IMG/VR virus record: IMGVR_UViG_3300044695_008209
Location: 64,001-128,000 of that record
Strand: one strand, 5' to 3'
DNA from: a virus
DNA length: 64,000 bases
This document shows positions 1-64,000 of the stretch, piece by piece. How positions within the stretch are numbered: the first letter of the stretch is position 1; each line of letters begins with the position of its first letter. Below the pieces are notes generated by a model. That model did not search any database, was not told the DNA's origin, and worked only from the letters and a program-made list of their open reading frames with translations. Made by a program: the position numbers and the translations under genes.

Positions 1-571
1 GGCAGACCGGGTTCCGGTGCAGACTCCCGTGCTCGAGGCCAAGGCAGTGCAGCTGACCCTCGGCGCGCTGGAGTCGTACAACCCGGTGAAGGCCCAGCTG
101 AACACGCACGTCACGAACACGCTGAAGGGCATGCACCGCTTCGCGACCACGCGCCAGAACATGACCCGGCTGACCGAGGCACGCCGGCGTCTGGTTGGAC
201 CATACCAGCGGGCCCTCTCGCGCCTGAAGGACAAGCTCGAGCGAGAGCCCACCGTCCTTGAGCTCGCCGACGAGATGAAGGAGTCGCCCGCCAACGTGGA
301 GAAGCTCCTGCTGGAGATGAAGGACGATCTCATGTCCTCTGGCGCGATGGATGACCCCTTCCTCGACGAGACCTCGGAGTCGCGCCTCAAGCTCCAGCTC
401 ATCCGGTACAGCCTCACCCCCGACGAGAACACGGTCCTGGACTACCTCATGGGCACGGGCGGTAGGCCGAAGATCGAGAGCACGGGGGCCATCGCGAAGC
501 GCGAGGGTTGGTCCGACTCTCGCGTCTCCCAGATCAAGAACGCGATCATGCGCAAGTGGAAGGGCAAGTGA
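1..571 (+). CDS. Sigma-70-family (FliA/SigF-like) RNA polymerase sigma factor, 5'-truncated by the window edge
   Basis: Frame open from base 2. Region-2-like ALESYNPVKAQLNTHV, region-3 EREPTVLELADEM, region-4 HTH LTPDENTVLDYLMG...TGAIAKREGWSDSRVSQIK. Confidence 0.8.
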   Translation, partial: ADRVPVQTPVLEAKAVQLTLGALESYNPVKAQLNTHVTNTLKGMHRFATTRQNMTRLTEARRRLVGPYQRALSRLKDKLEREPTVLELADEMKESPANVEKLLLEMKDDLMSSGAMDDPFLDETSESRLKLQLIRYSLTPDENTVLDYLMGTGGRPKIESTGAIAKREGWSDSRVSQIKNAIMRKWKGK

Positions 572-807
572 GCGAGTCCACCCTCCAGACGTTCATCGAC
601 GAGCTCGAGGAGGTCCTGACCGAGTACCTCGACTCCGAGACTGCGCGCGTCGAGAACGAGCGCGACTTCCTCCTCTCGGTGTACAACGGACGGACGGACG
701 GGATCACCGTCGAGGATGTCTCGACGGAGTTCACCATGAAGTACCTGTCTGGCAACCTCGGGGACTACATGCCCATCGAGGAGGACGTGAGCACACCCAG
801 CGGCTAA
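568..807 (+). CDS. Small acidic hypothetical protein (79 aa)
   Basis: GTGA start/stop overlap with the sigma gene; genome-typical codon use. Confidence 0.65.
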   Translation: MSESTLQTFIDELEEVLTEYLDSETARVENERDFLLSVYNGRTDGITVEDVSTEFTMKYLSGNLGDYMPIEEDVSTPSG

Positions 808-811
808 AGGA

Positions 812-1516
812 GTGGGCATGTCCACCGAGCGCGTACTGAACTTTGAGGTCACCACGACGCTGTCCGTCAGCCAGTTGGACGCGGATGGGGTCGCGACCGC
901 CATCAACGCCGACGCGACCCCGACCCTCGAGATCGTCCAGGCCGGCGTCGTGGTGAACGAGGCGGAGTCCGCAGTCGTGACCTCGACCGGAACGGGCACC
1001 TACGAGTGCGCGTGGACACCGCTGCTCGTGGGCCGGCACGTCTTGACGTGGACGTACACGGTGGGAGGGGACGAGTTCACCTCGGAAGAGAAGGTCGATG
1101 TCATCGCCGACATCAGCGGGGAGTCCGACTCTTCGCTCCCAGGAGAGGCTGTCCCCGCCGTTCCCGACCTGGGCGAAGCCGGCACCTGTCGGGTGTTCGG
1201 GCAGTTCTACGACGCGACCGGAAACGGGGCCCAGGGGATCTACGTGCGCTTCACACCGGACCGGGACTCTACGTCCTTTCTGGCGTCCGGCATCGTCGCC
1301 GTCGAGGTCACGGCCGTGAGCGATGAGGACGGCGCTCTGGAGTTGTACCTGGTCCGCGGCGTCACGGGCATCCTCGCCATCACCGGCGTCGGGGTCGTTC
1401 GCCGTGTCACGGTGCCGACCACCGGGCAGATCAACATCAAGGACCTGGCGGACAGCGGGGATGACCCCCTCGAGGTGCAGACTCCGGTGTTCCACAAGCT
1501 CCCGCGGAGGTCCTGA
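812..1516 (+). CDS. Putative virion protein (Ig-like/beta-sandwich domains)
   Basis: AGGAG RBS; beta-rich acidic sequence; C-terminal CRVFGQFYD..G..IYVRFTP domain resembles the next ORF. Confidence 0.6.
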   Translation: MGMSTERVLNFEVTTTLSVSQLDADGVATAINADATPTLEIVQAGVVVNEAESAVVTSTGTGTYECAWTPLLVGRHVLTWTYTVGGDEFTSEEKVDVIADISGESDSSLPGEAVPAVPDLGEAGTCRVFGQFYDATGNGAQGIYVRFTPDRDSTSFLASGIVAVEVTAVSDEDGALELYLVRGVTGILAITGVGVVRRVTVPTTGQINIKDLADSGDDPLEVQTPVFHKLPRRS

Positions 1517-2442
1517 TGGTCCCGGTCACCCTGCTCATCACCGACGACTCCATCTCGCAGGAGGCGGTGGCCGACGTCGTCGTGCGGTTCTACAGCGAGG
1601 ACGGGAGTACCTTCGTCACTCAGGCGCAGACCGACGAGAACGGGGAGCTCACCCTGGACCTTGAGGATGCGACCACCTACTGGGTGCGCTTCTTCAAGAT
1701 CGGGTACCAGTTCGAGTCGAAGCTCACCATCGACGTGGACTCGGGAGCGTCGTCGAACACCTTCGACATCGAGGCCGTGGACCTGGAGGTGCTCCCGCCC
1801 TCGACCGTTCCGATCCTCTGCCGGGTGTCCGGCTACGTGGCCGGCGGGGATCTCACGCCGCGACAGGGCATCACGTTCACCTTCACGCTCACGGGCAGCC
1901 CCCGCGTGGCTGCGGGGCGCGTGATGGTCCTCCAGGACCTCGTTACCGTCACCGATGCGGACGGGTGGCTCGAAGTCGAGCTGGTTCGCGGGGGCGTGTA
2001 CGACTGCGTGGTCGAGGGGCAGGACGACGTCGTCTACCGGGTCAAGGTCCCGGACCGCACGTCGATCGGTATCACCGATCTGGTCTGGCCCTACCTGGTG
2101 GAGCTCGTCTACCAGCAGGACGGCGTGGACGTGACCGAGGTCTCCGTGCCAGTCGGCGAGACGGTCGAGATCGACACGTATGTGCGCTTCTCCAGCGGGG
2201 TGGTGACCCCCTTCAAGTACGACGGAGACGTCGGGTGGCGCGAGGTCAGCAACTACCTGACCCTCTTGCTCGGAGACTCCGGCATCGCAAGCCAGACCAT
2301 CTCTGCGGGGGTGATGACGATCACAGGCAACACGGTCGGCGAGACCACCATCACCGCCTCCGTCATCCCCAACATCGAGGCGGCGCGCCTTCCTGAGCCG
2401 ACGAGAACCCTCCCGACGCTGACCATCACTGTGACGGCGTAG
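1516..2442 (+). CDS. Putative virion protein, partial paralog of 812..1516
   Basis: TGATG coupling; transthyretin/carboxypeptidase-regulatory-like N-terminus (VVRFYSEDG..VTQAQTDENG); CRVSGYV..G domain. Confidence 0.6.
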   Translation: MVPVTLLITDDSISQEAVADVVVRFYSEDGSTFVTQAQTDENGELTLDLEDATTYWVRFFKIGYQFESKLTIDVDSGASSNTFDIEAVDLEVLPPSTVPILCRVSGYVAGGDLTPRQGITFTFTLTGSPRVAAGRVMVLQDLVTVTDADGWLEVELVRGGVYDCVVEGQDDVVYRVKVPDRTSIGITDLVWPYLVELVYQQDGVDVTEVSVPVGETVEIDTYVRFSSGVVTPFKYDGDVGWREVSNYLTLLLGDSGIASQTISAGVMTITGNTVGETTITASVIPNIEAARLPEPTRTLPTLTITVTA

Positions 2443-2444
2443 CC

Positions 2445-3872
2445 ATGGGCACGAGCATCAAGGAGTCCGCCCTCCTCGACGCTGCCGCACGCGTCTCCAG
2501 TGCCACGGTCGGCGCCTCGCGCGGTCCGGGAGGCTACCGCTCGGTGGACGGGGAGTGGGAGAAGCTCCGAGGCAAGCTGGCGCGTGCGTTGGTGTCCGAC
2601 CCCGATCTGGTGACGTACTTCGCCTACCTCGCGTCCAACCGCGCGTGCGCCTTGGCGCAGAAGGCGGCTGCGCAGCTCTGCAGCATGGCGGTGTCCGTGG
2701 AGGGCTGGAAGTACGCCCAGGTCGAGGCGAAGCCTCCCACCCAGCTCCAGAAGACACTCGCCACCGTCACGACGCGGGACACCTTCAGCGCCGCAGACGC
2801 GTCGCGCCTCTCCACCGAGGTGAACACCTACATCGCAGCAGAGCTGATCCCGAAGATTACCAAGGGAGGGCGGCTGCAGACGCGCGGCACCGAGGCGTAC
2901 TCCGACTACCGCAAGACGCGCGACGAGCTCATCGTGACGTGGAAGAAGCTCCGCCAGGCCCTCGCTGCCTCCTCGGGAACGCGGTTCTTCACCGAGGCCC
3001 CGCTGCGGAACGTCGCGCTCAGCGTGCCGCTCGCCGCACTGGACGCGACGGCCTCGCTCCTCGACCAGGCGAAGCTGACCGACTTCACGGTTCAGCTCGC
3101 CGCGGCGGGCGCTGCCGTAGCGGCGATGGGGCGTCGCGTGGGTCTCAAGACGCGGCTGTGCACCGGTCCGACGGAGTTCCCAGGAGAGGTGACCGTCAAC
3201 GCGACCATCGAGTCGGGGACGGTCGCCGAGATCACGATGGTCCCTGCGCCGGCGCTGCTGGGCATCAAGCCCGGAGACTCGGTGGTCTCTACCGACGGGA
3301 AGACGGCAACCGTGTCGGCGGTCGGAGACGCGGGGATCACGCTCTCAGCCTCCACGATCACCTCCATCAGCGAGGGGGTGTCGGTGTTCTCCGCTGCCTA
3401 CCTCCAGTGGGAGACCTTCGCCCTCGCCCTGGACGCTCCCTACGCGGAGATGCCGTCCGAGGCGCAGCTACTGTCCGAGGTCCGGCGCAAGGAGAGTCCG
3501 AGTGCGGCCAGGATCCGCGGGCTGATGGAGTTCCTCTGCCGCGCCGCAGCGATCCTCGACAGCGTTTCCTCCGACGCCTCGGCGGCGCTGACGCGCGTGG
3601 GGGGCGAGCAGTACGCGTACCCCGGTGTTCCGGTGGCCACGCTGTTGCGAGAGTTCTCGCCGACGTTCGACGCGAAGACGAAGCAGGCGGGGAACCGGCT
3701 GCTCTCCGAGTTGGAGAGCGGAGGGTTCGACTACGCGGTCGAGCTCCTCTACCGGGGAGAGGTGGACTTGCTGATGCTGCTCAACGCGTCCGACGTCTCC
3801 AGGTCGGGGAGGCTGGACTCCGCGGTCGCTGCCCTCAGCACCTACTCGGGAGGTGCTCGTGGGGTGGGATGA
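2445..3872 (+). CDS. Hypothetical protein, probably virion-associated (475 aa)
   Basis: In structural operon; contains one IKPGDSVVSTDGKTATVSAVGD beta module. Confidence 0.55.
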   Translation: MGTSIKESALLDAAARVSSATVGASRGPGGYRSVDGEWEKLRGKLARALVSDPDLVTYFAYLASNRACALAQKAAAQLCSMAVSVEGWKYAQVEAKPPTQLQKTLATVTTRDTFSAADASRLSTEVNTYIAAELIPKITKGGRLQTRGTEAYSDYRKTRDELIVTWKKLRQALAASSGTRFFTEAPLRNVALSVPLAALDATASLLDQAKLTDFTVQLAAAGAAVAAMGRRVGLKTRLCTGPTEFPGEVTVNATIESGTVAEITMVPAPALLGIKPGDSVVSTDGKTATVSAVGDAGITLSASTITSISEGVSVFSAAYLQWETFALALDAPYAEMPSEAQLLSEVRRKESPSAARIRGLMEFLCRAAAILDSVSSDASAALTRVGGEQYAYPGVPVATLLREFSPTFDAKTKQAGNRLLSELESGGFDYAVELLYRGEVDLLMLLNASDVSRSGRLDSAVAALSTYSGGARGVG

Positions 3873-4191
3873 AACACGTGTCCAGGTCGCGCAGGCCGTC
3901 GCCGTCATTCGGGCGAGGGAGGTCGCTGACCGTGGGACGAACACGACGCTCGAGATCTCCTTGCTGGAGGAGATCGTGGCCCTGGACTCCGCGCAGACCT
4001 CTGCCGTGGACACTCTGGGCGCCGGGAACCTGATCGAGCACGCGGACGACGGGAACGTGCGGCCCGGACGACTGCAGCAGCTCGAGGCGATGCGCACGCT
4101 GTTCTTCGGGGACAGCGCCTCCGGTCAGGAGGGCCTTCTTGATATGATGCGGAAGATGCCGGATCCCTCCGAGCCATCGGAGCAGTCATGA
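3853..4191 (+). CDS. Hypothetical protein (~112 aa; start uncertain)
   Basis: Fills the gap between coupled genes; ATGA overlap with the next gene. Confidence 0.55.
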   Translation: MLVGWDETRVQVAQAVAVIRAREVADRGTNTTLEISLLEEIVALDSAQTSAVDTLGAGNLIEHADDGNVRPGRLQQLEAMRTLFFGDSASGQEGLLDMMRKMPDPSEPSEQS

Positions 4192-4835
4192 GCGCCGCAG
4201 ACTTCCAGGCCCTCGCCTTCAGCGACCTCGCACCTCTTCGGTCCGTCGGGTTCTACTCGCAAGACCCGCTCACCCTCGACGTTCGCGGCTCCTCCTTCGT
4301 CGGAGTGACCGGCGTCAACGTGAACGGCACCCCTGCGCTGGAGTACATCGTCGTCTCCTCGACTCGCATCCTCGTGCAGGTGCCCAAGGCCGAGCTGCAC
4401 TCGCAGCTCAAGTCCGTGCGCGTCATCTTGGCCCGGTCCGGGCTGACGGCCGCGGCTCTCGTCTCGTTCGACGCTGTCGTGCCGGGTGTGCGCGCGACGG
4501 GCTTCACGAAGATGATGCAGGCTTATCTCCGCGTGCTCTTCACGAACCCCGGGGACGACCTCGCGTACCCGTGGCTGGGTGGCGGCATGTACGGCTTGGT
4601 CGGGAGCGCTGGGACGCCGAGCGAGCTCCGTGCACGCGCGTCGGTGGGAGTGAACACCGCCGCCCAGCACCTGATCCGCCTTCAGGTGAGAAACCCTGTG
4701 CTCACAGACGCGGAGAAGCTACGCTCCGCCACGCTGCTGCAGGCCGACTACAACTCGGCGACGTCTTCGATCAATGCACGAATCGCGTTGACTGCACTGG
4801 ACGGCACCACCGGCAACCCCCTCGTGAGCGTGTAG
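4188..4835 (+). CDS. Baseplate wedge gp25-like protein with N-terminal IPT/TIG-like domain
   Basis: LTLDVRGSSFVGVTGVNVNG (IPT-like); YLRVLFTNPGDDLAYPWLGGG...EKLRSATLL (gp25-like); directly before a baseplate J-like gene. Confidence 0.7.
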   Translation: MSAADFQALAFSDLAPLRSVGFYSQDPLTLDVRGSSFVGVTGVNVNGTPALEYIVVSSTRILVQVPKAELHSQLKSVRVILARSGLTAAALVSFDAVVPGVRATGFTKMMQAYLRVLFTNPGDDLAYPWLGGGMYGLVGSAGTPSELRARASVGVNTAAQHLIRLQVRNPVLTDAEKLRSATLLQADYNSATSSINARIALTALDGTTGNPLVSV

Positions 4836-4837
4836 AG

Positions 4838-7800
4838 ATGGCGAACATCAACTCCCAGGCCGAGGCCATCCGAGACTTCCTTGTGGGGCGTCTCGAGCTC
4901 TACGACCCGAGCATGGACACGTCGGAGGGCTCTGCCCTCTGGTCGCAGGTGATCGAGCCGACGTTCGAGCTCCTGGGCACGGATCCGTTCGACACGGACA
5001 TCCGCTCGTTCTTGAAGGACCGGGTCACCCAGGCGTTCCCGCTCATCTCCGCGCAGGACGGCGACGCGCTCGTCGACCTCCTCATCACCCCGCTCGAAGT
5101 CCTGCTCGAGCCGCTGAAGCGCGAGATCCAGATCATCCGCAAGGGGCAGTCCGCTCGGTACCCCGAGAACCTGCGCCTCGAGGACGCCCGTGACCTGGCT
5201 GCCAACTTCTTCATCGAGTGGCGCAGCGGCACTCGTTCGAGCGGGGTGGTGCGCATCTACTTCGCGGCACCGACGCACCTGACCGTGCTCCCCACCGCGG
5301 AGTTCTCGACAGCCAGCGGGCTGCTGTTCTACCCGACGCGCGCCATGACCGTGCGTCCGGAGACGATGCTGCTCTACCGGTCCGGCCAGGAGTACTACGT
5401 CGACGTGCCCCTCACGGCGGGGGACTCGACGATCGGGCACAACATCGAGAAGGGCGCGATCACCGGCGTCCGCGGCATCACGGGGTTCTCCCGCATCACG
5501 AACCTCCGGCCCTTCGAGGGAGGCTCGAGTCCGGAGACCGCCGCCGAGCTCCTGGCGCGGGTGCAGTCCAGCCTGGCGGAGCGCACCCTCAACGTACGTC
5601 GCGGCATCGTGGCGAGGCTCGAGACGGACTTCGCGTCGGTCGTGGACGTCGAGGTCGTCGGCTTCGGTGACCCCGAGATGGCGCGCGACATCATCACGGG
5701 CGGGGGTGAGGGGTCCGTCATCGCGAGCGGCGTCTGCTTCATCGTGGGCCAGTTCGTGCTGATGTTCTCGGCGTTCGAGGACCGTGGCTTCGCCGGCACC
5801 ACGGTGATCTCCGAAGGGGACGAGATCGAGCTGAACTTCTGGAGCTTCCTGTACAGCACCGAGGTCGGTGCCGCGAACGAGAAGTTCAAGATCGACACGA
5901 TCCTCTTCGACTCCAGGAACAGCATCACGGAGATGCCGTCCATCCTGCTGTTCCGCATCGACGGCGTGCCCTCCGTCACCTCACCGGTCGCCGGGGCACT
6001 CCCCGGAGTCCTTCCCGGTGTCTTCGCTGTGGTCCGCTCCACGGGCAAGATCGAGATCTCCGACATCCCAGGGGGCATCCTTGACCCGGACACCCTGCGG
6101 GGCACCATCGAGATCAACGACAACGAGGTCCACGTCGGCGGGCACTACGACGTGTGGCTCCGCGCCGCGAGCGCCACTGCAGACTCCGCCACCCACGAGG
6201 CCGTGCGGTCCGAGACCGCGCTCCTCGAGGGTTCCGACGTGGTCCTCGCGGGGGAGAGCTCCACGTACCGACACATCGTCCACCGGACCTACACCGTCAG
6301 CAGCTCCACGTCGTTCCCGCTGGGTGCAACGCTGTCCTGCGCGAGCAGTCGGGCCTCTGCGGTGATCGCCGAGGTCAGCCGCGCGGGTGCCGTCTACACG
6401 TACATCCTCTGGGAGATGAACGGCGTCGAGTTCGCCATCGGGGACAACGTCACGGATGGGACCACCACGGGAGTTCTCTCCGCGGTCAGCACGACCTCCT
6501 GGAAGGACTCGGGAGTCGAGCGCGGCATGGCCCTCTCGCTTCCCGGAGGGAACGAGGAGGGGACCTACCGCATCCTCAAGGTCGACGGGTCCTTCCTCTA
6601 CATCGACATCAACCTCACGACGACGGGACGTGACCAGCTCTTCCGTGTGCTCTCCGAGGTGACGCTCGACCTCTTCTCGCCCAAGACCATCCTCATCCCC
6701 TTCGGAGAGGCCGAGGGCGACGACCTCCGCACCGTCATCGGCTCCAAGACGGTGCGCACCACTACCAATCTGCAGGACTACGGCGTCGCCGTGGGCGACA
6801 CGATCGAGATCCTCGCCGGCGATGACGAGGGGTCCTACACGATCACCGCGTGGGACACGACGTACGGGGGACAGGGCGCTGTCCTCAGCGCCGTGATGAC
6901 CGCGACGAACTCGTCGGTGACCTACCGGGCCTACCGCACGCAGCAGGCGATCCAGCGCCCCCTCCTGCGCATGATCCCCGACGGAGTCGTGCTCCTCGAC
7001 GGCGACGGGCAGGACAGCGGCTACAAGATCCCCAACGCGCTCCCTGTCGACGTGCGCCCCGTCCACGCCTTCTCCGGGGCGAAGACCATCGCGGAGGGAC
7101 TCAACGGCTTCGTCCTGATGGACCCCGGCAGCGGGTGGGCGCCGAGTGCGGATTACACCGTCGACATCGACACCTACGACTGGGCCGGCAGGACGGGAGG
7201 AGACTTCGAGGCCTTCTACACGGAGGAGAAGTTCCGCCGCGCGTACACTGACGAGGCGCTCAGCAGCGCCGGCGGCTACATCGCGGTCATCTCGGTGCAC
7301 GGCAGCACCGGCCAGATGTACCTGGACTCCAACCTGCCCAGCGAGGTCAAGGACTTCCTCGGGAACATGCAGGACTGGCTGCTCGACATCATCGCTACCT
7401 TCGGCTTCGGCGGTGACGAGGAGGCCCTCGTCACCGCGTTCAGTCCGCTGAAGTTCGGGCCGGCGGAGGCGGCGCTGCCGCTCCTGATGCAGTTCGAGAT
7501 CCTCATCCCCTACGAGGTCTTCGACGGCTGCAACAACGTGTTCGTGGCGCTCCCCGAGTTCGACTGGAAGAACGAGTTCGAGGCCACGGACACCTTCAAC
7601 GACGCGCTGGACCGTTTCAACGACGGCACCATGCCTGGGAAGGCGCCGGCGCTGCTGAAGGCCGTCGCCGGCGACGCGCTCGCGATCACCAGCGGCCTGA
7701 ACGCGGGCTCCTACATCATCGAGAGCGTGCAGGCGTACACGTTGGTCAACATGCGCGCGGTCGTCGACGGCGGGGGCGCCATCGACCTCGACAACGCGTA

Positions 7801-10800
7801 CAAGGTCGCCCTGGTCGTCATCCGGGACGAGTTCCCGGTGCCGGCGTTCTACGGCCTCGACACCTTCTTCAAGGAGGGGGCCCCCGCATGGAGCGTGCCG
7901 GCCGTTGCCGACCTCCCGTTCTCCGTCGTGGACGTGGACGGGAACCCCGTGGATGGGTGGACCTGGGTGGAGAAGGCCTTCGAGTGGCTCTTCCAGACGC
8001 TCAACGCGCTCGGATTCGACCTCCCCTCCGGAGTGAGCCTCGATGCGCCCGAGACGCTGAAGGCGCTCTGGCAGATGCTCTTCAGCTCCTACACGGTGGC
8101 CCGGCCCACGGCGCCTCAGTACCTGCGGATGTACTTCCAGGAGCCCACCAGCTGCACCGTGTACGCGCCGCAGGTGTGCGCGCGGTACCAGTGGGCGCTG
8201 CCGGTGCTCGTACCGGCAGATGCCATCACCGGGGTAGAACTCACCCTCCCCCTCCCGGACCTCGAGGGGCTGACGGTCTCGCTCGAGGTCGAGCGGCTCA
8301 CTGGGTCCGTTCCGCTCACTGGAACCCTCACCGCCGACTTCAACACCGCAGCCACCCTGGAGGAACTCGCGGAGTTCCTCCAGGCGCTCCTGGACCCGAC
8401 TGGCGAGTACGTGACCTTCTCGGGCCCGGCGACGGTGACCGGGTCGCTCTCCGTCACGCAGGCCGTCGGCGGCATCGACGAGTACCTGTACCTCTCTGCG
8501 ATCAGCTTGACCGCGGGCTTCCGCGTGCTCGGCTTCTACGGTCCGGCGCCGGCCAAGTTCCCCGAGGTCGACACCACGACGACGTGTGCCACGATGTACG
8601 AGCGGATCACGACGACCACCGACGCCCTGGGCATGAAGCTCACCGTCAACACATCGTTGACGTGCGTTGTCGGGCTGGACGTCTTCGTGGGATCCTTCAC
8701 GATCGGCGAGGCGGTCACCGCGCTCCCTTCTGGTGCCTCCGGCACGGTGTGGGCCTTCGCGGACGATACGACCAACGCAGCTGCCGGGTATCTCTGGATT
8801 TCCGATGTGTCGGGGACCTTTTCTGCTGGCGACGCCATCACCGGCTCTGACAGCGGGGCGACCATCGCCGAAGCCTGGGTCGTCGACATCGACAAGGTCT
8901 GGGAGATCGAGGTGACCGATGGAGTTCTTGCATCCACGCGTACCTTTGAGGAGGTAGCAGCTGCACTGCAGGCGGCCACCGTGGCTGCGGTGCAGGACGA
9001 CATCATCGCGGTCGGCACTCCTGGCACCTTCGACGACGTGCAGATCTCCGCTACCTTCGAGGTCACGATCGAGTTCGTGGATCAGTCCGGCACTGGAGCC
9101 GGTCCGGGGAGGTACGAGATCAACATCGCGGACTCCGGCAGCCCCGCGTTGATCGACAACTTCAGCGTGGACTCGCCGACGGACATCACGTGGGTGGACT
9201 TCGCAGTGACCTACGTCAATCCCACGCTGCCGACGTTCAGCACCGCCACCGAGCTGCTCGGGGCGGACTACACCCCCGCGGTCACCGTCCCCGAGATGTC
9301 CACGGACGACGGGGTCACCACCGTCACGCTCAGCCCTACGCTGACCTACTGGGAGGCCCTCACCTTCAAGACGGAGGTGTGCGACCTCATCGACAGCGGG
9401 GACTACGAGGGGGCAGCCCAGGCGCTCAACGCGAAGGAGGACTGGACTGCCAGTGGGGGCGTTCGCCACCTGTTCTGGTCGGACACCGGGTCTGCCCTGC
9501 GACTGCGCGGCATCGTAGGAGGGGTCGACTCCGTCGTCTCCATCATGGACGCGAACCGCCTGGGCTTCCCTATTCCGGGAGGTATCGCCCTTCCCGCGGC
9601 GTCCGGAAACGGCACCACAACGGTCGCCTGGATGGCACAGGGGAGCACCACGGCCGGAGAGACCGAAGCGGCCTTCGAGCACCCCCATGCACCGACTCTC
9701 TTCGTGGGCACGGTAGGGGCCAGCGAGCTCCTCTTCACCCCGTCGGCGGAGGCCGACGCGTACCAGATCTTCCCGGGCCAGACGAGCGAGGGGGAGACCG
9801 CGGTGACGGGTCTTCCTCGTGACATCGTGATCGGCACCCCGTACAGCGGGCAGCTGTCGGCGGAGTGCGTGTTCACGGACGACGCGTACGCGGCGCCCAT
9901 CGAGCTCGACATCCGAGAGGAGGCAGACTGGCTGCTCGTGTACGAACAGCGTCGCATGCTCGAGCACACCGACTACACCGCGCTGGACACGGACATCTCC
10001 GGAGACCGCGTCGCGGCGGTGGTCACGTCGTTCGGCTCGAACCAAGTGAGCCTGCTGGACCTCGGCGACGCCAACGAGTTCACCTTCCTCGCCCCCAACA
10101 GTGGCCTTGAGTTCGACCAGGTGCAGGTCGGCGACGTGCTCTTCATCGAGGAGGGCGACGACGAGGGCGGCTACACGGTCCTCGAGCGCTCCAGCACGAT
10201 CCTCACCCTCGACCGCAACCTCACCGCGAGCACCGAGCGTGTCTACCGCTATGGCAACGACGGCATCCTGATCGTGGACGCTGTGGACGCCAAGGTCACC
10301 TCTGCGACCGGGTTGTTCACGAGCGACGACATCGGGAGGTACCTGACCCTCTGGGGCTCGAACCGCGAGGCAACGGACGGGAGCTACAAGATCACCGCGG
10401 TGGAGACGGACGGCTCTGGGTGCACCCTCGAGGCTGACGTCTTCCCCGAGACCGAGACCGACGTCCACTGGGTGGTCGTCAAGGCGCCGGTGGACGCGCT
10501 CGGCGACTCCTCCATCCTGGGCCGCACGGCGCTCCTCGGTGTCCGCCCGATCCGCGTCTACAGCGGGACCCCTGCCGAGCTCCGCGTCGTGCAGGTGTCC
10601 CCGACGCTCGTGCGGGCAGAGTCCACGGTCTTCACCGCTCTGACGGAAGCGGGCGAGGTACCGCGGAGTGGTGTGAAGCAGCCCTACAAGTTCGTCCGCC
10701 CGGGCACCCAGCACATCTCGTCCACGCTCATGAACGAGCAGAGGGAGCGCGGGCTCTACTACTTCGACGCCCTCACCACCTCCTTGGGCGGCGGCGAACT

Positions 10801-11488
10801 CTACAACCTCCCGGAGCACACGAAGGTGGAGCCGGTCTTCGGGACCTACGACTCCCACGGGTATCGGATCGACGTCAGCGACAACAGGTACACCTTCTCC
10901 ACGAAGGAGGAGGCGACGCTCTCGCTGTCCGCGGTGTTCCTGCCGACGGGCCTGGACGACACGTTGAGCAACCTGGTCACGGTCAGCGACCAGAGCATCC
11001 GCTTCGACTACGAGTACGTGCCCACGGTGGCGGAGGTGCAGAGCCTCCTCTCCTCGGAGCTCGACCGCGTCCTCTGCGCGAACGCCCTCGCGCGGCACTT
11101 CCTGCCCGCGTACGTCTCGCTCGACATCACCTACACGGGAGGGAACAGCCCAGCCACGGTGGTTGCGGCGCTGCAGGACAGCATCAACTCGATGAGCGCC
11201 GTCGACGAGCTGGACCTGTCCAAGCTCGAGAAGATCCTGCACAACAACGCCGTGACCCAGTACGGCCACCCCATCACGCTCATCACGCTCACCCACGACA
11301 TCGACCGGAAGATCGTCGGGACGCAGGCTGAGGGGGTCATCAACGACGACAACATCGCGTACAACGGTACGAATCGCACCACGTTCTTCATCGCAGGAGC
11401 TGACGCATCCTCCGGGGAGGAGGTGGACGCCCCCGCCGGGGCCAGGATCCGCTTGACCCGAGGCACCACCCGCTCGACCTTCAGGTGA
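4838..11488 (+). CDS. Giant baseplate wedge protein (baseplate J/T4 gp6-like), 2216 aa
   Basis: ATG 4838 after the previous stop. J-like core GGSSPETAAELLARVQSSLAERTL...VVDVEVVGFGDPEMARD; C-terminal wedge region VQSLLSSELDRVLCANALARHFLPAYVSLDITY. Confidence 0.8.
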   Translation: MANINSQAEAIRDFLVGRLELYDPSMDTSEGSALWSQVIEPTFELLGTDPFDTDIRSFLKDRVTQAFPLISAQDGDALVDLLITPLEVLLEPLKREIQIIRKGQSARYPENLRLEDARDLAANFFIEWRSGTRSSGVVRIYFAAPTHLTVLPTAEFSTASGLLFYPTRAMTVRPETMLLYRSGQEYYVDVPLTAGDSTIGHNIEKGAITGVRGITGFSRITNLRPFEGGSSPETAAELLARVQSSLAERTLNVRRGIVARLETDFASVVDVEVVGFGDPEMARDIITGGGEGSVIASGVCFIVGQFVLMFSAFEDRGFAGTTVISEGDEIELNFWSFLYSTEVGAANEKFKIDTILFDSRNSITEMPSILLFRIDGVPSVTSPVAGALPGVLPGVFAVVRSTGKIEISDIPGGILDPDTLRGTIEINDNEVHVGGHYDVWLRAASATADSATHEAVRSETALLEGSDVVLAGESSTYRHIVHRTYTVSSSTSFPLGATLSCASSRASAVIAEVSRAGAVYTYILWEMNGVEFAIGDNVTDGTTTGVLSAVSTTSWKDSGVERGMALSLPGGNEEGTYRILKVDGSFLYIDINLTTTGRDQLFRVLSEVTLDLFSPKTILIPFGEAEGDDLRTVIGSKTVRTTTNLQDYGVAVGDTIEILAGDDEGSYTITAWDTTYGGQGAVLSAVMTATNSSVTYRAYRTQQAIQRPLLRMIPDGVVLLDGDGQDSGYKIPNALPVDVRPVHAFSGAKTIAEGLNGFVLMDPGSGWAPSADYTVDIDTYDWAGRTGGDFEAFYTEEKFRRAYTDEALSSAGGYIAVISVHGSTGQMYLDSNLPSEVKDFLGNMQDWLLDIIATFGFGGDEEALVTAFSPLKFGPAEAALPLLMQFEILIPYEVFDGCNNVFVALPEFDWKNEFEATDTFNDALDRFNDGTMPGKAPALLKAVAGDALAITSGLNAGSYIIESVQAYTLVNMRAVVDGGGAIDLDNAYKVALVVIRDEFPVPAFYGLDTFFKEGAPAWSVPAVADLPFSVVDVDGNPVDGWTWVEKAFEWLFQTLNALGFDLPSGVSLDAPETLKALWQMLFSSYTVARPTAPQYLRMYFQEPTSCTVYAPQVCARYQWALPVLVPADAITGVELTLPLPDLEGLTVSLEVERLTGSVPLTGTLTADFNTAATLEELAEFLQALLDPTGEYVTFSGPATVTGSLSVTQAVGGIDEYLYLSAISLTAGFRVLGFYGPAPAKFPEVDTTTTCATMYERITTTTDALGMKLTVNTSLTCVVGLDVFVGSFTIGEAVTALPSGASGTVWAFADDTTNAAAGYLWISDVSGTFSAGDAITGSDSGATIAEAWVVDIDKVWEIEVTDGVLASTRTFEEVAAALQAATVAAVQDDIIAVGTPGTFDDVQISATFEVTIEFVDQSGTGAGPGRYEINIADSGSPALIDNFSVDSPTDITWVDFAVTYVNPTLPTFSTATELLGADYTPAVTVPEMSTDDGVTTVTLSPTLTYWEALTFKTEVCDLIDSGDYEGAAQALNAKEDWTASGGVRHLFWSDTGSALRLRGIVGGVDSVVSIMDANRLGFPIPGGIALPAASGNGTTTVAWMAQGSTTAGETEAAFEHPHAPTLFVGTVGASELLFTPSAEADAYQIFPGQTSEGETAVTGLPRDIVIGTPYSGQLSAECVFTDDAYAAPIELDIREEADWLLVYEQRRMLEHTDYTALDTDISGDRVAAVVTSFGSNQVSLLDLGDANEFTFLAPNSGLEFDQVQVGDVLFIEEGDDEGGYTVLERSSTILTLDRNLTASTERVYRYGNDGILIVDAVDAKVTSATGLFTSDDIGRYLTLWGSNREATDGSYKITAVETDGSGCTLEADVFPETETDVHWVVVKAPVDALGDSSILGRTALLGVRPIRVYSGTPAELRVVQVSPTLVRAESTVFTALTEAGEVPRSGVKQPYKFVRPGTQHISSTLMNEQRERGLYYFDALTTSLGGGELYNLPEHTKVEPVFGTYDSHGYRIDVSDNRYTFSTKEEATLSLSAVFLPTGLDDTLSNLVTVSDQSIRFDYEYVPTVAEVQSLLSSELDRVLCANALARHFLPAYVSLDITYTGGNSPATVVAALQDSINSMSAVDELDLSKLEKILHNNAVTQYGHPITLITLTHDIDRKIVGTQAEGVINDDNIAYNGTNRTTFFIAGADASSGEEVDAPAGARIRLTRGTTRSTFR

Positions 11489-11723
11489 TCAGCCCATGCG
11501 CTGGACAGTGAGCCACGTAACAGACCCCGTCGTCGTCGAAGACGTCGGAGGGGTTCGAGGGCAGCCGGGCAACCAGGGCGCGCCCGCACTCCGGTCGGGG
11601 GCACTTTCGGCGTGTGATCGCTACGCGACGATCGACGTCCACCCGCGCCCTCTCCTCGTTGGTCGGGACGTACCCCTTCAAGAGGTCGCGCGCTGCAGCC
11701 GGATGGAGTACCTGTAGAACCAT
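11481..11723 (-). CDS. Small Zn-ribbon protein (80 aa), antisense within the structural module
   Basis: GGAG RBS before ATG 11723; CPRPECG...CYVAHCPAHG. Confidence 0.6.
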   Translation of the reverse strand: MVLQVLHPAAARDLLKGYVPTNEERARVDVDRRVAITRRKCPRPECGRALVARLPSNPSDVFDDDGVCYVAHCPAHGLIT

Positions 11724-13992
11724 GGCTTCTCCTATCATCTCGAACCGACGGCCAGATGAGGGGGACACTGCGGTCTCCATTGATACCCCGTTCCGCTTCG
11801 GGGTTCGAGACCTGGACACCCGGGCTGACCTGACCACCGTGTACTGCTCGGTCACCTACGCGAAGGCTGTCTACGTGCCGGAGGTGCTTCCGACGCTCGA
11901 CGAGACCCTGGAAGCTGCGGGCGCGTCCCTGATCCTCAGCATGTTCGACGACGCGGCGGGTGTCGTGAACCCGGGAGACCCCTGCGATCAGACCATCGAG
12001 ACGGTGGGGCCGAGCTCGGTCTACCGCATCGAGAAGTCCGGCGTGGACCTCTCGCCACAGGAGGGGGTGCTCTACGTCACCCTGCCGGCGCAGGATGCGC
12101 CCGGCCCGTACACGTTGAAGGTGCAGCTGGACCTGGTCGCCGTGACCGCTGCCGGGGCTGCGTACACCACGCATGCCGACTTCGTAGGCGTTGTCGTGGG
12201 GTTGGTCTACTGGCCCGAGAACACCGGCATCTTCCTCCTGTTCCGAGACGACGGCACGAAGCGGGTCTCGATCGTCGGACCTTCCACAGACGGGGTCGGC
12301 ACTCGCTCTGTTGAGACCTCGACGGTCTACGACTGGACCGAACCCGCGGTCTACACCATCTACTTCGACCCCACGGTGTTCCGGCGGAAGGCCCTCGTGT
12401 GCGCCACGGACGCGCTGGGCACGGAGACGGTCCTCGCAGAGATCGATCTCGACACCCTCAACGAGTTCCTCCCCTCCGTTCGCATGGGCAACCTCTACGC
12501 CGAGAACGCGCCGAGTGGCGTCACGGCAGTGATGGGACTCGACAGCACCAACCAGGGCGACTACCTCGACATCTACGGATTCTCCTTCGCCAACTACGGG
12601 AAGGTCCTCCTGGTGGGCGGGAGTCAGACAGCCTCCAGCTTCGTGGAGACACTGCCCACGGAGCTGGTGGAAGTCGTCGGGTCTGAAGGTGCGGAGGAGT
12701 GGGCATCGTCTGGGACCTTCGAGGAGGAGAGCACCGGCACGGCCCTGCACATCACCGCAACCTCCGGACCAGCCATGAAGACCCGGGAGGAGGCGGACAC
12801 CGCACAGGCCGCATGGCTGCTCACGGGGAAGTTCACCGCGCGCAACTCGGTGCACGAGGGCTCGTACAACACCGGGATGGGCTTCCTCGTGGAGGACGGC
12901 ACGCGGAAGATCAAGCTGGCCCTCCTGGACAACTTCGTGGGGGTCACCCTCGGCATCGAGGACGCCACCCTCGACGAGGACGACTCCCTCACCGGCTATG
13001 CGCTTCCGGTCGACGCCGTAGACTGGGAGGAGGACGTCACCTTCACTCTCCTCGGGTCTTCGGCAGGAGGACGCGACGCCATTCGGCTCTTCGTGGGGAC
13101 CGAGGATGTCGTCCCGGTGGCGAGCACGACCTACTCGTCCCTCGGGTTCACCGCCACGACCGAGTCGCGGGTCTCGTTCGGGTTCATCGAGACGGGGGAC
13201 TTCTCGGGGGACTTCTACCTCGTCAACCTGTGGATGATCCCCTACGGGTTCTTCTACGAGGGGTTCGAGGCGTCTGCTCCCGACGGCCAGGGCTGGACCC
13301 GGACATCGGCGCTGGGGTCCCGCGTGCTCGGGACGGCCTCAGTGTCGGTGGACTGCACCGCAGCTGGGGCCTACGACATCTACTCGATCGAGGACTCCAC
13401 CTACGACGCGACGTCCGGTGCGGCCGCCTTCATCAAGGTCAAGGTGACGGGCTGGACCGATGCGAGCGGTGCGGCGAGCCCCCTGCGCTCCGAGTTCGGC
13501 CCCGTCCTCGTGCTTCGGGCCGGGAGCACGGGAGCCGGGCTGCGCTTCATCGTGAACGACGATGGGGTCGCCTACGTGTTCCTGTCGAACGAGGAGTCGG
13601 ACTACCTCGACGTGCTGGCGCAGAACGCTGCCGGCGTGGCCATCTCTGCCGAGATCGACCTCAGCACCGCGCACGTGTTCCTGGTGGACGTGAAGCCGCT
13701 CCAGTACATCCGGCTCTACATCGACTACTCCACCACACCGGCGATCGAGGCCGAGTGGCCCGCCACGACCCTCCTCCGCTCCCTTCCGACAAACCTGCCC
13801 GCGAACTCTGTCATCGCGTTCGGGTCGCTGAACGAGGACGCCGGGGTCGCGTGTGAGGTCGCCTTCCTGCGCGGGGGTGTCGGGAGGGGCTACGACATCA
13901 AGGCGACCCTCTCCGTGTCGGAGGCGGAGATGCAGGCCTCGGTTTATGGCAGCACCGCGGATGTCTACATCGACGTCCAGGACGAGGACTGA
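11722..13992 (+). CDS. Putative virion protein with N-terminal Ig-like segment and possible lectin-like beta-sandwich domains (756 aa)
   Basis: GGAG upstream of ATG 11722; N-terminal PDEGDTAVSIDTPFRFGVRD (Ig-like); beta-rich and acidic. Confidence 0.6.
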   Translation: MASPIISNRRPDEGDTAVSIDTPFRFGVRDLDTRADLTTVYCSVTYAKAVYVPEVLPTLDETLEAAGASLILSMFDDAAGVVNPGDPCDQTIETVGPSSVYRIEKSGVDLSPQEGVLYVTLPAQDAPGPYTLKVQLDLVAVTAAGAAYTTHADFVGVVVGLVYWPENTGIFLLFRDDGTKRVSIVGPSTDGVGTRSVETSTVYDWTEPAVYTIYFDPTVFRRKALVCATDALGTETVLAEIDLDTLNEFLPSVRMGNLYAENAPSGVTAVMGLDSTNQGDYLDIYGFSFANYGKVLLVGGSQTASSFVETLPTELVEVVGSEGAEEWASSGTFEEESTGTALHITATSGPAMKTREEADTAQAAWLLTGKFTARNSVHEGSYNTGMGFLVEDGTRKIKLALLDNFVGVTLGIEDATLDEDDSLTGYALPVDAVDWEEDVTFTLLGSSAGGRDAIRLFVGTEDVVPVASTTYSSLGFTATTESRVSFGFIETGDFSGDFYLVNLWMIPYGFFYEGFEASAPDGQGWTRTSALGSRVLGTASVSVDCTAAGAYDIYSIEDSTYDATSGAAAFIKVKVTGWTDASGAASPLRSEFGPVLVLRAGSTGAGLRFIVNDDGVAYVFLSNEESDYLDVLAQNAAGVAISAEIDLSTAHVFLVDVKPLQYIRLYIDYSTTPAIEAEWPATTLLRSLPTNLPANSVIAFGSLNEDAGVACEVAFLRGGVGRGYDIKATLSVSEAEMQASVYGSTADVYIDVQDED

Positions 13993-16900
13993 ATGCCGCC
14001 TACCCGCACATCCGCCTTTCACGGCTTCACGGTGGAGCCGGCTCGCACTAAGCCGGTGGCGGGGATCGACCCGAGCTCGTCCAGCAAGGTCGTGGGCGCG
14101 ATCATCCGGCTAAACGGACGAGCCTCGACAAGCGCCGACGGTTCTGAGCTCTCCTACGCGTGGAGCTTCTCCTCCACCCCGCTGGGCAGCACCGTCACCG
14201 AACTCACCAGCGTCGACGACGACGGCTCGGTTGTCACCTTCGTTCCGGACGTCACGGGGGAGTACACGATCAGCCTGGTCGTCAGCACGCCCTACCGCAG
14301 CAGCGACCCCGTCACCGCGACCGTGGAGGCGACGACCGTCCTCCTCCCCCTGTCTCTGCGGACCACCCCGGACGGGAAGATCATCTTCAACGTCGTCTCG
14401 TCGTTCTGGAAGATGGTCGAGCGCAACGCCGTGTTCTCGACCCTCTGGTCCGGGTACATGCAGTCGACCGCGAACGACATGCTGCGCGCGTTCCAGGTCG
14501 ACTACGGCAAGTCCATCGACACGATCCAGGAGATGTTCCAGCGCCGGTGGATCGCCTACTCTCCCGCACTGGAGCTCGACTCCGCCCAGTGCACCGCGGT
14601 GTACGGACGCCACCAGGGAGGCTCCGGCGCGTTCACGGTGTCCGGCGTCCTGGCGGGGGTAGGCGTCATCGTTAGCGATCGAGAGGTGGTCCTCCTCGAC
14701 GGCACCCCGACGACGTCAGCCGTCGGCTCGTCCCTGGTCGTCTACACGAGCGACGGGTCCCCCGGCAATCTCGGCGAGTACACGATCAACCGCCTCAACT
14801 CGGACAACTCCGGGTACATCATCTCGTCCGCGGCGGTGTTCCCGGCGCCCCTGGACGACCGTATCGCCGCGCTGACGACCCTCGTGACCGTCGCGGGCTC
14901 GACGACGATCTACGACGCGGACCTCCTTCAGGACTTCGTAGCGCTGGGCGTCACCGCCGGAGACGTCCTCCGGCTGGAAAGCGGGTCCGACTCCGGGTAC
15001 TACACGGTCACCGCGGTGAACGTCGGGAACGTCCGCACCTTCACGGTCGACCGCGCTCCCACGAAGACCCGGGCATCCCGCGCCGGGACGATCTTCAACG
15101 CAGTGCGCATCTCCGCGGCGAAGGTCGCCTCATCCGCGACGTCCACGGTGTTCCTGCCCGCAGATGAAGCTGACCTCACCGTGTTCGAGGCGCGCACGCT
15201 CGCCGGGGCCGGGACCGTCATCAGCGCGTACGAGATCGTGGTGGAGCCGAGGCACGTGCTCTCCGGGATGATCGGAGAGCGGCTGTACCTGACGACAGGG
15301 GGCTCCTCTGGGAGATCCTTCACCATCACCGGGCTGAACACCGCTGGGAACGGGTACCGCGTGGGGGCGTCGTTCGGCGTCGCCACCTACCCGACTGAGG
15401 TCACGTACAGCCTCACGAGCAACGCAGACGTCACGGACCGCGTTCTCATCCTGGAGGACGAGGCCTACGAGATCGTGTCCGCCACGTACGACAGCGGGGT
15501 GGACCCGGAGGATGGAGGGCGAGGGGCCGCGTGGATCGTCGTCCTGGCCGAGGCCACCGCGCCCACCGGACGCGAGGGCATGTCCTGGAGGATCGCCGCG
15601 ACGCTCTCCACGACGGAGTACGAGGACCTCGAGGAACTCGGTGTCACCGCCGGCGACCTCCTGATCCTCGAGGCGACGCGGAGTGACGTTGGGTTCGCCG
15701 GCGAGGTCCCCTGTTACATCTTCGGGGCCACGGGGTCCAAGATCTCATTCGACCTCGGGAAGGCACTGCCTGCGCTCGGCGCCTACGGGAGCCTCTCGGA
15801 TCAGGAGGTCCTGGACCTCGCGACCGGGTTGCGGATCCCGCGTGTCTACGAGGACGACGCGGGGGACGTCCAGATCATCCTGACCGCGGAAGAGGTCCAG
15901 GCCCTGGTGCTGAGCACCGCGTTCCAGTCGACCTACAGCAACGTGCCCCTCACCTCCTCGACGGCCATCGCGCTCGACCCTTACACGATCACGTTCAGCG
16001 TGAAGAAGGTCATCCGGAACTGCAGGATCCCCGTGGACGAGACGCTCTTGTCCGTCCCCTCGCTCTTCGAGTACATCGCGGAGCCGACCACCGGGGTGAA
16101 CGCCGACGGGGAGAACATCCTCGTCACCGACTACGGGACGGTGACGACCCTCGACCGCGCACCTCTGGAGCTGGTGGAGAACCGCGACTACACCATCAGC
16201 GCCGAGGGGAACGTCTCCGGGACGAACCTGGCGACGACAGCGGGTTCCGGCGTCCTGGAGATTCCGGGCGGTGACCTCCTGGACCGAGATCTCCGCGTCG
16301 GGGACTTCATCGACATCACGAGCGGCCTCGACCAGGATCGCTACTACGTGAGTTCCGTGCTGGACTCCGAGCACGTGCGCACGCTCACGGCAGACGGAGG
16401 CACCCCGTCCACAACGGCGTCCTCCCTGCGCTACACGATCGTCCGGCGGGTGCAGGGCAACTTCATCCGCTTCGTGGACGGGATGTTCACCCCGGACTCC
16501 CCGGCCCCCGACCGGTTCTGGGCACAGCTCAGCCTCTTCGACAACAACCCCACCATCGAGGACAACTTCGGGATCCTCGTGGGGGTGACGAAGGAGCAGC
16601 TCGACGAGTACGGTTCGTCCCAGGTCTCCTACCGCGGGGCGGTCCGGGCGCTGATGTACGCATGGGCGAGCGGCCCCACCATCCGGAACGTGACCGTCGG
16701 GAACCACGTGCTGATGGGGCTCCCGGTCACCGAGGTGCGCGGCAACATCATCGACGTCGACGCGAACTACGACACGTCGCGGTCACGGGGTCGCGTGCTG
16801 GTCGAGGACCTGACCCCGGAGGGGCAGCCGTCTGGGCTCGTGCGGGCCTACTTCTACTCCAGCAGCGTGGAGGGAGGTCTCGCCGCCTTCCAGGGCTTGG

Positions 16901-18837
16901 CGACCAACCCGACCACCGGGGCGGAGTACGCCGTCGACGACGTCGTCCCCGCGATGTCGGCCCTCTCGAAGAGCATCGTGGTCGACGACTACCTGACGGA
17001 CCCCCTGTGGTGGAAGTCGAGCAACTCCACAGGAGCGACCGAGCTCCAGAAGTTCCACACCTGGCAGGTGCTCGTGGACTCCAGCCAGGTGGACTCCCGC
17101 GACATCCCGCTCATCACCGATTTCTGCCTCGGGATCCGCCCGATCTACACGAAGCCGAAGGTCGTGTTGGTCCTCTACCTCTACGACACCGTGACCATCG
17201 AGGAGCAGCTGACGCTGTCCGGGGACCTGTTCCTCTACGACGACCCGATCCTGAGCCTGGAGTCGACGCATATGGTCGACTCCTACAACGGCAGCGGCCT
17301 GGCGCACCGCGTCTTCGACTACGGATCCTTCTCCACCAGGACGCTCTTCGAGGGAGCGGACCTGGTCACGACAGTAGGCACCGGGGTCGTGACTTCCGCG
17401 CGTGGCGGGTTCCTGAGCGTGCTCGACGCGGACCCCCTGGCACATGCGCCCAACGAGCCGGTGGCCATCCTCCTGGGCGTCAACAGCGCCTTCGAGGAGG
17501 GCGTCTACTACCGAGGGACCCCGCTTGTGCGTACGGGGGACATCCTGTTCATCCGCGATGGCGCCAACCGCGGTCGCTACTCGGTCGTCTCGGTCGACAG
17601 CGACACCCAGCTCACGGTTGACGAGCTCCCGGACTACCCCCCGACGACGCGCCCGGCGGCGGAGATCGAAGCCGGCACGGACCAGACCTTCCAGATCCAG
17701 CGGGAGGACTCCTACATTCTCGTCTCCGGCGCGGGCACCGTGTTGAGCAACGCCGGTGCCGGCGACGACGTCACCAGCGTGGTCGAGGACATGACCGGCG
17801 GCTTCCGCTGGAACGGCGTCGCCGTCGGCGACATCCTCGTCATCACCAGTCTGGGGGACGGCATCGTTCCCGGCACCCACGAGGTGCTGGAGGTCGGTGT
17901 GTGGAACGCCGGCGATCGGGAGGACCTCGACACGAAGCTGGTCGTGCGCGGCACGCTGAACGTCGGGGGCGCGTTCACCTACTACGTGATGCGCGACGGC
18001 CTCCGCACGAACCCGCTGGTCGAGATCACGGACCTGGTCCTCACGGTCGGATCGAGCGTGGTGTCGAGCGCGCTCACGAACTTCGAGCTCCTGTACCTGC
18101 GCCCGGGCGACCAGCTCGAGATCCTGATGGGCACCTATGCAGGGCAGTTCTTCGACATCATCGACACCCCCTCCTCCACCAGCGCGCACCTCCGCAACTT
18201 CACCTCGACCGTGAACGACCCTGGGACCGTTGCGCGGGTGGTGCGCCCGACCATCTTCGAGAGCGGGGACCCTCGCGATGAGGACTGGGAGCTCGAGAAG
18301 TTCTGCCTGAGCGACGACGTCACCGTGACGATCCTCGAGCCCCGTGTAGACGTCGTGGGCCCGCTTGCAGACCTCGATTTGACCCTCGATACGACAGACC
18401 CCCTGCCGGAGAACTGGACCGCGACGGCGACGTCTGCAACGGACCTCGCGGTGGCCGGTGTCCTGCCGGGGGACAAGCTGTCCATCGAGAACGCGCACGC
18501 CAACTCCGGGGTGTTCGAGGTGGTCAGCGTCGCTGGAACCTCCGCGGTCATCCGCGGGCTGTGGGGGTCGGAGGAGAACCCCGTGGCGGGGTCGTTCTCC
18601 GCGCTCGACCCCGCCTGGGACGTGGTGGATGACACGGCCACCCTCACCACCCTGCCCCTGCCCTCCGGACTGGCCGCCCTCGACGGCGTTGTGCTGCCGG
18701 GCGACGTACTGGTCGTGGATGGAGTAGGCTCCTTCGTCGTGGCCTCTGCTTCTGGCGCGGTGCTCACGCTCACCCGTGATACGGGAGTGAACCCCCTCGC
18801 CAGCTATACTGGTCGAGTCACGCGGAGATCTGTCTGA
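13993..18837 (+). CDS. Large baseplate/tail protein (1614 aa) with N-terminal PKD-like domain
   Basis: IRLNGRASTSADGSELSYAWSFSSTP (PKD-like); YRGAVRALMYAWASGPTIRNV (wedge gpI/gp7-like, inferred); many GD-x-h-x-h-x-x-G modules. Confidence 0.7.
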   Translation: MPPTRTSAFHGFTVEPARTKPVAGIDPSSSSKVVGAIIRLNGRASTSADGSELSYAWSFSSTPLGSTVTELTSVDDDGSVVTFVPDVTGEYTISLVVSTPYRSSDPVTATVEATTVLLPLSLRTTPDGKIIFNVVSSFWKMVERNAVFSTLWSGYMQSTANDMLRAFQVDYGKSIDTIQEMFQRRWIAYSPALELDSAQCTAVYGRHQGGSGAFTVSGVLAGVGVIVSDREVVLLDGTPTTSAVGSSLVVYTSDGSPGNLGEYTINRLNSDNSGYIISSAAVFPAPLDDRIAALTTLVTVAGSTTIYDADLLQDFVALGVTAGDVLRLESGSDSGYYTVTAVNVGNVRTFTVDRAPTKTRASRAGTIFNAVRISAAKVASSATSTVFLPADEADLTVFEARTLAGAGTVISAYEIVVEPRHVLSGMIGERLYLTTGGSSGRSFTITGLNTAGNGYRVGASFGVATYPTEVTYSLTSNADVTDRVLILEDEAYEIVSATYDSGVDPEDGGRGAAWIVVLAEATAPTGREGMSWRIAATLSTTEYEDLEELGVTAGDLLILEATRSDVGFAGEVPCYIFGATGSKISFDLGKALPALGAYGSLSDQEVLDLATGLRIPRVYEDDAGDVQIILTAEEVQALVLSTAFQSTYSNVPLTSSTAIALDPYTITFSVKKVIRNCRIPVDETLLSVPSLFEYIAEPTTGVNADGENILVTDYGTVTTLDRAPLELVENRDYTISAEGNVSGTNLATTAGSGVLEIPGGDLLDRDLRVGDFIDITSGLDQDRYYVSSVLDSEHVRTLTADGGTPSTTASSLRYTIVRRVQGNFIRFVDGMFTPDSPAPDRFWAQLSLFDNNPTIEDNFGILVGVTKEQLDEYGSSQVSYRGAVRALMYAWASGPTIRNVTVGNHVLMGLPVTEVRGNIIDVDANYDTSRSRGRVLVEDLTPEGQPSGLVRAYFYSSSVEGGLAAFQGLATNPTTGAEYAVDDVVPAMSALSKSIVVDDYLTDPLWWKSSNSTGATELQKFHTWQVLVDSSQVDSRDIPLITDFCLGIRPIYTKPKVVLVLYLYDTVTIEEQLTLSGDLFLYDDPILSLESTHMVDSYNGSGLAHRVFDYGSFSTRTLFEGADLVTTVGTGVVTSARGGFLSVLDADPLAHAPNEPVAILLGVNSAFEEGVYYRGTPLVRTGDILFIRDGANRGRYSVVSVDSDTQLTVDELPDYPPTTRPAAEIEAGTDQTFQIQREDSYILVSGAGTVLSNAGAGDDVTSVVEDMTGGFRWNGVAVGDILVITSLGDGIVPGTHEVLEVGVWNAGDREDLDTKLVVRGTLNVGGAFTYYVMRDGLRTNPLVEITDLVLTVGSSVVSSALTNFELLYLRPGDQLEILMGTYAGQFFDIIDTPSSTSAHLRNFTSTVNDPGTVARVVRPTIFESGDPRDEDWELEKFCLSDDVTVTILEPRVDVVGPLADLDLTLDTTDPLPENWTATATSATDLAVAGVLPGDKLSIENAHANSGVFEVVSVAGTSAVIRGLWGSEENPVAGSFSALDPAWDVVDDTATLTTLPLPSGLAALDGVVLPGDVLVVDGVGSFVVASASGAVLTLTRDTGVNPLASYTGRVTRRSV

Positions 18838-19028
18838 TGCTACGCAAGCTCCTGAAGGAAAGGACCAAGGTGCTGGACTCCCTCCGGATCTTCGGCGGGA
18901 GGCGTGCAGCGGGCGAGCGCGGCATGCGCATGCCCGATGGGTCTCCGGTGCCGGTCGAGCACATCATGAAGACCTTCGGGGTGACCCGAGAGCGCGCGGT
19001 CGAGATCGCGCAGAGGCAGACCCGATGA
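18837..19028 (+). CDS. Small basic protein with sigma-region-4.2-like HTH (63 aa)
   Basis: TGATG and ATGA overlaps on both sides; VEHIMKTFGVTRERAVEIAQR. Confidence 0.7.
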   Translation: MLRKLLKERTKVLDSLRIFGGRRAAGERGMRMPDGSPVPVEHIMKTFGVTRERAVEIAQRQTR

Positions 19029-19648
19029 GCCCCTTCCACATCTTCCGCAAGATCCTCCCCGCGCGGCTCTTCTCCGACGTCTTCAAGCACAACCCGCAGA
19101 TCAAGGGTCACTTCCAGCTGGAGACCCGCGAGGGCGGGAAGCTGCGTCAGCGCACCGAGGGCTTCAACATCTGGACGCTGACGGGCCGCGAGTACATCGC
19201 CGAGATCGTCGCCCTGCAGGCCCGGAGTCCGAGGACGACCTTCCGTGACGACCGCATCGCCTACATCGGCATGGGCTCGGGCGCGCAGGCCGAGGTCTCC
19301 AGCATCGAGTCCCTCGTGGACCCGGTGGTCTACAAGACCGGAGAGTACCTGGCCGCCCTCGACGCCCCCGCCACGTTCCCCACGTCGGGCACGGCGACGA
19401 CGAACACCGCGGTGCGCTTCGTGCGCGAGTTCTCCCAGGGGGAGATCAGCCTCGGGTACAACGTCGTCCTGACGGAGGCGGGGCTCTTCACGGACGGGGA
19501 CCCCAACGACAACTGGGACTACGTCACCCCGGTCACCGACTTCGCCACGGCCGCAGGCCGTGCGCCGATGGCCTACAAGACCTACGAACCCATCACGAAG
19601 ACGGTTGACTTCACCCTTCGGGCGATCTGGGATCTCCGAATCGTGTAG
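19025..19648 (+). CDS. Baseplate/tail-collar-like protein
   Basis: NIWTLTGREYIA...IAYIGMGSG...VRFVREFSQGE...LTEAGLF...YKTYEPITKT pattern typical of fibre-attachment proteins. Confidence 0.7.
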   Translation: MSPFHIFRKILPARLFSDVFKHNPQIKGHFQLETREGGKLRQRTEGFNIWTLTGREYIAEIVALQARSPRTTFRDDRIAYIGMGSGAQAEVSSIESLVDPVVYKTGEYLAALDAPATFPTSGTATTNTAVRFVREFSQGEISLGYNVVLTEAGLFTDGDPNDNWDYVTPVTDFATAAGRAPMAYKTYEPITKTVDFTLRAIWDLRIV

Positions 19649-19662
19649 CAAGAGGAACCACA

Positions 19663-22600
19663 ATGTCGACGAAGTACACCCGCCGCCCGTTCGCCATGGG
19701 CAACACCGCCAACCCGGTCGTGGTCACGCCCGAGCTGCGCGGTTCGCTGATGAAGGATGCGTCGGGCGAGTTCCCCGCGCTCTCGGTTCCCAGCGAGCTC
19801 GCAATCGAGACGGAAGAGCCCACCACCTCGGGGGGCGTGTCGGCCGTGTTCAGCACGTCGGCCACGATGACGCAGATCCTCGCGGACATCAACGGTACCG
19901 CAGGCCTGGTCGGCTTCGTGACGGCGGAGGAGGTCGAGGGGTGTCTCGTCCTGAAGAGCGCCGGTGCGGGAGAGGGTGCCTACGTCCGCATCATGCCGCC
20001 CGTCTCCGGGTTCGACGACGCGTCGGCGGTCTTCGGCTTCGACGTACATCCGCACCCCCTCGCCACGGTCTCTGCCGGCGACCTCCTCGATGCACCGGTG
20101 CGCCCGCGCCAGCAGATCAACCCGGTCGGCACGAAGTTCATCGCGACGGGAGAGGACCGTGTGGGGTCTGCGTACAACCGCGCCCTTCAGACGCTCTCCT
20201 TGAACAGCGACACGCTCTACACCTGGCTGCAGCGGTCCGTCGCCCGGCCCGTCTCCATCACGGTCGACGCCGTCGAGCATGCGGCGTACCTGACCACCAA
20301 CGCGGACGGCAGCATCGCGCAGGTCGACCTCTCCGACCTCTCCGCGTTCGACGCGTCTCTCGGGGATGTGCGCCTCTGCGTCGGGGGCACTGCAGGCCTC
20401 ACGAGGGACAGCACCCTCAACGAGATCGCGGAGCTCTACGAGGTCACGGACACCGGCCTGAAGGAGATCCCCGCGCAGGACCGGACCGTCCGGGTCGGTG
20501 CCGTCACGCGCGGGAAGCGCACGGCCGTACTCCCGACGTTCGCGGACGACGCGAGTGTTCCCACCACTCCCGTCCCGAACACCCTCCTCACCACGGCCGA
20601 CGGCGGAAACGCCCTCGGCGTCGACCGCGCGAAGCACGCCGGCGTGGTCATCACGGAGATCCGCCAGCGCACGACCATCGTCTGCACGGGGGCGACCTTC
20701 GTCACCAGCGGGGTCACAGCCGGGGACATCGCCACGATCTCCGGGGCCGCCATCAGCAGCCCGTTCAACCACGACGGTGCCTACCTCGTGGAGACGGTGG
20801 TCTCCGAGGAGGAGCTCGTCCTCCGCCCGGTCGACACGTCCGAGACGGTGCGCGAGCTCAATCCGGAGACGGGCGCCTTCGGCTCGGTGGTCATCTCCTC
20901 CGGCGGAGAGTGGGAGCGGTCCCTCTGGGTCTCGTTCTACCCGCCGATCCCGCGGATGCCCGAGGACGGGAAGATCGTCCTCACCATCCCGGTGGAGGCC
21001 GCCCTGGGGTCCCTGGCGCTCGCCGACCTGGTCAAGGGCAGCACGCGCACGAACAACAACGTCGACGGGTGGGCACTCCTCAACCTCTGGCGCGGGCTGA
21101 CGCTCGCCGGCGTGTACCAGGGCATGTCCGGACAGAACGGCAGCGGGTTCTTCGGCGCCATCACACACCGCCCCCTGCGCGCGGACCGTCAGGCTGCTGC
21201 TGCGACCTCGGCGGGTACGACCTCGCGCAGCAGCACCGGAGCTGCCGTCCTGGACGCGCACACGCTCCGCCTCACGGCCGCGGCAGCGGACCGCTTCGAC
21301 ACCTCCGATGTCGGCCTCACGATCCTCCTCAACGCCGGCCCTCTCCTCGCGAACGAGCCGTGGACGATCGTGCGCCTGATCGACAACGCCACCGCCGAGC
21401 TGGCCCCTCCCATCTTCCGCACGGGGTACCAGGAGCCGGACGGAACGACCGTGGCGGTGACGTCCTGGAGTGTGGTCGAGGGTGACGCCATCGACCTTCA
21501 CGGGACGATGCACGTTGTCTCACCCGAGTTCTTCGGGGAGGGAGACACCGCGCCAGCGGAGGGCGGCTACGTCTTCTCTCGCGAGCAGCGTGATGTGGGC
21601 ACCACCGACCCGCCGGTGCCCGGGCTCTTCTCCTTCCTGCACCTCGAGCGCATCCGCCTCACCAACGGCGGCACCAACATCACCATCACGACGGCGGGGC
21701 CCATCTCGGCCGACGACGTGCTGCCTCTCAGCTTCGCGCCCGAAGACACCTCGAACATCTTCGGGGAGACCTACGAGACCAAGACGGGCGCGGCGCAGTC
21801 CTCCCTCACCTTCGTCCGCATCCTGAACGGGAAGAACGCGGGCCTGTACCGCGTGAAGGATGTGAAGGACTCGAGCATCAGCTCCAACGCCGTCACCGTC
21901 CAGCGCCTCGACGGGACGCCTGTCGTGTTCACCGCAGAGGCCGAGGCCCAGATCGCGTTCTACAACGCGAAGGTGGGCATGTCCGTGCCCATCTACGGCG
22001 GGCCCGGCGCGGTGGGGATGTGGGGCGCGGCGCTGAGCCTCCTCGCAGACGCTGAGGAGACAGGCATCGCCGCCGACTTCGGGCTGCGCCTGGGCTGGCG
22101 CGGCGCCGGCGGCGGCATCATCGCCTACGTCAACGACCCGGAGTTCAAGTCCTTCGACAACGGCGACGGCGGCGACGGCCCGCTCATCACGGCCATCCTC
22201 CACGCGCCTGCGGACGGCATCGACCTCAAGGTGATCGGCGCGGACACCGGCAGTAGCGCGCGGCGGTCGTCCTTCGGCTTCCGCATCCGCGCGCACACCA
22301 GCCGGCACGACTACTCCCTCTCGAACCCTGGCCCGAGCGGCTCCCTCTTCCACTCCAACGCCTCCTTCGGCGGGTACATCGGGCAGACCGGGAAGGATCC
22401 CGCCCTCGTCCTCGTGAAGCACGATGCGGACGAGGCCGGCGACGAGACCACGCAGTACTCCAAGCTGACCCCCAGTGCGACGCTGGCTGTCGGGCGTGCA
22501 GGCGCCTCGAGCGTCGATGACCTCTCGGGTCCCGCAGGGCGGGGCTCTGCCGTCGAAGCCGCAGGCTCCGTCTACGTCTACAGGCACACCTTCGAGGCCG

Positions 22601-25260
22601 GCACCAACCCGGCGTGGAGCGAGGGTGGCATCTACTCCGAGGACGTCGTCGGAGCCGGGCGCTGGCTCTACCCGATCGTCGGGGTCTACGACTTCGGCGC
22701 CTCTCCGTACTACGGGACCGGGTCCTTCTCTGGGTGGGAGGCCCCCACTCAGCTCGGAACCCAGGGACAGGTCTACCCCCCGTCGGTGGGAGATGCCGAC
22801 CCGGCCGCGGAGATGCTCGCGCCCGACTACACCATCTTCAACTTCGCACACTCCGGAATCGCGCACTTCGCAGATGTGACCGTGATGGTGCCTGCACTGA
22901 CGGCCCCGTTCAACCGTCTCGTCGGGCTGCGCTTCAAGCTCAACGACCCGACTGCCTTCCTCGACCAGACCGAGTTCGCCATCGTCGGTGCTGTCGTGTC
23001 TGCGGAGAACCGTCTATACCTCGCGCTGCACTCGGAGACCGAGACAATCGCAGTCGACGCTGGACACGAGCGGTACTTCAAGATCCTCGGGCACCGCTGG
23101 CACGAGGCGCACCTCAACATCGGGGAGTTCTTGCTCTTCGGCACCAGCATGGGCCGCGGGGAGCTGGAAGTGATCCCGCTGATCGGGGTGCTCACGGACG
23201 ACGTCAACAACGCACTGGCGCGCGGGCCCTTTGCAGCACCTTCCGACCCAGAGCTGCAGACAGTCGAGGCCCTCTCGCCCTACTCGTGGACCGGCCATGA
23301 TGGAGTCCGCATCGGACTTGCGACGAGCTTGGCAGGGATGCCTGGTGTAGACGTCACGGCAGCGGCGTACTCGGGGGCGGTGTCGTGGCCTGGCGGTGCG
23401 TACACGTTCGCGCACCACGGGTGGGCTGCGGATTCCTTCGAGCCACGCGGCGCCTTCCCCAACTTCGCGTCCGTCGCGGTCGATCGAGCTCTCGACGCAG
23501 AGAACCCGACTCTCGACAGCACGTACAAGGGCTCACTGCTCGTCAATGACGTGGCGATCTCGTTCCCATTCGTCGGCACTGCCGGTCAGCTGACGTGGTC
23601 CGAGAAGTGGGGCGGCTGTCTTCACCTGAACCGTAGTTCAGTAGGTTCTTCCGTACAGATGCGGGTCTGGAGACCTGGGCACTCTGTCGTGTTCAAGGGA
23701 CACCTGTCGCTCCGTCTGACCCTTCTCCTTCAGGTGCAGAACTCGAAGTCCATGACCCTGGCGCTGCGAAAGGCGAACGGCACCGTCGTGGCGACCGGGA
23801 ACGCTTCCATCACGAGCAGCGTGACCCCCCAGGAAGTCGTCGTTGACCTGAGCGTTCTCGACGAGTCCGTCCTCCACGAGGGTGCTGCGGGTGCTGTGGC
23901 GGCGGACCGCAGCGCGGAGATGATCTTCCCCACGCTCGACGTCTTCGTGCAGAACTCTGGCGACGACGTCTACCTGCTCGAGTTCAGGGTTGAGCAGCTG
24001 ACCAAGCCGGTTCTGCATGACGGACCCCTCCTCGTGGCAGGCCCCGTCCTCGCGCACTCCTTCCGGTACGCCGAGGCGGTCAAGGGGTACGACACCCGCG
24101 GCCCACTGGATGCCGACATGCTCACGGGCAGCGGCTACGGCCTCGTCAGCGGGTCCCTCGACCCCATCCTCGCTCCGGCCCCGGACTCGGTCTGGGACCG
24201 AATCGGAGCGCAGGAGGTCGACGGTACCCCTGGGCGGATCCGCGCGAACTTCGGCGGAGGCGGGAGTGTCTGGTACCAGCTGGTCGCGCCCAGGGAGCTC
24301 TTCTTCTCCAAAGGACCCACCTCCGCCACCATCACCCTGGTGAACGGCGCGTACGACCCGCTCCTCTTCATCTACAAGACCTGCGACACGACCGGGGCAG
24401 ACCCGGACATCCACAGCGAGAACTTCCAGCTGCCGGGCAGGACTGGGTTCTCGGTACCGTTCGACCCTCCGCACGGGGCGCTGCTCACATCTCTCGCGCT
24501 CAGCATGAGCTTTCGCCCCAACTACCACACCGGGGACGACGACCTCCATTGGGGCATCTTCCGCACCCTGGACGCGTCAGGGGTCATCTCGTTGGGAAGC
24601 AGTGCTACGGCCAAGGGCGTCTTGGACAAGGCGAAGAACGACACGGCTGCAGGGGTCTACGTGGACCTCTGGAGGCACAACACGCTGGACATGGGGATCG
24701 CAGAACCCCAGAACGCCGAGTTCAGCGAGACACTGCCCCCCTTCGGATATCCGGAGCGCATCGCGCGGCTCACCGTCGACCTGTCGGGAGTGACGCCTCC
24801 GACGTGGCGTGCAAACCAGGTGGACCCTGCGAAGATCCCCTACTACACGGGCGCGGGAAAAGACGTGTTTGCGGGCCAGGAGCACTTCGTCCGGAAGAGC
24901 TGGGATCTCCTGCAGGCAGTCGACCCCGAGTACCAGCAAGCACTGCGTGTTGACCGCAGGCAGTACACGTACTTCATCACGATCTCGTTCTGGGGCGGCC
25001 CGCGGGATACGAGCACTCTCGACGGGAGCACTGTCTACGCGTACTCCCGGGCCCTTGGGTTCGGAACGATGGCAGAGTACAACGATGGGTCCGCGCTGGG
25101 CGGCACTCTGAGCGACCCCGCAGTTCGGGTAGCGGCTGGGTACCCAGGAGAGTACGGGGGTCCGAACGGCGAGGACGCCATGCACTTCCCGCCACAGGCG
25201 AAGTTCCGCGGCGCCCGACTTGGGTGGATCACTGATCGGTCCGGAAATGGTGGCTGGTAG
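19663..25260 (+). CDS. Long tail fibre / receptor-binding protein (1865 aa)
   Basis: GAGG RBS; follows the collar-like gene; G/A/T/S-rich multi-domain sequence; last gene of the + block. Confidence 0.65.
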   Translation: MSTKYTRRPFAMGNTANPVVVTPELRGSLMKDASGEFPALSVPSELAIETEEPTTSGGVSAVFSTSATMTQILADINGTAGLVGFVTAEEVEGCLVLKSAGAGEGAYVRIMPPVSGFDDASAVFGFDVHPHPLATVSAGDLLDAPVRPRQQINPVGTKFIATGEDRVGSAYNRALQTLSLNSDTLYTWLQRSVARPVSITVDAVEHAAYLTTNADGSIAQVDLSDLSAFDASLGDVRLCVGGTAGLTRDSTLNEIAELYEVTDTGLKEIPAQDRTVRVGAVTRGKRTAVLPTFADDASVPTTPVPNTLLTTADGGNALGVDRAKHAGVVITEIRQRTTIVCTGATFVTSGVTAGDIATISGAAISSPFNHDGAYLVETVVSEEELVLRPVDTSETVRELNPETGAFGSVVISSGGEWERSLWVSFYPPIPRMPEDGKIVLTIPVEAALGSLALADLVKGSTRTNNNVDGWALLNLWRGLTLAGVYQGMSGQNGSGFFGAITHRPLRADRQAAAATSAGTTSRSSTGAAVLDAHTLRLTAAAADRFDTSDVGLTILLNAGPLLANEPWTIVRLIDNATAELAPPIFRTGYQEPDGTTVAVTSWSVVEGDAIDLHGTMHVVSPEFFGEGDTAPAEGGYVFSREQRDVGTTDPPVPGLFSFLHLERIRLTNGGTNITITTAGPISADDVLPLSFAPEDTSNIFGETYETKTGAAQSSLTFVRILNGKNAGLYRVKDVKDSSISSNAVTVQRLDGTPVVFTAEAEAQIAFYNAKVGMSVPIYGGPGAVGMWGAALSLLADAEETGIAADFGLRLGWRGAGGGIIAYVNDPEFKSFDNGDGGDGPLITAILHAPADGIDLKVIGADTGSSARRSSFGFRIRAHTSRHDYSLSNPGPSGSLFHSNASFGGYIGQTGKDPALVLVKHDADEAGDETTQYSKLTPSATLAVGRAGASSVDDLSGPAGRGSAVEAAGSVYVYRHTFEAGTNPAWSEGGIYSEDVVGAGRWLYPIVGVYDFGASPYYGTGSFSGWEAPTQLGTQGQVYPPSVGDADPAAEMLAPDYTIFNFAHSGIAHFADVTVMVPALTAPFNRLVGLRFKLNDPTAFLDQTEFAIVGAVVSAENRLYLALHSETETIAVDAGHERYFKILGHRWHEAHLNIGEFLLFGTSMGRGELEVIPLIGVLTDDVNNALARGPFAAPSDPELQTVEALSPYSWTGHDGVRIGLATSLAGMPGVDVTAAAYSGAVSWPGGAYTFAHHGWAADSFEPRGAFPNFASVAVDRALDAENPTLDSTYKGSLLVNDVAISFPFVGTAGQLTWSEKWGGCLHLNRSSVGSSVQMRVWRPGHSVVFKGHLSLRLTLLLQVQNSKSMTLALRKANGTVVATGNASITSSVTPQEVVVDLSVLDESVLHEGAAGAVAADRSAEMIFPTLDVFVQNSGDDVYLLEFRVEQLTKPVLHDGPLLVAGPVLAHSFRYAEAVKGYDTRGPLDADMLTGSGYGLVSGSLDPILAPAPDSVWDRIGAQEVDGTPGRIRANFGGGGSVWYQLVAPRELFFSKGPTSATITLVNGAYDPLLFIYKTCDTTGADPDIHSENFQLPGRTGFSVPFDPPHGALLTSLALSMSFRPNYHTGDDDLHWGIFRTLDASGVISLGSSATAKGVLDKAKNDTAAGVYVDLWRHNTLDMGIAEPQNAEFSETLPPFGYPERIARLTVDLSGVTPPTWRANQVDPAKIPYYTGAGKDVFAGQEHFVRKSWDLLQAVDPEYQQALRVDRRQYTYFITISFWGGPRDTSTLDGSTVYAYSRALGFGTMAEYNDGSALGGTLSDPAVRVAAGYPGEYGGPNGEDAMHFPPQAKFRGARLGWITDRSGNGGW

Positions 25261-25617
25261 CTAAGGGGGAACCCCGAAGGGCTCAGACCTCCTCGCAGAT
25301 GAGGCCCTGCGTGCCCAGGCCAGCGGCTGCCACCCCAGAGGGCAGCAGTCGTTGTAGTCCACCGAGCGATCCTCGCCCTCCACAGAGCACGTGGAGGGGA
25401 GCAGGACTCCGTCCTCCATGCGCCTGCCGGCGTACACCTCGATGAGCCGCTTCGGCGACGCGGGCATCTCGTCGATGGAGATCACCCCACTCACTTCGAC
25501 AGGTTTCAGCTCGAGGACGGGCATCGACGTGACCTCGAAGGCGCCGCACTCCTCGGGAACGTCGTCGGCGCGAGCAGCGGAGCAGGAGAGGAGGAGGATC
25601 AGGAAGATGTGTCGCAT
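25261..25617 (-). CDS. Secreted or lipoprotein-like Cys-containing protein (118 aa)
   Basis: GGAG RBS; MRHIFLILLLSCSAARA signal peptide; stop abuts the fibre gene stop (TAG|CTA). Confidence 0.65.
   Translation of the reverse strand: MRHIFLILLLSCSAARADDVPEECGAFEVTSMPVLELKPVEVSGVISIDEMPASPKRLIEVYAGRRMEDGVLLPSTCSVEGEDRSVDYNDCCPLGWQPLAWARRASSARRSEPFGVPP
25269..25284 (-). terminator. Small C(UUCG)G hairpin at the convergent gene boundary
   Basis: Minus strand GAGCCC-TTCG-GGGTTC; no U-tract, lies inside the 3' end of the ORF. Confidence 0.35.
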
Positions 25618-25638
25618 AGAAACTCCGGGTTGTACTTA

Positions 25639-25644
25639 CTTATG
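25639..25644 (-). promoter_or_regulatory. Candidate phage promoter element CATAAG
   Basis: 21 nt before ATG 25617; sits in the loop of inverted repeat CCGGGTTGT...ACAACCCGG; recurs at 43031 and 48290. Confidence 0.5.
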
Positions 25645-25672
25645 ACACAACCCGGGCACGCGTTTCACGACT

Positions 25673-25709
25673 AAAGAGAGCGGGCGGAGCGCTTTCGCAC
25701 TCCGCCCGC
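25673..25709 (-). terminator. Intrinsic terminator of the replication block
   Basis: Minus strand GCGGGCGGAGTGC-GAAA-GCGCTCCGCCCGC (13 bp with one G-U, GNRA loop) followed by TCTCTTT. Confidence 0.8.
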
Positions 25710-25785
25710 CTCAGTGGGCTGCCGCTGCCGGGGTACCTACTGCCGATGTCCCCTGCGGGGGTGCGATCGGTAGCCCCGGAGCAGC

Positions 25786-25974
25786 TCACCCTTGGACTGG
25801 AAGACCGAGGCGCAGAAGTTGCCCGAGGAGAGCGGCGTCGTCGCTGTTGACGTCCAGGTACACACCGAGGTTCTTCTCGGCCCACTGGTGCAGCTCCTCC
25901 GCAGACAAGCCGCGGAGGAGCGCCACGTCTACTTCAACGAAGCGCCCCGCCTTGGGGCTCTCCTCGCTGATCAG
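25786..25974 (-). CDS. Small helical protein (62 aa), probable CTG start; not in the ORF track
   Basis: CTGA overlap with the upstream stop; LISEESPKAGRFVEVDVALLRGLSAEELHQWAEKNLGVYLDVNSDDAALLGQLLRLGLPVQG. Confidence 0.55.
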   Translation of the reverse strand: MISEESPKAGRFVEVDVALLRGLSAEELHQWAEKNLGVYLDVNSDDAALLGQLLRLGLPVQG

Positions 25975-27047
25975 TCCGAGACACGCTTGGCGACGTCCGC
26001 CAGCGTCTTGTCCTTCTTGTCGATGTCGTCGAGGTAGATCGACTCGACGCCGACGTGCACCTCGGCGAGCTGGGCCTTCATGCCCTTCAGGGTCTTGGTG
26101 GTGTTCGCGTCCGCCGCGTCGACCTTGGCGTCGATCTCGCCGAGGCTCTTCTCGACCGCGTCGAGGCGCTTGCCGATCTCGTTCTGGCCGTCGAGCACCG
26201 CCTCGAGCAGCTTCACGAGCCCGCTGGCGAGCCCGCTGGTGTCACCGCCGCCCGAGGACTTGGTCTCGGACTTCGGCTCCTCCTTCGGCTCCTCGGACCC
26301 ACGCCCGCGGCCGCGACCGCGCGGCTCGTCCTTCGGCTCGTCCTTGGGCTTGTCCTCGGCTCCGCGGCCCCGGCCACGACCCCGCGGCTCGTCCTTCGGC
26401 TCCTCCTTCACGTCCTCCTTGGACTCCTCGGCGCGGCCCCGGCCACGGCCGCGCGGCTCTTCCTTGGGCTCCTCGGCCTTGCCGCGCCCGCGCCCGCGGG
26501 GCTCGTCCTTGGGCTCCTCCTTCGGCTCCTCGGCCTTCGCGCGGCCGCGACCGCGCGGCTCGTCCTTCGGCTCCTCGGCCTTGCCCCGGCCGCGACCGCG
26601 CGGCTCGTCCTTGGTCTCGGGGGCCTTGCCGCCCCCGCCACCCTTCTTGGCCGCGGCGCTGAGCTCGAGGACCTCGCTCTCGTCGAGCTCCTCGATGCCC
26701 GGGAACGCGTCCTTGAGGATCTCGTAGAGCCCGTCGATGTCCATCTGGAAGAGCTTGAGGTCGTTGGGCTTGGCGAGGCCCGCGTCGACGGCGAGCTGGC
26801 GGAGGGTGGGCTTCTTGACACTGGCCATGATGTTCGGTTCCTTGGTAGACGATGGGGGATTCGGGGTAGGGAGTAAGGAGTGCGCGCCCATCTCTTCGAG
26901 CACCCTCACCCTCGCAGCCTGTACACCAGGCTGCGCATCTTCGTAGAGTTCGCAGCGACTCCTATCGACGAGCATCTGGGCGGTCACCCGTTTGCATCGA
27001 GAGAGGTGTTCGCACCCTAAGCAGCTGCCACGCTCAGAGCATGTCAC
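25971..27047 (-). CDS. RG-repeat, largely disordered protein with C-terminal coiled coil (alternative start ATG 26828)
   Basis: Six (D/E)EPRGRGR repeats; heptad-like tail LLEAVLDGQNEIGKRLDAVEKSL; AAGGA RBS before 26828. Confidence 0.75.
   Translation of the reverse strand: MTCSERGSCLGCEHLSRCKRVTAQMLVDRSRCELYEDAQPGVQAARVRVLEEMGAHSLLPTPNPPSSTKEPNIMASVKKPTLRQLAVDAGLAKPNDLKLFQMDIDGLYEILKDAFPGIEELDESEVLELSAAAKKGGGGGKAPETKDEPRGRGRGKAEEPKDEPRGRGRAKAEEPKEEPKDEPRGRGRGKAEEPKEEPRGRGRGRAEESKEDVKEEPKDEPRGRGRGRGAEDKPKDEPKDEPRGRGRGRGSEEPKEEPKSETKSSGGGDTSGLASGLVKLLEAVLDGQNEIGKRLDAVEKSLGEIDAKVDAADANTTKTLKGMKAQLAEVHVGVESIYLDDIDKKDKTLADVAKRVSD
26270..26625 (-). repeat. Intragenic tandem repeat coding K(D/E)EPRGRGR(G/A) x6
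   Basis: Direct reading of protein and DNA (recurrent CGCGGCTCGTCCTT on +). Confidence 0.95.
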
Positions 27048-27363
27048 GGCTAAATCCCGTGGTACGCCCGTCCCCCCAACACCGCATCACGGTGAGATCG
27101 GGACATCCGAACGTAGTGCATTTTCCGTCGCACCCAGGAAGCTGGCTGAGGAGCCGGTTCTTGTGCTTCGTGATGTGCGCCTGCATCGCCTTCCGGCGCT
27201 CCTGCAGTCGGTCTTCGGGCAGACCCTCCTCCGTGAGGATCAGCTCGACGAGGTCGGCCCGGTTGTTGTCGCGAGACACGTTCCCGAGCCCTGCGACTCG
27301 TGCCACCTGGACGAGCTCGCTGCGGTTCATCTGGCTCAGCATGCTGCGGATGTCGTCAGCCAC
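27034..27363 (-). CDS. Hypothetical protein: Rho_N/SAP-like N-terminus, 4-Cys C-terminus
   Basis: LSQMNRSELVQVARVAGLG...RADLVELI; CDGKC-x4-C-x7-C. Confidence 0.65.
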   Translation of the reverse strand: MADDIRSMLSQMNRSELVQVARVAGLGNVSRDNNRADLVELILTEEGLPEDRLQERRKAMQAHITKHKNRLLSQLPGCDGKCTTFGCPDLTVMRCWGDGRTTGFSRDML

Positions 27364-27865
27364 GTAGGTCTCGCAGGTAGGGGGTGGGGACGCCGTAGCG
27401 TTCTGGGTCTGCCTCTTCCAGGATCATGTGCACCTCTGGTATAGCGCTGTCCCCGCCGACCAGCTTCACACCGTGACCCTCCCAGAAGAGGGAGTCATCA
27501 ATCCCGATCGCTTCCGCGAGTGCGTCCTCGAGGAGCTTACGCCTATTCGTGGTATCGACTCGCTTATACGGACTTTTCGTCGTTCCTTTCAGCCACCCGG
27601 CCGTGAGGAGCTCGTCCGAGGGGAAGACGAAGATGAAGGACAGCTCGTACACCGTCCACGGCTTGTGCTCCCGGACGAACTTCTGCACCTCGATGAAGTA
27701 GGCGTCGTTGATGTGGCGCACGACCAGCTTCTTGTAGTTCAGCGCCTCCGTCGTGTACCTGATCATCGCGTGGCGCTTGCCACCGTACTGGGTGTAACCG
27801 ACGTCGCGGATGTGGTTGTCCGACGGGGGCAGGACGCCGTACGAGATGCTCAGGCAGCGCGTCAT
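27356..27865 (-). CDS. rusA: RusA-like Holliday junction endonuclease
   Basis: PPSDNH; DTTNRRKLLEDALAEAIGIDDS matches the RusA D-x-x-N-x-x-K...D...DD pattern. Confidence 0.8.
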   Translation of the reverse strand: MTRCLSISYGVLPPSDNHIRDVGYTQYGGKRHAMIRYTTEALNYKKLVVRHINDAYFIEVQKFVREHKPWTVYELSFIFVFPSDELLTAGWLKGTTKSPYKRVDTTNRRKLLEDALAEAIGIDDSLFWEGHGVKLVGGDSAIPEVHMILEEADPERYGVPTPYLRDLRG

Positions 27866-28470
27866 TCGCGCTCTCGGCCGCGCCGGCGGAACCTGTCCGC
27901 TCCGGGGTGGTCCTGCGGGATCCGGTCGACGCTGCCACCGCGGAAGCCCATGTCGAGCTCCATGCGCTTCGTCTCGATGATGCGCGAGATGAACTTCGCG
28001 TCGCGGGCCGCCCCCTCGGCGATCGTCGTGAGGAGCTCGAAGTAGGTCTTGGCCTCGATGTAGTTCGCGTTGGCCTCGATGTAGCGAACGTCGAGCGCGG
28101 CGAGGTCCGCCTTCTCCTGTGCGGTGCCCACCTTGGACTTCCGCACGGCGGCGAGCACCATGTCGAGCTTCTCCTTCGAGGAGAGCATCTCCGCCCGGGC
28201 CAGGACCACCTGCCCGGCCGTGTAGTCGGTGAAGGCCACCTGCAGGCCGTAGTACTCCCCGATCTCATTGGGCTTGAGCGAGGGCAGGTTGATGGGGACG
28301 CGCCCGTCGTAGACGCGCCCGTTCGACATGACCGGCGGGGTGCTCCGCAGCTCGAGGCCGGTCTTCGCGAACTTCCGCAGCGCGCGATCCTCGGCCTCGT
28401 CGTAGCGGTCGAGCCCCTCCTCGAGGGGCATGGACATCAGGTCGTCGGCGTGTTGGGTTCCTCTGGCCAT
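27862..28470 (-). CDS. Helical protein, possible UvsY-like recombination mediator (202 aa)
   Basis: True start ATG 28470 inside the longer track ORF; helical KADLAALDVRYIEANANYIEAK...; near recA. Confidence 0.45.
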   Translation of the reverse strand: MARGTQHADDLMSMPLEEGLDRYDEAEDRALRKFAKTGLELRSTPPVMSNGRVYDGRVPINLPSLKPNEIGEYYGLQVAFTDYTAGQVVLARAEMLSSKEKLDMVLAAVRKSKVGTAQEKADLAALDVRYIEANANYIEAKTYFELLTTIAEGAARDAKFISRIIETKRMELDMGFRGGSVDRIPQDHPGADRFRRRGRERE

Positions 28471-28472
28471 GG

Positions 28473-29327
28473 CTATTTCCTCACGGTGAACGCCTTCCCG
28501 CCCTTCTTGTCGAGGCGCTGGGGACAGTCCTTGCTGTAGGGGCACTCCGCGCACTCCGCGGGCGACGCGTCGGCGATGGGCGGGGTGCCCTCGTCGAGAG
28601 ACTCCTGCACGCGCTCTCCCTTGGTGCGCGACCACCGACGGAACACCGAGGGGTCGTACACCTCGACGTACTCCTTGATGTCGTGAGGCCAGTCCTTCGA
28701 GATGTACAGGTACACCGTGAAGGGGGCGTCGAGGGCCGTCGCGTACAGCCCGCCGGCCTGGATCCTGTGCTCGCCCTTGGGCTCCTTCAGCGCGTTGAAC
28801 TCGGAGCCCATGCTCTTGATCTCGAGCACCCCGCGTACCTCTGGGAGCGTGACGAGACCGTCGGTGTTCCCGGCGACCAGCGTCCCGATCTCGATGCGCT
28901 TCTCGTCCTCGAACGCGTCGCCCAGGTCCTCGTGCAGGATCTCCTGGACGAGATCGTGCATCGCGTGCCCGATCTTGAAGGTGAACATGAGCGGCGGCTT
29001 GAACGTGGCCTGCGGCGCGAACTCGCCGGTCACGTCGTAGTACAGCCGCAGGACGCACTTGTCCGCCGAGGACGGGTGGATGACGCCTACCGTCCTCGGC
29101 TTGGGGCGCTTCCAGATCCCGGTGCCCTTGCAGTGGTGGCACTCCAGCCCCTCCGCGTCGATGGCCGTGATCTCGGCCAGGTACGCGGCGCGCGTGAGGC
29201 CGACCTCCTTGGACTTCCTCTGGAGCCCGGCGATGACGCGGCCGCGCAGGTTCAGCGCCTCCGCGGCCGCCTTGATGTCGCGGTCGTGCGCCCCCTTGAG
29301 GTCGTCGATGCTGTGGATGGGGGTCAT
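28473..29327 (-). CDS. Cas4/AddB-like PD-(D/E)XK exonuclease with 4Fe-4S motif
   Basis: HPSSADKC; G-x-x-x-H; GNTDG...LEIKS; HRIQAGGLY; C-terminal CAECPYSKDC. Confidence 0.85.
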   Translation of the reverse strand: MTPIHSIDDLKGAHDRDIKAAAEALNLRGRVIAGLQRKSKEVGLTRAAYLAEITAIDAEGLECHHCKGTGIWKRPKPRTVGVIHPSSADKCVLRLYYDVTGEFAPQATFKPPLMFTFKIGHAMHDLVQEILHEDLGDAFEDEKRIEIGTLVAGNTDGLVTLPEVRGVLEIKSMGSEFNALKEPKGEHRIQAGGLYATALDAPFTVYLYISKDWPHDIKEYVEVYDPSVFRRWSRTKGERVQESLDEGTPPIADASPAECAECPYSKDCPQRLDKKGGKAFTVRK

Positions 29328-29779
29328 TGATTCTCACGGTAGTTGGTAAGGAGTTGCTCGAACCAGTCGCTCGGCAGGACGACGAACTGCTCGCGCAGGT
29401 TGTCCTCGAAGGCGATGCGCATGATGGGGATCTCGTCCCCCTGCGCGGCTGCTGCGATCTTCCGGAGGTCAGCGCGTCGCAGCACGAAGGAGTCCTTCGT
29501 CGTGGTCTTGTCCTCCTCCCGGAGCAGACCCCTGATCTTCACGTCGCCCTTGTCCTTCCCGGCGCCGGAGTTGGCAGTGAGCCTCCCGCCGACGCTGCGG
29601 GCGTTGAACTTCTCCTGGCGACTCGAGCGCCCGCGGGTCGTCTCGCGCTTCGGCAGGCGCTTCTTCTCGTGCGGGTCGCCGAACTGGAAGTCGCACGCCC
29701 TGCAGACGTAGCCACGACCAGCCGGCGCCTCCGACACGTTGATCCGCAGCGTGCACTGCGGGCACATCGGCACTCGCAC
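29324..29779 (-). CDS. Zn-ribbon plus PD-(D/E)XK resolvase-like nuclease
   Basis: CPQC...CRAC; GGRLTANSGAGKDKGDV...EEDKTT. Confidence 0.75.
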   Translation of the reverse strand: MRVPMCPQCTLRINVSEAPAGRGYVCRACDFQFGDPHEKKRLPKRETTRGRSSRQEKFNARSVGGRLTANSGAGKDKGDVKIRGLLREEDKTTTKDSFVLRRADLRKIAAAAQGDEIPIMRIAFEDNLREQFVVLPSDWFEQLLTNYRENQ

Positions 29780-30976
29780 TTATGGCACCAACGCCACGTT
29801 CGCTGCGCGGAGGATCTCCTCGGTGAGCTCCCCGATGAGGTCGCACGACACGATGGCCGCGGCCGCCTTGTCCTTGCTCGCCCCGAGGATGAGGCCGCTG
29901 TAGGAGTACGAGTTCCCGTTCTTGTCGATGAGGTCGTACTCCAGGCCGAGGCGGAGGAGGAGCTCCCCCATGTCGATGTCGCAGTCGGCGAACATGTAGT
30001 TGTACTGGCCGGTGTGCCCCTCGTACCCGCCCGCCTTCTGCTTGGTGATCTCCCACTTCTCGACCTTGCCGACGCGCTCCTTGTCGTCGTCGCTGCCCTT
30101 CGTCACCCACGCCATGCGCTGCAGCTCGACGGTGAGGAAGCGGGCGTGCTTCAGCGCCCACCCGCCCGACTCGTGCGTCTGCTTCTCGAAGGCCTGCGCC
30201 TTCAGCTTGTCGCGCACCTGGTTGATGCCGACGAAGCAGGTGAGGTTCGGGTTGCCCTTGGCGTCGGCCCCGAACGCGCTGGTGAGCTTCCGCATCAGCT
30301 TCGTGTTCAGCCCTGCGGGACCGCCCACACGGCTGTCCTTGTCGAAGCCCTGCTCCTCCTCGGCGTCCGTCAGGATGGACCCGAAGGAGTCGAGCGCGAC
30401 GATGTTGAAGTCGCCGCTGCCCACGAGGTCGACCGCGATCTCGAAGGACTCCTCGGCCGTGCTCGGCGGTACGACCACGAAGGTCCCCACCTGCACCTTG
30501 AGGGCCTCGCGCTCCGCCGCCGAGAGGGCCGGCAGGCGGAGCGACTTGCGACGCTGGTCCTCCTGCGCGATCTCGTCGTTCGACAGGGCGACCTTCACGC
30601 CGCAGCTGTGCCCCTGCGTCTTGTCGTAGGGGAGCTCGGTCCCGATGACAGCGATGGCGCACTCCTCGCCGTAGATGCGCTGCTGCCCGCGGATGAGACG
30701 GTTGAGCAGGAAGTTCTTCCCCTCGCCCGGCTTGCCGACGAGCATGGTCATGCCGCCGGCGGGAGCACCGCCGTTGGTCGCGATGTCGAGGTCCGGGATG
30801 CCGAAGGCCAGGCGACGCATCGCCCAGGGCATCGTGTACTCGTCCCCCATCATCACGTGGCCCGGGTACCGACCCTTCAGCGTGGTGACGAGGGTACGCA
30901 GGCGGTCTTGCTTCGCAGAGCGGGGGATCACGGGCTCTGCGCCCGGCTCCTCAGCGCTGGCTTTGCGTCGGGCCAT
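29780..30976 (-). CDS. recA: RecA/UvsX-like recombinase
   Basis: LDIATNGGAPAGGM, Walker A GKPGEGKN, Walker B IVALDS, GINQVRDK, GGWALKH. Confidence 0.92.
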   Translation of the reverse strand: MARRKASAEEPGAEPVIPRSAKQDRLRTLVTTLKGRYPGHVMMGDEYTMPWAMRRLAFGIPDLDIATNGGAPAGGMTMLVGKPGEGKNFLLNRLIRGQQRIYGEECAIAVIGTELPYDKTQGHSCGVKVALSNDEIAQEDQRRKSLRLPALSAAEREALKVQVGTFVVVPPSTAEESFEIAVDLVGSGDFNIVALDSFGSILTDAEEEQGFDKDSRVGGPAGLNTKLMRKLTSAFGADAKGNPNLTCFVGINQVRDKLKAQAFEKQTHESGGWALKHARFLTVELQRMAWVTKGSDDDKERVGKVEKWEITKQKAGGYEGHTGQYNYMFADCDIDMGELLLRLGLEYDLIDKNGNSYSYSGLILGASKDKAAAAIVSCDLIGELTEEILRAANVALVP

Positions 30977-31139
30977 TCTTCTTCTCCTTCGGTTCCCACG
31001 GCTCGGATCCGCAGGAGGGGCAGTTCGGGGTGAGCCCCGCGTAGTTGACGTGAGCAGAGCCGCACTGGGGGCACGGGCGGCCCTTCATGCTGGCGATCTT
31101 GTCGAGTTCGCTGTCGAGCACGACGCCGTTCTTCTCCAT
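30951..31139 (-). CDS. Small Zn-ribbon protein (62 aa)
   Basis: AGGAGG RBS; CPQCG...CPSCG; DKIAS motif. Confidence 0.75.
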   Translation of the reverse strand: MEKNGVVLDSELDKIASMKGRPCPQCGSAHVNYAGLTPNCPSCGSEPWEPKEKKNGPTQSQR

Positions 31140-31166
31140 GACGACCTCCTGATGTGTACTCACACT

Positions 31167-31478
31167 CTAACCGGGAAGGGGCACGCCGGAGAGCTTCTTG
31201 CGAAGAGATCTCACGGGTCGAATCGTGAGGATGATCCTGCGCACCTCTGCCCGCTGCACGGCGTCCTCACCGTGCAGCGGATTCCCCACCACGGTGTCCC
31301 GCCGGTACGTGCGGATCGTGGGGATGACCCGGAAGAGTCCGCGCAGGATGACCTCACCCTGCTGCAGGAACTCCTCCTCGATGAGCACCCCGAGTTCATC
31401 CAGAACGTGTGCGACGACGTCCTTCGTGTACCCGGTGCGTGCTGCGACTTCGTCGCGCATCCGCGTGTGGGTGAGCAT
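31167..31478 (-). CDS. HU/IHF-like DNA-binding protein (103 aa)
   Basis: TGATG-coupled start; EVAARTGYTKDVVAHVLDEL...GEVILRGLFRV...GNPLHGE...IRPVRSLRKKL. Confidence 0.8.
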   Translation of the reverse strand: MLTHTRMRDEVAARTGYTKDVVAHVLDELGVLIEEEFLQQGEVILRGLFRVIPTIRTYRRDTVVGNPLHGEDAVQRAEVRRIILTIRPVRSLRKKLSGVPLPG

Positions 31479-32107
31479 CAGCCCTGCTTGGGATCGGTGA
31501 GCGCCGCGCGCTCTGCTGCCAGATCGCGCTCCTCGAAGCGCACTCCGTCGTACTGCGCCGGGAACCGCGCACGGAGCTTCGCGATGTTCCGCGCCATCAC
31601 GGTCTCCCGGGAGATGCCGAAGGCCTGGCACACGCCTCCGACGCCGCGCCAGATGTCTCGCAGGGCCACGAACGCCGAGTCGGGGTTCAGGTCCTTGGCG
31701 TGGATCGCGTGGCGCCGAACGAGGTCTGCCCAGAGGCAGATGTACGCGACGAGGCGTCGTTCAGCTTCGGTCCGCGGGAGGGACATCAGCTCCTCCTCCG
31801 GATCATCGAAGTCCCGCAGGTTCAGGGCGTCGAGCCCGACGGCCCAGTACCACATGACGTCCCCGAGCTCCTCGAGGGTGTTCACGCGGTCCCCCCGCTC
31901 GATGGCCTGCTGGAGCTCGACGATCTCGGTCGACATCCCCAGCGCACTGTGGAGCAGGCGAACCTTCGCCTCCCCGATGATGCCCTGCATCCGGGGCTCG
32001 GTGAGGAGGATCTGCCCGTGCACGTGGATGTCGACGGGTACCTCGAAGTACGGCACCTTTTCGGTGCGCACGGCGTCCCGGACGTAGAGATGGACGGTCT
32101 CGTTCAC
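31478..32107 (-). CDS. MazG-like NTP pyrophosphohydrolase
   Basis: LLHSALGMSTEIVEL...EELGDVMWY...NIAKLRARFP. Confidence 0.85.
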   Translation of the reverse strand: MNETVHLYVRDAVRTEKVPYFEVPVDIHVHGQILLTEPRMQGIIGEAKVRLLHSALGMSTEIVELQQAIERGDRVNTLEELGDVMWYWAVGLDALNLRDFDDPEEELMSLPRTEAERRLVAYICLWADLVRRHAIHAKDLNPDSAFVALRDIWRGVGGVCQAFGISRETVMARNIAKLRARFPAQYDGVRFEERDLAAERAALTDPKQG

Positions 32108-32484
32108 TTCTCGGTCTCCTTGGTGAAGGGGAGGGGGGTCTGCGCATCCGAGGGCTCATCCCCGGGACGCTCGTAGGGGGTGTACTGCTCGCGGTACGAA
32201 CGCGGGTCCGGGCCGCGCCCACAGAGGTGGTCGAACATCTGCGTGTACCAGACAGCCTTCCGCTCGTCCTCGTCCACGGGCCCCTTCAGGCCCTTGCGGT
32301 CGCGGTACTTGAAGGCGCAGGACGCGCAGTGAACGGCGAATGCCGCGTCCGCGATGCCGCATCCGGCCGCCAAGGCGTCCGTGAACCAGTCGCCGGCGCG
32401 GTCGCGGATGCGGTCGATCGTCTCTCGGCCCTCCGCGCTGTAGCGCACCGGCGCCACGTTGAAGCCGGTGTTGTCGTCGCTCAT
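32104..32484 (-). CDS. DUF3310-like phage protein
   Basis: ETIDRI...AFKYRDRKGLKG..EDERKAVWY. Confidence 0.8.
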   Translation of the reverse strand: MSDDNTGFNVAPVRYSAEGRETIDRIRDRAGDWFTDALAAGCGIADAAFAVHCASCAFKYRDRKGLKGPVDEDERKAVWYTQMFDHLCGRGPDPRSYREQYTPYERPGDEPSDAQTPLPFTKETEK

Positions 32485-35016
32485 TTAGCCCTTCCCCTCG
32501 CCCCAGTTGAGGGCGTCGTTGATGTCGATGAGGATGGGGACCCGCATAGGGAACGGGTTCTCCATCAGGGTCTTGACGCGGCGCTTCGCCGCCGTGACGA
32601 TCTCCGGGATATCTGGGACCTCCCAGATCAGCTCGTCGTGCACCTGCATGAGCATGCGCGCACCCAGCTGCCGGAGCTCGACGTCGCTCTCACACTTGTC
32701 CATCGCTGCGTTGCAGATGTCGGCTGCGGAGCCCTGGATGCGGCTGTTCGGCGCCTGGCGATCCGCCTGCGACGACTTCATCCGGTCGTTGGAGATGATC
32801 TCCGGCAGCCGGCGAGGGTGACCGATGACGGTGTAGACCGCGAGGTCCTGCCGACACTGCTCCCTCGTCCGCTCGATGAACTGGCCGATGCCGGGGAAGA
32901 TCTCCCACAGGTACCGGTCGATCAGGTCCTGCGCTTCCGGGCAGGAGTCCCGGAGGTGCCCGTCACGCCCCTTGCGCTTGACGATGGGCAGTCCCAGCTG
33001 CATGCCCAGCTTCAGGGCGCCGATGCCGTACACGATGCCGAAGCCGGTGCTCTTCAGCGCCTTTCGAGCGTCGATGAGCATCTCCTCGAAGTCGGTGGGG
33101 GCCCGCCCCTTCCCCTCTTCGTGCGCCGCCGCGACGTCCTTTGCCGCCTTGGCCATCTCGTAGGTGATGCCCGGAGGCAATCCCGCAGCGCCCAGGGCCG
33201 ACGCGAGAGCCACGGTCTTGCAGTGGAGGTCCTGCTTCGCGTGGATGGCGCCGATCATCGCCTCGTCCTCGCTGAAGTGGGCGAGGATGCACATCTCCAG
33301 CTGCTTGAAGTCCGCCACGACCAGCCGCATCGGGAAGTCCGGATCGAGGTCCGGCCCCTTCACGTCGCGCAGGTGCGGCAGGCAGATGTCCTGGCTGCAG
33401 TCCCCCCACCGACCGGCGACGAACAGCCGGCGGATGAGCTTCCCCCACTTCCCCTTCGCGGGGATGTTCTGGAGGTTGGGGTCGCTGGAGGCGAGTCGCC
33501 ACGTGCGCGCGCCGCCACCGTTGAGGGACGTGTGGATCCGGCGAAGACGGTCGATCCACTTCGGGAGCCCGACCATGTAGTCGCCGTGCAGCTTCCGGAA
33601 CTTCCGGTGCTCGAGGATGAGCGTTGAGAGCTTGTGCCCCTTGCCGGCGAAGTTCTCCAGAACCTCGGCATCCGTGCTCGGCTCCTTGATGCCGCTCGCA
33701 CCGCCGGTCGTCATCTTCTTGGGAGTGTCGCCGAAGGGGTCGAACCACTTTCCCTTCGCGTCCTTCTCGAACAGCTTGGCTCGGAGCTGGTCCGCACTCT
33801 GCGGGTTGAAGGACAGGTCCCCGGTCTCGGACACCACCGCCCGCTCCAGGCGGTCGAGTTCCTTCTGCATGTCGACCGCGTAGGCGTGGGTCTGCTCCAC
33901 GTCGATCGCGAAGCCGCGCCGCTCGAGGTTCCAGAGGATCTGCTGGAACTTCGTCCGCTTGGTCTCGTAGTGCCAGAGCAGGAGCTCTGGGCGAACCTTG
34001 CGTGCGAGCACGTCCTCCGTGATCATCTCCATCTCCGGTCCCGCCAGCAGCGTGCGCATCTTCGGCACCAGCGAGAACGACCCCCAGCTGTCCAGGCTGG
34101 CGTAGTCGCACGCGCTCTCGCGTAGGGCCTCCACTGGGTTCTCCGGGATGCCGGTCTGCGCGAGCAGGAAGTCGTAGACGACCTGCGTCGCCTCACGCAG
34201 GCTGGGCTCGCTCTCCGTCAAGGAGATGAGGTCCTTCCGGTCTCTGGGAGCGATCTCGTCCGGCGCCCCGAGGAGCTGCATGAACTCGGACACGTACCGG
34301 TGCACCCCGGACTGCTGCTCGACGAGCCCGAACTGCTCAGCGATCGCCACCACCTGCCGGGCGGTGAGCGTACACTTCGCCGCGCGCAGGGACAGGTGAA
34401 GCCGCTTCACCGCCTCGAGGACCTCGGGATCCCCCTCAACGCGCTTGAGGCGCAGGAGCACGTCGCGAGCCCACTTCTGGGCCATCTCGACCATGCCCTC
34501 GTGGTCGTGGAGCTCGAGGATGTCGTGGATCTCGCACATCGTGCGGACCTCCTCATCCTTGACCCCCGCGCTGCCGAACACGTCCTTGAAGGTGGACATG
34601 CGGAGGCCGAGGTATTCCAACGCGCACGGCTTGAGGCCGTGCTGTCCCTGGCGGTTCTCGTCGATGCAGAAGTCCATGTCGACGGTGTCGACGATGTGGC
34701 CGCGGAGACGGATGCCGTGGTTGGCCAGCAGGTGCTGGTCGTAGTTCGAGTTCGACAGCCGCTTCTCGATCTCCTCGTCTTCGAGCAGATCCGTGAAGAT
34801 GGGCAGCAGCCGAACCGGGCCACAGATGCGGGCCTCGTGGACGGCGAGGGAGAAGAAACGGATGCGATCCCGGACGATGTCGAGGCCGGTGGTCTCGGTG
34901 TCGACGCCCAGGCCTTGGCGGGGCGCCTCCTGCTCGAAGTACGCCTTCCACTGGAGCGCCTGCTCCACGGTACGGACGTAAACCGGCACAGGGGTCCGGA
35001 TGATGTCAAAGCGCAT
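32485..35016 (-). CDS. polA: Family A DNA polymerase with 3'-5' exonuclease, no 5'-3' exonuclease
   Basis: ExoI DTETTGL, ExoII NYD, ExoIII YASLD; LASSDPNLQNIP; motif A ADFKQLE, B RKALKSTGFGIVYG, C QVHDEL. Confidence 0.95.
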   Translation of the reverse strand: MRFDIIRTPVPVYVRTVEQALQWKAYFEQEAPRQGLGVDTETTGLDIVRDRIRFFSLAVHEARICGPVRLLPIFTDLLEDEEIEKRLSNSNYDQHLLANHGIRLRGHIVDTVDMDFCIDENRQGQHGLKPCALEYLGLRMSTFKDVFGSAGVKDEEVRTMCEIHDILELHDHEGMVEMAQKWARDVLLRLKRVEGDPEVLEAVKRLHLSLRAAKCTLTARQVVAIAEQFGLVEQQSGVHRYVSEFMQLLGAPDEIAPRDRKDLISLTESEPSLREATQVVYDFLLAQTGIPENPVEALRESACDYASLDSWGSFSLVPKMRTLLAGPEMEMITEDVLARKVRPELLLWHYETKRTKFQQILWNLERRGFAIDVEQTHAYAVDMQKELDRLERAVVSETGDLSFNPQSADQLRAKLFEKDAKGKWFDPFGDTPKKMTTGGASGIKEPSTDAEVLENFAGKGHKLSTLILEHRKFRKLHGDYMVGLPKWIDRLRRIHTSLNGGGARTWRLASSDPNLQNIPAKGKWGKLIRRLFVAGRWGDCSQDICLPHLRDVKGPDLDPDFPMRLVVADFKQLEMCILAHFSEDEAMIGAIHAKQDLHCKTVALASALGAAGLPPGITYEMAKAAKDVAAAHEEGKGRAPTDFEEMLIDARKALKSTGFGIVYGIGALKLGMQLGLPIVKRKGRDGHLRDSCPEAQDLIDRYLWEIFPGIGQFIERTREQCRQDLAVYTVIGHPRRLPEIISNDRMKSSQADRQAPNSRIQGSAADICNAAMDKCESDVELRQLGARMLMQVHDELIWEVPDIPEIVTAAKRRVKTLMENPFPMRVPILIDINDALNWGEGKG

Positions 35017-35049
35017 GCAGACCTCGTCTGATCACGGTTTATAGGCAAG

Positions 35050-35083
35050 AAACGCCGCACCCCCCGAAGGAGGTGCGGCGTTT
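35050..35083 (-). terminator. Intrinsic terminator after the SSB-like gene
   Basis: Minus strand AAACGCCGCACCTCC-TTCG-GGGGGTGCGGCGTTT (15 bp, C(UUCG)G loop) then CTTG. Confidence 0.85.
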
Positions 35084-35092
35084 CAGGGTCAG

Positions 35093-36412
35093 CTACTCGC
35101 GCCGACGCCGGCGAGGGGCGTCCTCTTCCGGCTCAGCGCGCCCGCGCCGGCGCGGGGTGTCGTCCTCGTCCGGCTCCGCCTCCGCGCGACCACCCCGACC
35201 GCGGGGCTTGTCGTCGTCCGCATCGTCGCCGCCGCCGTAGCGGGAGTACTTGCTCTCCCCCTTCTCCGGCGGGAACGGGTTGCGGATGCCGAGCGTCCGC
35301 GCGAGGAACTCGTGGTCCTTCGGCTCGTGGACCTTCTCGAAGTCCCACTGCGACGTGGCCTGCTTCCGGATGTCCATGTCCTCGACGAAGATCCACCCGC
35401 CGTCGTCGTCGTACTTCGGGTAGTACTCCTTACCGTCCTTCTCGAACTCGATCAGGTAGTTCCCGTTCGGGAGCTGGTACTGGTCGAGCGGAGTGATCTT
35501 CTTGACCACGATGTGCGAGTTGGTCCCCTCGCCCTCCTTCCGCACCCGGGCGACGACATCGAACGCGCTCAGCGGCTCGGGCCGCTTGCAGGAGTTGCAC
35601 GTGTTCTCGGGCACCGGCAGGCCGATGTGTCCGCACTTCTTGCACTTCTCCCGGGACATGGCGAAGGCCGCGACCTCCTTCTTGCCCATGTCGTCCTTGT
35701 CGACGTCCGCCAGCTCCTCCTCGCACTGCTCGCAGGTGAAGGCGATCGGGGTGAGGTCTCCACCGCACCGGCAGAACTTCGCCGCGTCCGCGTCGATCTG
35801 CGCCAGGTCATCGCGGTGGCCGCCGCCGACCTCGATGTACCGCTTCTGGAACATCCGGACCGTGCCGTCGTCGATGTAGTTGTCCAGGTCCGCGAGGATC
35901 CGCTTGCGGTCGCTGGGGCGCTCGACCGGCTCCCACACCATGACGGGCTTGCCGCGGTTCTCGCCGTCCTCGTGCTTGACGACCTTGCCATCCCGCTCCA
36001 GCGGCACCTTCTCGTACAGCCCGAAGTGCAGGATGTTGAAGCTGAAGTCCGGCTTCTTGGTGACGCGCCGATCGCCCTCCGCCTGCGCCTTGCAGCCCAG
36101 GCAGTCCTTCTTCCCCGCGTCGATGCCGCACCGCGCGGTCATGAACGAGCCCTTGCCCGAGGGCTTGAGCTTGAGGTGGTGCATCTGGCAGGTGTGGAAG
36201 TGCGCCAGACGCACCTCGCCCGTCTTCTCGTCCACGTCTTCCGGGTTCTCGTACGCCGCCCGAGTGAGGAGGATGTCCTCTTCCTCGGCCTTGGGGATGT
36301 CGTACCGATCCCGCCACGATCCTCGCCAGCCGGTGCCCTTCCCGGCCCTACGCGACTTTCCGTCGAGCACGCTGCGGCGGAGGCCGCTCACAACCCTATT
36401 CTGAGTGCTCAT
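35093..36412 (-). CDS. Single-stranded DNA-binding protein (gp32-like, inferred) with Cys-rich insertion
   Basis: Between primase and polymerase; HHL...C...CLGC early, RVRKEGEGTNSHI; charged C-terminal tail. Confidence 0.6.
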   Translation of the reverse strand: MSTQNRVVSGLRRSVLDGKSRRAGKGTGWRGSWRDRYDIPKAEEEDILLTRAAYENPEDVDEKTGEVRLAHFHTCQMHHLKLKPSGKGSFMTARCGIDAGKKDCLGCKAQAEGDRRVTKKPDFSFNILHFGLYEKVPLERDGKVVKHEDGENRGKPVMVWEPVERPSDRKRILADLDNYIDDGTVRMFQKRYIEVGGGHRDDLAQIDADAAKFCRCGGDLTPIAFTCEQCEEELADVDKDDMGKKEVAAFAMSREKCKKCGHIGLPVPENTCNSCKRPEPLSAFDVVARVRKEGEGTNSHIVVKKITPLDQYQLPNGNYLIEFEKDGKEYYPKYDDDGGWIFVEDMDIRKQATSQWDFEKVHEPKDHEFLARTLGIRNPFPPEKGESKYSRYGGGDDADDDKPRGRGGRAEAEPDEDDTPRRRGRAEPEEDAPRRRRRE

Positions 36413-37400
36413 GATAGTTCCTTCTCCATTCTCTGAGTGAAAGAGGCGTCCCGAGCGCCTCGTCGATTTCGGCCTGAGTCAAGTCGTCGGGTTGCAACTT
36501 GATTTCTGGGTAGGGGTAGCGCATGACAGCTACGTCCTGGCCCCGGAGCTTATATCCAATCTTGGACGTTCCTACGCGCCCCCAGTGGTCATTGTCGCCA
36601 CACAGGATGATCTTCGTTCCCAGGCGTTCGAGGAACATTTGCTGCGTGAGCGAGAGCCCGGTTCCCATGACCGCCACGGTGTTGTAGTAGCCGTGCTGGA
36701 CGAGCCACAACGCCGCCTTGTAGCCCTCGGTGACGTACACCGGGCCAGCACCCTTGCTGTGGTAGACGGCCGCGTAGACCTTCTCCCAGCGCCAGAGGAA
36801 CTGCCTGTTGTTGATGTGGTACCCGCGGAACCCCATCTCCACGAGCTCCTGCTCGTAGACCCTGTACTTGCCGCCCCCTCCCGGGTCGTTCGGCTTTCCC
36901 ACGATGCCCGCGAGCGTCCCGTGAAGGTCGCGGATGGCGTACGTGGTGCGGTGTCTTTCGGTGTCGACCCCGACATCGTTGTCCTGCAGCACCTGCGGGT
37001 CGAACCCTACGCGCAGGAGCTCGGCCGGGGCGTACTCGAAGAGCCCGAGGATCTTCTCGGGCAGCGGGTACTCCGTCAGGAAGATGCCGCCCGAGGCGAC
37101 GACGTTCTTCTTCTTGCTGACGGGGACCAGGTACGGCCGCAGCCGCTCCATCGTGCGGTCGATGTACTGGTCGGACTTGTGCAGCCTCTTGAGGAGCTGC
37201 GTGAGCCCGCCCGCCCCACAACCTGCGAAGCAGTTCCACTGCCCGGTTGCGGCGTTGAAGCTGAAGGAGGGGGTGGATTTCCCCCGCACTTCTCCGTGGA
37301 TCGGGCAGAACCCGATCCAGTTGCTGCCGGAACCCTGACGGAGTCCGTCCACCAGGGGGAACACCGTCGAGAGTACCGGTCCCTGCTGGGCCGGCGGCAT
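36396..37400 (-). CDS. dnaG: DnaG-like primase (CHC2 zinc finger plus TOPRIM)
   Basis: CPIHG...TPSF...WNCFAGCG; YVTEG; MGT; DND. Confidence 0.9.
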   Translation of the reverse strand: MPPAQQGPVLSTVFPLVDGLRQGSGSNWIGFCPIHGEVRGKSTPSFSFNAATGQWNCFAGCGAGGLTQLLKRLHKSDQYIDRTMERLRPYLVPVSKKKNVVASGGIFLTEYPLPEKILGLFEYAPAELLRVGFDPQVLQDNDVGVDTERHRTTYAIRDLHGTLAGIVGKPNDPGGGGKYRVYEQELVEMGFRGYHINNRQFLWRWEKVYAAVYHSKGAGPVYVTEGYKAALWLVQHGYYNTVAVMGTGLSLTQQMFLERLGTKIILCGDNDHWGRVGTSKIGYKLRGQDVAVMRYPYPEIKLQPDDLTQAEIDEALGTPLSLREWRRNYHEHSE

Positions 37401-37403
37401 GGG

Positions 37404-38840
37404 TCAGCGGATCCGCGGACTGCTGACTTTCTTGCGGGGCCCGGACTTCCCCGGTGTCCCGAAGGCCGCTGCTGCGGGGGTCGGAGCGGAACCACCGCCC
37501 TCGGCGCGTGCCTCGTCCTCGTCGTGGTCCTTCTTGTCCTTCAAGAAGGCGTTCACGTCCACAGTCGCTTGGAGCAAGCTGAAGTCCTTCCCCGGATGGG
37601 CGTTGATGACGAACGGGTTGAGCACGGCGTCGCGCGTGCCCGGGAACGTGAACATGAGCTTCGGTTTGCCCGTTGCCAGGTTCCGAGCCTTGAACACGCG
37701 CATCAGCAAGTCGGTGTCCTGCCCGATCGCGTCAGCGTACCCGACCTCGTCGGTGTCATCCCCAGAGGTCTTCGATGCGCCGCGGTTCGCCTGCGTCGTC
37801 CCGATGACCGGGACCGCGAGGGTCTGGGCCATGTTCTTGAGGTCCGACGAGATGTTGGACACCTGCTTCCACTCGCGGCTGCGCTGGTTCGTGCGCCCGT
37901 CCCGCATCAGGTAGAACCCGTCCACGATGATGAGGTCGGCGCCGAAGCGCTCGGCCTCCGCGGACAGGATGTCCACCGTGGCACCCTTCGACCCGCTGCT
38001 CAGCTTCCGGTCGCTGAGGAACGTCATCGCCGCCTTCCGCCCGCCACCGGACGTGGCCTTCTCCCAGTCGGAGAGCCCCTCGAGGGTGTTGAAGAACTTC
38101 TTCTCGTCCTCTGCGGAGAGCTGCCCGCTCTTCAACTCCTCGTAGTCGATCTCGGCGATGATGGAGGCCGCCCGTCGCGCGAGGATCCGATCGGACATCT
38201 CCTTCGAGTAGACGAGCACTCGGTAGCCGCACAGGTACGCGTGGCAGGCGATGGCGATCGCCACCCAGGTCTTCATCTGCTTCGGACGAGCGTAGATGAC
38301 GATGAAGTCCTCCGGCTGCATTCCCGCGGTCGCCTTGTTCAGGGGCGCCCACGGGAACGGGAGTCCGGTGATGCCGCCGGCCTCCTGCATGCGGTCGTAG
38401 TCCTCACGCATGCCGAGCGCGGCGGACGACATCAGCAGGTGCTTGCTCTCACTGCCCTGCAGGCTCAGCTCCCGCAGCTGTGGAAGATACGCCCCCAGGA
38501 TCACCTGCGGGTCCTCGCCCTCGTCGAGCAGCCCGTCGATCTCCTCAACACTGGCACGGATCCCGGCCTTGACGTTGTTGTCGACCACCTCCTTCGCCAG
38601 CGCGTCGATCGGGTCTCTCGAGGGGCAGTAGTCGAACTCGGGGAAGTGCCGGCGAACGCGGTCCAGACTCGGAACTACCCCGCCGGTGTGGACGTTCGTG
38701 AACGCGTCCGAGATCCACCGGTACATCTCCCGGCCTTCTTCCGTCTGGAGGAAGGCGGCGTTGAAGCCAGAACGCCGAAGCGTCGAGATGTCGCCGTCCC
38801 GGATGATGTTGGAGATGAGAGTGAGTTCCACGTTCGCCAT
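37404..38840 (-). CDS. dnaB: DnaB-like replicative helicase
   Basis: ARPKQMKT, YSKEM, IIVDGFYLM, ISSDLKNMAQTL.VPVIGTTQANR, DAIGQDTD. Confidence 0.9.
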   Translation of the reverse strand: MANVELTLISNIIRDGDISTLRRSGFNAAFLQTEEGREMYRWISDAFTNVHTGGVVPSLDRVRRHFPEFDYCPSRDPIDALAKEVVDNNVKAGIRASVEEIDGLLDEGEDPQVILGAYLPQLRELSLQGSESKHLLMSSAALGMREDYDRMQEAGGITGLPFPWAPLNKATAGMQPEDFIVIYARPKQMKTWVAIAIACHAYLCGYRVLVYSKEMSDRILARRAASIIAEIDYEELKSGQLSAEDEKKFFNTLEGLSDWEKATSGGGRKAAMTFLSDRKLSSGSKGATVDILSAEAERFGADLIIVDGFYLMRDGRTNQRSREWKQVSNISSDLKNMAQTLAVPVIGTTQANRGASKTSGDDTDEVGYADAIGQDTDLLMRVFKARNLATGKPKLMFTFPGTRDAVLNPFVINAHPGKDFSLLQATVDVNAFLKDKKDHDEDEARAEGGGSAPTPAAAAFGTPGKSGPRKKVSSPRIR

Positions 38841-39140
38841 TCAGAGTTCCTCTTCGTCGGGTGAGACTTCTTCGAGGGCGCGCCCGTCTGCCGCCGCCTT
38901 CTCCAGCACCGACTCTTCTCCGAGCCCGACCAGGCGCCCCATGTGAAGGCCTACCGCGTACAGGAGCGCCTCGAGGTCGCGCTGGAGAGGTTCGGGCAGT
39001 GGGAGGGTCGTCTCCTGTGCCCGGGCCAGCACGCTCACGCTGCCGGCCCCCTCGTTGATGGCAGCGATGTTGTACCGAACGGAGATGCCTCCGTCGGTCA
39101 CGAGCAGCGCGGTGGGCTGGATCTCTACACGAGCGCCCAC
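38841..39140 (-). CDS. Hypothetical protein (99 aa)
   Basis: Abuts neighbours on both sides. Confidence 0.6.
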   Translation of the reverse strand: MGARVEIQPTALLVTDGGISVRYNIAAINEGAGSVSVLARAQETTLPLPEPLQRDLEALLYAVGLHMGRLVGLGEESVLEKAAADGRALEEVSPDEEEL

Positions 39141-39142
39141 GG

Positions 39143-39511
39143 CTACTCCCTGGACCGCGCACGTTTCTCGGCCCGGGCGAGGAGGGTCGCCTTGTAGATC
39201 CCCTCCGCCGTGTCGATCGCGTCGGAGGTGAACCGAACCGCCAGAGAAGAGGCGAGGTCAGCGGCGCGCTCCACGTCTTCCTCCGACTGGTTGCAGGTCA
39301 GGCTGACGGTGCAGTGGGCGCCGAACCCATTGCCGAAGTCCTTGTCGGCGAGCTCGAAGGAGCAGGCCACTCGAGCGTTCCCGTCACCGACCAGGTCACG
39401 GAGTTTATCACGGGGCATGTCTACGTCCTCAGGGGTGATGGGGCGATCGAAGTAGAGGGGCTTGTCCGTGCTGAACTGGATGCGCCAGTGGACGGTGCCG
39501 ATGTCGAGCAC
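39143..39511 (-). CDS. Hypothetical protein (122 aa)
   Basis: Coupled in operon; globular-looking sequence. Confidence 0.65.
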   Translation of the reverse strand: MLDIGTVHWRIQFSTDKPLYFDRPITPEDVDMPRDKLRDLVGDGNARVACSFELADKDFGNGFGAHCTVSLTCNQSEEDVERAADLASSLAVRFTSDAIDTAEGIYKATLLARAEKRARSRE

Positions 39512-39516
39512 GTGCC

Positions 39517-39993
39517 CTACTTCAACTCGGGAGGCAGGGACACCGACGCCGTGCCCGTCTTCGTCTGGATGTAGGTCTCGTACCGCACGCGCTGCTTCGC
39601 TGGCAGACGCGCGATCTGGTGGGGCACGACCTCGTACCTGAGGACGCCCAGCTTGATGAGCTCGTCGAGCTCGTTCGACTCGGTGGCCCTCTCGATGAGG
39701 CCGGCGCTGTCCACCGTGGTGCTCTGGGCGGCGTTCTTCACCTGCACGGCGTGCCCTCCAACGAGGTGCAGTCCGGGCCCCAGGAGCCTGCAGGCGACCT
39801 TGGCGGCCTCCTGCAGCCCGGGCACCTCGGCGCGGGCCTCCTCGAGGGCCTCCATCACCTCCGGCATCTGCTCCCGCAGACCGGCCTCGATGGAGAGGAT
39901 GGTCTGCGTGCGGGAGGCGAGGGCAGTGATGGCGAGCTCCGCAGCCTTGGCGGCGTCGGAGGGCTCGTCGTTCTCGAAATCACGTGGGTTCAT
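39517..39993 (-). CDS. Hypothetical protein with coiled-coil N-terminus
   Basis: ATG directly after the upstream stop; heptad-like first half. Confidence 0.65.
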   Translation of the reverse strand: MNPRDFENDEPSDAAKAAELAITALASRTQTILSIEAGLREQMPEVMEALEEARAEVPGLQEAAKVACRLLGPGLHLVGGHAVQVKNAAQSTTVDSAGLIERATESNELDELIKLGVLRYEVVPHQIARLPAKQRVRYETYIQTKTGTASVSLPPELK

Positions 39994-40737
39994 CTAAGGC
40001 TCCAGGAAGCTGTGCTGGTAGTAGTCGTTGAAGAGCCTGTTGAGCAGCCGGAGGGCATACCGCAGGTCTTCGATGGTCTCGTACGTCTTGCCTTGCTTCT
40101 TCTTGACCAACTTCTGGTCCCCCTCCCGCAGGAGCTGCGAGGGACACATGATGGCGAGCATGGGGTACCGGACGGGGTTCCCGGTCACCGGACTCGGGAT
40201 GCTGATGTCGAAGATGACCCCGTGCTTGTCCGAGATGGCCACGGACTTCCCCACGAGGATCGACGCTGGGGTCTTGCCAGTGGCGATGATGAGCGCGGGG
40301 TCCACCGCGTAGATCGTCCGCCGGAGCCGGTCCGAGCAGTTCTTCACCTCGAAGGCGGAGGGGGTGCGCTTGTCTTCCGTGCGGCAGAGCACCGCGTTGG
40401 TCCAGAAGACGTGCTCGTCCAGGTAGTTGCGCAGCTTCTCGAAGTACACGGCGTCCTCGCCGATGCTGACCGCCTCGGAGAAGTCGGGGTCATCCTGTAC
40501 CGGCCACGCACGGGCGAAGACGTCCATGAGCAGCTTTCCGGAGTCACCCACGTGGGTGACTCCCTCCGCATCCTCTTCCTCTCCGGGGACCTCCCCGACG
40601 ACGAGGATGCTCGCTCTGCTGCTTCCCCCGCCGAACACGACCTGCTTGCGGGACTTCACGAGAAGGGGGCAGCGGGTGCACTCCCCGTACGCCTCCTCGA
40701 GCTCGAGAAGTGCCTCGCGTCCGCAGACGTGTCCCAT
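39994..40737 (-). CDS. Uracil-DNA glycosylase family-4-like protein (Fe-S) with His-to-Cys change
   Basis: CTRCPL, VVFGGG, VGEVPGEEEDAEG..VGDSGKLL, TNAVLCR, C..RL, MCPSQLLR. Confidence 0.85.
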   Translation of the reverse strand: MGHVCGREALLELEEAYGECTRCPLLVKSRKQVVFGGGSSRASILVVGEVPGEEEDAEGVTHVGDSGKLLMDVFARAWPVQDDPDFSEAVSIGEDAVYFEKLRNYLDEHVFWTNAVLCRTEDKRTPSAFEVKNCSDRLRRTIYAVDPALIIATGKTPASILVGKSVAISDKHGVIFDISIPSPVTGNPVRYPMLAIMCPSQLLREGDQKLVKKKQGKTYETIEDLRYALRLLNRLFNDYYQHSFLEP

Positions 40738-41126
40738 CAGGTACCCCTGGGCCGCAGCGGGCCCATGCCGGGGATGAGCAGCCCAGAGCCGCCCGTCATC
40801 ACCCGGTTGAGGTTGATCATGTTCTCGCAGGTGCTGAGGTCGAGGAACGCATCCACGCGCGCGATGATCTTCGTCGGTCCCTCGAACGGCCCGATGGGCA
40901 GCGGAAGCAGGGTCATCTCGATGGCCCCGCTCTGCTGCGGCCTGTGCTGCACGACGAGCTCGTACGCGTCCTTCAGCGCGATGTACCCGGGCCCGAAGCC
41001 CGAGGCACCCATGGCAGCCTTCGCGGAGCTGTCCAGCTTGCCGACGTAGTAGTACTTGTCCGAGCGGATCCCGATGAGGCCCGCTACGCCCGCCACGTCC
41101 GCGGCGCCGTTATGGTTCTTGTCCAT
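40737..41126 (-). CDS. Hypothetical protein (129 aa)
   Basis: AAGGGAG RBS before ATG 41126; TGATG coupling to the UDG-like gene. Confidence 0.65.
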   Translation of the reverse strand: MDKNHNGAADVAGVAGLIGIRSDKYYYVGKLDSSAKAAMGASGFGPGYIALKDAYELVVQHRPQQSGAIEMTLLPLPIGPFEGPTKIIARVDAFLDLSTCENMINLNRVMTGGSGLLIPGMGPLRPRGT

Positions 41127-42520
41127 GTGTCTCCCTTGACCAGCCAGCCAGTTTTTCGGCACCACTTCAGGACGGACTGCAGCATCCCGAAGCTGTGATG
41201 GACCTCCCTGTCTGCGAACAGGTCGACGACGGGGTCCAGCTTCCCCTTGAGGGGACGCAGGATCCTCCCCACCGACTGCACCCACTCAGTGGGGGCGTAA
41301 TCATCGATCGACAGCGGCGTCGTCATGACCAGCGCGCTGAGGTCGGGGCGGTTGTAGTTCTCCTTCCCGACGTGCAGGGTAGCGACCACCACCGGGTAGT
41401 TGTTGAGCTGCCGCAGCCGCTCCTCCGCACCCTTCTCGTCCCCGGTGATGCCGCCGGCGAGGATGCCGACGTCCGTGAGCGCCCCCACGAGCTCGTACAC
41501 GTGCTTCTTAGAGTGGCTCAGCACATACACCTTGTGCCCTTGAGCCAGCCGTTCTTGCACCACGCCCACGATCACCTGGTTGCGCTCAGAGAGGCTCCCC
41601 AGCTTCCCTCGCAGCTTGGAGATGTTCGGCTGCTTGAGGACGTCGAGGATGTCCGGGTCGTCGTCCGCGAGGACGGTCCCCGTCTCGTGCAGGTGCACGC
41701 TCGGCACCAGCGAGTCCTCGGAGGGGTCGTCGTACAGGACCGGTCCGAGGTGGTAGAGCACGATGCCCTCGCAGCGGTCTCGCCTCTTGAGCGTCGCCGT
41801 CAACCACAGGCGTTGCCCCATCGTCAGGTCCGACCCGCGGGCGAACCACTCCGCTGCCTGGTGGTGCGCCTCGTCGTAGATGGTGAGCGCGAACCGGGAG
41901 TGGAAGTCATCCGGGAGCTTCCCGGCCTCGGCGCGCTTCACGAGCGTCTGGATCGTCGAGAACACGACCTCGCGCCTGTAGTCGAGCTGGTCTCCAAGAA
42001 CCCACCCGACAGGCCCCTTCATGTCGAACATCGTGCGGAGCTCGGTCTCCCAGTTACGAAGGTGAGCCTCCTGGGCGGAGACCACCAGAACCGGGCCCCC
42101 TACGATGCACGCGTACCGCAGGCCGAGCACCGTCTTGCCCTTCCCGGTGTCCAGCCGGAGCCCGCCGTCCACCCCACCAGCCGCGGCGCCCTCCAGGGCA
42201 AGCCACGCTCCGTGCTGGTTGGGGCGGAGCGCGAACCCGGGCTTCGGGGCAAGGCTCGAGGGCGTGAAGGATGGTGGACGCAGGTCGACCACCTGGTCGA
42301 TGCCGAGACGGCGCAGTGCTGCCGGGAGGAGGTAGTTCCGCGGTACCTCAAGGTGGTGGGGGTGCCGACGTACCAGTGTGCGAGGCTCCATCCCCGCCTC
42401 GATCCCGAAGGTGAGCGCCGTGCGGATGGGTGCCTCCGCCACGAGGCTCTTGGGAAGGAAGAGGGACGCCCCGATGTACGTGACGTCGGGCTCCAGCACG
42501 GGCAGGCGGAAGGTCGGCAT
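41084..42520 (-). CDS. Superfamily 2 DExH helicase (UvsW/XPB-like)
   Basis: LDTGKGKT, IYDEAHH, LTATLKRRD, QSVGRILR. Confidence 0.9.
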   Translation of the reverse strand: MPTFRLPVLEPDVTYIGASLFLPKSLVAEAPIRTALTFGIEAGMEPRTLVRRHPHHLEVPRNYLLPAALRRLGIDQVVDLRPPSFTPSSLAPKPGFALRPNQHGAWLALEGAAAGGVDGGLRLDTGKGKTVLGLRYACIVGGPVLVVSAQEAHLRNWETELRTMFDMKGPVGWVLGDQLDYRREVVFSTIQTLVKRAEAGKLPDDFHSRFALTIYDEAHHQAAEWFARGSDLTMGQRLWLTATLKRRDRCEGIVLYHLGPVLYDDPSEDSLVPSVHLHETGTVLADDDPDILDVLKQPNISKLRGKLGSLSERNQVIVGVVQERLAQGHKVYVLSHSKKHVYELVGALTDVGILAGGITGDEKGAEERLRQLNNYPVVVATLHVGKENYNRPDLSALVMTTPLSIDDYAPTEWVQSVGRILRPLKGKLDPVVDLFADREVHHSFGMLQSVLKWCRKTGWLVKGDTWTRTITAPRTWRA

Positions 42521-43006
42521 CTACTCGTCCTCGTCCTCTTCGTCGCGCGGCCGCCTGTCTGCGGGGCGCTGCTCTGTGGGCCGCTTCGCGGCGGTCCGCT
42601 TCTTCATGATCTCGCGGAACGGATCCTCGTAGGGCGCCCGGGGGATCTGGTCCAGGGCGAAGACGGACTCGACCAGCCCCGCGCGGGCGCCGGAGAGCAC
42701 GCCGTTGAACATCAGGGCCTCGAAGAAGCCCAGGGACGCTTCTTCACGTTCCAGGTAGGACTCGGGGTCGGGGTTGACGGCGATCGACGGACCGGGCCCG
42801 CGGCGCCCGTCCCTCCTCGTATCCCGGTCCTCTCGCCGGTCCCCGCGATCCTCACGATCGTCGCGGCGCTTGTTCTTCACGATGACGGCACAGGTCTGCT
42901 CCCAGCGACAGCGCTCGCATGTCCGGTCTCGGGGGTCGTGTTCTCGCGGATCGCCGAAGCAGTTCGGACGCCGGAGGTTGCTTGATTGGTCCTCGTGTCT
43001 GGGCAC
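42521..43006 (-). CDS. Cys-motif, R/D/E-rich hypothetical protein; first gene of the leftward block
   Basis: AAGGAGG RBS; CFG-x9-CERC-x4-C; DRREDRGDRREDR. Confidence 0.75.
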   Translation of the reverse strand: MPRHEDQSSNLRRPNCFGDPREHDPRDRTCERCRWEQTCAVIVKNKRRDDREDRGDRREDRDTRRDGRRGPGPSIAVNPDPESYLEREEASLGFFEALMFNGVLSGARAGLVESVFALDQIPRAPYEDPFREIMKKRTAAKRPTEQRPADRRPRDEEDEDE

Positions 43007-43030
43007 TTAGAGCCCTCCTTGGTTACTCCC

Positions 43031-43036
43031 CTTATG
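43031..43036 (-). promoter_or_regulatory. Candidate phage promoter element CATAAG
   Basis: GTCATAAG 24 nt before GTG 43006 at the head of the replication block. Confidence 0.55.
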
Positions 43037-43043
43037 ACCGGGG

Positions 43044-43049
43044 TATGTT
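43044..43049 (+). promoter_or_regulatory. Possible sigma-70-type -10 hexamer TATGTT
   Basis: TAnnnT in the divergent intergenic gap, 37 nt before ATG 43087; no clear -35. Confidence 0.35.
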
Positions 43050-43086
43050 AGGGTCTGCCCCACCTGCCCTCCGTCTGAGGTACCCG

Positions 43087-44109
43087 ATGCGCGTTCTCGA
43101 CATTGCCGACGACTCCGGCGCGTTCCTCCTGTCCCGGGTCGGGGCGGAGGACTTGAACCCCCTCGTGAAGACCGCTTCCTGGAAGGAACCGGCAGAGATG
43201 AGGACGCGGGACTACGCGCTCCTCCTCATCGACACGGACGGGAAGGAGCACGGGAAGTACGCCTGCCACGATCCCGGCAACGTCATCGTCTCCATGGCGT
43301 ACCTCGAGAACGCGCAGCCGTACCTCAACCGTGCCGCGGTGAAGACGGCGGCGGCCGTGCTGTCCTCGCTGGCACGGGACTGGGGACTCGAGGTGCCAGG
43401 CGAGATCCAGAAGCTGGCGAACCTCTCACTCTCCGAGACCGACCGACGGGACATCGTCGATGCCCGCCGCGTTCGCTACAACCCGCCGCGGCAGGGCAGC
43501 ACCCAGAAGACCGCCTCCAGCCCCTTCGAGAAGGTGGCCGAGGCGAAGGAGCGGTGGGCGGACCTCGACCCGTTCCAGCGGCGTGCCGTCGCCTGCGAGA
43601 TGATCAAGGCCGCCGAGAGCGTCCCCCTGTCCATCCCGAACCGGTTCTACCAGTACGCCGGCGAGAAGCTGAGCAGCGGGTTCTCCTCCGCCATGCACCG
43701 GCGCCTGGACTACGTGAGCGACCCGGAGGTGGCCGAGGGCTACAGGACCCTCGCGAAGATCGCGTCGGCCTGTGAGCCGGACAGCGTGGTCCAGTCCCTC
43801 TACGAGCTGGACGCGCTGGCGCACCTGCGCTGGGCCGGCGGGGACCGCTACGGGGACGACCTGGCGGACCCCGTGCGCTGCGTCTACTCGACGACCAAGA
43901 TCGCGGCCTACTCCTGGAACCACGGAGCCGAGTTCACGAACGAGAACGACCTCTTCGTGTTCTCCACCCATCCGACCGGCGGGTCCAGGTTCCTCAGCGT
44001 CTTCACCCCTGAGGTCTGGCAGCGCTTCCGTACCTCTCCCGTCTCGACCTTCCAGGCCATGCCGCTCGAGCAGAAGATCCTGGTGTCCCGCATGGCCCGC
44101 GAGGTGTAG
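43087..44109 (+). CDS. Putative head-associated protein rich in K-x-A motifs (340 aa)
   Basis: GAGGT RBS; 9 of 14 Lys are in K-x-A; three genes upstream of the portal. Confidence 0.7.
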   Translation: MRVLDIADDSGAFLLSRVGAEDLNPLVKTASWKEPAEMRTRDYALLLIDTDGKEHGKYACHDPGNVIVSMAYLENAQPYLNRAAVKTAAAVLSSLARDWGLEVPGEIQKLANLSLSETDRRDIVDARRVRYNPPRQGSTQKTASSPFEKVAEAKERWADLDPFQRRAVACEMIKAAESVPLSIPNRFYQYAGEKLSSGFSSAMHRRLDYVSDPEVAEGYRTLAKIASACEPDSVVQSLYELDALAHLRWAGGDRYGDDLADPVRCVYSTTKIAAYSWNHGAEFTNENDLFVFSTHPTGGSRFLSVFTPEVWQRFRTSPVSTFQAMPLEQKILVSRMAREV

Positions 44110-44111
44110 CA

Positions 44112-44918
44112 ATGGCCGACGGGACTGCAGATCTCGTGCGGCTGCTTGCGGATCCAACCGCATCCCCGCTCGCCCTTATGAGAGCTTTTACGTCCAGATT
44201 CGGGGTCGAGTGGCTCACGTGGGACTACACGGCGCTGCGCATGACGCTCGAGCGGGAGCTCCACGTGCAGGTCTCCCCCCAGACGATGAGCAAGGCCGTC
44301 GGCGGTGCTGCCATCGCGGTGAGCGACACCTTCTGGACAGACTGGGAGCACTTCCACTTCCTGGTCCAGGCGCTGAACGGGCGCATCCCCGACTTCAAGA
44401 ACCACCAGGAGCTGTCCGTTGGCCTGATGATGCGGGCCGTCCTGGTCGCCCAGGCGATCCGGAAGGAACTCGGCAAGCTCGTCGAGACGGTCCCCTTCTC
44501 GGAGGAGGTCGCGCGCTACGTCGCCGCCCAGGCGCTGCAAGCAGGAGTCTGGTACCTGCCTCCTCCGCTGGAGTTCGCCACCCGGCACGCCAGCGGGCTG
44601 AGCTACCGGTGCAAGGACTGCGGCAACACGTCCCCGGTCTTCGTTGACGACGGTCTCTGCGACGTCTGCGTGCACCGCTTCGACACGAGCCAGCTCGGCA
44701 GGTGGACGCCCGACCCGGAAGAGCTCGCGAAGGGCCGCGGGAGCAGCATCGAGTACTTCGAGAAGAATCCGACAGGTCCGATCGTCCGGAGGCTCCAAGA
44801 GTTGCACGACCACCCCGGTCGCACGCTCCAGGAGAACCAGACGGACATCTGCACCGGGAAGATCCTCGCCGCGGTAGAGTACGCACGCCAAGGGCAGTCC
44901 GGGGAGTCCGCGTGGTAG
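44112..44918 (+). CDS. Hypothetical protein with Zn ribbon
   Basis: CKDCG-x9-CDVC; coupled in operon. Confidence 0.75.
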   Translation: MADGTADLVRLLADPTASPLALMRAFTSRFGVEWLTWDYTALRMTLERELHVQVSPQTMSKAVGGAAIAVSDTFWTDWEHFHFLVQALNGRIPDFKNHQELSVGLMMRAVLVAQAIRKELGKLVETVPFSEEVARYVAAQALQAGVWYLPPPLEFATRHASGLSYRCKDCGNTSPVFVDDGLCDVCVHRFDTSQLGRWTPDPEELAKGRGSSIEYFEKNPTGPIVRRLQELHDHPGRTLQENQTDICTGKILAAVEYARQGQSGESAW

Positions 44919-45514
44919 ACCACCTCATGTACCGAGCCTGCTTCCGCGAGCTGGAGAAGTCCGCTGGGCTGGGGACCCGCGCAGCGGCCTGGGCCGGCGG
45001 GCACGCCGCACAGGTCGGTGGTGCCGTGAAGCACTTCGCTCACGACGTGGGGGATGCCGCACTGGGCACGGTGCGCCCCAGCGCGTGGAAGGCGGGGGTT
45101 CAGGCCGGCAGAGAGGAGATGAAGAAGGGTCCCTTGGCCGCGGGCATGACGGCTCTCATGGTGCCCATGACCGCCGCCGACACGGTGCACACCATGAAGA
45201 CGAAGGTGGACCCCGTCACCGGGCGGCAGATCGGTCTCGGGGAGCGAACTGCCGTCGCCGCGGGACGCATCGGTTCCTCGGTGGCCGGGATGCGCTACAT
45301 GAACGCGCAGAGCGGAGGCTTCTTGCGCGGCATGGGCGTTCAGGCGGGCGGGGCGGTGCTCACCGACGCGGTCACCAGCCGGGTCGGCCGCGCAGCTGAC
45401 AACTTGGCCGCGCGCAAGCCGCCTGCGACAGCGATCGGCGCAGGTGTCGGTACCCCCAACCGCGTCGTGCCTCACCTTGGGGGCGGGACACCCGTCGCTC
45501 GAGGAGTCGTATGA
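44912..45514 (+). CDS. Gly/Ala-rich basic protein, possible processed virion/ejection protein
   Basis: Start GTG 44912 or ATG 44927; ELEKSA followed by GLG and G/A-rich amphipathic sequence; ATGA overlap with portal. Confidence 0.65.
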   Translation: MVDHLMYRACFRELEKSAGLGTRAAAWAGGHAAQVGGAVKHFAHDVGDAALGTVRPSAWKAGVQAGREEMKKGPLAAGMTALMVPMTAADTVHTMKTKVDPVTGRQIGLGERTAVAAGRIGSSVAGMRYMNAQSGGFLRGMGVQAGGAVLTDAVTSRVGRAADNLAARKPPATAIGAGVGTPNRVVPHLGGGTPVARGVV

Positions 45515-47622
45515 GCTCCGACCCCACCCGCTTCTCTGGTCGCTCGACTACGGCCTCCTGGACGAGCCGCGGCTACGGCGTGCGGTACCCGTCGCCCTTC
45601 TTCGACGTCGCGCAGCAGTTCCTCCCGGAGAACGTGCACCAGCTGCACCTCTGGTGCCGCTTCTACTTCCTGACGAACCCCGTCATCAACGTCGCCTGTC
45701 AGAAGATGGCGGAGTACCCCGTCACGCCGCTCGTGTGGGAGACCGACGACAGCGAGCTCAAGTCCCTCTACACCAGCCTTGAGGCCCACCTTCGCCTGCG
45801 CCAGTTCCAGGTCGAGATCGGCCTGGACTACAACGTCTACGGAAACGGCTTCGCCAGCGTCTTCTTCCAGTTGGAGAAGTACCTGGTCTGCAAGAACTGC
45901 AAGGAGCGGTACCGCGCCTCGAAGAACCGCAGCCGCTACAAGTGGAAGAACGGGCGCTTCTTCCTCACCTGCGGGAAGTGCCACACGGAGGAGTACGCGG
46001 ACCAGGCCGACACCTACCCGCGGAACGTGCGCGGGGCCCGACTGGTCCGGTGGAACCCCGAGAACGTCGAGATCAAGCACAACGAGGTCACCGGCAACAG
46101 CCGCTACTACTACCGGCTCCCGCGGAGCGTCACGAACGACGTAAGGCTCGGGGACCCTGAGACCATCGAGACCCTCCCCTACCAGTTCCTCGAGGCGGCC
46201 CGCACTGGCAAGGCGCTCCTCTTCCACCCGGACAACTTCTTCCACCTGAAGCGCCCCACCATCGCCCAGAAGGACCAGGGCTGGGGATCGCCGCTGATCT
46301 TCCCGCTCCTCAAGGACGCCTTCTACCTGCAGGTCATGAAGAAGGCGCAGGAGAGCCTCCTTCTTGAGCACGTCGTCCCTCTGCGCATCGTCTTCCCGGG
46401 CCCCACCACAGGGGGGAACGACGGTCCCTTCGGTGCGTACAACCTGACGAACTGGAAGCAGAAGATCGACATCGAGCTGGCCATGTGGAAGCGGGACCAT
46501 AACTACATCCCGATCCTGCCCATGAACATCGGGTTCCAGCAGATCGGCGGGCAGGCCAAGGCGCTCATCCTGCACCAGGAGTTCCGCATCCACGCCGAGC
46601 AGATGCTCGCCGGTGCGGGCATCCCGGTGGAGTTCGTCTACGGCGGCCTCCAGTGGAGCTCCTCGAACACCTCGCTGCGCGCCTTGGAGAACACCTTCCT
46701 CGGCTACAACATCGAGCGCTTCAACCTCACGCGCTTCGTCGTCGACAAGGTCGCTGCCCACATGGGGTGGCCGACGATCCCGTTCCGCTTTGAGAAGTTC
46801 CGCATGGCGGACGACCTCCAGCGCGCGATGTTCTACTTCCAGCTCAACCAGGCGCAGAAGGTCTCGGACCAGCGCCTGTTGGAAGAAGTCGGCGAGGACT
46901 GGGACACCGAGAGCGAGCGCATCGCCGGCGAGCGCGTGAAGCAGATCGACGCGCAGAGGAAGTCGCAGCTGGCGACTGCCGAGATCCAGGGCGCAGCGCT
47001 GCTCCGCACTTCGCGCTACCAGGCCAAGGCCAACGAGCTGACGATGCTCGCGCAGAACAACGCCCAGATGCAGATCCAGCAGGCCCAGGCAGACGCCGGG
47101 ATGCTGGCGCCACCTGGAGCCGACCCGAACGCACAGGCAGCCGGCGGCCCGGCCGCGCCTCCGGCGGGAGCAGCGCCAGGAGCTCCGGGCAGCCCCGGGG
47201 CCGGTGCGCCGCCCGAGGACCCGGCTGCAGCCGGGCCGCCGGCACCCGTAGACCCCAACGCTGCACCCCCTGCCGGGGGACCCGCCATGTACGCCGAGAA
47301 CGCAGGAGCGCCGAACACCTCGGCAGCGCCCGTCGCCATGGCTGGGATGGAGTCGCCCCTGCAGATGGGCCAGGGCGGGATGGACCTCCGGTACGTCGCA
47401 CAGCGCGCGGCGGCCTACCTTCGCACGGTGGAGGCGCAGAACGGCAAGCAGGCGATGTTCCAGGAGCTGCAGAAGCTCCAGATGGAGAACCCGCCCATGT
47501 ACCAGCTCGTGGTGCAGCTCCTGAACGACACCGGATCTGCGGCAGATCCGATGAACGCGGCCAAGTCCCCGACCACGCCTCGCTCGGCAGCACAGCGGGA
47601 CCCCAGCCGGACTGTGGGCTAA
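45511..47622 (+). CDS. Portal protein with Zn-finger insertion and Pro/Ala-rich tail
   Basis: YFLTNPVINVACQKMAEY; IGLDYNVYGNGF; LVRWNPENVEI; FHLKRP...GWGSPLI...LQVMKKAQE resemble portal motifs. Confidence 0.8.
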   Translation: MSSDPTRFSGRSTTASWTSRGYGVRYPSPFFDVAQQFLPENVHQLHLWCRFYFLTNPVINVACQKMAEYPVTPLVWETDDSELKSLYTSLEAHLRLRQFQVEIGLDYNVYGNGFASVFFQLEKYLVCKNCKERYRASKNRSRYKWKNGRFFLTCGKCHTEEYADQADTYPRNVRGARLVRWNPENVEIKHNEVTGNSRYYYRLPRSVTNDVRLGDPETIETLPYQFLEAARTGKALLFHPDNFFHLKRPTIAQKDQGWGSPLIFPLLKDAFYLQVMKKAQESLLLEHVVPLRIVFPGPTTGGNDGPFGAYNLTNWKQKIDIELAMWKRDHNYIPILPMNIGFQQIGGQAKALILHQEFRIHAEQMLAGAGIPVEFVYGGLQWSSSNTSLRALENTFLGYNIERFNLTRFVVDKVAAHMGWPTIPFRFEKFRMADDLQRAMFYFQLNQAQKVSDQRLLEEVGEDWDTESERIAGERVKQIDAQRKSQLATAEIQGAALLRTSRYQAKANELTMLAQNNAQMQIQQAQADAGMLAPPGADPNAQAAGGPAAPPAGAAPGAPGSPGAGAPPEDPAAAGPPAPVDPNAAPPAGGPAMYAENAGAPNTSAAPVAMAGMESPLQMGQGGMDLRYVAQRAAAYLRTVEAQNGKQAMFQELQKLQMENPPMYQLVVQLLNDTGSAADPMNAAKSPTTPRSAAQRDPSRTVG

Positions 47623-47632
47623 AGGGCGGCCC

Positions 47633-48022
47633 CTACCGGGGGACCGCCAACATCAGGACGGAGCTCGCCTCGCCACACGCGTCGCACTCCCCGTCTTTCC
47701 AGTACGGCTGCACTGCGAACCCCCCGGTGCAGGTCGAGCACACCCACACGTAGTCCGGCGCCCTGTCCCCCAGTTCCTCCGACAGGAGCGGACATTCCCC
47801 GCAGTTGACGTCCCCGCACATCCCCCCGCGGTTGTACCTGCCGGCCGGCAGTCGAGCGCGCGCACTTCTGGTGCTGCGCTCGAGCAGGGGGCAGAACGCG
47901 AGGAGCCCTCCCTCCCCCGGGATCGTCGGGTCTACTCGAAGGGCCGTCCGTCCGGCGGGTTCATCCAGCTGCGTGCGATCTCGAAGCCGCCGGAGCGGGG
48001 AGTCTCGTCGCCGCTCAGGCAC
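47633..48022 (-). CDS. Cys-rich protein (8 Cys, possible double Zn finger)
   Basis: FCPLL, MCGDVNCGEC, CSTC, CDAC. Confidence 0.7.
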   Translation of the reverse strand: MPERRRDSPLRRLRDRTQLDEPAGRTALRVDPTIPGEGGLLAFCPLLERSTRSARARLPAGRYNRGGMCGDVNCGECPLLSEELGDRAPDYVWVCSTCTGGFAVQPYWKDGECDACGEASSVLMLAVPR

Positions 48023-48024
48023 GG

Positions 48025-48273
48025 CTACCCTGCCTCTGGGCCTTCATCGAGTTTCCGAAGTCTACGATGAAGGCCATCGCGCCTCCCACGAACGCGAAGA
48101 CCATCATCCATGCCAGTGGACTCATCAACATCTCCCAGATGCGCCTCGGCGCTCGGTCCTGATACGGCGTTCTCGACGAGCTGCGCAAAAGCGCGTAGCT
48201 CGGTCCCCTGCGGTGCGGTGCTGCGCCTCTGACGGGGCACCTTCGGACGTCCCGTGGTAGATATGTCGGACAC
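48025..48273 (-). CDS. Hypothetical protein (82 aa); an overlapping 38-aa transmembrane ORF at 48015..48131 is an alternative
   Basis: GGAGG RBS before GTG 48273; stop 2 nt before the next start. Confidence 0.45.
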   Translation of the reverse strand: MSDISTTGRPKVPRQRRSTAPQGTELRAFAQLVENAVSGPSAEAHLGDVDESTGMDDGLRVRGRRDGLHRRLRKLDEGPEAG

Positions 48274-48289
48274 GGTCACCTCCACTTCT

Positions 48290-48295
48290 CTTATG
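48290..48295 (-). promoter_or_regulatory. Candidate phage promoter element CATAAG
   Basis: GGCATAAG 16 nt before GTG 48273, back-to-back with the RNAP gene. Confidence 0.5.
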
Positions 48296-48318
48296 CCGGA
48301 TAGCGGAGAACTTCTACG

Positions 48319-51300
48319 ATGCCGAACCTGAACCCGGAAGCCGCCTTCGAGAGCCTCAAGGGACAGGTGGCGGCGACGATCCGGGCACAGTTCCCTTTCG
48401 AGGGTGCCACGCGCCGGCTCGAGATCCTGGACGTCCTCTTCGACGAGAAGTCCAACACTGCCGCGGATGCGCACCACATCGACAACCTGGAGGAGCAGCT
48501 CAAGGCACGCACGACGGGCATGACGTGGGGCGTGAAGGTCCGCGGCCACCTGCGCCTCGTGGACAAGGCCTCCGGGCACACCGTCGAAGAGGCGACCGTC
48601 ACCCTGACCAACCTCCCCAAGATCACGCGCCGCTACTCCTACATCATCGACGGGCAGGAGAGGCAGCACGACAGCGTCTTCCGCTCGAAGTCGCGGGCCT
48701 ACCACCGCATCGCGTCGAACGGCGACATCCAGGCACGCTGGAACCTGGCACGCGGCCACGGGTTCGACCTCACGTACGACCCGGTGAAGGGCCGGATGGT
48801 CATGACGATCGGGGACTCGAACATCCCGCTCTACTCCGTGCTCCGCGTCCTCAACGTGGGGGACGCCGCGATGGAGCGGCAGTGGGGGCCCGAGGTGTTC
48901 CGCGACAACGTCAAGGCGGCGAAGCCGGGAGACGTGGACAAGATCTACACGGCGCTGCACCTGCGCATGGCTGACCGGTCTCCCGGCTCTCCGGCGCAGC
49001 GCGCAGAGAAGATCCGCGAGTACTTCGAGCAGGAGACGGAGGTGCTGCCGGACGCGATGAAGGCCGCCTTCGGCAAGGAGTACACCACCGTCAACGGAGA
49101 GAACCTCCTCCTCTCGTCCGGGCGACTCCTCGCCATCCAGAAGGGCCGCCTGAAGGAAGACCCTCCCGCGCACGAGCTCCCGGACGACCGGCAGGCCCTG
49201 TCCGCGAAGTACCTCGCGACGACGGAGGACTTCGTGATCGAGGCTCTTCGCCACCACGAGGCGAGCCTGCGGAAGCAGGTTCACGACCGCATCGACAAGC
49301 CCGAGTACAGCATCACCGACATCATGTCGCCGAACTCCTACGGGCGCGTCGTGCTCTCTCCCTTCCAGCACGCCCAGCGCCCGGAGCAGACCAACCCGCT
49401 GCAGTTCCTCTCCGGGTACATGCGCACGACCATCCGTGGCAAGGAGTTCGGCGGCGTCGGCGGCGAGAAGATCAACCTGGACGTCGAGAAGGAGCTGAAC
49501 CCCACCCACCTCGGGTTCATCGACCCCATCCAGACCCCCGAGGGGGAGGACACGGGCATCGCGCTCAACCTGCCGCTCGGGATCTCCCTGACGCGCGGGA
49601 CTGCCCGCCCCGGCACGAAGAGCCGCGCATCTCCGGGGCAGGAGATCCGCACGAAGGTCTACGACACCAAGGCCGGGCAGCTCGTGCTGGCGACGCCGGC
49701 GGAGCTCGAGCACGAGATCGTCGCGTACCCGGACCAGGTGCGCTGGACAGCCGGCCGTCCTACTCCAATCGCGAACGAGGTCATCTGCTACGACGAGCAG
49801 CGGAAGACCTCGAAGCGCCCGTGGTCCAAGGTGCGGTACGTGCTCCCCTCCGCGAAGGCGCTCCTCTCCTTCAGCGCGAACCTCATCCCCTTCCTGCAGA
49901 ACAACAACGGCAACCGGGCGATGATGGCGGCCAAGCAGCAGGAGCAGGCACTCGCGCTGGTACACCGCGAGGCCCCGCTCGTGCAGGTCAAGACGGACGG
50001 CACCAGCACCTTCGAGCACGTCGTCGGGTCCTTCGTCACGCACACGGCCCCTGAGGCAGGGGTGGTGAAGCACGTTGAGCCGGGAGCCATCCACCTCCAG
50101 ACACAGTCGGGGCTGGTGAAGATCCCCACCTACAACCACTTCCCCTTGAACGGAGGGAAGAACTCGCTGCACTCCATCCCGGTGGTGAAGGCGGGGCAGT
50201 CGGTGGAGAAGGGGGCCCTCCTCGCGGACTCGAACTACACGAAGGACGGGGCCCTCGCTCTCGGGGCGAACCTCCGCGTGGCGTACGTGCCTTGGAAGGG
50301 CCTGACCTTCGAGGACGGCATCGTCGTGTCCGAGAGCGCCGCGAAGCGCATGTCGTCCGACCACATGCACGCGCTCGAGATCACGGTCTACGCGGGCATG
50401 GTCGGAGCGGAGCCCGGCGCGATGGCGAGGTGGCGCGACTATGCGACGCCGGCGCGCGGCACGTCCGAGCACGTCAGCAAGCTGGACGACCGCGGGATCA
50501 TCCGCGAGGGGACAGTCGTCCACACGGGCGACGTCCTCGTCGCCGTTCTCAGCCCGAAGCAGCCGAATGAGTCTGACTTGGCCGCGGGGCGCATCCACAA
50601 GACGCTGGCGAAGTCGTACCGGGACGCCTCCCTCGTCTGGGACCACGACTACTCTGGCAAGGTCGTGCGCGTGCTCGTCTCGGAGGCGATGAACCGGAAG
50701 CACGTCACGGTCCACATCGCGACGGAACAGCCGCTGGTGGTCGGAGACAAGCTGGCTGGTCGACACGGCAACAAGGGCATCATCAGCCGCATCGTGCCGG
50801 ACCACGAGATGCCCCACACGGCTGACGGCGCTCCGGCAGACCTGCTGCTCAACCCCGCCGGGGTACCGAGCCGCATGAACATCGGTCAGGTCCTGGAGAC
50901 CGCGGCCTCGAAGATCGCCCAGAAGACGGGCAAGCCCTACGTCGTGGAGAACTTCGTCTCGGGGGTCGACTACTCCGCGAAGGTCATGCAGGAGATGCAG
51001 AAACACGGGCTGACGGACACGGAGGAGATGTTCGACCCCGTGACCAAGCGGTCCATCGGCAAGATCATGGTCGGCCCGCAGTACATGCTCAAGCTCCACC
51101 ACCAGGTGGAGAAGAAGGCGACCGCGCGCTCGATGGAGACCGGGTACACCCACACTGGTGAGGCCCCGAAGGGGTCCGGCATCCCTGGCGGTGGCCAGAA
51201 GATGGACATGCTCACGACGTACGCGATGCTCGCGCACGGGGCCAACCACAACCTCCGCGAGGCGTACACCTTCAAGAGCGACGGGGACCAGAACGCCGCC

Positions 51301-54300
51301 TGGGCCGCCGTGATCACGGGCAACCCGTTGCCGCCGCCGCAGCCCACGCGTGGGATGTCGCACTTCCAGAACTACCTGCGCGCCCTCGGCGTGAACGTGG
51401 AGAAGCGGAAGGACGACTACCACCTCTCCCCGCTGACGGACCTGCACCTGCTCGGCGACGAGAAGCGTGGGTTCCGCGGCATCTCGAACGGAGAGATCAA
51501 GCTGCCCGAGAAGCTCTCCGTGGCGCGTGGAGCGCGCACGGTCGAAGAGCACGGCGGCCTGTTCGACCCGAAGGTCACTGGCGGCATCCAGGGCAAGTTC
51601 TGGAGCCACGTCACCCTGGCGGAGCGGATGCCGAGCCCGCTCTTCGAGCCTGCCATCCAGACCCTGACGGGCCTGACCAAGAACCAGTTCAACAGTATGG
51701 TGGGTGAGAAGGGCTACGTCGACGGGAAGTCCGGGTTCCACACCATCGTCGAGCGGCTGGCCGCCCTCGACGTCGACACCGAGCTGAAGAAGGCCCAAGC
51801 TGAGGTCGGGAAGTCGAGCCGCGCCACGCTGAGCCGCTCGATGAAGAAGGTCCGCTACCTCGAGGCCCTCAAGGCGAGCGGGCTCACCCCCCTTGAGGCG
51901 TACACGAACAAGTACCTGCCCGTCCTGCCGCCGTCGGTGCGACGCGTGTCGATCGGACTCGATGGAACACAGGTTCTCGACGATCGGAACCCGCTGTACC
52001 TGGCGGTCGGCCACGCGAACGGGATCCTCAAGGCGGCGAAGCCCTCCACCCCCCACGAGGACATGCAGAAGGCGCGCGCGTCCCTCTACAGCAGCATCCG
52101 CTCCCTGAAGATGACCGGCATGACGACCAGCCCCGGCTCCGGCAAGCCGCGGCACATGCAGGGCCTGATGGAGCTCCTATCCGGCAAGACCGAGGACCAC
52201 GGCGCCCCCAAGGAGAGCTTCTTCCAGGAGGGCGTGCTCGCGCGTCGCCAGGACCTGTCCGGGCGCTCGACGATCGTGCCGGAGCCGGCCCTCGGTCTCG
52301 ACCAAGTCGGGGTGCCCCGCCAGATCGCCATGGAGATGTACAAGCCCTTCGTCGTGCGTGAGCTCGTGCGAGCGGGCAAGACTCCCATCGACGCGCTGAA
52401 GTGGGCGACCGAGAAGAAGGACCACCCGCAGGTGATGGACGCGCTCGAGCGCGCGGTGTCCGAGCGGCCTGTGTTCCTGAAGCGGGACCCGTCCCTGCAC
52501 AAGTTCAGCATCATGGCCTTCCACCCGAAGATCGTGGACGGCAGCGCCATCAAGATCCACCCGCTGGTCACCGGAGGCTTCAACGCCGACTTCGACGGGG
52601 ACACGATGGCCCTCTACGTCCCGGTGTCTGCCGAGGCGGTGGAGGAGGCGCACAAGATGCTCCCCTCGAAGAACCTGTTCTCGCCCACCCACTTCGGCCT
52701 GCTTCCCGTCCCCGGGCAGGACTCGCTCCTGGGCATCTACCAGGCCACGAAATGGGGCACCGAGGTTCCCGTTCCCGCGGGCACCACTGCCGAGCGCGCG
52801 ATGCAGATGATGCACGACGGGAAGCTCAAGCCGACCGACGTGATCACCATCGACGGGAAGAAGACGACCGCGGGGCGCCTGTCTCTCGCCAGGTTGCTTC
52901 CGACTGAGATGCAGGGGAACGAGAAGCTCCTGCACGACTCGGCCTTTCGCCTCAACAAGGATGGCGTCGAGAAGATGCTCTCCACGGTGGCGCGGGAGCA
53001 CGACAAGGGGTTCTCCGGGACGGTCGACGGGTGGAAGGACCTCGGGAACCACCTGTCCTACCTGAACGGCAGCTCCTTCTCCATCAACGACTTCCACGAC
53101 GGGGTCGCAATGCGCGACCGCGTCCTGAAGCCCTACGCCGAGCAGGAGAAGAAGCTCCACGCCACCCCCATGTCCCCGCGAAAGCGGGATCAGGAGATCG
53201 TCAAGCTCTACCAGGGGGCGCAGGCAGAGCTGAAGTCCGTCGGCAAGGTCAGGTACGACGCAGGCAGCAACCGCGTCTGGGAGTGGGCGCAGTCCGGGGC
53301 CCGCGGCAACTGGAACCAGTTTGCGCAGCTGACCCTGGCGCCCGTCCTCGTCGAGGACTTCGCCCGACGTACCGTCCCTGTGCCCATCACCAAGTCCTTC
53401 GGGGAGGGGCTCTCCGTCTCGGAGTACTGGGCGTCGATGCACGGAGCTCGTAAGGGCACGCTTGACCGTGCGCAGGGGACCCGTGAGCCCGGCGCCGTCC
53501 AGAAGGACATCGTCAACACGACCATGGGGATCCAGGTCACGGCGGAGGACTGCGGCTCGACCGAGGGCAAGCAGATGTCCCTGGGCCACAACGACATCGT
53601 CGGGCGCTTCCTCGCGCACTCCGTGAAGATCGGGACGGTCGACGTCCACGCGGGCGAGCTCATTACCCCCGCGCTCGTCTCGCAGGCGAGGAACGCGGGC
53701 GTCGTCGAGTTCGTCGTGCGCTCTCCCCTCTTCTGCAGGATGGGGAAGGGGGTCTGCGCGAAGTGCTACGGGCACAACGAGCGCGGAGGCCTGCACGCGA
53801 TCGGCACGAACCTCGGGGTCATCGCGGGGCAGGCGCTCAGCGAGCCCATCACGCAGCTCGCGATGAAGACCTTCCACACAGGCGGTGTTTCCAGCGCCGG
53901 CCAGTCCAGCGCCGTGGACTCCTTCAAGCGGGTGAAGCAGCTCTTCATGGTCCCCGACAAGCTGCCGGACAAGGCGGTGCTCGCCGTCATCGGGGGCAAG
54001 GTCGGGAAGATCTCCGCAGACGCACGCGGTGGGTTCACGGTCGACATCGAGGGCAAGCCGCACCGCGTCGTCACGGGGCACCTCCTCGAGAACGTCAAGA
54101 CGGGGGCTACCGTGCACCGCGGTGACCCGATCTCCACGGGCCCCATCGACCCGCACGAGCTCCTGGAGCACACCAAGAGCATCGGGCGGACGCGGAACTA
54201 CATCACGGACGAGGCCACTGCCGCGTACCAAGGCACGGTTCGGCAGCGGAACGTGGAGATGGTGGTCCGTGGGATGACGAACCTGACCGAGGTCCACAAC

Positions 54301-54630
54301 GCGCCTCCTGGAAGTCCCTGGCACCGCGGGGATATGGCACCGCTCTCTGCCGTCGACGAGCACAACGCCATCGCGACTGGCGAAGGCCACGAGACCATCT
54401 CGCATACCCCCACTCTTCGGGCGATGACGCTCGTGCCACTGTCCGGAACCGAGGACTGGATGGCACGGCTCAACTATCAGCGCCTCAAGGAGACGTATAC
54501 TGAGGGTGCTGCCCAGGGATGGAAGTCCAACATCCACGAGCACCCGATCCCCGGCCTTGCCCACGGGGCAGAGTTCGGGCTACATCCACCAAAGACCCGC
54601 GCACCACCGCCTTCTGGAGCACACCGATGA
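48319..54630 (+). CDS. rpoBC: Fused beta/beta' multi-subunit-type DNA-directed RNA polymerase (2103 aa)
   Basis: Beta: THLGFIDPIQTPEG, VAYVPWKGLTFEDGI, GDKLAGRHGNKG, NPAGVPSRMNIGQ, YMLKLHH. Beta': GRSTI, RDPSLHK, NADFDGD (52582-52602), SGARG, EPITQLAMKTFHTGG. One open frame. Confidence 0.97.
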   Translation: MPNLNPEAAFESLKGQVAATIRAQFPFEGATRRLEILDVLFDEKSNTAADAHHIDNLEEQLKARTTGMTWGVKVRGHLRLVDKASGHTVEEATVTLTNLPKITRRYSYIIDGQERQHDSVFRSKSRAYHRIASNGDIQARWNLARGHGFDLTYDPVKGRMVMTIGDSNIPLYSVLRVLNVGDAAMERQWGPEVFRDNVKAAKPGDVDKIYTALHLRMADRSPGSPAQRAEKIREYFEQETEVLPDAMKAAFGKEYTTVNGENLLLSSGRLLAIQKGRLKEDPPAHELPDDRQALSAKYLATTEDFVIEALRHHEASLRKQVHDRIDKPEYSITDIMSPNSYGRVVLSPFQHAQRPEQTNPLQFLSGYMRTTIRGKEFGGVGGEKINLDVEKELNPTHLGFIDPIQTPEGEDTGIALNLPLGISLTRGTARPGTKSRASPGQEIRTKVYDTKAGQLVLATPAELEHEIVAYPDQVRWTAGRPTPIANEVICYDEQRKTSKRPWSKVRYVLPSAKALLSFSANLIPFLQNNNGNRAMMAAKQQEQALALVHREAPLVQVKTDGTSTFEHVVGSFVTHTAPEAGVVKHVEPGAIHLQTQSGLVKIPTYNHFPLNGGKNSLHSIPVVKAGQSVEKGALLADSNYTKDGALALGANLRVAYVPWKGLTFEDGIVVSESAAKRMSSDHMHALEITVYAGMVGAEPGAMARWRDYATPARGTSEHVSKLDDRGIIREGTVVHTGDVLVAVLSPKQPNESDLAAGRIHKTLAKSYRDASLVWDHDYSGKVVRVLVSEAMNRKHVTVHIATEQPLVVGDKLAGRHGNKGIISRIVPDHEMPHTADGAPADLLLNPAGVPSRMNIGQVLETAASKIAQKTGKPYVVENFVSGVDYSAKVMQEMQKHGLTDTEEMFDPVTKRSIGKIMVGPQYMLKLHHQVEKKATARSMETGYTHTGEAPKGSGIPGGGQKMDMLTTYAMLAHGANHNLREAYTFKSDGDQNAAWAAVITGNPLPPPQPTRGMSHFQNYLRALGVNVEKRKDDYHLSPLTDLHLLGDEKRGFRGISNGEIKLPEKLSVARGARTVEEHGGLFDPKVTGGIQGKFWSHVTLAERMPSPLFEPAIQTLTGLTKNQFNSMVGEKGYVDGKSGFHTIVERLAALDVDTELKKAQAEVGKSSRATLSRSMKKVRYLEALKASGLTPLEAYTNKYLPVLPPSVRRVSIGLDGTQVLDDRNPLYLAVGHANGILKAAKPSTPHEDMQKARASLYSSIRSLKMTGMTTSPGSGKPRHMQGLMELLSGKTEDHGAPKESFFQEGVLARRQDLSGRSTIVPEPALGLDQVGVPRQIAMEMYKPFVVRELVRAGKTPIDALKWATEKKDHPQVMDALERAVSERPVFLKRDPSLHKFSIMAFHPKIVDGSAIKIHPLVTGGFNADFDGDTMALYVPVSAEAVEEAHKMLPSKNLFSPTHFGLLPVPGQDSLLGIYQATKWGTEVPVPAGTTAERAMQMMHDGKLKPTDVITIDGKKTTAGRLSLARLLPTEMQGNEKLLHDSAFRLNKDGVEKMLSTVAREHDKGFSGTVDGWKDLGNHLSYLNGSSFSINDFHDGVAMRDRVLKPYAEQEKKLHATPMSPRKRDQEIVKLYQGAQAELKSVGKVRYDAGSNRVWEWAQSGARGNWNQFAQLTLAPVLVEDFARRTVPVPITKSFGEGLSVSEYWASMHGARKGTLDRAQGTREPGAVQKDIVNTTMGIQVTAEDCGSTEGKQMSLGHNDIVGRFLAHSVKIGTVDVHAGELITPALVSQARNAGVVEFVVRSPLFCRMGKGVCAKCYGHNERGGLHAIGTNLGVIAGQALSEPITQLAMKTFHTGGVSSAGQSSAVDSFKRVKQLFMVPDKLPDKAVLAVIGGKVGKISADARGGFTVDIEGKPHRVVTGHLLENVKTGATVHRGDPISTGPIDPHELLEHTKSIGRTRNYITDEATAAYQGTVRQRNVEMVVRGMTNLTEVHNAPPGSPWHRGDMAPLSAVDEHNAIATGEGHETISHTPTLRAMTLVPLSGTEDWMARLNYQRLKETYTEGAAQGWKSNIHEHPIPGLAHGAEFGLHPPKTRAPPPSGAHR

Positions 54631-55028
54631 ACGCCTTCGAGAAAACCGCAGCCTTCTACGACACCGCCCTCTCTGCGCCGACGACCGACAAGGTCGCCAG
54701 CGTCTACGAGATCTACAAGCAGGCCGGCTTCGACAAGGACGCGGGACTCGCCTCCGGCATCGGAGAGGCCGTCGCCGCCGGCGGGAAGTGGGTCGGGCAC
54801 CAGGTCGGGCGCGTGGGTGGCGCGATGCAGCGGACAGCCTTCCAGGCGTCGAAGGGCGTCCCCACGCAGGGGCAGGCCATGCTCCACGCCGCCGGACAGG
54901 GCGTGCGCAACCTGGGCAAGGGGATCGCGGCGAACCCGGGCACCGCAGCCGGCGTCGCCGGCGTTGGCCTCGCCGGTATGGGGGCCGCGGGAGTGGCCGG
55001 TCGGATGTCCGCCCCTCGCCAGCAGTAG
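54627..55028 (+). CDS. Small Gly/Ala-rich protein with four K-x-A motifs (133 aa)
   Basis: ATGA overlap with the RNAP stop; FEKTA, TDKVA, IYKQA, FDKDA then a glycine-zipper-like tail. Confidence 0.75.
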   Translation: MNAFEKTAAFYDTALSAPTTDKVASVYEIYKQAGFDKDAGLASGIGEAVAAGGKWVGHQVGRVGGAMQRTAFQASKGVPTQGQAMLHAAGQGVRNLGKGIAANPGTAAGVAGVGLAGMGAAGVAGRMSAPRQQ

Positions 55029-55049
55029 GTTCCGCCCACGAGGAAGATC

Positions 55050-56222
55050 ATGACGACCAAGAAGCAGGGGACGCATGACCTCCCGAACAAGGGCAAGTCC
55101 ACGGGCGGGGGCGCGGGGACGCCTGCGCTCATCCAGGCGGGGCGGATCCTCGACGTCGACCCACTGAGGTGGACGTGCGTCATCAAGACCGACGGCGGAG
55201 GCGACGTCTCGAGGACTTTCCGCGACGTTCCACTCGGCGGCATGTACCTGCACCCCCTCGGAGATGGCATCTTCGTGATGCCCGAGCCTGGTGCGCTGGT
55301 GTGGGTCTGCAAGCCGAGCGAGGGGGACGCGTCCGCGTTCATCGTCGCCTACCGGCCCTACCCGCGCAGGGACAACGTCACCTCGACCGAGGCCAACAAG
55401 CCGACGACCACCAGCAATCGTCCGCGCCTCAGTCCCGGCGACTTGGCGTTTCTCGGACGAGACCAGAACGGGCTCTTCGTGCGTCGAGGGCAGCTGACGG
55501 AGATCTTCGGAGGCCCGCTCGCACGGACGCTCTACCAGGGACGCACCGGCACGATCCACTCCTTCGCCCAGACGGTGAAGCTCGACGTGTTCGGCGGCTC
55601 AGTCCGCTGGGACGTGGACCGCCCCGAGCTCGACCCGGACGGCCACCAGGGAACGCGCGTGGACCTGAAGGCGAAGGAGTACGCGGACGACCGCGCCTAC
55701 GTCTCCAGGATCCAGATCGGCAAGTTCGACGCCAACACCACCATCTCGGAGCCCGTCCTCCGCGTGCAGGTCTTCTCGAGTGGAGATGCGGAAGAGGCGT
55801 CGCTCGTCCAAGCAGCATCCCTCGCGGCGAACAAGGACGGCGAGGTCGAGCTCTCTACGACTGGGAACGTGACGGTCGACGTGGTGGTGGGCGGCGCGCC
55901 GGTCGCGTCCGTGCACGTCTCGAAGGACGGCACGATCGCGATCACGGGGACCGCGGCCGTCGCGGTTCAGGGGACTTCGGTGACCCTCATCGCAGGTAGC
56001 ATGCAGATGGCTGTGGCCGGTGCCGGTGCCTCCGTCGGTGCCGAGGCCGGGGTCAAGACCAAGGTGTTGAAGGACCTGGCCTTCAGCACTGACGCCGCGG
56101 CTGCCTGGACCGAGGTCATGGCACTCTGTACCGCACTCGGACTGCCGAGCACGAACATCGCGAAGCATCTCGCCTCCCTGAGCGCAGCGGCCTACACCTC
56201 GACGGCGCTGGAGACTGAGTAG
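55050..56222 (+). CDS. Baseplate central spike protein (gp5/gpV/Gp138-like OB fold)
   Basis: GRILDVDPLRWTCVI...GIFVMPEPGALVWV...; beta-strand repeats at the C-terminus. Confidence 0.75.
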   Translation: MTTKKQGTHDLPNKGKSTGGGAGTPALIQAGRILDVDPLRWTCVIKTDGGGDVSRTFRDVPLGGMYLHPLGDGIFVMPEPGALVWVCKPSEGDASAFIVAYRPYPRRDNVTSTEANKPTTTSNRPRLSPGDLAFLGRDQNGLFVRRGQLTEIFGGPLARTLYQGRTGTIHSFAQTVKLDVFGGSVRWDVDRPELDPDGHQGTRVDLKAKEYADDRAYVSRIQIGKFDANTTISEPVLRVQVFSSGDAEEASLVQAASLAANKDGEVELSTTGNVTVDVVVGGAPVASVHVSKDGTIAITGTAAVAVQGTSVTLIAGSMQMAVAGAGASVGAEAGVKTKVLKDLAFSTDAAAAWTEVMALCTALGLPSTNIAKHLASLSAAAYTSTALETE

Positions 56223-56750
56223 ATGCCCGGGCCGCACCTTCCATCCATCCGGCAGCGCGTACATCGACGCCTCAACCCGGGTCGACTGGCGCAGGACGGC
56301 TTGCCGGAACTCCTCGCTCAGGTGCTCTACGACGAGCTCCTCGAAAACCCGGGACCGCAGGGCGCCCCAGGTACCCCCGGTGCTCCAGGAGTAGCCGGTG
56401 ACCCTGGACCACAGGGGGATCCTGGGCCTCAAGGGGACCCCGGGCCGCAAGGAGATCCTGGTACCCCCGGAGGGACTGACCCCGCGCTCGAGATGGAGCT
56501 GGCCTTCAAGGTGGCCAACGCGAGCAACTTCAAGAAGCCGACCTACAACCTTCAGGGGCAGCTGACGGTGGTGGACATCTGGGAGACTCCGGCGATGCTG
56601 GTGAAGCTGTTCAGCAAGGCGCTGGCGTACACGGACGGGAAGCTGACCACGTCGACGCTGACACGCATCTCGGACGGCGCTACGCTTGTCCGGACGCTCA
56701 CGTACGCTGCTGAGAAGTGGGACGGTACGACCTCGGTATACACCCCATGA
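56223..56750 (+). CDS. Collagen-like repeat protein
   Basis: 13 consecutive G-X-Y triplets. Confidence 0.8.
56352..56468 (+). repeat. Collagen (G-X-Y)13 coding repeat
   Basis: [39 protein letters not shown]. Confidence 0.95.
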
Positions 56751-56773
56751 CCTCGACGGGCTAAGGAGGGTCC

Positions 56774-59700
56774 GTGGCAACCTTCAACCTCGCCTCGGGC
56801 GGCACCACCTACTGGCACGACACGGCGTACACCACCCGCGCCGGCGGGGACACGTACAACCTGTCGCTGGGCTCGATCCTCATCGTGGACGGGGACTGCC
56901 GCTTCGGACCGAACACCACGACGGCGACCGGCCCCCCAGGCGTCATCGACATCGCGGCGAACACGGGCGGCGAGTTCCGCATCGACGGAAGCGGCGTCCG
57001 CCTGATCCCGTACAAGACCGGCTCGGGCAACGTCCCGGCGCTGGACACGGCCATCACCATCGGCGGGGTGAGCGGGAAGCTGCTGGGGGTCTGGGCGACC
57101 ATCGACGTGGCCCCGACGGCGGTTGGCGCGGGGATGCCCCCAACCGGCTTCATCAAGGTGCGCCAGGTCACCGGAGGCACCTACAAGGGCGGCACGCTGG
57201 GCGGCATCGGGGCCGTCGCGCTGGGCGACACGGGCGCGGCCCTGACGATCACCGTGGCGGCCGGCGCCAAGACCTTCACGCGCGGCGCGGGCGACTTCAT
57301 CGCGGACGGCATCAAGCTCGGCGACACGGTGGTCACCAGCGGCTTCACGAACGGGGGCAACAACGGCACCTTCGTCGTGACGACGATCACGACCACGGTG
57401 CTGACCTTCTCGGCGGCGACCGGGCTCGTGGACGAGACGGGCAACGGCAACGAACAGGTCATCTCCCAGACCGTGGACATCGTTGGCTGGATCGACTTCT
57501 CGGCGGACGACAACGGGACGATCACGGTTCGCCGCCTCGGCACGTTCAAGACGCGCGGGGCCTGGTTCGAGCTGGGGAAGACCAGCGGGAACCGCAACCA
57601 GACGATGGCGCTGCCCTGCTCCGGGCAGACCGCGTTCTGGATCAGCGGGGTGTGGATCGAAACGGCGGTCGCAAGCGGGCTGTTCGAGTATTGGCCATGC
57701 CTGACGACGAACGCGAACGGCGGCTGGACTACCGCGAACCAGGGCACGGACGGACGCTCACGAGCGGTCATGTGCGACGCGGCGAACAAGGTGATCCGCA
57801 TCGGCGCCGACGCAGCGGCGACGAGCATCGGAGAGCTGCCGGGAGCGGGCCGACGGGTGGTGGTCCCCAACGTGTTCCTGATGACGAACACGACGGCGGC
57901 CCGCACCGTGGCGGTCATCCCCAACGCGACCCCGGCCACCCGCTTCGAGTTCTTCACGTCCGGCGGCGCCGTGATCGACATGGAGTACACCGAGTGCAAC
58001 TGGTGCGCGAACACGGCCGCCACCAGCTTGAACCAATGCTACTCGATCACGATGACGAACGTGACGTGGGGGGACGTGCTGTTCCTCGGCGAGTGCGCCA
58101 CGCCGATCATCTGGAACAGCGGAGGCGTCAGCCCGATCAACCCGCAAGAGACGGCGGCGTTGATCGTCTCGTCGCAGTTCAACGGTGGCACGTTCACGGA
58201 CTGCAAGTTCTGGCGTGGCGGCGCCATCGGAGCTGGCGAGTACAGCGTTTCGCTTGTCACCTGCACCGACCTGAACTTCGTGCGCTGCCGCTTTGGCCAG
58301 GCGACGCTGAACACGAACGCGACCGGCTACTCGCTGAACGTGAACTCCTGCGTGCGGACGACGTTCACGACGTGCTGGATCACGGGCGGCGCCCTGATCA
58401 CGACCTGCTCGTTCACGACGTTCACGACCACGACGTACATCCAGCGGCACTCCGGCACGTCTGGGGCGACCCCGACGATGCACGTCTGGACGGTCGCGGG
58501 GCGCTCCAGCGACACCTTCCTTGACGGCCTGGACTGGGGCGGGTTCACGAACGTCCACGCCTACGGCGGCCTCCTGTCCGTAGCGGCGAGCGACCGCACC
58601 GAGCTGCGAAACGTGGGGACGGCCGCCGCCCCGCTGACCCTGGGCTCGGCGAACCAGACTCGGTTCCTGCTCACCACCGGCAGCGGCTGCGACGGCGTGA
58701 CCCTCAAGCGGGTCTACACGGACAACGCCAACGGGCTCTACTCCACGACGAACGGCGACAAGAACATCCTCCTCCAGAACGTGTGGGCGGACGCCGCGGA
58801 CAACTTCGGAGCCCAATGGTTGAGCTGCATCCAGAAGGGGTGCCGCGGCTTCGGCACAGTCGTCACGTCGTTCACGGCGTCCTACGACAACATCTTCTGG
58901 GACACGTTCAACGCGACCACGACAGGCAAGATCGGCATCCACTTCAACGAGGCGGTCGGTCCTGACGCCCCCTACGTCGCGCTCACGGGCACGGCGAAGT
59001 TCACGGCATCGGGCTTGATCTACATGCCGAACTCGGGCGACACGGCCACGTTCACGTTCCCCTACTACGTCATCGGGTACAACGGCTTCACCATCCTCGA
59101 GGAGACGCTGGCGAGCGCGAGCGGCACCATCAAGGACCGGATGCGCGTCCAGTACCAGATCGACAAGAACGACGGGGCCGGCTTCGGGAGCTACCACAAC
59201 CTGCACTACAACCGGACGGGTGGCGGCGGGACCGTCGGCCAGTTCACGATCACGATGACGAACACCGTGGGCGTCGAGGTCGGGGACTACGTGTTCGGGA
59301 CGAACGTGGGTGCGTCGGCCCGCGTGACCAGCGTGGACAACGGGACGACGGTGACGGTCAACGTCGCGAACGGCGGGGCAGTCTCGGGCACCCTGCGCTT
59401 CAACCAGCTCCCCTTCGAGGCGAGCGTCAGCCAGGCCAACGGGTTCAAGCTGAATCTCAAGATCACCTGCGAGACGACGGACACCACGAACAACACGATC
59501 CACACGCTCCACGTCCAGGGCATCACGACGAACGACGCGAACGGCATCCAGCGTCAGTACCCGCTGGACGTGGTGACGGTCACGCTGTCGAACCTCGTGG
59601 TTGGGAGCCGGTACAGCATCCTCCGGGCCGACGGCGTGACGCTGCTGGCGACGGGTACGGCCGCGAGCTCGACGGAGAAGCCGACGGTGACCTACCCAGG

Positions 59701-59839
59701 CGCCCCGGAGAACATCATCATCCGCGTCCGCAAGGGGTCGGCGGCGACCAAGTACTTCCCGTTCGAGACGCAGGCGCCCATCACCCGCTCCGGGGCCTCG
59801 GCGTTCATCTCCCAGACCCCCGACACCCTCGCAGCGTAG
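56774..59839 (+). CDS. Virion fibre/spike-like protein with probable parallel beta-helix (1021 aa)
   Basis: AAGGAGG RBS and GTG start; T/G/N-rich; right-handed-helix-like rungs (FTDCKF, FVRCRF, FTTCWI). Confidence 0.6.
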   Translation: MATFNLASGGTTYWHDTAYTTRAGGDTYNLSLGSILIVDGDCRFGPNTTTATGPPGVIDIAANTGGEFRIDGSGVRLIPYKTGSGNVPALDTAITIGGVSGKLLGVWATIDVAPTAVGAGMPPTGFIKVRQVTGGTYKGGTLGGIGAVALGDTGAALTITVAAGAKTFTRGAGDFIADGIKLGDTVVTSGFTNGGNNGTFVVTTITTTVLTFSAATGLVDETGNGNEQVISQTVDIVGWIDFSADDNGTITVRRLGTFKTRGAWFELGKTSGNRNQTMALPCSGQTAFWISGVWIETAVASGLFEYWPCLTTNANGGWTTANQGTDGRSRAVMCDAANKVIRIGADAAATSIGELPGAGRRVVVPNVFLMTNTTAARTVAVIPNATPATRFEFFTSGGAVIDMEYTECNWCANTAATSLNQCYSITMTNVTWGDVLFLGECATPIIWNSGGVSPINPQETAALIVSSQFNGGTFTDCKFWRGGAIGAGEYSVSLVTCTDLNFVRCRFGQATLNTNATGYSLNVNSCVRTTFTTCWITGGALITTCSFTTFTTTTYIQRHSGTSGATPTMHVWTVAGRSSDTFLDGLDWGGFTNVHAYGGLLSVAASDRTELRNVGTAAAPLTLGSANQTRFLLTTGSGCDGVTLKRVYTDNANGLYSTTNGDKNILLQNVWADAADNFGAQWLSCIQKGCRGFGTVVTSFTASYDNIFWDTFNATTTGKIGIHFNEAVGPDAPYVALTGTAKFTASGLIYMPNSGDTATFTFPYYVIGYNGFTILEETLASASGTIKDRMRVQYQIDKNDGAGFGSYHNLHYNRTGGGGTVGQFTITMTNTVGVEVGDYVFGTNVGASARVTSVDNGTTVTVNVANGGAVSGTLRFNQLPFEASVSQANGFKLNLKITCETTDTTNNTIHTLHVQGITTNDANGIQRQYPLDVVTVTLSNLVVGSRYSILRADGVTLLATGTAASSTEKPTVTYPGAPENIIIRVRKGSAATKYFPFETQAPITRSGASAFISQTPDTLAA

Positions 59840-59847
59840 GAGCACCG

Positions 59848-60042
59848 ATGGACAAGCTCGCGATCCCCTTCGTCATCGTCTCCACCCCAGACGATGCGAA
59901 CGAGCCCAACGTCGGAAGCGCGACATGCGGCTGCTGCGGCTGCGTGTTCCGCTACGACCTCGCGGCGCGCATCGGCGTCGAGCTCGTGGTCAACACCGAG
60001 AACCTCTACGCGCTCGCCTGCCCTGATGACTGCGCGGTATAG
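59848..60042 (+). CDS. Small Cys-rich protein (64 aa)
   Basis: AGGAG RBS; CGCCGC...CPDDC. Confidence 0.65.
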   Translation: MDKLAIPFVIVSTPDDANEPNVGSATCGCCGCVFRYDLAARIGVELVVNTENLYALACPDDCAV

Positions 60043-60067
60043 TCCCACATCCTGACCGGAGCCTCCC

Positions 60068-62629
60068 ATGGGCATCGAAACCGACTTCCTCATCGACTAC
60101 ACGAACAAGCGCGTCTACCACAACGCGGGCTCGACGGTCTACACCGTGAACGCCCTGTACACGCTGCTCATGGACACCTTCGATGAGATCGTCCAGATGG
60201 ACGACACCGTGCCGATGTCGGCCCAGACGCCTACCGAGTACACGATGATCAACGGCTGGTTCATCGACGACGTGTCGGTGCAGTACCTGTCCGGTGGTGC
60301 CATCAAGACCTCCGGCTACCTCAACGCCATCCAGGTCGTGACGCTGGTGGCCGGCGGCTACGTCGGCGCCATCGGCTCGGACATCGGGAAGCTCGTCACC
60401 GACGACGGCGGGAACACCGGCAACCTCATCGCCTACGACAACGTCCTTCGGAAGTGGTGGATTCGCTGGGGCACGACCGTGGCCGCGAGCAGCACCATGG
60501 CGATCACGGGCGGCACCGGCGCAGGCGTCACCATCGCCTCGGGATCGACCACCGGCGAGGACCTGTACGCGAACGCCTACACCCTTGGCACCATCGAGAG
60601 CTCCCCGGCGCCCCAGGTCTACGTCTACCAGAACAAGATTCGCGTCGCGGAGTGGTCCGCGCTCTCGAACTGGGACCCCGGCCAGATCGACGTGCTCCTC
60701 AAGGTGAAGGAGGCCGGCACCCTCATCGACGGCGGCCTGGCCACCGTGCTGGCCCGGCAGTCGGGCGACCTGTTCTCGCACTTCTCCATCGACCTCTCGG
60801 CCGGCGGTCGAAACGCCATCCCGCTGGGCACCTCGGACGACCTCAACGAGGACACCGGGGAGCACTACCTGCTCTACGACGGGCAGACCTCGGCGTTCGT
60901 CAACGGCGAGCGCCTCAACGGGCAGACCTCGGGCGCCACCGCGGAGCTCGTGCTCGACACCGACAACGGCACCACGGGCATCCTCAAGCTGCGGAACGTG
61001 CGCGGAGTGTTCGCGAACGACGAGAACATCCGCTCTGGGGTGACCGTGCGTGCGGTGGCCAACGGGGTCGTCGGCGACACGCTACTCACCTACGACGCCC
61101 AGAGCGCCAACTTCTCGTCCATGGCCCAGGTCCTCACCGGCTCCCTCTCGGGGGCGAAGCGCCTCCTTCGCGGGCAGCAGGACAACGGCGCAGCCGGCAT
61201 CCTCGTCTGCTCCGTGAACGGCGCCGTGTTCGGCGTGAACCGGACCCCCTACTACAAGGCGTTCGTGGACAACGACGTGGTGAGCGGCGCCTCCGAAGGC
61301 TCCTGCACGCTCGACGCCGCGAGCACCACGCTCGTCGCCGGCTGGGACGACATCACGGTGGCCTTCGTCAACGGCACCGTCACCCACGGCGGCACCACAG
61401 GAACCTTCGCCTCTGGCGAGCGGGTGACCTGGAGCGCGGGCGCACAGAGCGGCATCGTCCTCAAGGACGCGAGCGGCACCCTCACCCTCGGGAACTGCAC
61501 GAACACCGCGCTCAACGGCGTCACGGTCACCGGCGACAAGAGCGGGGCCACCTGCTCCCCCAACCAGAACCTCCAGTCCGCCCACACCATGACCAAGGCG
61601 TTCGAGCAGCAGAGCGCGAACCCCTACGACGTCATCGTGGAGTGCGGCGCGCTCTACAACGCCGGCCGCACGCTCGCCCAGGTCTACGAGTACCTCAAGT
61701 ACCTGACCCACGACGGCCAGCTCTGGGACTTCTACACGGTCGTCGCTGGCGTCATCACCAAGGTCAAGGGCGAGAACTACATCCAGGCGTACACGGGCTA
61801 CTCGCCGGTCGTCACCGCTCCGTTCGGCACCTTCGCGGGCGGCAAGCTGTTCGGCGCCCAAGGCGTCTGGGTCGAGGGCATGGCGCTCTCGCAGAGCTAC
61901 CAGGTCATCGACTCCAACGGCGTCGGGCAGGCCCCCTACGCGAGCGTCAACATCGTGGTCAGCTCGGTCGTCTCGGGTGACCGCGTGTCGGTGTTCCGCG
62001 CCAACGCCGGCGTCGTGGACGAGGCTGTGTTCACGAGCCACGCAGCCGACAACGACATCGGGGACGCGGACTTCATCATCAACGCGGCCATCCCCATCGA
62101 CACGCCGCCCGCCGGCGCCCTCCGGGTGGTCCACGGGACGACGAAGCAGCGGTATCGCTACTCGAGCTGGGCGACCTCGACCTTCACCCTGACCGCGGTG
62201 CCTGGCGGGACGGCGGACGCGGGCTCGACCGGGGCGACGTTGGAGGACGCGGCCAGCGACTTCGTGACCAACGTGCAGGTCGGCGACATGATCACGAACA
62301 CCCAGACGGGCGAGTCTGGGATCGTCACCGCCATCGCCGATGCCACCCACCTGACCGCCGCTCTCCCCAGCAACTGGACTGTCGGGGACACCTTCGTCAT
62401 CAACAAGCTGACGGCGAACTACGACGGCACGACCAAGGCATACGCCCCGTTCGTCGATGAGCAGGCCGCTGGCACCTCGGTGTCCAAGACCGTGCTCTAC
62501 GCCTCCAACCGGGATGTGCTGGTGCGCGTCCGCAAGAAGGGCATCCTCCCCTTCGAGAGCCCCGGCACCGTCACCTCCACCGGCCTGTCGGTGGCGGCCA
62601 ACCGCACCACCGACGGCATCGTCACGTAG
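60068..62629 (+). CDS. Putative virion structural protein (853 aa)
   Basis: GGAG RBS; repeated F-x-x-GE-x-h-x-G-x-TSGATA modules; G/T/S/A-rich. Confidence 0.65.
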   Translation: MGIETDFLIDYTNKRVYHNAGSTVYTVNALYTLLMDTFDEIVQMDDTVPMSAQTPTEYTMINGWFIDDVSVQYLSGGAIKTSGYLNAIQVVTLVAGGYVGAIGSDIGKLVTDDGGNTGNLIAYDNVLRKWWIRWGTTVAASSTMAITGGTGAGVTIASGSTTGEDLYANAYTLGTIESSPAPQVYVYQNKIRVAEWSALSNWDPGQIDVLLKVKEAGTLIDGGLATVLARQSGDLFSHFSIDLSAGGRNAIPLGTSDDLNEDTGEHYLLYDGQTSAFVNGERLNGQTSGATAELVLDTDNGTTGILKLRNVRGVFANDENIRSGVTVRAVANGVVGDTLLTYDAQSANFSSMAQVLTGSLSGAKRLLRGQQDNGAAGILVCSVNGAVFGVNRTPYYKAFVDNDVVSGASEGSCTLDAASTTLVAGWDDITVAFVNGTVTHGGTTGTFASGERVTWSAGAQSGIVLKDASGTLTLGNCTNTALNGVTVTGDKSGATCSPNQNLQSAHTMTKAFEQQSANPYDVIVECGALYNAGRTLAQVYEYLKYLTHDGQLWDFYTVVAGVITKVKGENYIQAYTGYSPVVTAPFGTFAGGKLFGAQGVWVEGMALSQSYQVIDSNGVGQAPYASVNIVVSSVVSGDRVSVFRANAGVVDEAVFTSHAADNDIGDADFIINAAIPIDTPPAGALRVVHGTTKQRYRYSSWATSTFTLTAVPGGTADAGSTGATLEDAASDFVTNVQVGDMITNTQTGESGIVTAIADATHLTAALPSNWTVGDTFVINKLTANYDGTTKAYAPFVDEQAAGTSVSKTVLYASNRDVLVRVRKKGILPFESPGTVTSTGLSVAANRTTDGIVT

Positions 62630-62638
62630 GATCGGTGC

Positions 62639-63163
62639 ATGTCTGCGATCATCACCTTCGACAAGGCGAATCGGATCATCGAGGTGGACACCGCTGTCCA
62701 CCCGATTGTCTGCACCGTGCAGGAGCTGATCAACGCGATCCGCGACTACGAGGACGAGATCGTCAACATGGAGATCCCCAAGATCGCGAACGCGACGGGG
62801 AAGGACAACCTCGGCGGCGGGACCTACACCGGCATCACCCTGACCCTGCTGAACTGGACGATCAAGTTCGCGGACCACCCGGGGCCCGACTACGTCCTGT
62901 CCAAGGTCTCAGACGGGAACCTACTGGCAGTCGACGGGAATGGGGACTCGATGCTCCCGTTCACCCCGTCGACCTTCACGTCGATCCTGTACTCGACCGC
63001 CGTGTCCGTCGCCCTCTACGACGCCGGCGCATCCTCGAACCCGTGGTCGCTGCCCAAGGTCGACAACCAGGTTCCGGGGACGATGGGCGGCCGCGTGAAG
63101 GACCTCGAGGACGAGCTCGCCAAGGTCAAGTCCGACACAGCCCTGGTTCCTGCCCTCATCTGA
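62639..63163 (+). CDS. Putative virion protein (174 aa)
   Basis: N-terminus ITFDKANRIIEV...TVQELINAIRD echoes the N-terminus of 60068 (IDYTNKRVY...TVNALYTLLMD). Confidence 0.6.
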   Translation: MSAIITFDKANRIIEVDTAVHPIVCTVQELINAIRDYEDEIVNMEIPKIANATGKDNLGGGTYTGITLTLLNWTIKFADHPGPDYVLSKVSDGNLLAVDGNGDSMLPFTPSTFTSILYSTAVSVALYDAGASSNPWSLPKVDNQVPGTMGGRVKDLEDELAKVKSDTALVPALI

Positions 63164-63229
63164 CCTGCGGGAGGCGGCGGGCTTTCCGCCCTCATCGACG
63201 ACAGCTTACCGTAGACCCCCCGCAGGAGT

Positions 63230-63235
63230 TATCCT
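63230..63235 (+). promoter_or_regulatory. Possible -10 hexamer TATCCT
   Basis: TAnnnT 19 nt before ATG 63255 in a ~90-nt gap. Confidence 0.3.
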
Positions 63236-63254
63236 TGCGCCTGGAGTGTTCTCC

Positions 63255-64000
63255 ATGACCAGCTACCACGCTACCCACGAGCCGCTCTTCCTGCGGGAGC
63301 GTGTCCCCTCGGACCTCTTCACCGAGAAGGTCGCCGCTGCGCTTTCTCGCGTGCCGGATGACGAGAAGAAGTGGCCGGCGCACGTGTTCTCGGAGCTCTG
63401 CAAGGAGTTCCCGTACATGACGCAGTACGACATCGAGATCGTCATCGACCGGATGGACCCCGAGGCCGGAGCCGCGCTCGGCTACGCGCAGGTCCAGAAC
63501 AAGACGCAGAGCCGCCCCCAGGAAGCGGCCATGGCCGCCGGAAACGTGATCCGCGTCCCCATCATCATCAAGGACCGCCGCCTCCAGAAGTTCTACATCT
63601 TCGAGGCTGGTGGCCAGACCTATCCCATGGGCGAGAGCCGCATCCAGCAGGCGATGCTGAACCCTCTCGTCTTCGACACGGACGCCGCCCGCGTCCCGCA
63701 GTCGCCCGGACTCCTCGACCAGATCTACCCACCCGGGCAGCAGCGGACGGGTTTCGGCCGCGTGAGCGACCCGGTGTCGATGGGCCTCACGAAGCTCAAC
63801 TCGGTCGGTCTCCGCGGGTTCCTCAAGCTGGCGCGGACCCCCGAGCTGGCGGACGCGTACGCGGGTCACTGGCAGGAGAGCGCGGTCTCCCGCCCGGGCA
63901 TCAAGATGCCTCCCGCCCCGATGGCCCATGACACGCACGTTCCGACCCAGGCCAGCTCGTCCGTGGCTGGGCCTCGCGCAGCGCAGGTGCAGGCGGCCCC
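63255..64000 (+). CDS. Hypothetical protein, 3'-truncated; absent from the ORF track
   Basis: GGAG RBS; open to the window end: MTSYHATHEPLFLRERVPSDLFTEKVAAALSRVPDDEKKWP... Confidence 0.8.
   Translation, partial: MTSYHATHEPLFLRERVPSDLFTEKVAAALSRVPDDEKKWPAHVFSELCKEFPYMTQYDIEIVIDRMDPEAGAALGYAQVQNKTQSRPQEAAMAAGNVIRVPIIIKDRRLQKFYIFEAGGQTYPMGESRIQQAMLNPLVFDTDAARVPQSPGLLDQIYPPGQQRTGFGRVSDPVSMGLTKLNSVGLRGFLKLARTPELADAYAGHWQESAVSRPGIKMPPAPMAHDTHVPTQASSSVAGPRAAQVQAA

What the first reader, a model, noticed from the sequence alone, without database searches (positions are those of the whole stretch)
48319..54630. Single-chain, shortened beta-beta' RNA polymerase
Seen: all beta then beta' catalytic motifs in one frame, joined near 51400; 2103 aa against about 2750 for E. 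coli beta plus beta'; no alpha or omega gene in the window. Established: a Caudovirales lineage with deep-branching cellular-type RNAP has been described (Weinheimer and Aylward 2020), and cellular fusions exist in Helicobacter and Wolbachia. Inference: fusion may remove the need for alpha-mediated assembly.
Basis: partly seen in the sequence, partly recalled or inferred. Interest (0 to 1): 0.75.

Follow-up and report, generated by a model that had tools for sequence, protein, structure and literature searches.

The report
Single-chain bacterial-type phage RNA polymerase
A complete 183-kb uncultured phage encodes both large subunits of a bacterial-type RNA polymerase as one slimmed 2103-residue protein; it comes with the phage's own sigma factor but no alpha or omega subunit, and many related phages share the design although I found no paper describing it.

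Summary
Window 48319-54630 (+) is one open frame of 2103 aa. It carries a complete beta module (residues 1-1033) joined directly to a complete beta' module (1034-2103), and all catalytic motifs are intact.

The window lies in a 182,777-bp phage record rated 99% complete. That genome has no alpha, no omega and no second RNA polymerase. It does encode a sigma70-family factor.

At least about 115 protein clusters from metagenomes share the fused layout. Most of the shortening relative to E. coli is the absence of E. coli-specific insertions. The real losses are the beta' zinc ribbon, a 30-residue clamp segment and the tails.

Trees place the fused clade, together with Salmonella phage Arash and Vibrio phage D69, outside every sampled bacterial phylum. 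Placements inside Bacteria are rejected by AU tests. The clade is also not among the Weinheimer-Aylward phages, all of which have separate subunit genes.

The gene sits between the portal gene and a spike-like gene. In Arash the homologous polymerase and sigma are abundant in virion preparations. The likely reading is therefore an alpha-independent, sigma-directed and probably virion-delivered polymerase. Packaging and alpha-independence remain inferences.

This scan has already reported the same family in other genomes.

The parts
48319..54630 (+). Single-chain beta-beta' RNA polymerase gene (2103 aa, P0001)
   Evidence: One open frame. Pfam beta then beta' domains. PDB beta' at E 1.6e-103 and beta at E 1e-82.
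48319..51417 (+). Beta module, residues 1-1033. It ends ...LGVNVEKRKDD, which aligns with the E. coli beta C-terminus ...LGINIELEDE.
   Evidence: Alignment with E. coli and 8 bacterial rpoB. Lacks E. coli beta 1-23, 226-342, 935-1042 and 1128-1181.
51418..54630 (+). Beta' module, residues 1034-2103. It begins YHLSPLTD, which aligns with E. coli beta' residues 20-27 (IKIALASP).
   Evidence: Lacks E. coli beta' 1-19, 76-101, 129-158, 945-1130 and 1373-1407.
50758..50778 (+). Beta active-site motif GRHGNKG (residues 814-820)
   Evidence: Invariant or nearly invariant in 19 fused homologs. Aligned to E. coli AGRHGNKG.
51556..51618 (+). Site of the deleted beta' zinc ribbon: GLFDPKVTGGIQGKFWSHVTL replaces the four-Cys domain (E. 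coli C70, C72, C85, C88).
   Evidence: Alignment. All four Cys and about 26 residues are absent in every fused-clade member shown.
52582..52602 (+). Beta' Mg-binding motif NADFDGD (residues 1422-1428)
45511..47622 (+). Portal protein gene, upstream of the polymerase
   Evidence: 30% identity, E 3e-87 to the annotated portal gp204 of Salmonella phage Arash. A portal gene lies upstream of the polymerase in L008-L016, L139, Arash and D69.
54627..55028 (+). Small ORF of 133 aa whose ATG overlaps the polymerase stop (ATGA). It has a Gly/Ala-rich C-terminus; function unknown.
   Evidence: 59% amino-acid identity in L009 and L012.
55050..56222 (+). Conserved 390-aa gene directly downstream of the polymerase; probable central spike or baseplate hub protein
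   Evidence: Found after the polymerase in 10 relatives down to 25% identity. Weak PHROG baseplate-hub hits. Foldseek probability 0.99-1.0 to the R2 pyocin spike and P2 gpV, but the model is poor (pLDDT 58.7) and E is only about 5e-3.
1..571 (+). 3' part of the phage sigma70-family factor gene (295 aa, P0131; the gene starts 316 nt before the window)
   Evidence: 31% identity, E 2e-21 to Arash gp10, annotated as a sigma factor. phrog_351 sigma at E 1e-7. All 21 homologs hit Sigma70_r3. AF2 pLDDT 79.6, and all 50 listed Foldseek PDB hits are sigma70-family factors. Present on the same record as the fused polymerase in 4 of 5 relatives.

Best explanation
The gene encodes the complete catalytic core of a bacterial-type multisubunit RNA polymerase as one polypeptide. 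The C-terminus of beta is joined head to tail to residue 20 or so of beta', where the two chains already meet in cellular enzymes.

Shown: the catalytic and structural core is intact, comprising both double-psi barrels, the bridge helix, the trigger loop and the second zinc site. Lineage-specific insertions and the beta' zinc ribbon are absent. The clamp helices and the flap tip, which dock sigma in cellular enzymes, are kept in length but strongly diverged.

Inferred: the enzyme pairs with the phage's own sigma70-family factor to read phage promoters. It folds without the alpha dimer and omega, because tethering gives 1:1 stoichiometry and intramolecular assembly. By analogy with phage Arash it is made late, packaged in the particle and delivered with the DNA to start early transcription independently of the host polymerase. 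It is the only polymerase gene in the genome, so new copies may also serve later phases. The changed rifampicin pocket suggests drug insensitivity.
For: - Intact motifs and a full colinear alignment with bacterial beta and beta'.
- The layout is conserved in more than 100 clusters at 39-90% identity, with the junction residues L1036, P1038 and T1040 invariant.
- Inteins sit in catalytic motifs of relatives, as expected for an essential active enzyme.
- No alpha, omega, second beta' or T7-type polymerase is found in the 99%-complete genome. There is also no alpha in the complete genomes of Arash, Vibrio D69 and a 100%-complete relative.
- A sigma70-family partner is supported by sequence, fold and co-occurrence.
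- The gene order portal, polymerase, spike-like gene is conserved.
- In Arash virion proteomics the homolog gp206 had the most spectra (3516). gp216 had 1210, and sigma gp10 reached 100% coverage (PMC10585845).
- Alpha-less phage multisubunit polymerases have precedent (PMC7598289).
Against: - No experiment exists for this phage.
- Packaging rests on gene context and on one proteome that listed 116 of 272 proteins, including ribonucleotide reductases. Its authors themselves allow carry-over of abundant proteins.
- The polymerase has no N-terminal leader and no excess of the K-x-A motif proposed elsewhere in this scan as a head-protein mark (9 seen, 12 expected).
- The roughly 700 nt between the portal gene and the polymerase may hold minus-strand ORFs, so a shared late transcript is not shown.
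- Use of host alpha cannot be excluded from sequence. From my own knowledge, tethered E. coli beta-beta' still assembles with alpha.
- The rifampicin inference rests on alignment alone.
Confidence: 0.6

Rival explanations
1. The enzyme is a non-virion polymerase. The host polymerase transcribes early genes, and the phage enzyme plus the phage sigma take over middle and late transcription, as the non-virion polymerases of phiKZ-type phages do.
For: There is only one polymerase gene in the genome. No packaging leader or processing motif is present. The Arash authors note that abundant proteins may contaminate virion preparations. The portal-polymerase intergenic region may separate the two transcription units.
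Against: The placement between the portal gene and a spike-like gene is conserved across the clade. The homolog gave the highest spectral count in Arash particles, and sigma reached 100% coverage.
Confidence: 0.3
2. The fused chain still needs the host alpha dimer, and perhaps omega, and borrows them. The phage simply does not carry those genes.
For: The core is close enough to bacterial enzymes (28-31% identity, full-length alignment) that alpha-docking surfaces could persist. From my own knowledge, cellular fusions in Helicobacter keep alpha, and engineered E. coli fusions still assemble with it.
Against: The clade spans phages of very different likely hosts (Salmonella, Vibrio, a 66% GC uncultured host), which would require compatibility with many alphas. 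The long stem branch and the diverged surfaces argue for independent evolution. Phage precedents work without alpha. I did not test the docking surfaces directly.
Confidence: 0.25
3. The gene is a recent capture of a bacterial rpoB-rpoC operon, or an assembly chimera or frameshift artefact that only looks fused.
For: One relative, L012, has beta and beta' in two frames through a 1-nt deletion.
Against: AU tests reject placement with CPR, non-CPR bacteria, Bacillota or Planctomycetota (p 1e-4 or lower). Bacteria form one side of a branch with 98-99 support. The fusion recurs in more than 100 independent assemblies and in two cultured phage lineages. GC content is uniform at about 0.66 across the window.
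Confidence: 0.03

Closest known systems
RNA polymerase of Salmonella phage Arash (gp206 + gp216, with sigma gp10; OQ632216, PMC10585845) and of Vibrio phages D69, D148 and D181
   Same: They fall in the same clade in both trees (100 support). They share the same beta/beta' join and the portal gene upstream, have a homologous sigma (31% identity) and lack alpha. The polymerase is about 29-31% identical.
   Different: In these phages beta' is cut near residue 1520 into a second gene, 0.6-5 kb downstream. In D148 and D181 a homing endonuclease lies within the region. In the window the whole enzyme is one chain. The papers I read annotate the genes only as 'beta subunit' and do not discuss the fusion.
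mReC, the multisubunit-RNAP-encoding Caudovirales of Weinheimer and Aylward 2020 (PMC7481178)
   Same: These are tailed phages that encode beta and beta' homologs recognisable with cellular profiles and that branch outside cellular clades.
   Different: All listed mReC have separate beta (about 900-1560 aa) and beta' (about 890-1390 aa) genes. Two mReC-like loci, L161 and L174, are only 27-29% identical to the window protein, which is less similar by bit score than bacterial enzymes are. They form their own long branch. A sister relation to the fused clade is weak or unresolved.
Cellular rpoB-rpoC fusions of Helicobacteraceae and Wolbachia (cited in PMC7483510 from Lane and Darst 2010 and Zakharova et al. 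1999)
   Same: Beta is joined to beta' in the same order in one polypeptide.
   Different: They are cellular enzymes. From my own knowledge they are full-length (about 2890 aa), keep the zinc ribbon and work with alpha and omega. The phage fusion is an independent event on a separate branch.
Multisubunit polymerases of phiKZ/AR9-type jumbo phages (PMC7598289)
   Same: They are phage-encoded two-barrel polymerases without alpha or omega, and one set is carried in the virion.
   Different: They are fragmented into four or five polypeptides, are far more divergent, have no recognisable sigma and come as two paralogous sets. Here there is one chain, one set and a sigma70-family partner.
Single-chain two-barrel virion polymerases: crAss-like phage gp66, P23-45 tape-measure-fused RNAP and YonO (bioRxiv 10.1101/2020.03.07.982082; 10.1101/2022.12.01.518664; cited in PMC7481178)
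   Same: Both barrels lie in one polypeptide, and for gp66 and P23-45 the enzyme is delivered from the particle.
   Different: These are so diverged that beta and beta' profiles do not detect them. The window protein aligns with bacterial beta and beta' along its whole length.

Membership tests
Bacterial-type multisubunit RNAP catalytic core (beta + beta') | Beta domains above Pfam thresholds, with the DPBB lysine motif GRHGNKG | tested here: met
   Rpb2_6 at 232 bits (cut-off 23.4) and Rpb2_3 at 28 bits (cut-off 21). GRHGNKG lies at residues 814-820.
Bacterial-type multisubunit RNAP catalytic core (beta + beta') | Beta' domains with NADFDGD, bridge helix and trigger loop | tested here: met
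   Rpb1_2 at 110 bits and Rpb1_5 at 73 bits. The motifs are aligned to E. coli.
Bacterial-type multisubunit RNAP catalytic core (beta + beta') | Beta' N-terminal four-Cys zinc-binding domain | tested here: not met
   All four Cys and about 26 residues are deleted across the clade. The second zinc site is kept.
Bacterial-type multisubunit RNAP catalytic core (beta + beta') | Alpha dimer and omega encoded alongside | tested here: not met
   No PF01000, PF01193 or PF01192 match in the 99%-complete genome, while the controls are hit in 14 of 14 genomes. Use of host subunits was not testable.
mReC (Weinheimer and Aylward 2020) | RNAP clusters inside the mReC clade of the RNAP tree | tested here: inconclusive
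   Only two mReC-like loci were available. They are sister to the fused clade at 82 in FastTree, unresolved under LG+C20 and not rejected by the AU test. No fused entry appears in the authors' list.
Arash-like fused-RNAP phage clade | Direct beta C-terminus to beta' N-terminus join with the zinc ribbon deleted | tested here: met
Arash-like fused-RNAP phage clade | Portal gene upstream and a homologous sigma-like factor in the genome | tested here: met
Virion-packaged RNA polymerase | Protein present in purified particles and active on entry | not testable with these tools
   Only indirect evidence is available: Arash virion mass spectrometry and the gene context.
Sigma70 family (for the partner protein P0131) | Sigma region 2, 3 and 4 helical domains | tested here: met
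   Sigma70_r3 is found in 21 of 21 homologs (best E 3.9e-10). All 50 listed Foldseek PDB hits are sigma factors aligned over about 240-270 columns. Regions 2 and 4 are not significant by Pfam in this protein itself.

The most novel reading that the evidence does not exclude
This is a self-sufficient two-protein bacterial-type holoenzyme: a single-chain beta-beta' core plus a phage sigma. It folds without the alpha platform or omega and is injected from the capsid. That would make it the simplest known polymerase that still aligns end to end with the cellular enzyme, and a third route to virion-delivered transcription beside the N4 type and the phiKZ/crAss types.
Probability: 0.4. Interest if true: 0.8.

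Novelty: new variant of a known kind. Interest (0 to 1): 0.62.

Why it matters
All cellular multisubunit polymerases need an alpha-type assembly platform. A natural enzyme that still aligns residue by residue with bacterial beta and beta', yet appears to do without alpha, omega and the zinc ribbon, would show which parts of the bacterial core are dispensable. It would also offer a compact, possibly rifampicin-insensitive, sigma-programmable polymerase for biochemistry and synthetic biology.

The family is large: more than 100 clusters, on contigs of up to about 217 kb. It has cultured relatives (Arash and the Vibrio phages), so the questions are directly testable. It also adds a lineage, distinct from the published mReC set, to the debate on how phages acquired cellular-type polymerases.

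Tried and rejected
- Neighbour annotation. PHROGs and Pfam were blank for most neighbours. tblastn of the two large downstream ORFs against phage records gave one uninformative hit and no hit.
- Peptidase_M23. The weak hit at residues 1885-1939 is below threshold, and I read it as barrel-sandwich fold similarity, not a peptidase.
- K-x-A head-protein motif. I tested whether the polymerase carries the motif or a leader proposed in earlier notes of this scan. It is not enriched, and the N-terminus is conserved from Met1.
- Matching IMG/VR sample ids of relatives to the mReC supplement gave no useful match.
- Cluster look-up of NCBI-sourced homologs returned no organism names.
- Tree building. 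treekit with MAFFT --auto timed out, and the AU test under the C20 mixture model never finished. I replaced them with FFT-NS-2 alignment and LG+F+G4 AU tests, which are more prone to long-branch effects.
- Other sigma-like hits. The weak Sigma70_r4 hits at genome positions 25031 and 138645 fall in ambiguous overlapping ORFs, and I did not pursue them.
- Literature. Searches for a description of the fused phage enzyme found none in the held library. Subscription journals are not covered.
- Consensus scan. The sigma70 promoter and terminator scan around the gene found nothing above chance.
Full report
**The observation.** Window 48319-54630 (+) is a single open frame of 2103 codons. It has a Shine-Dalgarno-like GGAGAA before the ATG. 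Its N-terminus is conserved from the first residues in homologs. Pfam finds beta domains (Rpb2_3, Rpb2_6) followed by beta' domains (Rpb1_2, Rpb1_3, Rpb1_5). Solved bacterial beta' chains match at E 1.6e-103 and beta chains at E 1e-82. The window is part of an IMG/VR phage record of 182,777 bp rated 99% complete, with GC about 0.66 throughout.

**Anatomy.** I aligned the two modules with E. coli rpoB/rpoC (fetched), eight bacterial operons and seven fused homologs.
- The beta module ends at about residue 1032 (...LGVNVEKRKDD), matching the E. coli beta C-terminus.
- The beta' module starts at residue 1034 (YHLSPLTD), matching E. coli beta' residues 20-27. The join is therefore direct, at nt 51417/51418.
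- Segments absent relative to E. coli in beta: 1-23, 226-342, 935-1042 and 1128-1181.
- Segments absent relative to E. coli in beta': 1-19, 76-101, 129-158, 945-1130 and 1373-1407, plus a few short gaps.
- The four large segments are E. coli lineage-specific insertions that many bacteria also lack. They account for about 465 of the 646 'missing' residues.
- The real losses are the beta' zinc ribbon, a 30-residue clamp segment and the termini. All four zinc-ribbon Cys are gone in every clade member examined.
- Retained: GRHGNKG, NADFDGD, the bridge helix, the trigger loop and the second zinc site.
- The clamp helices and the flap tip keep their length but are strongly diverged.
- In the rifampicin pocket the positions of E. 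coli D516 and H526 are E and Y. Predicting drug insensitivity from this is an inference.

**What the genome does and does not encode.** Profile searches of the whole genome find no alpha (PF01000, PF01193), no omega (PF01192), no second beta or beta', and no T7-type polymerase. For alpha, omega and the beta and beta' profiles the controls were hit in all 14 reference genomes; the T7-type profile had no positive control. The complete genomes of Arash, Vibrio D69 and a 100%-complete close relative also lack alpha.

The genome does encode a 295-aa sigma-like protein whose gene ends at window 571.
- It is 31% identical (E 2e-21) to Arash gp10, which is annotated as a sigma factor.
- It hits phrog_351 (sigma) at E 1e-7.
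- All 21 aligned homologs hit Sigma70_r3.
- An AlphaFold model (pLDDT 79.6) retrieves only sigma70-family chains among the 50 listed PDB matches.
- It lies on the same record as the fused polymerase in 4 of 5 relatives searched; the fifth record is a 66%-complete fragment.

**How common the fusion is.** The 120 best clusters in the 5.8-billion-protein collection are 39-90% identical. Almost all are 2040-2130 aa with full coverage, on contigs of up to about 217 kb. About 20 are longer because of intein or homing-endonuclease inserts. A blind scan of IMG/VR for NADFDGD-coding DNA recovered further fused genes, split-beta' forms, small separate-subunit forms and many giant-virus genes.

In Salmonella phage Arash and Vibrio phage D69 the same beta/beta' join is present, but beta' is cut near residue 1520 into a second gene. 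The join therefore predates the divergence of these phages.

**Phylogeny.** I used concatenated beta plus beta' sequences.
- FastTree (61 rows, 1985 columns) and IQ-TREE under LG+C20+F+G4 PMSF (37 rows, 1956 columns) both put all bacteria on one side of a branch with support 99 and 98. The bacteria comprised CPR, Bacillota, Actinomycetota, Pseudomonadota, Bacteroidota, Planctomycetota and Omnitrophota.
- Both trees put the fused clade plus Arash and D69 in one clade at 100 support, on a long stem.
- Under LG+F+G4, AU tests reject grouping the phage clade with non-CPR bacteria (p 1e-4), CPR (3e-7), Bacillota or Planctomycetota/Omnitrophota.
- Grouping with the two mReC-like loci is not rejected, but it is weak or unresolved under the better model.
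- Caveats: the alignment was fast (FFT-NS-2), the bacterial sample came from the best tblastn hits, branches are long, and the AU model is site-homogeneous.

**Relation to the cited paper.** Weinheimer and Aylward's Supplementary Data 2 lists separate beta and beta' proteins for every mReC contig and never the same protein twice. The text mentions fusion only for crAss-like phages. The fused clade is therefore not described there. Neither the Iyer et al. jumbo-phage survey nor my other searches turned up a description. The Arash paper annotates gp206 simply as a beta subunit.

**Context and likely mode of action.** The portal gene lies upstream of the polymerase; it is 30% identical to the Arash portal at E 3e-87. 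A conserved 390-aa gene with weak spike or baseplate-hub signals lies downstream. A collagen-like tail-fibre gene follows. This portal, polymerase, spike-like order holds in relatives down to 25% identity.

In Arash particles gp206 gave the most spectra of any protein. gp216 and sigma gp10 were also abundant. The authors note, however, that 116 proteins were detected and carry-over is possible. Phage multisubunit polymerases without alpha have precedent.

I therefore favour a sigma-directed, alpha-independent and probably virion-delivered enzyme. The steps that are shown are the intact core, the absence of alpha and omega genes, the sigma partner and the virion-gene context. Packaging, alpha-independence, use of the phage sigma and rifampicin insensitivity are inferred.

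**Fusion and alpha.** First, two-chain (Arash) and five-chain (phiKZ-type) enzymes also lack alpha. Second, cellular fusions are reported for Helicobacteraceae and Wolbachia, and from my own knowledge those bacteria keep alpha. Tethering may help a delivered enzyme refold, but it is not the sole explanation.

**Earlier notes of this scan.** After forming my reading I found that the same family had been reported in other genomes, with the same conclusions. A separate note on this window flags the zinc-ribbon deletion. I reproduced those points independently here.

Noticed in passing
L012:12990-13140 compared with L009 (IMG/VR relatives, 74-75% identical to the window gene): The two loci are identical at the junction except for a 1-nt deletion in L012. 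The deletion ends beta at a TGA that overlaps ATG ATG of beta' (an ATGA overlap). One base therefore converts the fused gene into a coupled gene pair. It could be a real variant or an assembly error.
   Followed up: partly
Relatives P0003, P0005-P0007, P0012-P0015, P0022, P0031, P0033, P0034, P0043, P0081, P0089, P0091, P0107, P0111-P0113, P0116: Inserts of 180-515 aa recur at a few sites, and several carry LAGLIDADG or intein Pfam domains. The sites are after residues about 408 (TPEGE), about 813-851 (GRHGNKG/PSRMN), about 980, 1428 (directly after NADFDGD) and about 1851 (trigger loop).
   Followed up: partly
window 54627-55028 (+), and the sigma gene that ends at window 571: The 133-aa ORF coupled to the polymerase stop begins MNAFEKTAA, and the sigma-like factor begins MGLLLRAFEKRA. 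These are the only two ORFs in the genome with [FY][DE]K.A within 12 codons of a start; the motif occurs 7 times in all six-frame ORFs. The sigma leader is conserved in about 12 close homologs. The leader of the small ORF is missing in L009 and L012.
   Followed up: partly
L015 (162-kb contig in a Leptolyngbyaceae MAG) and L016 (204-kb contig in a Bacteroidales MAG): Both contigs carry the fused polymerase, a portal gene and the sigma homolog. They look like phage genomes binned into species-representative bacterial MAGs. This may be a host hint or bin contamination.
   Followed up: partly
L027, L034, L042, L054 (MAGs labelled Pseudomonadales or Gammaproteobacteria): Their rpoB/rpoC genes are small (beta about 1130-1170 aa, beta' about 1235-1340 aa) and fall inside the CPR/Patescibacteria group in the tree. 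This suggests the record titles carry wrong taxonomic labels.
   Followed up: no
L161 (IMGVR_UViG_3300026544_000002): This mReC-like locus has the beta' gene (933 aa) upstream of the beta gene (1023 aa), the reverse of the bacterial and fused order.
   Followed up: no
window 47623-48318: The roughly 700 nt between the portal gene and the polymerase contain no convincing plus-strand gene. They may hold minus-strand ORFs, including a 36-codon hydrophobic one at about 48134-48025. In Arash and D69 a short plus-strand ORF sits there instead.
   Followed up: no
Phage records MN988521-MN988525, NC_070966 and others (Rhizobium phages RHph_TM30, Y65 and relatives): These phages of about 150-207 kb match only the beta' part (query residues 1097-1854, 25% identity), annotated as a beta' subunit. 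No beta match was reported for them in this search.
   Followed up: no
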